Source of the DNA: an uncultured Pirellulaceae bacterium
GTDB lineage: Bacteria; Planctomycetota; Planctomycetia; Pirellulales; Pirellulaceae
Length of the DNA stretch: 28,969 nucleotides
Direction: 5' to 3'
Assembly (NCBI GenBank): GCA_964443915.1
Contig: CAYUFW010000069.1
Coordinates: 1-28,969 of the forward strand
Numbering within the stretch: position 1 is the stretch's first letter; every line of letters begins with the position of its first letter. The position numbers were made by a program, and so were the translations under genes. Shown here piece after piece: positions 1 to 28,969 of this stretch. The notes under the pieces were generated by a model. The model made no database searches. It saw only the letters and a program-made list of their open reading frames with translations, and had not been told where the DNA came from.

Positions 1-25
1 TTGACAAAACCCACGCGATCATAGA

Positions 26-116
26 AGGCCGGAACAAGTCCGCGCAGTTCCGGCGAGAATTTCTGCGGTTTACGGGCGGATGGCCGTGCCGGAACTGCGC
101 GGACTTGTTCCGGCCT
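26..116. repeat. 29-bp perfect inverted repeat (arms 26-54 and 88-116) with a 33-nt spacer; function unknown
   Basis: Read directly: aggccggaacaagtccgcgcagttccggc (26-54) is the exact reverse complement of gccggaactgcgcggacttgttccggcct (88-116). It is non-coding and lies about 270 nt beyond the 3' end of the minus-strand ligase gene. Confidence 0.9.
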
Positions 117-321
117 ACGTGTCGCCCTCCCAAATCACGGAAGTCACGGACCGGAAACGGCGCCAGGCGAAGTTCAATACAGTTCGTACACGTGCTCGCT
201 TCCATCCATTCTACGAGCCGCAGACGGAGGATGGAAGCACGACGCATCGCCGCCAGGCTCCTGCCAAGAACCGGCTGCCCGGTGCCGCCAGTAGCGGTGC
301 ATCCGTTTCCAAGTACATATA

Positions 322-364
322 GGACGGAATGCCATTCCGTCCCGGACGGTTCGGCAAACCGTCC
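322..364 (-). terminator. Two tandem GC-rich hairpins with the same GGACGG/CCGTCC stem; possible terminator or REP-like element after the ligase gene
   Basis: ggacggaat-gcc-attccgtcc (322-342) and ggacggtt-cggca-aaccgtcc (344-364) lie 26-70 nt downstream of the minus-strand stop at 390-392. There is no U-tract, so intrinsic-terminator function is uncertain. Confidence 0.3.
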
Positions 365-389
365 TACGTGGAGACTTATGACGGCGGAC

Positions 390-2531
390 TCACGATGGCC
401 GCCGCAGCATCACCCGGCTGTCGGCCACCGAGCAGCCTTGGCCTTGGGCGTGGACGATCAGCGGGTTGATGTCCAGCTCCGAGATCTCCGGATGATTGCA
501 GACCATCTCGGACAGTCGCAGCAGCGTGTCTACAATCGCCCCGATGTCCGCCGGCGGGCTGCCGCGGAAGCCGTCCAGGACCTGGAACGAGCGGATCTGG
601 CGGACCATGCGTTCGGCCGAGATCTTCCACATCGGCGCCAGGCGGAAGGACACGTCCTTGAGGACCTCGACCAGCGTGCCGCCCAGGCCGAACATCATCA
701 GCGGTCCGAAGCGGCCGTCGCGGCTGGCCCCCAGGATCACCTCCACGCCCTTGCGGGCCATCTCTTCGATCAGGATGCCCTGGATCTTGGCGCCCGGCAC
801 CGCGCGGGTCACGTTCTGGACGATCTTGTTGTAACCAGCCAAGGCCTCGTCCGCTCCGTGGATGTTCAGCAGCACGCCGCCTGCGTCGAACTTGTGGACC
901 ACGTCGGCCGACATCACCTTCATGACGACGGGCGTGCCGAACGACGCAGCGATCTGCGCGGCTTCGTCCGCCGTCCCGGCAATCGCGCTGCGCAACAGCG
1001 GCAGCCGGTAGCATTCCAGCAGCGGCCGGCACTCGGCCTGCGTCAGGTAGCGTTGGTCCTGGCCGTCCAGCGCCGCGACGATCAGGCTCTTGGCTTTCTC
1101 CACGTCGAGGTCGTTGAAGACGTGCATCTCGCGGCGGGGGATTTCGTGCAGGGCCACCAGACGCTCGGCCGCGGCCAGGCTGCGGATGGCGTCTTCCGGG
1201 AAGGGGTAGTTCGGGACCCCGGCCCGGCGCAGAATGGCGACGCCCGGGGCCACGTCCTTGGCGCCCATGAACGAGCAGACCACCGGCTTCTTGATGCCTT
1301 GCACCGCGTCCGGCACGACCGCCGCCGTCTCCTCGACGTCGGTCATAGACTGCGGCGTCAGAATCACCATGCCCATGTCGACGTTGTCGTCTTCCAGCAC
1401 GGTCCGCACGGCCGAGCGGTAGCGGTCCGCGCGGGCGTCTCCGATCACGTCGATGGGGTTCCGCAGCGAGGCCGTCGAGGGCAGCGACGACTTCAGCTTC
1501 TCTTGGGTCGCCGGGCTGAGTTCGGCCAGCTTCAATCCAAAGCGGACGGCCGAATCGGTGGCCATGATGCCCGGCCCGCCGGCGTTGGTGATGATCGCCA
1601 CGCGCCCGCCCCGCGGCAGGGGCTGCGTGCAGTACAGCGCCGCCGAGTCGAACAACTCGGCAATCGTGTCCACCCGCTGCACGCCGCTTTGCACCAGCAG
1701 GGCGTCGTACACCGAGTCCGAGCCGGCCAGGGAGCCCGTGTGGCTGCTGACGGCCTTGGCCCCCTCGGGCGTCCGGCCCGACTTGAGGCACAACATCGGC
1801 TTGTGCGTCTCCCAGAAGATCTTGCGCACGGTCTCGATAAACCGGCGGCCGTCGGAAATGTCCTCCAGGTACATGGCGATCACGTCCGTCGTCGGGTCGT
1901 TCGCCAGGTACTCGAGCAGGTCGATTTCGTTGACATCGGCCTTGTTGCCAAAGCTGATGAACTTGCTGAATCCCATGTGCCGTTCTTCGGCGTAATCCAA
2001 CACCGAGGTACACAGCGCACCGCTCTGCGACAGGAAGGCCAGATTGCCCGGCCCCGGCATCTTGCGGCCGAACGCGGCGTTCATGCGGACGGCCGGGTCG
2101 GTGTTGATCACGCCCAGGCAATTGGGTCCGATCAGCGGAATGCCCGCCGCCCGCACCTTCTCCTGCAGTTGCTTTTCCAGTTCGGCGCCTTTCTCCCCGA
2201 TTTCCTTGAATCCGGCCGAGATCACGACCAGCGCTTGCACCTGTTTCGCAATCGCCTGGTCCACCACATCCAGGATCCCCGCCGCAGGCACGATCACGAC
2301 CGCCAGGTCCACCGCTCCCGGCACGTTCAGCAGGTCGGGATAGCAGTGCACCCCGAGCACGTTATTGGCCTTGGGGTTGATCGGATACACGGAGCCGTGA
2401 AATTCGTTGAACAGCAGGTTGCGGAAAATGTCGTTGCCCACCGTTCCGGGCCGCGTCGAGGCCCCGACGACGGCGATCGACGATGGTTTGAAAATGGCAT
2501 TCAACTTCGAACTGGGAATGTGATCGGACAC
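390..2531 (-). CDS. Acetate-CoA ligase family protein (ADP-forming acetyl-CoA synthetase; fused CoA-binding, succinyl-CoA-synthetase-like and ATP-grasp domains)
   Basis: 713-aa product with the CoA-binding start SIAVVGAS, the SHTGSLAG histidine loop and a C-terminal ATP-grasp-like region. I place the start at GTG 2531-2529, preceded by GAGAGGAG with a 5-nt spacer. The ORF stays open to 2615, with ATG alternatives at 2588 and 2615. Confidence 0.9.
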   Translation of the reverse strand: MSDHIPSSKLNAIFKPSSIAVVGASTRPGTVGNDIFRNLLFNEFHGSVYPINPKANNVLGVHCYPDLLNVPGAVDLAVVIVPAAGILDVVDQAIAKQVQALVVISAGFKEIGEKGAELEKQLQEKVRAAGIPLIGPNCLGVINTDPAVRMNAAFGRKMPGPGNLAFLSQSGALCTSVLDYAEERHMGFSKFISFGNKADVNEIDLLEYLANDPTTDVIAMYLEDISDGRRFIETVRKIFWETHKPMLCLKSGRTPEGAKAVSSHTGSLAGSDSVYDALLVQSGVQRVDTIAELFDSAALYCTQPLPRGGRVAIITNAGGPGIMATDSAVRFGLKLAELSPATQEKLKSSLPSTASLRNPIDVIGDARADRYRSAVRTVLEDDNVDMGMVILTPQSMTDVEETAAVVPDAVQGIKKPVVCSFMGAKDVAPGVAILRRAGVPNYPFPEDAIRSLAAAERLVALHEIPRREMHVFNDLDVEKAKSLIVAALDGQDQRYLTQAECRPLLECYRLPLLRSAIAGTADEAAQIAASFGTPVVMKVMSADVVHKFDAGGVLLNIHGADEALAGYNKIVQNVTRAVPGAKIQGILIEEMARKGVEVILGASRDGRFGPLMMFGLGGTLVEVLKDVSFRLAPMWKISAERMVRQIRSFQVLDGFRGSPPADIGAIVDTLLRLSEMVCNHPEISELDINPLIVHAQGQGCSVADSRVMLRRPS

Positions 2532-2927
2532 GAAAACTCCTCTCGATTGAAGGACAATGGCGGCCTCGACGGTCAAGGCCGACGCCATTAGAAAGCAGCG
2601 TTGGATGTCGGGCACGGCAGGTTCTGCCGATGCGCCCTAGGTAGGATACTGCGGACCCCGTTCAGCAGTCGGGCAAAAACACCAATATAGCCATCGCCCC
2701 AGTTCTCCGAAAGCCCCGGTCGCCATCACATCCCGCGGAAGCCCCCGTCGGCCCTCCGTCCACTCCGCCGCCTTCGCCCCACCGGCGCCCGTCCGGTAGC
2801 GGGCCACGCCACGCAAGAGCGTGAGGGCAGGCAAATGCTGGCTTCTCCCGCTTGTCCGATGCGGCCGTGAACCGTATCATCGGCCTGATGATGGGCAGAC
2901 TGGCGACCCCGAATTCGGCGGGGGACA

Positions 2928-3128
2928 ATGGAAGAACGAGTGGTTCAACAACTGGTCGACAAGCTTCGGGAGGCGGAGCCTCTTTACCACCGGCTCGTGT
3001 TGCTGATCGGCCCGCCGGGAAGCGGAAAAACAGAATGCCTTGTGGAAGTCAGTCGGAGGCAACCGTTGCCTCTTATCAACGTCAGTCTGGAGCTATCCCG
3101 CTCGTTGCTGCCGCTGACGGAGCGGCAC
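2928..3128 (+). pseudogene. brxF: Truncated BrxF-like P-loop ATPase (BREX type-3 first gene); only the N-terminal 67 codons are retained
   Basis: ATG 2928 follows GGGGGA. MEERVVQQLVDKLREAEPLYHRLVLLIGPPGSGKT...PLINVSLELSRSLLPLTERH matches my recollection of the small BrxF P-loop family (Walker A plus the NxxLELSRxLL segment). Protein-like sequence ends at 3128; the rest of ORF 2928-3311 is antisense to the nuclease gene and reads as junk. Confidence 0.6.
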
Positions 3129-3784
3129 TACTTTGTGCGAAACCGACTGATATCCGTACATTCGACGATTCGACCAAGGGTGTTCGGAGTGAACACCTTG
3201 CCGCGAGTGGCCAGCAGCAACTTCTTCATGTCCTCGCGTCGGACGCCAAAGCCCCGTCCGCCGATACACGCAACGACCTGGAATCGAGGCTTTCCTCCGA
3301 CGGCTCCCTGAAGGCTGAGTTCCGCCAAGTGTTGGATTCGCGTCACCTTGTCGCGGGCCGTGCCGTCGTCCTCAGTGATTTTTGCTTCGATGACCACCTG
3401 GGGCGAGAACTCGTCCGGAACGATGAAGTCTGGCGTTTGGTCAAATCCCTGGATTCGTTCTGCCCGTTTCGTCTTGCGATAGCCAACGCCGTAGCGGTCC
3501 AGAACCGATTCGATCAGTGCCTCGAGGCCATGCCCAACCAAGTCGCTGACCGAATCCCGGTGACCGGCAAACGGACGACCGAGGAATCGTTCGTAGAGAA
3601 GCATTGCGTATGGAACGCCCATCGTTGAGATGTTCTCAACGGAGTGCAATCCCTCCAACGTGTCTGCTTTCTGTAGACGGTGAACGAGATGAGGTTCGAC
3701 GGTTGGGCAACCTTCCACGATCATTTCGCATGCGGTTTGCACCAGTGCCCGCACGCGCGGCCCCGTCACCTCCGTCACCCGCAA
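3128..3784 (-). CDS. PD-(D/E)xK restriction-endonuclease-like protein
   Basis: 218-aa ORF with E88/E92...P118-D119...E133-A-K135 (QTPDFIVPDEFSPQVVIEAKITEDDGTARDK), a classic PD-(D/E)xK arrangement. The start is uncertain (TTG 3784, GTG 3778 or ATG 3724). The stop TAG (3130-3128) abuts the brxF breakpoint. Confidence 0.7.
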   Translation of the reverse strand: MRVTEVTGPRVRALVQTACEMIVEGCPTVEPHLVHRLQKADTLEGLHSVENISTMGVPYAMLLYERFLGRPFAGHRDSVSDLVGHGLEALIESVLDRYGVGYRKTKRAERIQGFDQTPDFIVPDEFSPQVVIEAKITEDDGTARDKVTRIQHLAELSLQGAVGGKPRFQVVACIGGRGFGVRREDMKKLLLATRGKVFTPNTLGRIVECTDISRFRTK

Positions 3785-3940
3785 CGGCCTGAGTGGCTCC
3801 AGGCGGATCCTGCGATCGTGTCGACCTCCAGATTCGCGAAACCCGCCGTGGCTTTTTTCAACGCCTCGTAGCCAGCTTCAAACTATGAGGTCAAGGTCCG
3901 CACGTCAGTTCTTGATGGCGCGACCTCCCCATGCGGCTGA

Positions 3941-3981
3941 TGACTATAGTCAGTTGAGAGCGACGCCGCAATGGTCATATT
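3941..3981 (+). promoter_or_regulatory. C-box-like operator (12-bp palindrome TGACTATAGTCA) abutting a sigma70-like promoter for a probably leaderless controller gene
   Basis: The perfect palindrome at 3941-3952 contains GACT..AGTC half-sites, as in characterised C-protein operators. It is followed by TTGAGA (3954-3959), a 16-nt spacer and CATATT (3976-3981). ATG 3988 lies 6 nt after the -10 element, implying a leaderless mRNA. The half-site GTCAGTT recurs at 3904-3910 and 3949-3955. Confidence 0.5.
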
Positions 3982-3987
3982 GGCGAC

Positions 3988-4245
3988 ATGTCACGGACAC
4001 CACGAGTAACTGAACTTCGACAATCGCTGGGCAAGGAGCTGCGGAGGGCTCGGCAGAGTCGCGGTTTGAGTCAGGAGAAGCTGGCCGGACTCAGCGATTT
4101 GGATCGGACGTACATCGGCTTGCTGGAACGAGCTGAAAAATCGCCGACGGTGGATACGCTCCTACGCGTTGCCTTCGCTCTGGGCGAAACGCCTTCGGAG
4201 CTACTTGCACGTGCGGAAGCCGCGTGTGAAGGCCGTCAAAGATGA
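3988..4245 (+). CDS. XRE-family HTH protein, restriction-modification controller (C-protein)-like
   Basis: 85 aa. LSQEKLAGLSDLDRTYIGLLERAEKSPTVDTLLRVAFALG matches the typical C-protein/XRE HTH pattern (RTYIxxxERxxxxPS). The stop overlaps the next start (ATGA at 4242-4245). Confidence 0.85.
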   Translation: MSRTPRVTELRQSLGKELRRARQSRGLSQEKLAGLSDLDRTYIGLLERAEKSPTVDTLLRVAFALGETPSELLARAEAACEGRQR

Positions 4246-4844
4246 GTGATCTGCCCACCGGAAGAAACGGCTCGCGTCGGCAGTCGAGTAGCAGGAAGCC
4301 GCTGCCCGTCGAGACGCTACTGGAACTTGACGCGGCCCTCATCGAGGCATTCGGCGCAATCACTGCTGTGCGAAAGCGAAGTCTCGTTGCGGGTCTGATA
4401 CAATATCCGCCCTTGCCTTCTCCCTTCAGCGAGTCACTGGTCATCGCGGCCGCACCCATACTATTCGGTCCCGAATGGAGGGCGGCGTACGGTGGAACCG
4501 ATTGTGACGTCGTGCTAGAAACGAACTCGGGAATCCGGAGACGCGTCGAGGTCAAGGCGACGGGACGCCACGCGTTTCAAGAACTCAAGGAGAAGGACCT
4601 TCGGGCCGATTTCCTCGTCTGGGTCCGCTTCGGCCGACGCTACGAGATCGGCAGTGGCCCCATCCAACTCTGCGTGTTGGAGAACCCCGGACACTACATT
4701 CCGAGGCCCTGTCGTCTCGACACGGTCCGTTTCGAACGGATCGTTGGCGTCGCGGCCAACCAGCGACTTCTCAGCTTCAGCTCGCTGGCGGATCTGCTGT
4801 GCATGGCGCGCGACGGCGTGTTGGAGCACCCAGCTAACCGCTGA
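4242..4844 (+). CDS. PD-(D/E)xK nuclease-fold protein, translationally coupled to the controller gene (putative restriction endonuclease or toxin)
   Basis: 200 aa. E64...D87/D89 (GGTDCDVVLE)...E103-V-K105 (RRRVEVKATG). ATGA overlap with the HTH gene. Confidence 0.6.
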   Translation: MSDLPTGRNGSRRQSSSRKPLPVETLLELDAALIEAFGAITAVRKRSLVAGLIQYPPLPSPFSESLVIAAAPILFGPEWRAAYGGTDCDVVLETNSGIRRRVEVKATGRHAFQELKEKDLRADFLVWVRFGRRYEIGSGPIQLCVLENPGHYIPRPCRLDTVRFERIVGVAANQRLLSFSSLADLLCMARDGVLEHPANR

Positions 4845-5043
4845 CTCGCCTGCCGGGCCGTTCCTTGACCTGGACCGACACCAGATCGGGCCAGTGGTTG
4901 AGGTCAAGTCCGTCGACAAGAGAATCGCACAAAGTTCCCTTATGGAAAAGGGCGTGAAAGCGGTCCTCCAGTCGCTCGGGTTCCGCTTTGGACCTCACCG
5001 TGATCTTAAAAGTCAGTTCATACTTCTTTGTTCGCACTGGCAT
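4834..5043 (-). CDS. Small hypothetical protein (69 aa)
   Basis: ATG 5043 follows GGGGGA with a 6-nt spacer. The local GC is low (45% in line 4981-5040). The sequence is MPVRTKKYELTFKITVRSKAEPERLEDRFHALFHKG..., and I recognise no family. The 3' end overlaps the convergent gene 4242-4844 by 11 nt. Confidence 0.4.
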   Translation of the reverse strand: MPVRTKKYELTFKITVRSKAEPERLEDRFHALFHKGTLCDSLVDGLDLNHWPDLVSVQVKERPGRRVSG

Positions 5044-5118
5044 TGCCGTTCCCCCTGACATAATCGCTATCGTAGCCCACCGCACAAGCCGGAATCGGGT
5101 TGTCGAGACTTCGATCTG

Positions 5119-5424
5119 TCACGCCATCGGGTTGATGTCCGATCCGGTGACGGAGCAGCCCAGGCGATTGGCCTCCAGCATTGTGGTTCCACCGCCCATG
5201 AACGGATCGAGAACGCTGACGTGTGGAAAAGCGTTGTCGTGAAAGAATCGTTTGCTGACTGGCTCGTTGCCGAACTCGGCGAGCAAGAGAGCGCGAAAAA
5301 GCGTTCCCGGTCGGCGAGCGAACCACTTGTGAACTGCGACGATCGGACGGTAATTCTGCTGGATTTGCTTCTCGCGCAAAGCTATCCCCGCGACGAACGG
5401 GATCTCGAAATCGCGTTCTATCAT
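5119..5424 (-). pseudogene. N-terminal fragment of a DUF1156-type (PglXI-like) DNA methyltransferase, truncated just after motif I
   Basis: ATG 5424 follows AGGAAG. The DUF1156-like signature REKQIQQNYRPIVAVHKWFARRPGTLFRALLL is followed by SAM motif I, LDPFMGGGTTMLEANRLGCSVTGSDINPMA, and then a stop. There is no DPPY motif or target-recognition region downstream in any frame. Confidence 0.65.
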
Positions 5425-5920
5425 CTTGCTTCTTCCTGAAGTCGATTGGAGATGCCGAACGTCATTTCCGGGCAACATCGGGCAGCGCACCGCCCAAAGC
5501 GAGAATGCTCAGTGCTGGTATGGCGGCACGGACACGCCCATCGCGCTTCGCAAGTCACGCTGCATGCCCCAGTTCCGCTTCGGGCCACCCCACAGCACCA
5601 CAACCATCCGCTTTATCTCTGGAGCGGTTCGGATCGAACCGCCGATGTTTTCGTCTTCCCAGGTGGCGTAGTCAAGCCCGCACAATGGGCAACGAGCCAC
5701 TGTCTGGAGGGCGAGCACTCGCCTTCCAGCCGCATTATGTCGCACCCCAATTGGTCTTTTCCGACGGCACCCGCCCTTGCCGATTGTGGTAGCGAGACCG
5801 TCCCGGCATGAAACCAACGGCGACTTGTGTCGGAATTCGCGCCAAGCCCCTCAGATCTGGCCATCGCCTGCAAATCCGTGGGCTCGGAGCAAATCGTCTT
5901 GCCGCTGAACGCCCCAACAT

Positions 5921-5972
5921 GGTCACTGACCAAGCTTTCGGCCTCCAAGCCAGGTTGGTCACTGACCAAGCT
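5921..5972. repeat. Direct repeat of a 16-bp unit (GGTCACTGACCAAGCT) at 36-bp spacing; each copy contains the palindrome GGTCA-n-TGACC
   Basis: Read directly: copies at 5921-5936 and 5957-5972 are identical. They lie in the decayed, non-coding stretch between the two methylase fragments. Confidence 0.85.
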
Positions 5973-6036
5973 CCAGCTTGCATCGCCGCGTCTAGTGGCG
6001 TAAAGTATGGACGTACAGTGACTTGCGACGGGTGCA

Positions 6037-6393
6037 ATGGCGATTCCCCAAGCGGCGAAACCCCGTCGGAGGACTTGTATTCTCCGCGAGCGGGCGTTGT
6101 CGAAGGAATTCTGGGAGTACCTGCCGCCGGGCTACAAGCCGGCCGAAAAGGATTCCCCGCAGGCCGTCCTGCCCGGCTTTGAGGAGCGGGAAACCAAGAC
6201 GCCGCGGGGCCGGCGTCTAAGGGTCATCCGCCTGGAAGCCGTCCGCGCCGGCTTCAAGCACTGCTGGCAGAACCGCGACTACCGTACCATCATCGCCATC
6301 GCCCAACGCATCCCCGAAAACGTCCTCCAGGAAGACCCCAAGCTCCTGATGTGGTACGATCAAGCACTGACCAGAACGGGCCAAGAAAGCTGA
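6037..6393 (+). pseudogene. C-terminal remnant of a large defence-island DNA methyltransferase (pglXI-like tail)
   Basis: ...RAGFKHCWQNRDYRTIIAIAQRIPENVLQEDPKLLMWYDQALTRTGQES matches my recollection of the conserved C-terminal tail of DUF1156-type methylases. No catalytic domain lies upstream. The stop is 9 nt before the next gene, as expected for the original operon junction. Confidence 0.45.
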
Positions 6394-6402
6394 AAGCAGA
6401 CC

Positions 6403-7188
6403 ATGTTTGCCGACTGGAAGGAACATTACAGTCTGACGAAGGGCCGAACGGTCCTAGCGGGATGGGCGTTTGAATCCGTGTCGGCCTGCAGGGTGTATTT
6501 CGCCAATCGGGTAATGGCAAAGCTGCAGGAGGCCAATGCAGCCGCCATGCTGGAAGACTACTTGCGGGAAATGGCGGATACGGGATTCGACACGTCCGCC
6601 TTGATGGGCCAAGTCCAGGCACCTCCGGTGCCCAAGGACTGGGAGATCGGCGAATTGTTCGCCGCCGCGATGCTTGAGGACCGATTTGACGCGGCCTTTC
6701 CGTGGCCCACGGCGTGGGACAAACGCACGCCAAAAGCCAGCCTGCCGGGACCAGACATGCCGGGGTTTGAACGTACGAATCCACCACGATTCCTGTTCGG
6801 CGAGGTCAAGTCGTCGTCGCAACAGAAGACACCACCGGATGCGGCAACAAGCGGGGACGATTCACTCTGCAAGCAGATCGGGCGCCTTCTGACTTCTCCC
6901 GCACTCAGACAGCAGTTGGTCCAATGGCTGCTCATCAGAACTCAGGATGCACCGCGCTGGCGGCCGATACTTGATGAGGCAATCCAGCGTTATACGCAGG
7001 GGAACGCGCTGATCTGCGGCGTCCTGGTCCGGGGAAAAAGGCCGCCAACGGTGCGGGACCTATCGCCCGTGCAGGATGACGTAGCCGCCATCGCCAGCAG
7101 TTTCGACGTGCGACTGTTCGCGTTTTACCTCCCGTGTGAGATGGCGGATTGGATCAAGTTGCTTTATCCAGGGGAGTCGCCGAATTGA
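6403..7188 (+). CDS. PD-(D/E)xK-like nuclease-fold protein (HamA/Cap4-like arrangement), uncharacterised
   Basis: 261 aa. E84...P117-D118...E134-V-K136 (LPGPDMPGFERTNPPRFLFGEVKSSS). ATG 6403 is 9 nt after the methylase-tail stop. The 3' end overlaps the next start. Confidence 0.6.
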   Translation: MFADWKEHYSLTKGRTVLAGWAFESVSACRVYFANRVMAKLQEANAAAMLEDYLREMADTGFDTSALMGQVQAPPVPKDWEIGELFAAAMLEDRFDAAFPWPTAWDKRTPKASLPGPDMPGFERTNPPRFLFGEVKSSSQQKTPPDAATSGDDSLCKQIGRLLTSPALRQQLVQWLLIRTQDAPRWRPILDEAIQRYTQGNALICGVLVRGKRPPTVRDLSPVQDDVAAIASSFDVRLFAFYLPCEMADWIKLLYPGESPN

Positions 7189-8000
7189 GCGCATTTCCCT
7201 CTGATTACATCCTTGATCAGTTCGGTGGGCTGGACGCGATTCGCCAGCAAGTGGACTTGGCGCGCATCCGCGTCGCCAAGTCGGTGCTGGCACAAATCGC
7301 GGCTGGCGATCGGTCGGCTACCTGCGCAGTGTCAACTTCGGAACTCGGCAAGACCCAGCAGACACTGCAAGTCGCCGAGCTGCGGGCGCTCGACCTGCTA
7401 CTACATTGGCAGCGAGATGCTCGCTCGCAGGAAGGCCAGGAGTTCCGACGCTGCTGCTCCTTTGCCTATGACTTGCGGCGGTCACTGCCGCCTCCGGACG
7501 ATGCCGACGAGGCCTTGAAAAGCTGGCTGCTGCTTTCCTGTGCGGCCGTGCTCGGCGACCGTTCGGCCGACGTCCGGCGGTATTTCCGCGAACATCCGTG
7601 GGCGATTCCTCAGCCGGATGCTGGCCGACCGAACTGGATGCAGTTGCTGTTCTATACGACCGCTGAGGCTTTCCTGCGAGTCGTGCGAAAACAGGGCTGG
7701 GCCGATCTGGAGCACGTCGCGGCATCGGTCAGCAGCCTTCGCGAACAGCAAGGACAATTCGAGCAGGCCTATTTGCATCAGGAAAACGGTATCCGGCAAA
7801 CGGCGGCCTTGGAGCTAGTGGCGTGCTACCATTTGGCAAAGGCCGTTGAAGTCCTGGCGCTCTATGTCGGCACAGGCGAGCCCGCCCGAGCAACAGACGA
7901 AGTCGAGTTCCACGTGAGCCGTGCCGAGCGGCTGATACGGCGGGAATTGTTGAGTTGGCGTTGTTGCTCCGCTGGATGGGGGCTGCAGCACGAGCACTGA
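7185..8000 (+). CDS. Hypothetical, probably all-helical protein (271 aa), coupled to the nuclease-like gene and the helicase
   Basis: TTG 7185 lies 8 nt after GGGGAG (7171-7176) and overlaps the upstream TGA (7186-7188). Alternative starts are TTG 7149 and GTG 7251. I recognise no motif. The last ~18 codons (LLSWRCCSAGWGLQHEH) look atypical; see the frameshift finding. Confidence 0.55.
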   Translation: MSAFPSDYILDQFGGLDAIRQQVDLARIRVAKSVLAQIAAGDRSATCAVSTSELGKTQQTLQVAELRALDLLLHWQRDARSQEGQEFRRCCSFAYDLRRSLPPPDDADEALKSWLLLSCAAVLGDRSADVRRYFREHPWAIPQPDAGRPNWMQLLFYTTAEAFLRVVRKQGWADLEHVAASVSSLREQQGQFEQAYLHQENGIRQTAALELVACYHLAKAVEVLALYVGTGEPARATDEVEFHVSRAERLIRRELLSWRCCSAGWGLQHEH

Positions 8001-8044
8001 TTCGCAGCACGATCTGGCATCAACTCGGCGCCTATAACGACAAG

Positions 8045-10414
8045 ATGACTTCCTTCAAGAAGGTGCTGGCCAGCCGGGACAAAAGCCAGCCCATGTTCGA
8101 GTTGTTGCCCCCGCAACGGGACGCGATCCAGGAGTTGATGAGCGTCGGCAATCGAGCGTTGGTCGTCGAGCTGCCGACGTCCAGCGGCAAGACGCTGCTC
8201 GCGGAATTCCGCATCATCCAGACCAAGGTGAACGTCGCGGATTCTTGGATTGCCTATCTGGTTCCGACTCGGGCGTTGGTCAATCAAGTCACGGCCCGCC
8301 TGCGTCGGGACCTCGGTGGCCTCGAACCGGATCTGAAGGTGGAGTTGGCATCGCCGGCCATCGAAGTCGACGTCTTTGAAGAGGAGCTTCTTCAGGGCGC
8401 GGATACCTTTGATGTGCTGGTAACGACGCTTGAAAAACAGGACCTTCTCATACGTAGCCGGCGGATCGATCTGAAGCGCCGCCCGCTGGGGTTGGTCGTT
8501 CTGGACGAAGCTCACAACCTAGGTGACGGTGCGCGTGGATTACGCAGCGAACTGCTGCTGTCGACGGTCAACCGTGAGTCGCCGGAAACGCATTTCCTGC
8601 TGCTGACGCCGTTCGTCCCTAACGCTGAGGAGTTGGCGAAGTGGCTGGACGACGAACGCTCGAAGAGCATCCAACCTAGTCTCTCCGTGGATTGGCAGCC
8701 AAACGACCGTCTGATCGGCTTGGCCTACCTGGAGGGAAAGGGTCGGGTTTGGGGGTTAAACCTACGAGCACTGCACACGAGTCGTCCGAGCATTCACTTT
8801 GAGGGCGACGCGGTCTTGGAGTCCAGCCGGGAACGCGCGGTCCCGATCAGCACGGCAAAAAGTTCCAAGAAGAAAGTCGCCGCGGAAATCTCGCGTGTGC
8901 TTTCGATTCGCGAGTGTGCAATCGTGCTGGCCTACTCGCCAGCCGATACCTGGGACATCGCTGCGGACATTGCGGACGGGATGCCGCCGATCAGCAAACC
9001 GTCGCCTCGGCTGCAACTTGTCCGGCGCTTCGTGGAAGAGGAATACGGCGACACGTTCCCGCTGGCCCGGTTGCTCGACAAGGGCGTCGGCGTCCACCAC
9101 GCTGGCATCTCGCCGGATACGCGGTATCTGTTCGAGTGGCTGGTGGAGAACGGCGAGTTGAAAACGTTGGTGGCGACGTCGACCCTGGCCCAAGGGGTGA
9201 ACTTCCCCATTTCCAGCGTGGTGTTGGCCACGCATCAAAAACCCAAGGTGATCGGGAACAGCTACATCCGAGAATCGCTTCGACCCGACGAGTTTTGGAA
9301 CGTCGCCGGCCGCGCGGGCCGGCTCTTCCAGGATTCGCTCGGTTTGGTCGTGTTTGCGTCGACCACCACGCGCGACGAAGATGTGGAGAAATTCGTCGAT
9401 GCCAGCGTTCAACACTTGGCGTCCGCCTTGGAGGAGATGATCGCTGACACGATCTCCAAGGGATGGGAATTGGACTTGAAGCGACTGGTCAAAAGTGATG
9501 CGAAGTGGTCCAGCTTCGTGCAATTCCTCTCTCACACCTATCGCCAGATCAACGATCATTCGCGGTTCGTCGCGGACACCGAGATGCTGCTGAGGCGAAC
9601 CTACGCCTATCGGCGTCTCCTGGTGCATCAGCCGGAGGTGGCGCAGCAACTGCTGGAATCGACTCGGGTTTACGCGGAGCAGTTGAAGAGACTACCGGCA
9701 GGCGTGGCGTCGCTGGTGGACACGACAGGTTTTTCGCCGGAAACAGTGGTGCAACTCCTGACAAAGAAAGCCGAGATGCAGCTGCCTCGATCGGAGTGGA
9801 GTCCCAGTCAGCTCTTTCGAACCGGCGGCGAAGGGCTGCGAAACCTTGTCGGCAAGATGCTGGAAGTCAACGAACTCAGCATCGAAGGCCGAGGGGTCGG
9901 CGAACCCGGCAGCCTCGCGGACATCATCAGCATGTGGGTCGGCGGCAATTCGTTACGGGAAATCGCCGATACACATTTTCGGACTGAGAACGATGCGGGA
10001 AAGAGGCTCACCGACTGCTGTCGCCTGATCTTTCAGAAGGTAGCGCAGAACGCATCGTGGGGGCTCGGCGCCATTCAGAGTTTGGCCGGTGTGGATCTGA
10101 GTTCACTCCCCCGGACGGAACAGGAGGCATTTCGCACGCTGCCGTCGATGATTTACTTCGGATGTTCGACGGTCGAAGGTGTGCTGATGCGATCCCTGAA
10201 CGTACCGAGGTCCGTCAGTGTGCCGTTGGGCGACGCTTTCAGGGCAGACACTTCGTCGGATTCAAGCCCCGGCACTCGTAGGGAACGGGCAAGAAGCTGG
10301 ATCCGCGATGCTAAGCGTGCGGTCTGGGACAAAGCCGCTCGGGCGAGTCGGCTGTCGGGAAAAGATTGCCGCAACCTGTGGCAAATCCTCAACGGACGTG
10401 AGCCGGATTTCTAA
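8045..10414 (+). CDS. brxHII: SF2 DEAH-box helicase, Ski2/Hel308-like (BrxHII-like / HamB-like)
   Basis: Motif I ELPTSSGKT (about 8174-8194), motif II VLDEAHNLG (DEAH at 8504-8515), GVGVHHAGISP, LVATSTLAQGVNFP and WNVAGRAGR. I use ATG 8045 as the start, but the frame is open from 7850 and TTG 7955 is an equally possible start. Confidence 0.85.
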   Translation: MTSFKKVLASRDKSQPMFELLPPQRDAIQELMSVGNRALVVELPTSSGKTLLAEFRIIQTKVNVADSWIAYLVPTRALVNQVTARLRRDLGGLEPDLKVELASPAIEVDVFEEELLQGADTFDVLVTTLEKQDLLIRSRRIDLKRRPLGLVVLDEAHNLGDGARGLRSELLLSTVNRESPETHFLLLTPFVPNAEELAKWLDDERSKSIQPSLSVDWQPNDRLIGLAYLEGKGRVWGLNLRALHTSRPSIHFEGDAVLESSRERAVPISTAKSSKKKVAAEISRVLSIRECAIVLAYSPADTWDIAADIADGMPPISKPSPRLQLVRRFVEEEYGDTFPLARLLDKGVGVHHAGISPDTRYLFEWLVENGELKTLVATSTLAQGVNFPISSVVLATHQKPKVIGNSYIRESLRPDEFWNVAGRAGRLFQDSLGLVVFASTTTRDEDVEKFVDASVQHLASALEEMIADTISKGWELDLKRLVKSDAKWSSFVQFLSHTYRQINDHSRFVADTEMLLRRTYAYRRLLVHQPEVAQQLLESTRVYAEQLKRLPAGVASLVDTTGFSPETVVQLLTKKAEMQLPRSEWSPSQLFRTGGEGLRNLVGKMLEVNELSIEGRGVGEPGSLADIISMWVGGNSLREIADTHFRTENDAGKRLTDCCRLIFQKVAQNASWGLGAIQSLAGVDLSSLPRTEQEAFRTLPSMIYFGCSTVEGVLMRSLNVPRSVSVPLGDAFRADTSSDSSPGTRRERARSWIRDAKRAVWDKAARASRLSGKDCRNLWQILNGREPDF

Positions 10415-10439
10415 CCACCGGCAACCGCGGAGGCGGGGC

Positions 10440-12431
10440 ATGGCTGATTGGCGGGAAGCGATCCTCGGCGAGTTCACTCCCGAAGTGGCCCGCTTGACCA
10501 TCGCCTTCGATCCGGACGGTTTGCTGCTGGAGCAGAACCTGCTGGACCGCGTGCTGCAGCGCGGCTTCGAGGTGGTGCAGTGGGAGGACGATGTTCAGTT
10601 CCGGTTCGTGTACGAGTCCCGGTTCCGCGCGAGGTGGGACCGAGGTGAAGGACCGGAGATGATTGTGGACGTTCGCGGATCGGGCCAGGCGTCAACCGCA
10701 CTGCCGTACGACATCCTGTCCAAGGGGCGGACCGTCGAGTTCTCGCTGGCCGGCCTGTTTCCGCAACTGAGCTATCCCGTGGTGGCTTTGCTGGACAGGA
10801 CCGACTTCGACACGCTGTATCAGGCCGTGGTCCAATTCCGCCCGGATCCCCTGGGCGAAAACGCGACCAAAGGCTTCGTTCTCCGCCACGTGTTCGAGAT
10901 CGCACCGGAACTGATCAAGACGCCCGTGGAGTTGCTGCGCGTGCTGCTCCGCAGGCATTATCGTGCGCAGCGTATTCCGGAGTTGGTCGAACGGCGCTTG
11001 ATCGAGCTGCTGCGGACTCGGCCGGCGTTCAAGGATTGGCCTCTGGAACGGATCGTTCCCGATCGCAACGAGTTCCTGCGATTCCTGCAGGAACGCTGGC
11101 CGCACTACCTGAGTTCGTTCACGTCGGGCGTGGCGGAGGAGCCTGTGCTGGAGATCTCCGGCCCGGTCGCCTTGCCTTTCGATCATGAAGACATCCGCGT
11201 TTACATCGACAACTACTTCGTGGAGGGCCTGCTGCAGCCTGTGGAGCATGAAGCCGGGGACCGGTTGCTCGATCGCTGGGTGGCCGTGGGCCTGAGGGGG
11301 CATCGTGGCCAAGTGGACCCTCGGCGAGTCCAGCGATTGATCGAACTGACCAACGAAAGTCTGCCGGCCGAAGGCTGTCCCTTCCAGGACTGGTGCCAGT
11401 TTGCCGGCCGCTGGGGGGAATTGCAGGTGGGCCTGTATCGATTATCAGACCGTCTCCGTGGCACGCCAAAGCCTTGGGATGCGGTCAGCCAGCTACAGGC
11501 CGCACTCGACGAGGCGTTTTCGTCTTGGCTGGCCCGGCACTACGCGGCCTTGGCCAACCTGCCGCCGGTCCCGCCGGCGATGCTCCATCACGTGCCTCGT
11601 TTACTTGCCCGCCAGCTGGCGTCGTCTCCGAAAGCCAAAGTGGCCCTGGTAGTCGTGGACGGGATGTCGTGGACGCAATGGCTGGTAATCCGCGACCTGA
11701 TGAGCGAGTCGCACGAGCGATTCGACCTTCGGGAGGACGCCACCTTTGCCTGGCTGCCGACGCTGACCTCCGTATCGCGGCAGGCTCTGTTTGCCGGCTT
11801 GCCGCCCTTCTACTTCCCGGACAGCATTGACGGCACCGAGAAGGAACCGGCCCTGTGGACGAAGTTCTGGAGCGATCACGGTCTGGCGGCTCACCAAGTC
11901 GCTTACCGAAAAGGGCTTGGCAAAGGCGACGCCGACCAGGTGTTGGATCTGCTGGCCAACCCGCGAATCCGCGTCGTCGGTCTTGTCGTGGACACGCTGG
12001 ATCGCATTATGCACGGAGCCGAACTGGGAGCGCGCGGCGTACTGGGCCAGGTTGAACACTGGGCTCGTGACGGTTACCTCGGCAAGCTCTTGCGGCTGTT
12101 GCTGGTCCACGGATTCCTGCCCGTTGTAACGTCAGACCACGGCAACGTGGAGGCCAGCGGGTGCGGGCGACCCAGTGAAGGCGCGCTGGCGGAGCTGCGC
12201 GGCGAACGCGTGCGGGTGTATCCCGATCCGGCCTTACGGGCGCGTGTTTGGGAGCGTTTCCCGCAGGCCAGACAGCCCGCCCTCGTTGCGTTGCCGGATC
12301 GTTATTATCCGCTGCTCGCGCCGCTCCGCCGCGCGTTTGTGGCTGAGGGAGAGCGCATCGTTGCCCACGGCGGCGATGGCTTGGAGGAACTGATTGTGCC
12401 GTTGGTGACGGTCCGGGGGCGAAAGGGATGA
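10440..12431 (+). CDS. pglZ: PglZ-domain protein (alkaline-phosphatase superfamily; BREX phosphatase-like)
   Basis: 663 aa. ATG 10440 follows GGAGG. PglZ hallmarks are KVALVVVDGMSWTQW, PTLTSVSRQALFAG, VVDTLDRIMHG, VVTSDHGN and AHGGDGLEELIVPL. Confidence 0.85.
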   Translation: MADWREAILGEFTPEVARLTIAFDPDGLLLEQNLLDRVLQRGFEVVQWEDDVQFRFVYESRFRARWDRGEGPEMIVDVRGSGQASTALPYDILSKGRTVEFSLAGLFPQLSYPVVALLDRTDFDTLYQAVVQFRPDPLGENATKGFVLRHVFEIAPELIKTPVELLRVLLRRHYRAQRIPELVERRLIELLRTRPAFKDWPLERIVPDRNEFLRFLQERWPHYLSSFTSGVAEEPVLEISGPVALPFDHEDIRVYIDNYFVEGLLQPVEHEAGDRLLDRWVAVGLRGHRGQVDPRRVQRLIELTNESLPAEGCPFQDWCQFAGRWGELQVGLYRLSDRLRGTPKPWDAVSQLQAALDEAFSSWLARHYAALANLPPVPPAMLHHVPRLLARQLASSPKAKVALVVVDGMSWTQWLVIRDLMSESHERFDLREDATFAWLPTLTSVSRQALFAGLPPFYFPDSIDGTEKEPALWTKFWSDHGLAAHQVAYRKGLGKGDADQVLDLLANPRIRVVGLVVDTLDRIMHGAELGARGVLGQVEHWARDGYLGKLLRLLLVHGFLPVVTSDHGNVEASGCGRPSEGALAELRGERVRVYPDPALRARVWERFPQARQPALVALPDRYYPLLAPLRRAFVAEGERIVAHGGDGLEELIVPLVTVRGRKG

Positions 12432-13222
12432 GACAGCGGCATCGCCAAGTCGGCTTTAGCCAGCGAGTGCGCCTGGAATGGCTGGAGCGAACGGCCAGCC
12501 TCGTGTTGGCGGGAAATACAGAACAGGACACGATCGCCGGACTGCAGGCGTTTCTGCAGGACAAGATTTCCGTCGGCGGCTCGGCGGTGCGGAGTAACCG
12601 CGAGAAGGTCATTACGATCTTGCGGCGAGTCTGGCTGCCTGTCGACGACGAACTGGCCGGGCTCCGAGAAGCGGGGCTTGGCTTCCTGCGGGACCTGCCC
12701 CAGGAAGAACACCTTGCGGTTCACTGGGGCATGGTGATGGCGGCGTACCCGTTTTGGTCCACCGTGGCAGAGACCGTGGGCCGCCTGTTGCGACTGCAGG
12801 GTACGGTGTCTGCCGCCCAGGCCCAACGCCGAGTCCGCGAGAGCCTCGGCGAACGGGAGACCGTAGCCAGGGCCGCCCGACGCGTCATCCGTGCGTTCAT
12901 GGATTGGTGCGTGCTCTCTGAGACCGGCGCGAAAGGCGTTTATGGCCGCAGCGCTGTGCTTCAGGTCGCTTCGACCGATCTTACCGCGTGGCTGGTGAAC
13001 GCCTACCTTTGCGCTTCGTCAACCGGCAGAGCCGATCTTGACGCCGTACTGAATTCTCCAGCGTTCTTCCCCCTTCGGCTGCGGCGTTTGACCGGCCCCG
13101 ACGTAGTGTCGAAAACCCGAGGGCGCGTCGATGTCATTCGCCACGCCAACAATGAAGATCTGGCAATTCTGTCACCACCCCGCGCTAGTCTTCCACAACG
13201 GGACAGGTTCTCAGCCTCATGA
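12428..13222 (+). CDS. brxA: BrxA-like (DUF1819-like) helical protein; the last gene of the block
   Basis: 264 aa. ATGA overlap with the pglZ stop (12428-12431). It sits where brxA sits in type-3 BREX. The sequence is helical with a wHTH-like segment (ERETVARAARRVIRAFMDWCVLSETGAKGVY). The family assignment rests on position and general character only. Confidence 0.45.
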   Translation: MRQRHRQVGFSQRVRLEWLERTASLVLAGNTEQDTIAGLQAFLQDKISVGGSAVRSNREKVITILRRVWLPVDDELAGLREAGLGFLRDLPQEEHLAVHWGMVMAAYPFWSTVAETVGRLLRLQGTVSAAQAQRRVRESLGERETVARAARRVIRAFMDWCVLSETGAKGVYGRSAVLQVASTDLTAWLVNAYLCASSTGRADLDAVLNSPAFFPLRLRRLTGPDVVSKTRGRVDVIRHANNEDLAILSPPRASLPQRDRFSAS

Positions 13223-13338
13223 AGCGAAGGGGGATCCTACGAACGAGACCGCCACCCTGCGGAAGACCGCCCTCCGTCATCTTGATGGCAGAGAACCGAG
13301 GGCATTTGAAGTAACGGGCGCACAAGGGAGGTGGGAAC

Positions 13339-13668
13339 ATGAAGCCGTTTCGATTACTGAAGATCGCAGCGCCGCGGACGATCGATCCGGAGGGGAACCA
13401 GGAGTGGGCTGCGGCCCAGGACTCGCTCCGCAAGAAGTTGGACGAGTGGATCCCGGTCGTGCTGGCGGCCCAAATGGCCTGCTGGTACGACGACCGGCAA
13501 CGTGACAACTTCAACCGCGCGACGTTCAACCCGTTGCGGCTGGACGTCCAGTTGCAGAGCAAGTGGTCTGCGGGCATCCTGGAACGGTGGGTGGACGGGG
13601 TCTACACTATCACGAACACCGACCGGACGACGCTCCATGATCCTTTTCTGACGCAAGAGGCGAGATGA
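13339..13668 (+). CDS. Small hypothetical protein (109 aa)
   Basis: ATG 13339 follows a strong SD (GGGAGGTGGG). The stop overlaps the next start (ATGA at 13665-13668). Confidence 0.6.
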   Translation: MKPFRLLKIAAPRTIDPEGNQEWAAAQDSLRKKLDEWIPVVLAAQMACWYDDRQRDNFNRATFNPLRLDVQLQSKWSAGILERWVDGVYTITNTDRTTLHDPFLTQEAR

Positions 13669-16286
13669 TGAAAACGTTCTTACTGAACTGTCTGGTTGCA
13701 TGCGCGGCCATGGTAAGCCTGATTTTCGGGTTGTTGCCAATCCTGCAAGGCGGCGAGCCCGATCCGTTGCTGGACTGGTCGGCGTGGGAGCAGTATGGCG
13801 GCACGGTCAAGCACCCGTGCGTCACGTTCAAGTCGGCGGACATCGAGCGTGCCAAGGCGAACATCCAGCGGTACACCTGGGCGAAGAACTACGCGGCGGG
13901 CGTCGAGGCGAGCGCTAAGCGGCACCTCGACCGGCTCACGCCGGAGTTTCTGGCGAGCATGATTCCGGAGACGACGCCGGGTGATCCCCTCTGGACGCCC
14001 TGTCCGGCGTGCCGCGAGCAAGGCAAGCCGGTCCATCCGCACGGGCTCTGGGACTGGGACCTGGACGATGCCGACCACATCCGCTGTACCATCTGCCGGA
14101 CGGTCTTTCCCAACGACCAGTACCCCGAAGACGTCGTGCTGCACACGCAGTGGCGCAAGCCGCAGACGATTGCGTACTGTGGCGGCGAAACGTTCGTCAT
14201 CTTCGGCTACAAGACCGGCCGGCCCAGCTTCACGGGGAACGTCCGCTCGCGAAAAGTCCGCTGGATCGCGGGCTACTGCCGCTCGCTGGGCGAGGCGCAT
14301 CTGCTGACCGGCAAGCCCGAATACGCCCGCGCCTGCCGCGAGATTCTCTTGCGGTTTGCGGACTGCTATCCAACGTGGCTGGTCCACGTCGGCTATGGGG
14401 AATACGCCGATACGGACCCGCGCACCGCGGCGCTGAACATCAATAAGCTGCCGGAGCCGGAACTGTGTCCGCCGCCCAACAAGCCGGACCGCCGGCTGCA
14501 CACCGGCTACTGGAGCGCGGGCCGAGCGGGCGGCGTGGGCATGGAATCCGGGTTCGTGCGGCAGGTGGTCGAGGCTTACGATTGGACGTGCGCTGCGAAG
14601 GCAGCCGACGGCAGTCCAATCTACAGCGACGCCGACCGGCGCAAGATCGAACGCGACTTGTTGCTGGAAAGCACGATCCTGCTGGTGTGCGACAAGCAGA
14701 TCAACAACAAGTCCGTCAGCAACCGCACGGCCGCCGCGCTGGTCGGCATGTGCGTCGGGCATCCGGATTTGGCGCGGTTCGGCCTGGAGGGTTTCCAGAA
14801 GACGGTCGACGGCTGGTTCCTGCCCGACGGCGCGACGTCCGAGTCGCCCAGTTACGGCACGATGACGCTGGGCGGAATCTGGGACCTGGCGGAGGCGTTT
14901 CGCGGGTACAGCGATCCGCCCGGCTATCAGGACGCGGACGGCAAACGGATCGACTCGCTTGATCTGTACCGCGGCACGGCGTACGAGCGCGTGTGGGAGT
15001 GCTTCTTTCGTGGGTTGCAGGGCGACCTGCGGTTTCCGCCTTGCGCCGATTCCTCGCGCGGGGCGAGCCTGGGAGTGAACTTCATCGAGTTGATGGCCAG
15101 CAACTATCCCGACCGGCCGCAGTACCTGGCATTGCTGAAGGAAACGTTGGGCGGCGGGCGCGGCAAGGCCGGAGCCGTGGCTGGAGACGTCACGCGGCAG
15201 GATCTGCTGAAGGAGTTGCCGGGTTCGGGCCTGGCGACCTACATCCGCGAGCCGGGCCTGGAACCGGGGACCTCGCCGCCGCTGTCGTTCGCGGACTGGT
15301 GTCCGCCGGATTTGCGGATCGGCCACCTGCGCACGGGCTCGGACGGCCGCGAGAGCCTGCTGACACTGAGCGCCAGCCACTGGGGCAATCACCATCACTA
15401 CGACAGCCTGAACGTCTACTACTGGAAGCAAGGCCGCGAACTGCTGTCCGACCTCGGCTACCTGTGGGACCATCCCTTGAAACACATGACCATGCACACC
15501 GTGGCGCACAACACGGTGGTCTTGGACGAGAAGGACCAGGTTGCGAGGGCCCGCGGCGGCGAGGTGCTGTTCTTCAAGACCTCCGAGCACGTCAAGGCGA
15601 TGGAAGCCTCGTCGCGCGCCTATCCGCAGGCGAAACTCTACCGCCGTACCACGGCGGTCATCGACCACGGCGGCGGGCGGAACTATGCCGTGGACTTCTT
15701 CCGCGTCGCAGGCGGCCAGCGGCAGGACTACGTGTATCACGCCGCTGCCAGCGCGTGCGACGTGCGGGACTTGAACCTGCAGCCTGTGCCGGCAGAGAAG
15801 CTGTACGATTTTGCCAACGTCCGCGCCGCCGACGGCGCCGGCGTGTGGCGGGCGACGTGGAAGTGCGGCGAGGACCTGACGTGCGTGGCGTGGAACGTGG
15901 GCCAGTCGGGCGAGCGGGCGCTGGTCGCCGACGGCTGGGGCCAGCGAGACTGGAAGAACTCCGACATCGGCGCAACGATTCCCTACGTCGTCCGCCGCTG
16001 TGAGGGCGAAGGCGTGCGGACGTTCGTCTCGGTTATCGAAGGCCACGTTGGAGCAGAGCCGTTTGTCCGCAACGTGAAGCTCGCGGATCCGTCCGGCGTG
16101 CTGATCGTCGAAACGCCGCTCGGCGCGGACTACGTCATGTCCCATCTCGATACGGGGACGCTGCCGGTATCCACATCCGCCGGGGGACAGCGCATCGCCG
16201 CCCATTTCGCCGTCGTCTCGGTCCAGGACGGGAAGGTGGCCTGGACTTCTGTTGTCGAGAGCTTGCCCGCCGGCGGCGGGCCATGA
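13665..16286 (+). CDS. Heparinase II/III-like (alginate-lyase-fold) protein with an N-terminal signal or anchor
   Basis: 873 aa. Hydrophobic N-terminus MMKTFLLNCLVACAAMVSLIFGLLP. A C-terminal heparinase II/III-like block: SASHWGNHHHYDSLNVYYWKQGRELLSDLGY...HNTVVLDEKDQ. Confidence 0.75.
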   Translation: MMKTFLLNCLVACAAMVSLIFGLLPILQGGEPDPLLDWSAWEQYGGTVKHPCVTFKSADIERAKANIQRYTWAKNYAAGVEASAKRHLDRLTPEFLASMIPETTPGDPLWTPCPACREQGKPVHPHGLWDWDLDDADHIRCTICRTVFPNDQYPEDVVLHTQWRKPQTIAYCGGETFVIFGYKTGRPSFTGNVRSRKVRWIAGYCRSLGEAHLLTGKPEYARACREILLRFADCYPTWLVHVGYGEYADTDPRTAALNINKLPEPELCPPPNKPDRRLHTGYWSAGRAGGVGMESGFVRQVVEAYDWTCAAKAADGSPIYSDADRRKIERDLLLESTILLVCDKQINNKSVSNRTAAALVGMCVGHPDLARFGLEGFQKTVDGWFLPDGATSESPSYGTMTLGGIWDLAEAFRGYSDPPGYQDADGKRIDSLDLYRGTAYERVWECFFRGLQGDLRFPPCADSSRGASLGVNFIELMASNYPDRPQYLALLKETLGGGRGKAGAVAGDVTRQDLLKELPGSGLATYIREPGLEPGTSPPLSFADWCPPDLRIGHLRTGSDGRESLLTLSASHWGNHHHYDSLNVYYWKQGRELLSDLGYLWDHPLKHMTMHTVAHNTVVLDEKDQVARARGGEVLFFKTSEHVKAMEASSRAYPQAKLYRRTTAVIDHGGGRNYAVDFFRVAGGQRQDYVYHAAASACDVRDLNLQPVPAEKLYDFANVRAADGAGVWRATWKCGEDLTCVAWNVGQSGERALVADGWGQRDWKNSDIGATIPYVVRRCEGEGVRTFVSVIEGHVGAEPFVRNVKLADPSGVLIVETPLGADYVMSHLDTGTLPVSTSAGGQRIAAHFAVVSVQDGKVAWTSVVESLPAGGGP

Positions 16287-16405
16287 ACTTCGTTCGTCTC
16301 CCGCCCGTTCCGCGTCCGAGGACACTGGGAATCATGTCCGAGCAGCCTCTCCCCCAGACCTCTCCGGCCGAACCGGCGGATTTGGTCGGCCTGCTGAACA
16401 TGATG

Positions 16406-17311
16406 TCACTCCGAGGAGAAGAGGGCTCCGCGCGCGGTCTGGGAGATGGCGAGGACGGCCGGGTGCTTCAGGCGGCGTTCCACGGTAATGGCGTAGCACT
16501 GAAAACGGATGTCCTCAATCCGTCCGACGGGTGCCACTTGATATTGGCGACGGATCTCGGCGTCGATCGCTGTCGGGCCGACAAACAGGCCCATCCCCGC
16601 CTGGCCGAAGGCCTTCATCAGCCCGCTGTCCTCGAATTCGCCGGCAATTCGCGGACGCAGGTCGAGCGCGTCGAACCACCGTTCCAGGTCTCGCCGCAGC
16701 GCCGTGCCCAACGTCGGCAACAGCCACGGCGCTCCGGTCAGCGACTGCGGAAATCCGCGGCGGTAGCGATCCGCCAGTTCGGCTGTTCCGTAGACCGACA
16801 CGCCGCACGATCCCAACAGATGGTTGAAGGCCCGGACGCGCGTCTGCGCGCCGACCGGCGCCTCGGACAGGACCACATCCAAGTTGAACAGGGCCAGGTC
16901 CGCCAGCAGCGAATCCAACGTCCCTTCGTGACAGACCAACTCGATCGGTTCCTCCAAGCGGCAGGCCGGCTCCAGCAGTCGGTAAACGACCAGCTTGGGA
17001 AGGACGTCCGCGACGCCGACGGCGAACCGCAACGGCCGGCCGGTGGACCGGCCCTTCATGGCTTCCACCATCTCCCGGCCGATCGTGAAGATCTCGTCCG
17101 CGTACCGAAACAACACGCGGCCCTCTTCCGTCAGTTCCAGGCCCCTGCCGACGCGACGAAACAGCTTGCAGCGCAGCGATTTCTCGAACTTGGCCAACTG
17201 GCCGCTGATCGTCGGCTGCGACAACTGCAATTCCTCGCAAGCGCGCACCACACTGCCCTCACGCGCGACAACCCAAAAATACAGGAGGTGATGGTAGTTG
17301 ATCCACTCCAT
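16406..17311 (-). CDS. LysR-family transcriptional regulator (NhaR-like N-terminus)
   Basis: MEWINYHHLLYFWVVAREGSVVRACEELQLSQPTISGQLAKFEKSL is a typical LysR HTH, followed by a substrate-binding domain. The start is ATG 17311; the ORF is open to 17365. Confidence 0.85.
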   Translation of the reverse strand: MEWINYHHLLYFWVVAREGSVVRACEELQLSQPTISGQLAKFEKSLRCKLFRRVGRGLELTEEGRVLFRYADEIFTIGREMVEAMKGRSTGRPLRFAVGVADVLPKLVVYRLLEPACRLEEPIELVCHEGTLDSLLADLALFNLDVVLSEAPVGAQTRVRAFNHLLGSCGVSVYGTAELADRYRRGFPQSLTGAPWLLPTLGTALRRDLERWFDALDLRPRIAGEFEDSGLMKAFGQAGMGLFVGPTAIDAEIRRQYQVAPVGRIEDIRFQCYAITVERRLKHPAVLAISQTARGALFSSE

Positions 17312-17361
17312 GTCGCGGCTCCTGGTCTCGGCTCCTGGGGACGGCGAATCGGGGGTCTGCC

Positions 17362-18339
17362 TCACAGCGGCGCGGGAAGATCACGGACGCGGAACACCAC
17401 CGTCGCGCCGGCGTAAGCGGCCACTCCCAGGCCGATCAGAATCAAATTGTAGCCCAGGGGCCCCAAGGTCCAGACTCCCTGCGGATCGTTCGTCCAGACC
17501 GCCCACGCCAGTTCCGGGTTGCGGATGGCCACGCTGACGAAGCGTTCCGGCTCGTAGGCCGTAAAGAACGTGCAATGGCGCAGCCAGGCGAGGTGGTCCG
17601 CGGCCCGTCCGACGATCTTCAGGACCATTTCCACAATGTAGAAGCCGACGACCATGCCGATCGTCCGCCCGCGATAGCGGTCGCACGCGGACAACAGCGT
17701 GCTCAAACCGGCCCCGAACAAGCCCAGCGAGAACAGGTTGAAAGCGGCGGGAATGAACCAGGCGGCTTCCACGCGGTCGCGGATCGCCACCCGCTGCATT
17801 TCTTGTTTGGCCAGCGGGTTGGGCAGTTCGACTCCGAACCAAGGGATCGTGACGCTGGCCGCCGGCGCCGGCTCTTCCACGGTCGTGGTTTGGATGCCGG
17901 TGTACACGCCCAGCCAGGCCGCTCCGGCCAACAGCGCGGTGCCCGCCACCGTCACGGCCGATTGCGACCAGATGACCTGCAGCCGGCTGACCGGTTGCGC
18001 CAGCAGCATCTCCATCGTCCCCCGGCCGATTTCTCCACTGATGCAATCCGACCCGCGGGCGATGGCCCACAGCGAGACGCAGAGGATCGCGATCGGTTCA
18101 TCAAAGGCCAGCGCGATGCGGCCCGCGTAGGTGAACAGCTGCTCGAACGGCACGGCCGCAAACCGCTCAAACTCGCGGAACTGTTCCACGATCGTCATGA
18201 ACCGGCTCATCTCGAACTGGCCGACCAGCCAGACGCGCGTCCAGCAGAAGCCGAACAGCGCCGCCATGCAGGCCAGCAACAGCCCCCGCGATTCGGCGGA
18301 GGATTTTTTGATCAGCGTGCGATTCATACGATGTGACAT
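17362..18339 (-). CDS. ABC-2 type transporter permease
   Basis: 325 aa, multi-spanning. It has the characteristic GEIGRGTMEMLLAQPVSR segment. ATG 18339 lies 1 nt after the upstream TAA (18343-18341). Confidence 0.75.
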   Translation of the reverse strand: MSHRMNRTLIKKSSAESRGLLLACMAALFGFCWTRVWLVGQFEMSRFMTIVEQFREFERFAAVPFEQLFTYAGRIALAFDEPIAILCVSLWAIARGSDCISGEIGRGTMEMLLAQPVSRLQVIWSQSAVTVAGTALLAGAAWLGVYTGIQTTTVEEPAPAASVTIPWFGVELPNPLAKQEMQRVAIRDRVEAAWFIPAAFNLFSLGLFGAGLSTLLSACDRYRGRTIGMVVGFYIVEMVLKIVGRAADHLAWLRHCTFFTAYEPERFVSVAIRNPELAWAVWTNDPQGVWTLGPLGYNLILIGLGVAAYAGATVVFRVRDLPAPL

Positions 18340-18340
18340 A

Positions 18341-20779
18341 TTATAGCAGCCCCGCCCGCTTGCGGAGCAGCCATTCGCTGGTAATGAGCACTACGAACAA
18401 ACCTGCCCACAGCGAGGAATTCCAGATCGGCACCGGCGGCAGCGATTCGATGCGTACTTGACGGCCGCGCGGCAGATCGCGGAGCAGACCGCTGGCCTGT
18501 GGGACGGTGTAGAAGCGTCCTTGCGACGTTTTCGCCGCCGCCTGCAAATCGGCGGCATCCATCTCCAAGCGGGCCTGCTCGCCGGGCGGCGCCACCACGG
18601 CAAACCGCTGCGACGGCGGCTGGCCGTCAAGCGCCGGTGCGGCGATCCAAGCCCGGTACTTGCCGTCCGGCAGGTTGCCCGCCAAGCCCTCGAACACGCC
18701 GCGGCTGGCCGCATCGCGGTGCAACGTCAGCTGACGCCGCTGGTTGCCTTCCGATTCCAGCAGCACGGTCACGCCGTCGTCGCTGGACGGGGCCAGCCGG
18801 TCGTCGAAGAACCGCGCCCGCAGCCGGACTGTCTCGCCCCGGCGGTATTCGGTGCGGTCGGCGGTCAGTTCCGCCAGTCGGCCCCCTTCGAGCAGCTTGG
18901 CGCGGCTGAGGTAACGCAGCGTCTGGAGCCAGTACCGCGCGTAGTAGACTTCCCCGCCGGGGTGCCGCGCCCAGCGGTACGTCTCGTCCGACGCGTGGAA
19001 GATCACTTTGCCGGCGCCCACGAATTGCAGCGAGATCATCGGCAGATGCTCGCCGCCGACACCCAGCCGGGAAGGATCCACCGCCAGGACGCGCACGCCG
19101 GGACGCAAATCCGGAGCCGTCAACGACCAGTACCATTCGGGCATCTCCCGCCAGACGGCCAGATTGGCGGGCAGCGAGTCGGCCAGTTGCAGCGGCGGAC
19201 TGGTGATGCCCAGCCGCGTCGGCTGGGGCACGAATCCCTGGTCCAGGACGGCTCCGGGCGTCGGCGCCGCCGCGGTGTCCAGGTTCACGGGCAGCAACGA
19301 CGCCAGGGGCGTGTCGCGGTAGGCCAGCGGCGTGTAGCGCGGCCCGGCCAGCACGACCAGTCCGCCGCCGCGCTGCTCGACAAAGGCCACGATGTTCTCC
19401 ATCACCGAACGGCTCAGAAATGACGGATTGACGTCGCCGAAGATCAACACGTCGTAGGCGAACAGTTCCTCGCGGTTGACGGGGAAGACCCGCGCCGCCG
19501 TCTCGTCCTGTCCGGCGTATTCCAGGTCCGCTTCCTGCAGGACCGTCGTCAACTCCACGGCCTTGTCTTTCGAGTTCGGTTTCAGGCTGCGGTTGAGGAC
19601 CGTCTTCAAGTAGCGGAAGTCGTAGCTGGGATAAGCCTGCACGTACAGCACGCGGAGGGCGTCGTCGCGGACTTTGACGACCCGCGTCTGACGGTTGTTC
19701 TCCGTGTTGACTTCCCCCGGCAGCGGTTCCACCTCGACCACGAACTCGAAATCGCCCTTTTCCTCCGGGCGGTACGACAAACGCACGCTCTGCGGAATGC
19801 CGTCCTGGCCCAGCGTGATCTGTTGCTCGGCGGCCGTTCCGTCCTCCCGGCCCTTGACCGCCAACCGCACGGTGGCCCGCTGCCCGGCGTAGCCCGCCGC
19901 GGTGACCTTGAAATCGAAGTGGACGAGGTCGCCCACGAAGACCACGTCGTCCACCAGCAGATCGGCCAGCCGCACGTCGCGCGGCGGGCGGCTGTTCCCC
20001 AGGCCGACCAGGAACAACGGCACGGCTTTGCGGCGCGCGTCGCCGGCGACCTCCGCGAGCGTCCTGCCTTCCGTGGTCACGCCGTCCGAGAGCACGATCG
20101 CCGCCGCGGTGGGACGGCCGCGCTGGATGGCGAGCACGTCTTGCAGGCACTTGCCCAGACGGCTGGCAGGCTCGTCGGCCGCCAGCCCGCGAATGCTCTG
20201 GACCAACGCGGCGAAACTGCCTGCCTCGGCGCCCGCGCCGCCGGTGCTGCCGGACAAGGCCCGCGCCGAGTTGCCGACGCGATAGATCTTCAGCCGGTAC
20301 CGTTGCTGCAGCTGCCGCAGCAGATCGGCGTCGCGTTCCAGCAAGAGCATCTTGGCGACGTCCAACCGCGAGACCTCGGCCAGCCCGGCGGACTGCAGGC
20401 GGCGCTTCAACTCGGCGTGCTCCTGGGCGTCGCCGGACTCGTCGACCGTCGCCATGCTGCCGGAATCGTCGATCAACAACACCAGGTCGGGCAGGTCGGT
20501 GCGGTGCCGGTGCAGCATCCAGCCGTACAGCAGAAACACGACCAGCACGATCAACAGGATGCGGTGGGCCGCCAAAACGGTTTTTCGCAGCCGCCCGGCG
20601 CGGCCCTGCTCGTGGGCGTAGACCCAGATCACGAAGGCGGCCGCCAGGGCAACGAGCACGATCGCCACGGACGGTCCCCAGGGCCAAGAGTGCGAACGCG
20701 TGATCTCCGTGCCGGGCCTGCCGCGGGCCAGCACAAAATCCCGCAGATCGTTCCAGACTTGAAGCAGGGATTCGATCAT
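18341..20779 (-). CDS. Membrane-anchored VWA-domain protein with a class-I glutamine-amidotransferase-like domain (BatB-like)
   Basis: The start ATG 20779 overlaps the upstream TGA (ATGA). N-terminal TM helices are followed by the VWA MIDAS start LVLLIDDSGSM, a GATase-like block (YDVLIFGDVNP...GGGLVVLAGP) and a C-terminal TM helix. The ORF extension to 21880 is rejected because it lies out of frame over the upstream gene. Confidence 0.75.
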   Translation of the reverse strand: MIESLLQVWNDLRDFVLARGRPGTEITRSHSWPWGPSVAIVLVALAAAFVIWVYAHEQGRAGRLRKTVLAAHRILLIVLVVFLLYGWMLHRHRTDLPDLVLLIDDSGSMATVDESGDAQEHAELKRRLQSAGLAEVSRLDVAKMLLLERDADLLRQLQQRYRLKIYRVGNSARALSGSTGGAGAEAGSFAALVQSIRGLAADEPASRLGKCLQDVLAIQRGRPTAAAIVLSDGVTTEGRTLAEVAGDARRKAVPLFLVGLGNSRPPRDVRLADLLVDDVVFVGDLVHFDFKVTAAGYAGQRATVRLAVKGREDGTAAEQQITLGQDGIPQSVRLSYRPEEKGDFEFVVEVEPLPGEVNTENNRQTRVVKVRDDALRVLYVQAYPSYDFRYLKTVLNRSLKPNSKDKAVELTTVLQEADLEYAGQDETAARVFPVNREELFAYDVLIFGDVNPSFLSRSVMENIVAFVEQRGGGLVVLAGPRYTPLAYRDTPLASLLPVNLDTAAAPTPGAVLDQGFVPQPTRLGITSPPLQLADSLPANLAVWREMPEWYWSLTAPDLRPGVRVLAVDPSRLGVGGEHLPMISLQFVGAGKVIFHASDETYRWARHPGGEVYYARYWLQTLRYLSRAKLLEGGRLAELTADRTEYRRGETVRLRARFFDDRLAPSSDDGVTVLLESEGNQRRQLTLHRDAASRGVFEGLAGNLPDGKYRAWIAAPALDGQPPSQRFAVVAPPGEQARLEMDAADLQAAAKTSQGRFYTVPQASGLLRDLPRGRQVRIESLPPVPIWNSSLWAGLFVVLITSEWLLRKRAGLL

Positions 20780-22956
20780 GCCGACGCGTTTCCAAAGTAC
20801 CAGGCCAGGGCCGTCTCGGTCAGCAGCAGCACCAAGACGATTCCCAGAAAGTAACGGAAGTACTGGGCCGGCTTCGTCGACGGCAGCGGGCCGTCCGCGC
20901 TGTCCGCGTGGAACTCCGGGTCGAGGCCCGGCAGCAGTTCCGGATCGAACCGCTCCAGGTCGCTTTCCCGCGTGCGGAGGTTGACCGCAAATCGTTGCAC
21001 CTCGTCCAGCGGCGGACCGAAGTTGACCGCGTACAGGCCGCTGGCCGTGGTGCCGCCGAAGGACCATGCGCTGATCTCGCCCGTGTGCTGCAACGGCACC
21101 CGCTCGGTCTCGCCGCTGGGCGTCTGGACGGTCAGCGGCGCTCTGGGCGTGGCGCCCAGCAGCGAACCCTCCAGCGGCTCTCCCACCAGCACGTTTCGGG
21201 TGTCGAAGCGGCCGCGGACAGCAAACGCCAGCATCTCCTGCACCAGCGGCGGAAAGCTGGGCCAGGTGGTCAGCGCCGTCCAGGGCGTAGGGGGATCCGT
21301 CGTGCGATCGACGCAATCGGGGCTGACGGCCGTCGTCAACAGAATCGCCCGGCCCCGCCCGACGCGCTGCTCGACGATCGCCGGGTCGCCGTTGTCGAAG
21401 GCCAGTGCCACGCGCGCGGCGGCCGGATCGTAGGGCCGCACCTGCACGTACTTCCAGACCGGCGTCGTCAGCAGTCCGCTCCGCTCGTGACCGGCAAAGG
21501 CCGTCACGATCGGGTGCCGATAGTCCTGAGGTGCGAAGCCGTAGCTGCCCACCGGCGCGAACCGCTCCAGCCGCGCCGGCAGCACGCGCCGGCCGGACGC
21601 TCCCTCGCCCAATTGCTCGTGGTAGTTCTCCGGCTGGACCTGGTCGCCCAGCGTCACCAGCAGTCCGCCGCCGCTGTGGACGTAAGCGTCCAACGCCGCC
21701 GCTTCCTCGCGGCTGAATCGCCCGACGTTGCACAGCACCACGCAGTCGAACCGGCTCAGGTCTTGCTCCAGCAGCGCGTTCTCCAGACGGACCAGCGGCC
21801 GCACTCGCGGCGTCGACGCCCGGCCCGGCTCCAGCGCATAGGCGAAGTGGCGGGCGGCCCCTTCGCGTCCCTCGACGCACAGCACCTCGACCGCCTCCCG
21901 CACCGGGACGCTCAACCAGCGGTGATTGTCGATGGGCAACGCATCGTCACCCAAACGGGCTTCCACCTGGTGCTCGCCCGGCGCGTCGAACGTGTGCGTC
22001 AGCGAGACTGTCGCCCGGCCGTCGGCGGGAACCTCGGCACTCTCGGCCCGCACCTGCCGGCCGTCCACCAGCAGCACGATCCGCCGGCTGGTCCGTTCGC
22101 GAGTGCCGAACGCCTGCACCTCGGCCTCGAACATGACCTCGCGCCCGGCCGTGACCAAGCCGTCCCGCAACTCGAACGCGGTGACCGCCAGGTTGGCCGC
22201 GTCGGTTTGTCCGACGTCGAACAGCGCCAACGAAGCTCTCTCGCCGAGACGGCCGATGCGGCTCCGGCAGTCCGGCGTCGTTGCATCCTCCCAGGTCGTC
22301 CGTCCCAGATCGGTGAAGAAGCAGACCCTGGCCGCCGTCAACCGCGCGTGCCGCCGCTGGACCTCCTGCAACACGTTCTCGATCTCCGCCAGCGTCATCG
22401 GCAGATTGGCGCCGACGTGCCGCACTCGCACGCTGTCGATTTCATCCGCCACATCCCGCGGATCGAAGGCCGGATCGGAGATCGCCACTTGCGGCGGATC
22501 GCCCATCAACACCAGCGTGAAACCATCTCCTTGCCGGCTGTCGCGGACGACCTGCGACGCCAGTTCCTTGGCGCGGTCCAGTCGGCTCTTGTCGCCCGTC
22601 CGGTAGTCCATCGAGTAGGAGACGTCCAAGACCAGCAGATAATGCGTCCGGCCACTCGTCCCCAGCGCAGCGCTCAGCGAGGCAAACAGCGAGAAAACCG
22701 GGTCGGCCAAGGCCGCCGCCAGCAGGACCAGAATCGCCACGCGGACCAACAGCAGGATCAATTGCTCGATCCGGATCCGCCGCGCATTCTTGCGGACCGC
22801 GGCCAACAGGAATTCCATCGCCGCCCAAGCCGTCTGGCGGTACTTCCGCCGGCTGAGCAAATGGATCATAATCGGCACGCCGGCAGCCAGCCCCCACAGC
22901 AACATGGCGGCGTTGGCAAACGGCAGCGATTGAACGAAGGTAGACAGCCAACCCAT
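20776..22956 (-). CDS. BatA-like protein (N-terminal double-transmembrane aerotolerance-regulator domain plus VWA domain)
   Basis: ATG 22956 follows AAGGAA. LLWGLAAGVPIMIHLLSRRKYRQTAW matches the BatA_N pattern. A VWA start (HYLLVLDVSYSMDY) and a C-terminal TM helix follow. Confidence 0.75.
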   Translation of the reverse strand: MGWLSTFVQSLPFANAAMLLWGLAAGVPIMIHLLSRRKYRQTAWAAMEFLLAAVRKNARRIRIEQLILLLVRVAILVLLAAALADPVFSLFASLSAALGTSGRTHYLLVLDVSYSMDYRTGDKSRLDRAKELASQVVRDSRQGDGFTLVLMGDPPQVAISDPAFDPRDVADEIDSVRVRHVGANLPMTLAEIENVLQEVQRRHARLTAARVCFFTDLGRTTWEDATTPDCRSRIGRLGERASLALFDVGQTDAANLAVTAFELRDGLVTAGREVMFEAEVQAFGTRERTSRRIVLLVDGRQVRAESAEVPADGRATVSLTHTFDAPGEHQVEARLGDDALPIDNHRWLSVPVREAVEVLCVEGREGAARHFAYALEPGRASTPRVRPLVRLENALLEQDLSRFDCVVLCNVGRFSREEAAALDAYVHSGGGLLVTLGDQVQPENYHEQLGEGASGRRVLPARLERFAPVGSYGFAPQDYRHPIVTAFAGHERSGLLTTPVWKYVQVRPYDPAAARVALAFDNGDPAIVEQRVGRGRAILLTTAVSPDCVDRTTDPPTPWTALTTWPSFPPLVQEMLAFAVRGRFDTRNVLVGEPLEGSLLGATPRAPLTVQTPSGETERVPLQHTGEISAWSFGGTTASGLYAVNFGPPLDEVQRFAVNLRTRESDLERFDPELLPGLDPEFHADSADGPLPSTKPAQYFRYFLGIVLVLLLTETALAWYFGNASA

Positions 22957-22984
22957 TTCCTTATCATGCACGTTGGCAGCGGAC

Positions 22985-23902
22985 ATGACAACGGTACTGA
23001 ACGGCCCCTCCCGTAGCATGGCCCTCCTGCTGGCCGCCGTCTTGACTTCGACACCCGCGGCGTCTGCCGCGGCAGAAACCCCGTTGCGCTGGAACCTGAG
23101 CCCCGGAACTCGGCTGAACGTCCGGCTGACGCAGACGACGCGCACGGAAACCACGGTCAAGAACACCGTCACGTCGGTCCAAATCGAGTCGGGATGCGAT
23201 CTTCGCTGGGCCGTCGATCGCGTGGATGCGGACGGGACCATGCAGCTGACTCAGACGTTCACACGGCTGTGGCTGAAGACGGTCTCGCCGGACGGGCAAA
23301 CCAGCGCCTACGACTCCGCGTCAGCCCAGGAACCGGCTGCAGAAGCGAGAGCGATCGCCGACGCCGTGCGTGCGTTGGTGCGCGTCAGGATCGGCATGAG
23401 CCTGTCACGCCGCGGCGAAATTCTCGACGTGCGGCGTTCCGCGGAAATGGACAGCCTGTTGGGCAACTTGCCCGCCCTGAGCGGCTGGAGAGCCTTGCTG
23501 ACTAAGGAAGGCATGGGCCGCACGCTGCACCAGGCCTTGGGCACCCTGCCGGAAGCCCCGGTCAAGGCGGGCGACCAGTGGACCGCGACGCGCGAAATGG
23601 ATACGCCGTTGGGCAAGATCGTGGCGACAGACACGTATACCTACGAAGGCCCGGCTCGCGACGGACAGCGCACACTGGACAGGATTCGCGTCACGACGGC
23701 TCTGACACCGGCCGCCGCTGCGGTACCGGAAAAGCTCCCGCGTCAGCAGCTCGAGGGCGTCTACCTGTTTGACGCCGCGGCGGGCCTGCTCGCCGAATCC
23801 CGCCTGACGCAAACGCTCCTGGCCGAAGTGTCCTATACCGGCGGCACGATCCAGGCTAAAACGACCTCGAACCTCGGGACCCAACTGACGCAAGCCAACT
23901 GA
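22985..23902 (+). CDS. Secreted hypothetical protein
   Basis: Signal-peptide-like N-terminus MTTVLNGPSRSMALLLAAVLTSTPAASA|AAE. The remainder looks beta-rich and I cannot confirm a family. Alternative starts are TTG 22973 and ATG 23018. Confidence 0.6.
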   Translation: MTTVLNGPSRSMALLLAAVLTSTPAASAAAETPLRWNLSPGTRLNVRLTQTTRTETTVKNTVTSVQIESGCDLRWAVDRVDADGTMQLTQTFTRLWLKTVSPDGQTSAYDSASAQEPAAEARAIADAVRALVRVRIGMSLSRRGEILDVRRSAEMDSLLGNLPALSGWRALLTKEGMGRTLHQALGTLPEAPVKAGDQWTATREMDTPLGKIVATDTYTYEGPARDGQRTLDRIRVTTALTPAAAAVPEKLPRQQLEGVYLFDAAAGLLAESRLTQTLLAEVSYTGGTIQAKTTSNLGTQLTQAN

Positions 23903-23916
23903 AAAAAGGACAGACC

Positions 23917-25332
23917 ATGCGATTGCCACCGTTGCAGCACCTGCTGCCCGCGTTCTCCTGCCGGCTACTTCGATCGTGCCTCTGCATCCTGGCTGTCATC
24001 GCGAGCGGATTGGCGAACGACGTTCGCGGTGCCCATGCGGATTGGAGAGCCGGCGTCGCCAAGGCGATCATCACGCCGGAGAAATCCGTCTGGCTAGCCG
24101 GTTACGGGAGCAAACGCGCGCCGGACGGGAAGCTGCACGAACTGTGGATGAAGGCGCTGGCACTGGAGGATGCCGAAGGCCGCCGTGTCGTGCTGATCAC
24201 CAGCGACTTTGAAGGCGTCCCGTGCTCGATGAGCGACCGCGTGTTCGTGCAGTTGCAGAAGCAATTCCAGCTCCAGCGGCAACACGTGATGTTCACGTTT
24301 TCGCACAACCACTGCGGGCCGCGGCTGGGTGACGATCTGGTGGACTACTATCCCGTCGACGCGGAACAGGTCGAGCTGGTTGAGGAGTACACCGACCTGA
24401 TGGTGACGAAGACCGTCGCGCTGGTCGGTGAAGCGCTCGCGCAACTCGCGCCCGCCCGCCTCCAATTCGGCGAGGGCAAGACGACGTTCGCCGTCAATCG
24501 CCGCGACAATCGCGAGGCCGAGGTGCCGGAACTGCGGGCCAAGGGACTGCCGCTCAAGGGCGTCGTCGACCATGCGGTGCCCGTGCTGACCGTGACCCGG
24601 CCGGACGGAACGCTCGCCGCGGTCCTCTTCGGCTACGCCTGCCATCCGACGACGCTCAGCTTCATGACCTGGTGCGGTGACTACCCGGGCTTCGCGCAGC
24701 TGGAAATCGAGCAGAACCATCCGGGCGCGGCCGCCATGTTCGTCAACACGTGCGGCGGGGACCAGAACCCGATCCCGCGCCGCGAGCTTGAGTTCTGTCA
24801 GCGCTATGGCCACATGCTGGCGGTTGCCGTCGAGGACGTCCTGAAGCAGCCGCTCCAGCCGGTCTCGCCGGGCCTGCGCACCGCGTTCGCGATGATCGAT
24901 CTTCCGTACCTCTCCGTCGTCTCGCGCGAGGAGTTGACCGGCCTGCTCAAGGACACGAATGCCCTCCGCGCCCGCTGGGCTGCCCGGCTGCTGAAGGAAC
25001 TCGACGCCGGCAAGAAGTTCGAGTCCGCCTATCGGTATCCCCTCCATGCCTGGCGGCTGGGGAACGAGTTGCTGATCGTCGGCCTGGGAGCGGAGGCGGT
25101 CGTGGATTACTCGCTGCGTTTCAAACGCGAGTTCGGTCCGGGCACCTGGGTCTGCGGTTATGCCGACGACCAGATCGCCTACATCCCCTCGCGGCGCGTG
25201 TGGGAAGAAGGCGGCTACGAAGGAGGTTCCAGCCTGTACGAGTACGGCCGCCCCGCCTTCCGTTGGTCCGGCGATGTCGAAGACCGGATCGTCACCGCCG
25301 TTCACAAGTTGGTGAAACAGGTCCGCGACTGA
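23917..25332 (+). CDS. Neutral/alkaline ceramidase-like N-terminal-domain protein, secreted
   Basis: 471 aa. ATG 23917 follows AAAGGA. A signal-like N-terminus is followed by AGVAKAIITPEKSVWLAGYGSKRAPDGKLHELWMKALAL...FSHNHCGP, the pattern typical of this family. Confidence 0.65.
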   Translation: MRLPPLQHLLPAFSCRLLRSCLCILAVIASGLANDVRGAHADWRAGVAKAIITPEKSVWLAGYGSKRAPDGKLHELWMKALALEDAEGRRVVLITSDFEGVPCSMSDRVFVQLQKQFQLQRQHVMFTFSHNHCGPRLGDDLVDYYPVDAEQVELVEEYTDLMVTKTVALVGEALAQLAPARLQFGEGKTTFAVNRRDNREAEVPELRAKGLPLKGVVDHAVPVLTVTRPDGTLAAVLFGYACHPTTLSFMTWCGDYPGFAQLEIEQNHPGAAAMFVNTCGGDQNPIPRRELEFCQRYGHMLAVAVEDVLKQPLQPVSPGLRTAFAMIDLPYLSVVSREELTGLLKDTNALRARWAARLLKELDAGKKFESAYRYPLHAWRLGNELLIVGLGAEAVVDYSLRFKREFGPGTWVCGYADDQIAYIPSRRVWEEGGYEGGSSLYEYGRPAFRWSGDVEDRIVTAVHKLVKQVRD

Positions 25333-25450
25333 CCCGACTTGCCGCGGCGTTTGAGCTGGCCCCACAGGCACGTCTGCCGAAGGGACACAGAAGATCGAGA
25401 GGACCTGGCGTCGAACTTCCTAGTGCTTGGAGTCGGAGAAATTGGGTGGG

Positions 25451-25479
25451 TTGCTTTAACGTTGCGAGAATGCAATAAT
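25451..25479 (+). promoter_or_regulatory. Sigma70-like promoter with an extended -10, upstream of the low-GC three-gene island
   Basis: TTGCTT (25451-25456), a 17-nt spacer, then TGc-AATAAT (25471-25479), about 30 nt upstream of GGAGGAG and ATG 25510. Confidence 0.35.
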
Positions 25480-25509
25480 TAACCATCGGCGAGGCGTTTG
25501 GAGGAGTCA

Positions 25510-26358
25510 ATGCTGCGAGAAAACGAGGATCGGGTTTGCGCGTTCTTCGCCGTCGATTATGACTGGCGACTTGGCGCGCGGCTGTCCGCGGCTGTGGATG
25601 CCGTCTGTCGGAAACGGGAACCGGCTCGCGTCGCGATGGGGAGTTCGGTCCACGACTTCCAGTGGCCGGACGCTCGCCAGCGATTGCTTGTCACTCCGAC
25701 GCGAATCGGCGTTGAAACACTTGGCCTCGCAGCATGGCTCAACGATGTTGACCTGCACCTCGCCGTTGTTAACGAAGCACTCAGAGCGCTGGAGATCTCT
25801 GTCCTGAAGCGGGTGGGGTTCAAGGTCATCGCTTTCCTTCCGCTGCAGATGACTCAAGCCGAAGCTATCGACCTGATGTTTGGGAGTTTTTTGGCTGGAA
25901 GAGAATTGCTCTCTTCGGTCTTTGGCCCACGAGTTGATCCGCTCCTTCACGTCGAGGCGGAGCTTTCTGGATTCAAGTACGCGTTGGACCTGACGACCGT
26001 GAATACCGAACAGGCGTCGCGCTGGTTCCTGAGTCTGCCCAATCTTGACAAGATGACCAGCCATAGGGTGCTTGACCCAGGCATAAGAGCGTTTCACGAT
26101 CGTGTAGCACAGGACGACAGTTTCCTTTTCGACATCGATGCGTGGAAAAACGATTTTGAGCCATCGAAGCTAAAGGAATTCGCGACATCGGCCTTTGATA
26201 CTGCTGACGAGCTTGCCAAGAAGTGTCTTCAGCACCTACGGTCTCAGCCCGATTCGCCGTTCGGACAACTCGTCGATGCCATGCTTGCTGAACGTGGGAT
26301 CGCGGGCGCACGTATTCCGTCATATCCGCCACTCAAGACTAGAAAGCCGGGTGGATAG
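25510..26358 (+). CDS. Hypothetical protein (282 aa), first gene of the low-GC island
   Basis: ATG 25510 follows GGAGGAG. No catalytic motif is recognised. The overall layout faintly recalls the uncharacterised TIGR04255 family (…ISVLKRVGFKVIAF…), but this is unverified. Confidence 0.55.
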   Translation: MLRENEDRVCAFFAVDYDWRLGARLSAAVDAVCRKREPARVAMGSSVHDFQWPDARQRLLVTPTRIGVETLGLAAWLNDVDLHLAVVNEALRALEISVLKRVGFKVIAFLPLQMTQAEAIDLMFGSFLAGRELLSSVFGPRVDPLLHVEAELSGFKYALDLTTVNTEQASRWFLSLPNLDKMTSHRVLDPGIRAFHDRVAQDDSFLFDIDAWKNDFEPSKLKEFATSAFDTADELAKKCLQHLRSQPDSPFGQLVDAMLAERGIAGARIPSYPPLKTRKPGG

Positions 26359-26360
26359 TC

Positions 26361-27074
26361 ATGGCCGGTCGATCTACTAGAAGTCTGCCGGGAGTGTTCT
26401 TTTTCATCCCCTTCCGAAAGGGAGATTCCGGGACGGCTGTTGAGACCCTGCCGTTCAATCTCGTTTCGAAGCCTGACGATGATTTCCGGACCAAGTCAGC
26501 CGCCGGACGTCAAGAGACACCGACAGACGAGTTCTTTCCTGTATCGTCAACTAGACCGAGTGACCAAATCCTCGAAGAAGTGCTCGATGTTGACGCGCCG
26601 AGGTTGCCTCGCCGGATTCCCCAAGCCCAAGTGCTCGGAGACGCTGCCAGACGGCTTTCGTCGCCAGAGTATTTGGCGGCCAAGCGTCGCCGTCAATCGG
26701 CAACAATCGCGGATTTGGTCCGGGAGCTTGCCAGACATGCCGAGGGTCCGGACTTCCCCGTCTGGACGCACGCCGCACTGCAAGAATTGCGTTCGTTGAT
26801 TGAGTATTTGTCGGACGCCGAGCAGTTCTCGGACTGCCCGCACGAAGGAAACAGTTGTGAAATCCTGAGGCAGATTCGCGATACGTTCCTGAATGTGGGC
26901 TGGGAGCATTATCGAAAGAGCGAAGTGCGCAACCGCGTAGCGGCTATCCTCACGCGTCTAGCACAAGCTGACGAGGTCACCGCCGAAGACGCCGAACTCA
27001 CGATGGACCAACTGCTGGAACTGGGCCTCGATCCGGCGGTGGGGCTGCAGCTTTCGTATGACCAGGAAGACTGA
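26361..27074 (+). CDS. Hypothetical protein (237 aa) with an acidic helical C-terminus
   Basis: ATG 26361 lies 2 nt after the upstream TAG. The C-terminus is AEDAELTMDQLLELGLDPAVGLQLSYDQED. The 3' end overlaps the next gene by 17 nt. Confidence 0.5.
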   Translation: MAGRSTRSLPGVFFFIPFRKGDSGTAVETLPFNLVSKPDDDFRTKSAAGRQETPTDEFFPVSSTRPSDQILEEVLDVDAPRLPRRIPQAQVLGDAARRLSSPEYLAAKRRRQSATIADLVRELARHAEGPDFPVWTHAALQELRSLIEYLSDAEQFSDCPHEGNSCEILRQIRDTFLNVGWEHYRKSEVRNRVAAILTRLAQADEVTAEDAELTMDQLLELGLDPAVGLQLSYDQED

Positions 27075-27873
27075 GAATCTCACCTATGTGGTTGAAACGT
27101 CGGCAGTACCTGTGTCCCTTTTCGAATCGACGCCAGCACACTGCCGGTATTTTGGCGAAGTAGTAGCCGATGGCGACCTGCATACTTCGGTCTACATACG
27201 GAAGGAGTTCATTCGGCGTTGGGTACTCACCTACATCCGAATGGCGTTCACCACGGACCATTTTCCAGATCTCGCCGGTGCCCTGCTTCATCTGAATCAA
27301 GACTTCGGAATTCGAGATGTGAAGACGCAGAACCATGCCATCGCGATACTCTTGAAGCAAAAAGGAGCGATCAGCAACTCCCGCTCTGCAGCGATGGAGC
27401 TCGGTCGCTTGGCGGTCGCGGAGCTGAAGAAGTTCGACCGACGATTCCGAGCGAGGATTCCGAATCTATCAGGCTGTCTGATCGGTGATCAGCCGCTCAA
27501 GGTTGACTTCAACCGCCTTTTTGATGACCTTCGCGCGTTTGTCGCCTCCGTGGGGTCTACCGACGCGTGCGACGTCAATGAGTTCCTTGGTTTCGAGAGC
27601 AACGGAGTTGGTGCTCGCCTGCTCGATGTTCCTGAAGTTCAAGGCACGAAATCGGGGAAACAGCTCGCAACACTGCGGAACCAGAAGAAGCGCATTTCGT
27701 GCAGGGAGTGCGCCAAAATCGGCGACGCAGTCATTGCGTTAGAGCAACCGGAAGAGCATTCCCTGGTCCATATTGACAAGGACTTCGAGATTCTGTGCAT
27801 GGCGACAGGCCGACCGCACACGCCGATCCTCAGCGAACGCGCAATCGAAAAGCTCCGTCAAGAAGCACCTTAG
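27058..27873 (+). CDS. PIN-like domain protein (putative nuclease), 271 aa
   Basis: The N-terminal strand LTYVVETSAV resembles the first PIN motif, with E in place of D. The C-terminal IGDAVIALEQPEEHSLVHIDKDFEIL resembles the last PIN motifs (DxxIA...T.DxDF). The alternative start is GTG 27088. Confidence 0.45.
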   Translation: MTRKTENLTYVVETSAVPVSLFESTPAHCRYFGEVVADGDLHTSVYIRKEFIRRWVLTYIRMAFTTDHFPDLAGALLHLNQDFGIRDVKTQNHAIAILLKQKGAISNSRSAAMELGRLAVAELKKFDRRFRARIPNLSGCLIGDQPLKVDFNRLFDDLRAFVASVGSTDACDVNEFLGFESNGVGARLLDVPEVQGTKSGKQLATLRNQKKRISCRECAKIGDAVIALEQPEEHSLVHIDKDFEILCMATGRPHTPILSERAIEKLRQEAP

Positions 27874-27919
27874 CGACGTTGGTTCTGGGGGAGTGCCCAC
27901 CGCTGCAGCGGAATCAGCG

Positions 27920-28969
27920 TCAGAACCCGTCGTTGACCTGCCACTCGTCGAATACGCCCTCGCGTGCCGACCAGATCACCGCGCGGAGCAGCGTCTTTTC
28001 CAGGCCCTCGGTCCGTTCGGGGTGGGGGCTGAAGCAGGCTACGCGGCCTTGGCCATAGACGGCGGCGGCAATCGCCGTCTGGCCGAGCATGATGCCGGGA
28101 GGGGCGCCGTTGCGAGCGATCTCGGTCTCGAACTTGGCCAGCTCGTCGTAGTCCGGAACGTCGGGGTCCTCGGCCGGAGCGAGCAAGGGGCCCTGGTGAT
28201 AGTAGATCGCCAGACGCTGGCGTTCGACGCCGAGCAGTTCTCTGCCGCGCGGCGTCAGGCTGATGTCCACGTTGCCGAAGCCGCGATTCCAGTGTTCACG
28301 GTCGACAACCTTCGCATCGAGCAACCGCAACGACCAATCGTAATCGCACGTCGCAAGATACGCGCCGGCGCAGATGCCGACGTAGCCCCCGCCGCGCTGG
28401 ACGAACTCGCGGATTTGCCGGCGGCCTTCCGGGCCGAGCGAGTGGCCCTGCTGGCTTCCGCTGCCGCCGGGATGAACGAGGACCTTGACGGCGGCCACTT
28501 TCCCTTGGCGAATTTCGTCGGCCGTGATGTCCCGGAGCTTCAGTCGCGGCTGCTGCGAGAGCACGGCCGCCAGCGCGCTGCGGCTCTTGTTGCTCGCCCC
28601 CACGCCCGTGTAGATCGCGACTTCGATGGGCTCGGGCAGCTGACAATCGAGGTACCTGAGCGCATAGTCGGCAAGCGCGTCCGCCAAGACGGTGGCGGTC
28701 GCGAGGCGGCGGGCCGGTGAACGGTAGTTGGCGCCGAATTCCAGTTGGACGGCGTCGATGCCAAAGTCGGCCTGCCTGCCGTACCGCTGGACGATGTACC
28801 CGCCGGTGAAGCCCGGCTGCTCGCGGCCGTCGAACGGGTCGGGATGGACCGTCCAGCCGCGGCGTTTCAATTGCCCCCACAGACTCGCTTCGCCCGTGTG
28901 CGCCGCTTCCCCAAACCGCTGCCGGAGCGCGGCCACCGTCGCGCCGTTCTTCGTGCCGCGAAACACGGT
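27920..28969 (-). CDS. Partial CDS (5' end outside the window): N-formylglutamate-amidohydrolase-like region fused to a BPL_N / class-I glutamine-amidotransferase-like domain
   Basis: GGYIVQRYGRQADFGIDAVQLEFGANY is FGase-like. VLVHPGGSGSQQGHSLGPEGRRQIREFVQRGGGYVGICAGAYLA is GATase-like/BPL_N-like. The frame is open to the window edge. Confidence 0.6.
   Translation of the reverse strand, partial: TVFRGTKNGATVAALRQRFGEAAHTGEASLWGQLKRRGWTVHPDPFDGREQPGFTGGYIVQRYGRQADFGIDAVQLEFGANYRSPARRLATATVLADALADYALRYLDCQLPEPIEVAIYTGVGASNKSRSALAAVLSQQPRLKLRDITADEIRQGKVAAVKVLVHPGGSGSQQGHSLGPEGRRQIREFVQRGGGYVGICAGAYLATCDYDWSLRLLDAKVVDREHWNRGFGNVDISLTPRGRELLGVERQRLAIYYHQGPLLAPAEDPDVPDYDELAKFETEIARNGAPPGIMLGQTAIAAAVYGQGRVACFSPHPERTEGLEKTLLRAVIWSAREGVFDEWQVNDGF

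What the first reader, a model, noticed from the sequence alone, without database searches (positions are those of the whole stretch)
6403..13222. Intact nuclease / unknown / Ski2-like helicase / PglZ / BrxA-like operon with no methyltransferase or BrxC: candidate methylation-independent PglZ defence module
Five same-strand genes are packed with coupling signatures:
- a 9-nt gap after the methylase tail (stop 6391-6393, ATG 6403);
- a TTGA overlap at 7185-7188;
- a 46-nt overlap or 44-nt gap at 7955/8045;
- a 25-nt gap with GGAGG before ATG 10440;
- an ATGA overlap at 12428-12431.

The products are a PD-(D/E)xK-like protein (E84..D118..E134-x-K136), a 271-aa protein with no motif I recognise, a DEAH Ski2/Hel308-like helicase, a PglZ phosphatase-fold protein and a BrxA-like protein.

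The published BREX classification gives type 3 as brxF-brxC-pglXI-brxHII-pglZ-brxA. Here the back half is intact. The window holds no intact methylase or BrxC, and two extra genes precede the helicase. Described BREX types rely on the PglX methylase for self-marking. A nuclease + helicase + PglZ + BrxA block that remains fully open-reading after losing its methylase is therefore one of two things: a very recent remnant, or a self-sufficient effector module of a kind not yet described.
Basis: partly seen in the sequence, partly recalled or inferred. Interest (0 to 1): 0.85.

Follow-up and report, generated by a model that had tools for sequence, protein, structure and literature searches.

The report
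Hachiman-like pair inside decayed BREX-3
This stretch is what is left of a type-3 BREX phage-defence operon with a separate Hachiman-type nuclease-helicase system lodged inside it, so it is an ordinary decaying defence island and not a new methylation-free PglZ system.

Summary
The block holds four genes, not five. The "271-aa unknown protein" and the helicase are one hamB-like gene, split here by a 4-bp deletion at 7924. Two 99.8-99.9% identical contigs from other samples carry it as one 1077-aa ORF.

The nuclease and helicase match PADLOC candidate PDC-M23. By fold and profile this is a Hachiman (HamA/HamB) variant. The pair stands alone in most of 80 genomes. In several type-3 BREX loci it sits between pglXI and brxHII.

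The helicase is not BrxHII, which is Snf2-type and absent here. The window keeps only the first 67-70 codons of brxF and the last ~100 of pglXI, either side of 2.95 kb of restriction-modification debris. brxC is gone.

A syntenic sister lineage and an unrelated contig also keep only 'pglXI-pglZ-brxA, each with different breakpoints. dN/dS is low for pglZ (0.15) and brxA (0.23), but also for the dead fragments (~0.28), so the losses look recent.

Verdict: a recent remnant plus an embedded, independently methylation-free Hachiman-like module. A PglZ-based new system is not supported.

The parts
2928..3137 (+). brxF' remnant: the first 67-70 codons of the type-3 BREX BrxF ATPase, with the P-loop GPPGSGKT kept. 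It lies within ORF 2928-3311.
   Evidence: PADLOC BrxF PDLC02496 matches model positions 1-70 of 158 (3.6e-19). tblastn with BrxF of L084 gives aa 1-67 at 48% identity.
3128..6081 (.). A 2.95-kb non-BREX filler replacing about 7 kb (the 3' part of brxF, brxC and the 5' part of pglXI). It contains: a 218-aa PD-(D/E)xK-like ORF (3128-3784, minus strand); an HTH_3 'control protein' gene (3988-4245, plus strand); an overlapping 200-aa ORF (4242-4844, plus strand); and the N-terminal fragment of a DUF1156-type methyltransferase (5119-5490, minus strand; motifs HKWFARRP and DPFMGGGTT).
   Evidence: Six-frame HMM searches found no PglXI, BrxC or BrxHII signal in this stretch.
6082..6393 (+). 'pglXI remnant: the last ~100 codons of the type-3 BREX methyltransferase, lying in ORF 6037-6393.
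   Evidence: PADLOC PglXI PDLC02541 matches model positions 842-918 of 919 (1e-29). tblastn with PglXI of L084 gives aa 866-942 at 57% identity. My own PglXI HMM scores 5.8e-39.
6403..7188 (+). hamA-like nuclease gene (PADLOC PDC-M23A), 261 aa, intact, with catalytic-type residues E84, D118, E134 and K136.
   Evidence: PDC-M23A 2.1e-70. The four residues are invariant in 37 homologues. The AlphaFold model has pLDDT 89, and its only significant PDB match is E. coli HamA 8vxy_A (E 1e-5, TM 0.52-0.54).
7185..10414 (+). hamB-like Ski2-type helicase gene (PADLOC PDC-M23B), broken into two ORFs. 7185-8000 encodes the N-terminal helical, HamA-binding-type domain. 7955/8045-10414 encodes the helicase core and C-terminal part.
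   Evidence: Both ORFs map to one model, PDLC04531. HamB of L084 aligns aa 1-249 to 7185-7931 and aa 248-1075 to 7922-10411 in another frame. The intact 1077-aa ORF is present in L094 and L095. PDB HamB 8vx9_B scores 6.6e-28 and is co-linear.
7920..7927 (+). Site of the 4-bp deletion that frameshifts hamB. Sister contigs read GCCGTGCCGTCCG; the window reads GCCGTGCCG.
   Evidence: Pairwise comparison with L094 and L095. The same two contigs also differ from the window at 8430 and 8439.
10415..10439 (+). 25-nt spacer where brxHII would be. Its last 13 nt (GCGGAGGCGGGGC, the pglZ ribosome-binding site) are homologous to the sequence before pglZ in the sister lineage L096.
   Evidence: Alignment A2. 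blastn homology with L096 starts at window position 10427.
10440..12431 (+). pglZ, 663 aa, intact (BREX-3 type).
   Evidence: PADLOC PglZ 1.5e-255 and Pfam PglZ 6.8e-22. Sources name homologues 'BREX-3 system phosphatase PglZ'. dN/dS against L096 is 0.145.
12428..13222 (+). brxA, 264 aa, intact.
   Evidence: PADLOC BrxA PDLC02444 1.4e-89. dN/dS against L096 is 0.227.

Best explanation
The block is two things joined together.

(1) Region 6403-10414 is a Hachiman-type two-gene defence module: a HamA-like PD-(D/E)xK nuclease and a HamB-like Ski2 helicase (PADLOC candidate family PDC-M23).

The mechanism is inferred by analogy with E. coli HamAB (Tuck et al. 2024, PMC12278908). The N-terminal helical domain of HamB holds HamA. 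When a free single-stranded DNA end or DNA damage reaches the helicase site, ATP-driven ratcheting licenses HamA to degrade DNA. The infection is aborted. No methylation mark is involved.

(2) The module sits in the accessory-gene slot of a type-3 BREX operon, directly after pglXI. That operon has since decayed. brxF is cut after 67-70 codons. brxC and about 865 codons of pglXI have been replaced by 2.95 kb of restriction-modification debris. brxHII has been excised up to the pglZ ribosome-binding site. pglZ and brxA survive as intact ORFs.

In this particular sequence a 4-bp deletion splits hamB and severs the HamA-binding domain from the helicase core. Sister contigs carry the intact gene.

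Shown: the gene identities, the remnants, the frameshift, and the comparative contexts.
Inferred: the Hachiman mechanism; that pglZ-brxA alone do not restrict phage; and that the losses are recent.
For: - PADLOC assignments: PDC-M23A 2e-70, PDC-M23B up to 7e-274, HamB models down to 9e-54.
- HamA fold: the only significant PDB match of the model is 8vxy_A. HamB 8vx9_B scores 6.6e-28.
- The nuclease and helicase genes are adjacent in essentially all 80 genome loci, and only 3 of those have PglZ or a PglXI tail nearby.
- Complete loci exist. L084 is BrxF-BrxC-PglXI-HamA-HamB(1081 aa)-BrxHII-PglZ-BrxA, confirmed with PADLOC. L092, L004, L005 and L009 are similar.
- brxF' and 'pglXI remnants lie in the window, and there is no BrxC or BrxHII signal.
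- The 4-bp deletion is absent from L094 and L095.
- The syntenic sister L096 has other cargo in the same slot and different breakpoints.
- dN/dS of the remnants is about 0.28, similar to live genes.
- For type-1 BREX, restriction generally requires all components (abstract of PMC13326643).
Against: - In L094 the four genes hamA-hamB-pglZ-brxA are all intact and tightly spaced, with a 25-nt gap that has a Shine-Dalgarno sequence and an ATGA overlap.
- brxHII was removed without harming pglZ translation signals.
- pglZ and brxA show clear purifying selection.
- pglZ-brxA persist in three independently truncated loci: the window, L096 and L098.
- None of this is explained by pure decay if the losses are older than they look.
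- PDC-M23 has, as far as I could find, no experimental validation (one search found no paper).
- Pfam's HamA model does not hit the window protein itself.
Confidence: 0.8

Rival explanations
1. hamA-hamB-pglZ-brxA form a new self-sufficient, methylation-independent four-gene system. HamB has taken over the role of BrxHII, and PglZ/BrxA act together with the HamA nuclease.
For: - L094 has all four genes intact and closely coupled.
- brxHII is cleanly excised with the pglZ ribosome-binding site kept.
- A second HamAB-bearing BREX-3 locus (L088) has also lost brxHII.
- dN/dS is low for pglZ and brxA.
Against: - The arrangement is seen in one lineage only.
- L088 still has BrxC and PglXI, plus a 38-codon brxHII remnant, so that too is a recent deletion.
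- HamAB occurs without BREX genes in about 72 of 75 genome loci.
- L096 and L098 keep pglZ-brxA without HamAB.
- The dead brxF' and 'pglXI fragments show the same low dN/dS, so the selection signal predates the losses.
- hamB is broken in the window itself.
Confidence: 0.06
2. pglZ and brxA are kept because they work in trans with an intact BREX (brxC/pglX) encoded elsewhere in the same genome.
For: pglZ-brxA are retained intact with low dN/dS in two syntenic lineages that lack local brxC and pglXI. Sister contigs break inside the shared pglXI tail at about 6330-6338, which could reflect a second copy of that sequence.
Against: There is no evidence of a second locus. The rest of the 29-kb window has no BREX gene. 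The search with the pglXI tail found no near-identical full-length PglXI. The contig breaks are equally well explained by co-occurring strains.
Confidence: 0.07
3. The hamB split is an assembly or sequencing artefact, and this organism carries the same intact hamAB as the sister contigs.
For: Two independent assemblies of 99.8-99.9% identical DNA have the intact 1077-aa ORF.
Against: The difference is a 4-bp deletion at a short direct repeat (GCCGT GCCGT), not a homopolymer slip. The window also differs from both sister contigs at two nearby SNPs (8430, 8439), so it is a distinct haplotype.
Confidence: 0.2

Closest known systems
Hachiman (HamA/HamB) anti-phage system, E. coli ECOR31 HamAB (PDB 8VX9/8VXY; Tuck et al., Cell 2024, PMC12278908)
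   Same: - A two-gene operon in the order nuclease then helicase.
- A ~260-aa HamA-fold protein with an ExK catalytic pair (E134/K136 here, E138/K140 in E. coli).
- A Ski2-like helicase with a ~300-aa N-terminal helical domain ahead of the RecA core, co-linear with HamB.
- No methyltransferase is needed.
   Different: - Sequence similarity of the nuclease to E. coli HamA is marginal (profile E 0.065; 13% identity in the structural alignment).
- Pfam DUF1837/HamA does not hit the window protein.
- PADLOC files the family as the separate candidate PDC-M23.
- In this sequence the helicase gene is frameshifted.
- No functional test exists.
PADLOC phage-defence candidate PDC-M23 (models PDLC04527-04532)
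   Same: Both proteins match the A and B models nearly end to end (2e-70; 0 for the intact L094 HamB-like protein).
   Different: In the window the B gene is split. The pair is embedded in BREX remnants instead of standing alone.
Type-3 BREX (brxF-brxC-pglXI-brxHII-pglZ-brxA; Goldfarb 2015; Rakesh & Krishnan 2026, PMC12839542)
   Same: pglZ and brxA are of the BREX-3 type. The brxF and pglXI fragments are in the right order and orientation. Relatives such as L084 show the complete operon with the same embedded pair.
   Different: brxC and brxHII are absent. brxF and pglXI are reduced to fragments. The helicase present is Ski2/HamB-like, not the Swi2/Snf2 RapA-like BrxHII.
Auxiliary or 'backup' effectors embedded in BREX loci (BrxU/GmrSD, PARIS-like OLD-ABC modules, PD-(D/E)XK + SF2 helicase pairs; section 35 of PMC12839542)
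   Same: An independent defence module sits inside the BREX operon between core genes. The same slot holds DUF262 + OLD-like ABC/DUF3696 cargo in L096 and L097.
   Different: Here the host BREX is no longer complete, so the embedded module is the only plausible working part.

Membership tests
Hachiman (HamAB) | HamA: a DUF1837 / PD-(D/E)xK-fold nuclease with a catalytic ExK pair | tested here: met
   Foldseek's only significant PDB hit is HamA 8vxy_A (E 1e-5, prob 1.00, TM 0.52-0.54) on a pLDDT-89 model. E84, D118, E134 and K136 are invariant in 37 homologues. PF08878 is precomputed for 7 family members but does not hit the window protein. The profile against the PDB HamA sequence gives only E 0.065.
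Hachiman (HamAB) | HamB: a Ski2-like SF2 helicase with an N-terminal helical HamA-binding domain | tested here: met
   PADLOC HamB models score 9e-54 to 4e-59. PDB HamB 8vx9_B scores 6.6e-28, aligning residues 303-726 to 302-716. GKT and DEAH motifs are present in the translation. In the window the gene is frameshifted.
Hachiman (HamAB) | Conserved adjacent hamA-hamB gene pair that occurs on its own | tested here: met
   The two genes are adjacent in essentially all 80 genome loci. Only 3 loci have BREX genes nearby. Standalone contexts: L090 and the P0022 contig.
Hachiman (HamAB) | Confers phage resistance; DNA-damage-triggered DNA degradation | not testable with these tools
Type-3 BREX | BrxC/PglY ATPase present | tested here: not met
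   No hit in the six-frame HMM search of the whole window (best E 0.73, in the brxF remnant ORF 2892-3308).
Type-3 BREX | PglXI methyltransferase present and intact | tested here: not met
   Only the last ~100 codons remain (6082-6393).
Type-3 BREX | BrxHII Swi2/Snf2 helicase | tested here: not met
   No BrxHII signal in the window. The helicase present scores 7e-274 on PDC-M23B against 1e-10 on a BrxHI/BrxHII model. True BrxHII in L084 scores 0 on PDLC02500.
Type-3 BREX | BrxF present and intact | tested here: not met
   Only model positions 1-70 of 158 are matched.
Type-3 BREX | PglZ and BrxA present | tested here: met
   PglZ 1.5e-255 and BrxA 1.4e-89, both full length.

The most novel reading that the evidence does not exclude
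In this lineage the Hachiman-like helicase has functionally replaced BrxHII. HamA-HamB-PglZ-BrxA would then operate as one methylation-independent effector module, and this would explain three things: why pglZ-brxA stay intact and under purifying selection after brxC and pglXI are lost; why brxHII was excised cleanly; and why brxHII was lost independently in two HamAB-bearing BREX-3 loci.
Probability: 0.06. Interest if true: 0.8.

Novelty: new member of a known kind. Interest (0 to 1): 0.25.

Why it matters
As a discovery it matters little. It is a decayed BREX-3 locus carrying a Hachiman-like module that PADLOC already models.

Its modest value lies in three points:
- It ties the unvalidated PADLOC candidate PDC-M23 to Hachiman by fold.
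- It shows that the position just after pglXI in type-3 BREX is a recurrent cargo slot. HamAB sits there in six or more loci, and DUF262/OLD-like modules sit there in others.
- It documents repeated, independent truncation of BREX-3 that spares pglZ-brxA.

If that sparing reflects selection, it would point to a BREX-independent role for PglZ/BrxA. The present data do not show this.

Tried and rejected
- A metagenome-contig scan with the nuclease returned one 1.9-kb contig only and was uninformative.
- A literature search for 'PDC-M23', and one for Hachiman together with type 3 BREX, found nothing.
- I tested whether PglZ has lost conserved residues. The 119 closest homologues form one very uniform clade, and nearly all differences are shared with the sister lineage. 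The test says nothing about decay.
- The first dN/dS run had two mis-specified gene pairs (the acs-like gene and the gene after the heparinase-like one). I redid it on ungapped segments.
- I considered that pglXI might be inverted, not deleted, because a methylase motif lies on the minus strand at 5119-5490. I rejected this. The PglXI HMM finds nothing there, and the fragment carries the DUF1156 signature of a different methylase.
- I searched with the pglXI tail for an intact near-identical PglXI sibling. The top hits are short or partial ORFs. Two that I examined on long contigs are a frameshift-riddled full BREX-3 locus (L097) and an IS-truncated remnant (L098).
- A promoter/terminator scan found four promoter-like sites against 1.9 ± 1.6 in shuffles, and no more terminator-like sites than shuffles give, so it was not used.
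- I considered the BrxHII-less L088 as a designed variant. I rejected this because a 38-codon brxHII remnant lies in the gap.
Full report
**1. Checking the observation**

- TGA 6391-6393, then ATG 6403;
- TTGA at 7185-7188;
- TTG 7955, TGA 7998-8000 and ATG 8045;
- TAA 10412-10414, GGAGG at 10429-10433 and ATG 10440;
- ATGA at 12428-12431.

Profile searches confirm most identities:
- 10440-12431 is a full-length PglZ (PADLOC PDLC02558, 1.5e-255; Pfam PglZ, 6.8e-22).
- 12428-13222 is BrxA (PDLC02444, 1.4e-89).
- 8045-10414 is a DEAD/DEAH helicase.
- 6403-7188 matches the PADLOC candidate PDC-M23A (2.1e-70).

**2. The "unknown 271-aa protein" and the helicase are one broken gene**

ORF 7185-8000 matches positions 38-239 of the 1060-position PADLOC model PDC-M23B. 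ORF 8045-10414 matches positions 278-1059 of the same model.

The 1081-aa homologue from locus L084 aligns in two pieces. Residues 1-249 align to window 7185-7931. Residues 248-1075 align to window 7922-10411 in a different frame.

In 73 of 75 assessable genome loci the two parts form one uninterrupted ORF.

The exact 261-aa nuclease is also encoded on two contigs from other samples. L094 is from Logan ERR14064718 and is 9201 bp. L095 is from JGI 3300028241 and is 3095 bp. They are 99.9% and 99.8% identical to the window. L094 carries the complete 1077-aa ORF. L095 carries 749 uninterrupted codons of it, through the deletion site, before the contig ends.

The window differs from both by a 4-bp deletion at 7924 (GCCGTGCCGTCCG becomes GCCGTGCCG) and by two SNPs at 8430 and 8439. 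The window is therefore a distinct haplotype in which the gene is frameshifted. An assembly artefact is possible but less likely.

**3. What the nuclease-helicase pair is**

The helicase hits many PADLOC HamB models (down to 9e-54). It hits a BrxHI/BrxHII model only at 1e-10. Against solved structures it matches Hel308, Ski2 and Brr2 helicases. It also matches E. coli HamB (8vx9_B) at 6.6e-28, aligning residues 303-726 to 302-716. Both proteins therefore have a ~300-residue N-terminal domain ahead of the RecA core.

The nuclease has no Pfam hit itself. Seven members of its family carry PF08878 (HamA/DUF1837). An AlphaFold2 model has mean pLDDT 89.3. Its only significant PDB match is E. coli HamA 8vxy_A, with E 1e-5, probability 1.00 and TM 0.52-0.54 over 258 columns.

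In E. coli HamAB the catalytic mutant is E138A/K140A. The N-terminal helical bundle of HamB is what binds HamA (PMC12278908). Here the equivalent residues are E134 and K136.

The pair is thus a divergent Hachiman-type module. The "unknown protein" is the severed HamA-binding domain of HamB.

**4. Where the pair lives elsewhere**

A scan of one genome per species found 302 relatives of the nuclease, of which 80 loci were kept. In essentially all of them the nuclease gene is followed directly by the helicase gene. Only three (L004 Desulforhabdus sp. TSK, L005 and L009) also have a PglXI tail immediately upstream and PglZ (plus BrxA in L004 and L009) downstream.

Closer relatives from metagenomes show both kinds of context.

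BREX-embedded:
- L084 is a complete type-3 BREX with the pair inside: HTH, BrxF (158 aa), BrxC (1242), PglXI (943), HamA-like (261), HamB-like (1081), BrxHII (934, Snf2), PglZ (668) and BrxA (262). All were confirmed with PADLOC.
- L092 and L093 are similar.

Not BREX-embedded:
- L090 and the P0022 contig carry the pair alone.
- L081 has the nuclease and a truncated helicase gene next to a group II intron reverse transcriptase.

Embedded and standalone copies interleave when ranked by identity to the window protein: 59, 57, 56, 51, 48, 47, 44 and 43%. The pair therefore behaves as a mobile, self-contained module.

According to Rakesh & Krishnan (PMC12839542), BrxHII is a Swi2/Snf2 RapA-like helicase present in 77% of type-3 loci. 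The same paper reports that many BREX loci carry embedded auxiliary nucleases.

**5. What is left of BREX in the window**

- The first 67-70 codons of brxF are at 2928-3137 (BrxF model positions 1-70 of 158, 3.6e-19).
- The last ~100 codons of pglXI are at 6082-6393.
- Six-frame HMM searches with PglXI, BrxC and BrxHII profiles, built from six related loci, find nothing else anywhere in the window.

Between the two fragments lie 2.95 kb of unrelated material:
- a 218-aa PD-(D/E)xK-like ORF on the minus strand (3128-3784);
- an HTH "control protein" gene (3988-4245) overlapping a 200-aa ORF (4242-4844);
- the N-terminal ~120 residues of a DUF1156-type methyltransferase on the minus strand (5119-5490; motifs HKWFARRP and DPFMGGGTT; NCBIfam NF042963, 6e-8).

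No brxHII is present. The hamB stop codon and the pglZ start codon are 25 nt apart.

**6. A syntenic sister lineage**

The closest PglZ (P0101, 90% identity) lies on L096 (Logan SRR8925765, 17 kb). Its flanks match the window at 95% nucleotide identity by blastn (97% over the acs-like coding segment): the acs-like gene on the left and the heparinase-like gene on the right.

L096 reads as follows:
- brxF' (aa 1-126);
- 'pglXI (aa ~598-942, frameshifted, stop codon lost);
- a DUF262/GmrSD_N domain;
- an OLD-like ABC ATPase with DUF3696;
- a 310-aa gene;
- brxHII' (only aa 8-375);
- pglZ and brxA.

L096 has no hamAB, and its breakpoints differ from the window's. Homology between the two upstream of pglZ begins 13 nt before the ATG, at the Shine-Dalgarno sequence. 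Homology in the pglXI tail ends at 6377, just before its stop codon. The slot between pglXI and brxHII therefore carries exchangeable cargo.

L097 has the OLD-like cargo in the same slot of a full, frameshift-riddled BREX-3 locus.

L098 shows an IS3-family transposase, then 'pglXI (aa 768-942), PglZ and BrxA, with no helicase at all.

L088 has BrxC, PglXI, HamA and HamB. A 223-nt gap holding a 38-codon BrxHII remnant follows, and then PglZ.

**7. Selection**

Nei-Gojobori estimates, window against L096:

| Segment | dN/dS | dS | Codons |
|---|---|---|---|
| pglZ | 0.145 | 0.39 | 663 |
| brxA | 0.227 | 0.14 | 264 |
| heparinase-like gene | 0.267 | 0.15 | ~873 |
| acs-like gene | 0.055 | 0.10 | 323 |
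| 'pglXI fragment | 0.276 | 0.30 | 104 |
| brxF' fragment | 0.287 | 0.57 | 67 |

For both fragments the share of nonsynonymous changes is about 0.51. Neutrality predicts about 0.75. By my rough binomial estimate this is about 3.5 standard errors below neutral.

The dead fragments thus still look selected. The breakpoints also differ between the lineages. The simplest reading is that the operon was intact for most of the time since the two lineages split, and that it decayed independently and recently in each. The low dN/dS of pglZ and brxA therefore cannot be credited to a methylase-free life.

The higher dS of pglZ, 'pglXI and brxF' compared with the flanks suggests allelic exchange of BREX genes by recombination.

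**8. How it most likely works**

The only part with a plausible autonomous function is hamA-hamB.

The mechanism is inferred by analogy with E. coli HamAB. HamB restrains HamA on intact DNA. Entry of a single-stranded DNA end into the helicase triggers ATP hydrolysis and conformational change, which activates HamA. General DNA degradation and abortive infection follow (PMC12278908). This mechanism needs no methylation by design.

In the window's haplotype the helicase core is uncoupled from the HamA-binding domain, so even this module is probably inactive. In L094 it should be active.

pglZ and brxA are most likely leftovers. In type-1 BREX, restriction generally requires all components (PMC13326643 abstract). 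PglZ is a metal-dependent nuclease acting within BREX sub-complexes (PMC12205998 abstract). Whether this holds for type 3 has not been tested.

**9. Rivals and residual doubt**

The four-gene "new module" reading is not excluded:
- L094 keeps all four genes intact and tightly packed.
- brxHII was lost in two HamAB-bearing loci.
- pglZ-brxA survive in three independently truncated loci.

Against it:
- The arrangement is found in a single lineage.
- L096 and L098 keep pglZ-brxA without HamAB.
- HamAB is overwhelmingly BREX-free.
- The L088 brxHII remnant points to recent loss.

I give this reading about 6%.

Trans-complementation by another BREX locus cannot be tested with a 29-kb window. I give it about 7%.

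**10. Verdict**

The "recent remnant" alternative is supported. The "undescribed methylation-independent PglZ system" is not supported.

The locus is a new member of known kinds: a Hachiman-like PDC-M23 pair embedded in a decayed type-3 BREX. Interest is low to moderate (0.25).

Noticed in passing
window 3128-6081: A patch of restriction-modification debris replaces brxC. It holds a 218-aa PD-(D/E)xK-like ORF (3128-3784, minus strand; motif PDFIVPD...VVIEAK). It also holds an HTH_3 'control protein' gene (3988-4245) overlapping a 200-aa ORF with a D...EVK motif (4242-4844). The last piece is a ~120-aa N-terminal fragment of a DUF1156-type methyltransferase (5119-5490, minus strand). None has a family hit apart from the HTH gene and the methylase fragment.
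   Followed up: partly
L094 and L095 ends, equivalent to window 6330-6338: Two independent assemblies of near-identical DNA both end inside the pglXI tail. This is about 45 nt before the point (6377) where homology with the sister lineage L096 stops. It suggests an assembly-graph branch, from co-occurring strains or from a second copy of this segment.
   Followed up: no
L084, L088, L092, L004, L005, L009, L096, L097 (slot directly after pglXI): The position between pglXI and brxHII in type-3 BREX is a recurrent cargo slot. It holds HamA/HamB-like pairs in at least six loci from different phyla. In L096 and L097 it holds an OLD-like ABC ATPase (AAA_15/AAA_21/DUF3696) module, preceded in L096 by a DUF262/GmrSD_N domain.
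   Followed up: partly
window 10440-13222; L096 8496-11278; L098 10482-13243: Three independently truncated BREX-3 loci, each with a different pglXI breakpoint (aa 866, ~598 and 768), all retain an intact pglZ-brxA pair behind a pglXI tail. This could be deletion bias or selection.
   Followed up: partly
window vs L096: pglZ, 'pglXI and brxF' compared with the flanks: Synonymous divergence is uneven. The flanking chromosomal genes and brxA have dS 0.10-0.15. pglZ, the pglXI tail and brxF' have dS 0.30-0.57. This suggests that BREX alleles were exchanged by recombination between lineages.
   Followed up: no
L081 10783-12657: In one relative the HamB-like gene stops after 285 codons, next to a group II intron reverse transcriptase (RVT_1/GIIM). 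This is another way this helicase gene gets interrupted.
   Followed up: no
L098 3156-5225: The island upstream of the L098 BREX remnant carries Multi_ubiq, ThiF/DUF6791 and BubE genes (a ubiquitin-like conjugation defence set) and an IS3-family transposase abutting the pglXI fragment.
   Followed up: no
window 13339-13668: A 109-aa ORF downstream of brxA is also called in the sister contig L094 (7014-7343). It was not searched against any family library, so its function is unknown.
   Followed up: no

What the first reader, a model, noticed from the sequence alone, without database searches (positions are those of the whole stretch)
6403..8000. Two uncharacterised genes between the methylase tail and the helicase; the nuclease-helicase pairing resembles Hachiman (HamA/HamB)
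Canonical type-3 BREX has nothing between pglXI and brxHII. Here a 261-aa protein with a complete E..D..ExK constellation and a 271-aa helical protein are inserted, and both are translationally coupled to the helicase.

A PD-(D/E)xK protein immediately upstream of a Ski2-like helicase is the architecture of Hachiman (a DUF1837 nuclease plus a helicase). The locus may therefore be a hybrid in which a Hachiman-like sensor/effector pair is wired to PglZ and BrxA. Alternatively, these two genes may be previously unnoticed accessory subunits of BrxHII.
Basis: inference. Interest (0 to 1): 0.7.

Follow-up and report, generated by a model that had tools for sequence, protein, structure and literature searches.

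The report
Divergent Hachiman pair inside decayed BREX
The "two unknown genes plus helicase" are a sequence-divergent version of the known Hachiman anti-phage nuclease-helicase pair (catalogued only as the untested candidate PDC-M23), lodged inside the remains of a type-3 BREX operon, with the helicase gene cut in two by a 4-base deletion.

Summary
The ORFs are real, but the gene count and the helicase's identity are wrong.

- **Nuclease.** ORF 6403-7188 (261 aa) matches PADLOC candidate PDC-M23A. E84, D118, E134 and K136 are invariant in 63 homologs. Its confident model (pLDDT 91) has one significant PDB match, E. coli HamA.
- **Second ORF.** The "271-aa helical protein" is not a separate gene. 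It is the N-terminal helical domain of the helicase. The two parts form one ~1,075-aa ORF in 81 of 81 related loci. A contig 99.9% identical to the window carries the intact 1,077-aa gene. The window lacks 4 bases at about 7924-7927.
- **Helicase.** It is not BrxHII, which is a Snf2 enzyme and is absent here. It is Ski2/HamB-like, and a full-length homolog model aligns end to end with HamB (TM 0.71).
- **Context.** Intact relatives read brxF-brxC-pglXI-A-B-brxHII-pglZ-brxA. The window keeps 67 codons of brxF, about 77 of pglXI, then A, broken B, pglZ and brxA.
- **Distribution.** About 90% of the sampled relatives lack any BREX gene nearby. Many sit inside type I restriction-modification operons.

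The Hachiman resemblance is supported. The "BrxHII accessory subunits" reading is refuted. The "hybrid" reading is unproven.

The parts
2928..3128 (+). brxF remnant: residues 1-67 of a ~158-aa BrxF, after which similarity ends
   Evidence: PADLOC BrxF E 4e-19, matching only profile positions 1-70 of 158. tblastn with L084 BrxF covers aa 1-67. The sequences diverge after 'LTER'.
6082..6393 (+). pglXI C-terminal remnant (about the last 77 of ~943 codons), inside ORF 6037-6393
   Evidence: PADLOC PglXI profile positions 842-918 of 919. L084 PglXI aa 866-942 align here at 57% identity and nowhere else in the window.
6403..7188 (+). HamA-like PD-(D/E)xK nuclease (PADLOC PDC-M23A), 261 aa. Predicted catalytic residues are E84, D118, E134 and K136.
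   Evidence: PDC-M23A E 2e-70 over the full length. The four residues are invariant in 63 homologs. AF2 model pLDDT 91. Foldseek top and only significant hit is HamA 8vxy_A, E 7e-6. The GE / GxDxxG / ExKS motifs line up with E. coli HamA E138/K140.
7185..7926 (+). 5' part of the HamB-like helicase gene (PDC-M23B): the N-terminal all-helical domain, equivalent to the HamA-binding NAH domain of HamB. The ORF runs on out of frame to the stop at 8000.
   Evidence: PDC-M23B profile positions 38-239 of 1060. Aligns to aa 1-249 of the fused L084 protein. The homolog model is all-helical over residues 1-296, and the HamB alignment covers the whole length.
7924..7927 (.). Site of a 4-base deletion (frameshift) relative to the near-identical contig L091. 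The exact position is ambiguous within GCCG[TCCG]AGCG.
   Evidence: blastn of window against L091 gives 99.91% identity over 9,201 bases, one 4-base gap here and four substitutions.
7928..10414 (+). 3' part of the same helicase gene: Ski2/Hel308-type SF2 core plus C-terminal helical domains. NCBI calls it as a separate 789-aa protein.
   Evidence: PDC-M23B positions 248-1059, E 3e-282, and HamB E 4e-55. Pfam DEAD/ResIII. PDB sequence hits to Hel308, Ski2, Brr2 and HamB 8vx9_B at 6e-26. Aligns to L084 aa 248-1075 at 76% identity. P0116 is the 789-aa protein from NCBI.
8430..8439 (+). Two substitutions relative to L091 (C>T, T>A) that turn the conserved helicase motif TTPEKLD into TTLEKQD
   Evidence: Differences listed. 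P0236 sequence compared with the window translation. In 32 homologs T413, T414, E416, K417 and D419 are invariant and L418 is at least 90% conserved.
10440..12431 (+). pglZ, full length, starting 26 bases after the helicase stop, with no brxHII in between
   Evidence: PADLOC PglZ E 2e-255, profile positions 1-664 of 666, from ORF residue 75. Pfam PglZ. L084 PglZ aa 1-666 align at 52% identity. Junction sequence.
12428..13222 (+). brxA, full length, with a 4-base overlap with pglZ
   Evidence: PADLOC BrxA E 1e-89, profile positions 1-247 of 251. L084 BrxA aa 1-260 align at 51% identity.

Best explanation
The region holds a two-gene, Hachiman-type defence cassette, catalogued in PADLOC as the untested candidate PDC-M23. 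It is nested in the remnant of a type-3 BREX operon.

Gene A (6403-7188) encodes a HamA-fold PD-(D/E)xK nuclease. Gene B (7185-10414) encodes a ~1,077-aa HamB-type helicase with an N-terminal helical domain, a Ski2/Hel308-like motor and C-terminal helical domains. In this window a 4-base deletion at ~7924-7927 splits B into two ORFs.

The mechanism is inferred by homology with E. coli HamAB and is not shown here. The helicase's N-terminal helical domain would hold the nuclease inactive. When the helicase engages damaged or free-ended DNA, as arises during phage infection, ATP-driven movement of the motor would loosen that grip. The nuclease would then degrade DNA indiscriminately and abort the infection.

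The cassette is most likely a self-sufficient guest, not a BREX subunit. It occurs alone, inside type I restriction-modification operons, inside Hma systems and, in the window's own clade, between pglXI and brxHII of type-3 BREX.

The window's copy is probably inactive. The helicase is frameshifted and carries two changes in a conserved motor motif. The surrounding BREX has lost brxC, nearly all of pglXI, half of brxF and all of brxHII.
For: Identity of A:
- PDC-M23A E 2e-70.
- Invariant E84/D118/E134/K136.
- pLDDT 91 model whose only significant PDB match is HamA.
- Motif-level alignment to HamA E138/K140.

Identity of B:
- PDC-M23B E 3e-282 and HamB E 4e-55.
- The full-length homolog model (pLDDT 86) matches HamB 8vx9_B at E 4e-29 and TM 0.71 over ~1,190 columns. 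Hel308 scores TM 0.44 over ~830 columns.
- The NAH domain is the HamA-binding domain and is specific to HamB (PMC12278908).

One gene, not two:
-.

Linkage:
- A is followed by B in all but one of the 80 genome loci. The exception, L001, holds only a partial A.
- The 4-base overlap between A and B is conserved.

Guest status:
- 47 of 80 loci have none of the searched BREX, Hma or type I restriction-modification genes within the DNA held (24 of these have short flanks). 28 have type I hsdM/hsdR, 3 are BREX-3 and 2 are Hma.
- L087 and L095 stand alone.
- Identities of A/B and of the BREX proteins are discordant between loci.
- PDC-M23 was defined from genes embedded in BREX, DISARM or type I restriction-modification systems. 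The supplement gives a count of 161 for its cassette (bioRxiv 10.1101/2024.01.29.577857).

Decay:
-.
Against: - No Hachiman sequence model recognises gene A. Pfam HamA (PF08878) gives no hit at E <= 0.1. No PADLOC HamA model hits at E <= 0.1. The profile search against PDB gives HamA only E 0.18. Homology of A rests on predicted structure and motifs.
- No experiment on any PDC-M23 member was found; no searched paper names PDC-M23 in its main text.
- I could not model the A-B complex.
- I saw only the global scores of the HamB alignment, not a per-domain superposition of the N-terminal domain.
- Within the window's clade the cassette keeps exactly the same slot in BREX-3 down to 38% identity (L009). 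That is more order than a random guest would show.
- The 4-base deletion could be an assembly artefact.
Confidence: 0.8

Rival explanations
1. Functional hybrid. In this lineage the HamB-like helicase, with its nuclease, has become a working part of type-3 BREX. It takes over the role of the Snf2 helicase BrxHII and acts together with PglZ and BrxA.
For: - In the window's clade the pair always sits in the same slot, same strand, about 10 bases (2-50 across the loci) after pglXI. This holds from 88% down to 38% identity.
- BrxHII has been lost or gutted at least three separate times in BREX-3 loci that carry the pair. The window and L091 have nothing left. L085 has a 38-residue remnant.
- L098/L099 have an in-frame 210-aa 'mini-BrxHII' that keeps only the Tudor and C-terminal domains. 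The rest of that operon is intact and tightly coupled, and the B protein of that locus was found on 23 contigs.
- L063 shows the same N-terminal domain fused to a Snf2 motor instead of the Ski2 one.
Against: - Five lineages keep a full BrxHII next to the pair (L084, L089, L004/5, L009, L096).
- BrxHII is missing from 23% of all type-3 BREX anyway (PMC12839542). Three of eight is therefore not a clear excess.
- Most cassettes have no BREX nearby.
- A/B and BREX protein identities are discordant, which suggests cassette exchange.
- The window itself lacks brxC and pglXI, so no BREX function can be served here.
Confidence: 0.12
2. The two ORFs are previously unnoticed accessory subunits of the BREX helicase BrxHII.
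For: Only position: they lie between pglXI and a helicase.
Against: - The helicase is Ski2/HamB-type, not the Snf2-type BrxHII.
- No BrxHII sequence is present in the window.
- The second ORF is part of the helicase gene itself.
- The pair occurs without any BREX in most loci.
Confidence: 0.01
3. The split of the helicase gene is an assembly or sequencing artefact, and the organism carries an intact, working A-B pair next to pglZ-brxA.
For: An independent assembly (Logan, run ERR14064718) of essentially the same sequence has the intact 1,077-aa ORF.
Against: - Three of the five differences in 9.2 kb fall in this one gene and all are damaging: the frameshift, plus P>L and L>Q in the TTPEKLD motif. 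This looks like relaxed or negative selection on this allele.
- A 4-base loss outside a homopolymer is not a typical read error.
- The rest of the locus shows real, large deletions.
Confidence: 0.3

Closest known systems
Hachiman type I (HamA/HamB; E. coli ECOR31, PDB 8VX9/8VXA/8VXY; PMC12278908)
   Same: - Two-gene operon with the nuclease first.
- A ~260-aa PD-(D/E)xK nuclease with the HamA fold and a D...ExK site.
- A ~1,100-aa helicase with an N-terminal helical domain, a Ski2-like core and C-terminal domains.
- Both predicted structures have their best PDB matches in HamA and HamB.
   Different: - Sequence similarity of the nuclease is below every family threshold.
- Identity to E. coli HamA is 14% and to HamB 17% in the structural alignments.
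- The nuclease carries a nearly invariant DKRTPKASLPGxD loop of its own.
- The cassette is usually nested inside methylation-based systems.
- No member has been tested.
PADLOC phage defence candidate PDC-M23 (cassette CAS_00096; bioRxiv 10.1101/2024.01.29.577857, supplement)
   Same: Both proteins match its A and B models over their full length (E 2e-70 and 3e-282). The candidate was defined from genes embedded in BREX, DISARM or type I restriction-modification systems, which is the context seen here.
   Different: It is listed there as a candidate distinct from known systems. No Hachiman relationship is stated in the text I could search. The window's copy is frameshifted.
Type-3 BREX (brxF-brxC-pglXI-brxHII-pglZ-brxA; PMC12839542)
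   Same: pglZ and brxA are intact and of the type-3 kind. Remnants of brxF and pglXI lie in the canonical order.
   Different: brxC and brxHII are absent. pglXI is reduced to ~77 codons and brxF to 67. The helicase present belongs to a different SF2 family from BrxHII.
AbpAB (a Hachiman-related nuclease-helicase pair; discussed in PMC12278908)
   Same: A HamA-like domain paired with a Ski2-like helicase.
   Different: AbpA has an extra Cap4-like nuclease domain and an inactive HamA-like site. Here the protein is a single domain with the catalytic residues intact.

Membership tests
Hachiman (HamAB) | Two adjacent co-oriented genes: the nuclease immediately upstream of the helicase | tested here: met
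   TTGA overlap at 7185-7188. A is followed by B in all but one of the 80 genome loci.
Hachiman (HamAB) | HamA matches the DUF1837/HamA sequence family (Pfam PF08878, PADLOC HamA models) | tested here: not met
   No Pfam hit at E <= 0.1. No PADLOC HamA hit at E <= 0.1. Five of 63 homologs hit PF08878, best E 9e-4, all below the 25-bit cut-off. The family profile against PDB HamA gives E 0.18.
Hachiman (HamAB) | HamA fold (PD-(D/E)xK core with the HamB-binding insertions) | tested here: met
   Foldseek against PDB: HamA 8vxy_A ranks first with E 7e-6, probability 1.00, TM 0.54/0.57 and 264 columns. The next non-Hachiman hit has E 0.13. The model has a helix-loop-helix at 26-59 and helices at 155-198, where HamA contacts HamB.
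Hachiman (HamAB) | Conserved D...E-x-K catalytic motif in the nuclease | tested here: met
   D118, E134 and K136 (plus E84) are invariant in 63 sequences. They align with the HamA GxDxxG and E138-x-K140 motifs.
Hachiman (HamAB) | HamB is a Ski2-like SF2 helicase | tested here: met
   PADLOC HamB models down to E 4e-55. PDB sequence hits to Hel308, Ski2, Brr2 and HamB. NCBIfam Hel308-type models.
Hachiman (HamAB) | N-terminal alpha-helical (NAH) domain on the helicase, absent from other Ski2 helicases | tested here: met
   The homolog model is all-helical over residues 1-296. HamB structures align over ~1,190 columns with TM 0.71. Hel308, Hjm and Pol theta align over only ~800-890 columns with TM 0.42-0.51. 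Caveat: only global scores were seen, and there is no sequence similarity in this domain.
Hachiman (HamAB) | HamA-HamB complex, DNA-damage-triggered nuclease release, and phage protection | not testable with these tools
   No multimer prediction or experiment was available. No published test of PDC-M23 was found.
Type-3 BREX | BrxC ATPase | tested here: not met
   tblastn with the L084 BrxC (1,242 aa) finds nothing in the window.
Type-3 BREX | PglXI (BrxXI) methyltransferase | tested here: not met
   Only residues 866-942 of 943 are present.
Type-3 BREX | BrxHII Snf2-type helicase | tested here: not met
   No match in the window. The helicase stop and the pglZ start are 26 bases apart.
Type-3 BREX | PglZ and BrxA | tested here: met
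   Full-length PADLOC matches at E 2e-255 and 1e-89.
PADLOC PDC-M23 | Both A and B models matched by adjacent genes | tested here: met
   A E 2e-70. B matched in two pieces that together cover profile positions 38-1059 of 1060.

The most novel reading that the evidence does not exclude
The HamA-like nuclease together with the N-terminal helical domain of its helicase may be a portable 'nuclease-on-a-leash' module that can be driven by different SF2 motors. In type-3 BREX loci that acquired it, the HamB-like helicase may have made the Snf2 motor of BrxHII redundant.

Supporting hints:
- Three independent losses of the BrxHII motor occur next to the pair. One is a clean in-frame 'mini-BrxHII' that keeps only the Tudor and C-terminal domains, in an otherwise intact operon (L098/L099).
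- One locus has the same N-terminal domain fused to a DrmD/BrxHII-like Snf2 motor (L063).
- Stand-alone copies of the N-terminal domain sit next to a type III restriction enzyme or a PglXI-like methylase (L080, L092).

If true, a BREX variant would use a Hachiman-type sensor-effector as an integral part.
Probability: 0.12. Interest if true: 0.7.

Novelty: new member of a known kind. Interest (0 to 1): 0.38.

Why it matters
- It assigns a fold, catalytic residues and a testable mechanism (Hachiman-like sensing of DNA integrity) to a defence candidate that was known only as PDC-M23, 'hypothetical protein plus DEAD/H helicase'.
- It shows that sequence models miss a whole branch of Hachiman. A profile of the A family finds 698 clusters at 50% identity.
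- It corrects an easy annotation error. A helicase sitting between pglXI and pglZ is not necessarily BrxHII.
- The side observations on repeated loss of the BrxHII motor, and on the swapping of helicase motors behind the same N-terminal domain, give concrete experiments on how nested defence systems interact.
- The window's own copy is a decaying locus and is of little functional interest.

Tried and rejected
- Pfam and NCBIfam scans of the 261-aa and 249-aa products gave nothing.
- PDB sequence searches with the 261-aa protein and with its family profile gave only a marginal HamA hit, E 0.18.
- A Pfam scan of ten more distant family representatives gave no better link to HamA.
- The homolog search with the N-terminal part alone returned only short proteins, so it could not supply full-length rows. 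Full-length rows came from the helicase search instead.
- The metagenome scan with the single protein returned one short contig.
- The promoter and terminator scan of 5800-13500 found nothing above chance.
- PDB searches for the two ORFs in the filler region (3128-3784 on the minus strand, 4242-4844 on the plus strand) gave nothing.
- I considered a natural split gene or programmed frameshift for the helicase and rejected it. Conserved residues RAADTAGIVE lie upstream of any start codon in the downstream frame. All 81 relatives are fused. A 99.9% identical contig is intact.
- I considered strict co-evolution of the pair with BREX and rejected it. Pairwise identities are discordant.
Full report
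**What is in the sequence.**

On the + strand the window carries a run of closely spaced ORFs:

| Coordinates | Length | Note |
|---|---|---|
| 6037-6393 | 118 aa | |
| 6403-7188 | 261 aa | |
| 7185-8000 | 271 aa | from TTG |
| 7955-10414 | 819 aa | |
| 10440-12431 | | PglZ |
| 12428-13222 | | BrxA |

PADLOC models identify them as follows:
- The first ORF is the last ~80 residues of PglXI.
- The 261-aa product is PDC-M23A (E 2e-70, full length).
- The 271-aa product matches positions 38-239 of the 1,060-position PDC-M23B profile.
- The 819-aa product matches positions 248-1059 of the same profile (E 3e-282), and many HamB models (best 4e-55).
- BrxHI/II models score only 1e-10.

Pfam sees DEAD/ResIII in the helicase and PglZ in the next gene. 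It sees nothing in the two 'unknown' products.

**The second 'gene' is the front of the helicase gene.**

- The fused 1,081-aa protein of an intact relative (L084) aligns with residues 1-249 in the frame of 7185-7931 and residues 248-1075 in the frame of 7922-10411. No residues are lost across the junction.
- In all 81 related loci that contain both parts, they form a single ORF with a median of 1,084 codons.
- The 90%-identity cluster of the window's helicase holds a 1,077-aa member. Its contig, L091, is 99.91% identical to window 6330-15526.
- L091 differs from the window by four extra bases at ~7924-7927 (GCCG[TCCG]AGCG) and four substitutions.
- Two of the substitutions change the motif TTPEKLD to TTLEKQD. 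Its T, T, E, K and D are invariant in 32 homologs, and its L is at least 90% conserved.
- Three of the five differences in 9.2 kb therefore damage this one gene.
- I cannot tell from the sequence alone whether the deletion is a mutation or an assembly fault.

**What the pair is.**

*Nuclease (gene A).*
- The 261-aa protein has 100 listed homologs.
- In a 63-sequence alignment, E84, D118, E134, K136 and Q158 are invariant. A DKRTPKASLPGxD loop is nearly invariant.
- With that alignment AlphaFold gives a confident model (pLDDT 91, pTM 0.88).
- Foldseek against the PDB returns one significant match, HamA of the E. coli Hachiman complex (8vxy_A, E 7e-6, probability 1.00, TM 0.54/0.57, full length). 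A second Hachiman entry follows at E 4e-3, and the next unrelated hit is at E 0.13.
- The weak sequence alignment to HamA places GE, GxDxxG and ExKS against the corresponding HamA motifs, including E138/K140.
- At the sequence level the family lies outside Pfam HamA. The window protein has no hit. Five of 63 relatives have sub-threshold hits.

*Helicase (gene B).*
- I modelled a full-length homolog 79% identical to the window's helicase part (P0119, pLDDT 86).
- Its three best PDB matches are HamB structures (E 4e-29, TM 0.71/0.66, ~1,190 aligned columns).
- Hel308, Hjm and Pol theta align over only ~800-890 columns with TM 0.42-0.51.
- The extra aligned part is the N-terminal helical domain.
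- In HamB this NAH domain binds HamA and is absent from other Ski2 helicases (PMC12278908).

The pair is therefore a structurally faithful but sequence-divergent Hachiman.

**The helicase is not BrxHII, and the BREX is a remnant.**

- Canonical BrxHII is a ~940-aa Snf2/RapA-like helicase, present in 77% of type-3 BREX systems (PMC12839542).
- Intact relatives show the ancestral layout brxF-brxC-pglXI-A-B-brxHII(Snf2)-pglZ-brxA. These are L084, L089, L004/L005, L009 and L096.
- Searching the window with the L084 proteins finds only these:

| L084 protein | What the window holds |
|---|---|
| BrxF | residues 1-67 |
| PglXI | residues 866-942 |
| A | present |
| B | present, in two frames |
| PglZ | present |
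| BrxA | present |
| BrxC | no match |
| BrxHII | no match |

- About 2.9 kb of unrelated sequence (3128-6082) replaces some 7 kb. It includes the first 123 codons of a DUF1156/HmaB-type methylase on the opposite strand.

**Distribution and context of the cassette.**

- A profile of the A family finds 698 clusters at 50% identity with E <= 0.001.
- In 80 genome loci, A is followed by B in all but one. The exception, L001, holds only a partial A.
- Context of those 80 loci:

| Context of A-B | Loci |
|---|---|
| type I hsdM and/or hsdR around the pair, nearly all on the same strand (e.g. L043: hsdM-hsdS-A-B-x-x-hsdR) | 28 |
| type-3 BREX | 3 |
| Hma (L006: HmaB-A-B-x-HmaC) | 2 |
| none of these detected | 47 (24 with short flanks) |

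- Stand-alone examples include L087, next to an IS1595 transposase, and L095 in Brocadia.
- In a neighbour-joining tree of A, all BREX-linked and Hma-linked loci fall in one clade with the window. They are mixed there with unlinked members.
- Pairwise identities of A/B and of the BREX proteins disagree. The window's A/B are closest to L084/L085, but its PglZ is equally far from L084 and L004. That pattern fits cassette exchange better than strict co-inheritance.
- This matches how PDC-M23 was defined: a cassette (CAS_00096) found among genes embedded in BREX, DISARM or type I restriction-modification systems. The supplement gives it a count of 161 (bioRxiv 10.1101/2024.01.29.577857).
- No searched paper names PDC-M23 in its main text or links it to Hachiman.

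**Mechanism (inferred).**

By analogy with HamAB (PMC12278908), the helicase would hold the nuclease through its N-terminal helical domain. Engagement of damaged or free-ended DNA and ATP hydrolysis would shift that domain and release or activate the nuclease, which then degrades DNA.

- Shown here: the folds, the conserved catalytic residues and the gene linkage.
- Inferred: complex formation, the trigger and the outcome.
- For the window's allele, the frameshift would separate the nuclease-binding domain from the motor. The conserved RAADTAGIVE segment would be missing from both products.

**The hybrid idea.**

It is not excluded, and some observations favour it.
- In the window's clade the pair always occupies the same slot after pglXI, down to 38% identity (L009).
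- BrxHII has been lost or gutted at least three times beside it:
  - The window and L091 have nothing left.
  - L085 has a Tudor-domain remnant.
  - L098/L099 have a 210-aa in-frame product. It joins BrxHII residues ~4-69 to ~764-931, so the Snf2 motor is deleted. This sits within an otherwise intact, tightly overlapping operon, and the B protein of that locus was found on 23 contigs.

Against it:
- Five lineages keep a full BrxHII.
- BrxHII is absent from 23% of type-3 BREX in general.
- Most cassettes have no BREX at all.

I put this reading at about 12%.

**Verdict.**

The count of genes and the identity of the helicase are wrong. The region is a new, divergent member of a known kind of system, already catalogued as an untested candidate. 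Here it is present as a probably inactive copy in a decayed BREX locus.

Noticed in passing
window 3128-6082: Filler that replaces the 3' half of brxF, all of brxC and most of pglXI. It holds a 218-aa ORF on the minus strand (3128-3784) with a PD...EAK-like motif and a 200-aa ORF (4242-4844) with a D...EVK-like motif; neither has any family or PDB hit. It also holds the first 123 codons of a DUF1156/HmaB-type anti-phage methylase on the minus strand (5119-5490). It looks like debris of other defence systems.
   Followed up: partly
L098 13231-13863 (also L099): A 210-aa 'mini-BrxHII'. It is an in-frame join of BrxHII residues ~4-69 (Tudor domain) and ~764-931 (C-terminal domain), with the Snf2 motor and the inactive nuclease domain deleted. 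It lies in an otherwise intact brxF-brxC-pglXI-A-B-X-pglZ-brxA operon with overlapping stops and starts. The B protein of this locus was found on 23 contigs.
   Followed up: partly
L063 10732-14610: A 1,292-aa ORF after an A-like gene. Its first ~260 residues are the PDC-M23B N-terminal helical domain (E 6e-54). The rest is a Snf2 helicase (DrmD E 6e-121; BrxHII- and HmaA-like) instead of the Ski2 core. This is a helicase-motor swap behind the same nuclease-binding domain.
   Followed up: partly
L080 10693-11478; L092 2868-3737; L093 4106-4945; L081 10783-11640: Stand-alone genes of ~260-290 aa that encode only the N-terminal helical domain. In L080 it follows an A gene and precedes a type III restriction-modification pair. 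In L092 it directly follows a PglXI-like methylase, with no A gene. In L093 it is alone. In L081-L083 it follows an A gene, and three contigs diverge right after it, next to a large serine recombinase and phage-like genes. It is unclear whether these are truncation remnants or working genes.
   Followed up: partly
L006 7148-17360; L010 245-7048: The same cassette is nested in Hma (DUF1156 methylase / DUF499 ATPase) systems, the relatives of type-3 BREX. As in BREX-3, it sits right after the methylase gene (L006).
   Followed up: partly
L085 1684-3195; L089 258-1625; L096 3669-6414: Other guests lie between brxC and pglXI of the same BREX-3 operons. L085 has a 503-aa SLFN/AlbA_2-HATPase_c_4-Fic-like protein. 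L089 has a 455-aa PIN_4 protein. L096 has small ORFs plus a PLDc_2 protein. This is a second insertion hotspot in these operons.
   Followed up: no
L097 13279-18145: The same B protein as in L096, but here brxHII and pglZ are broken into several short ORFs. This is either another decaying BREX-3 beside an intact A-B pair or an error-rich assembly.
   Followed up: no
window 15265 and 15267: The only other differences from the near-identical contig L091 are two substitutions two bases apart, inside the 873-aa heparinase II/III-like gene (13665-16286).
   Followed up: no
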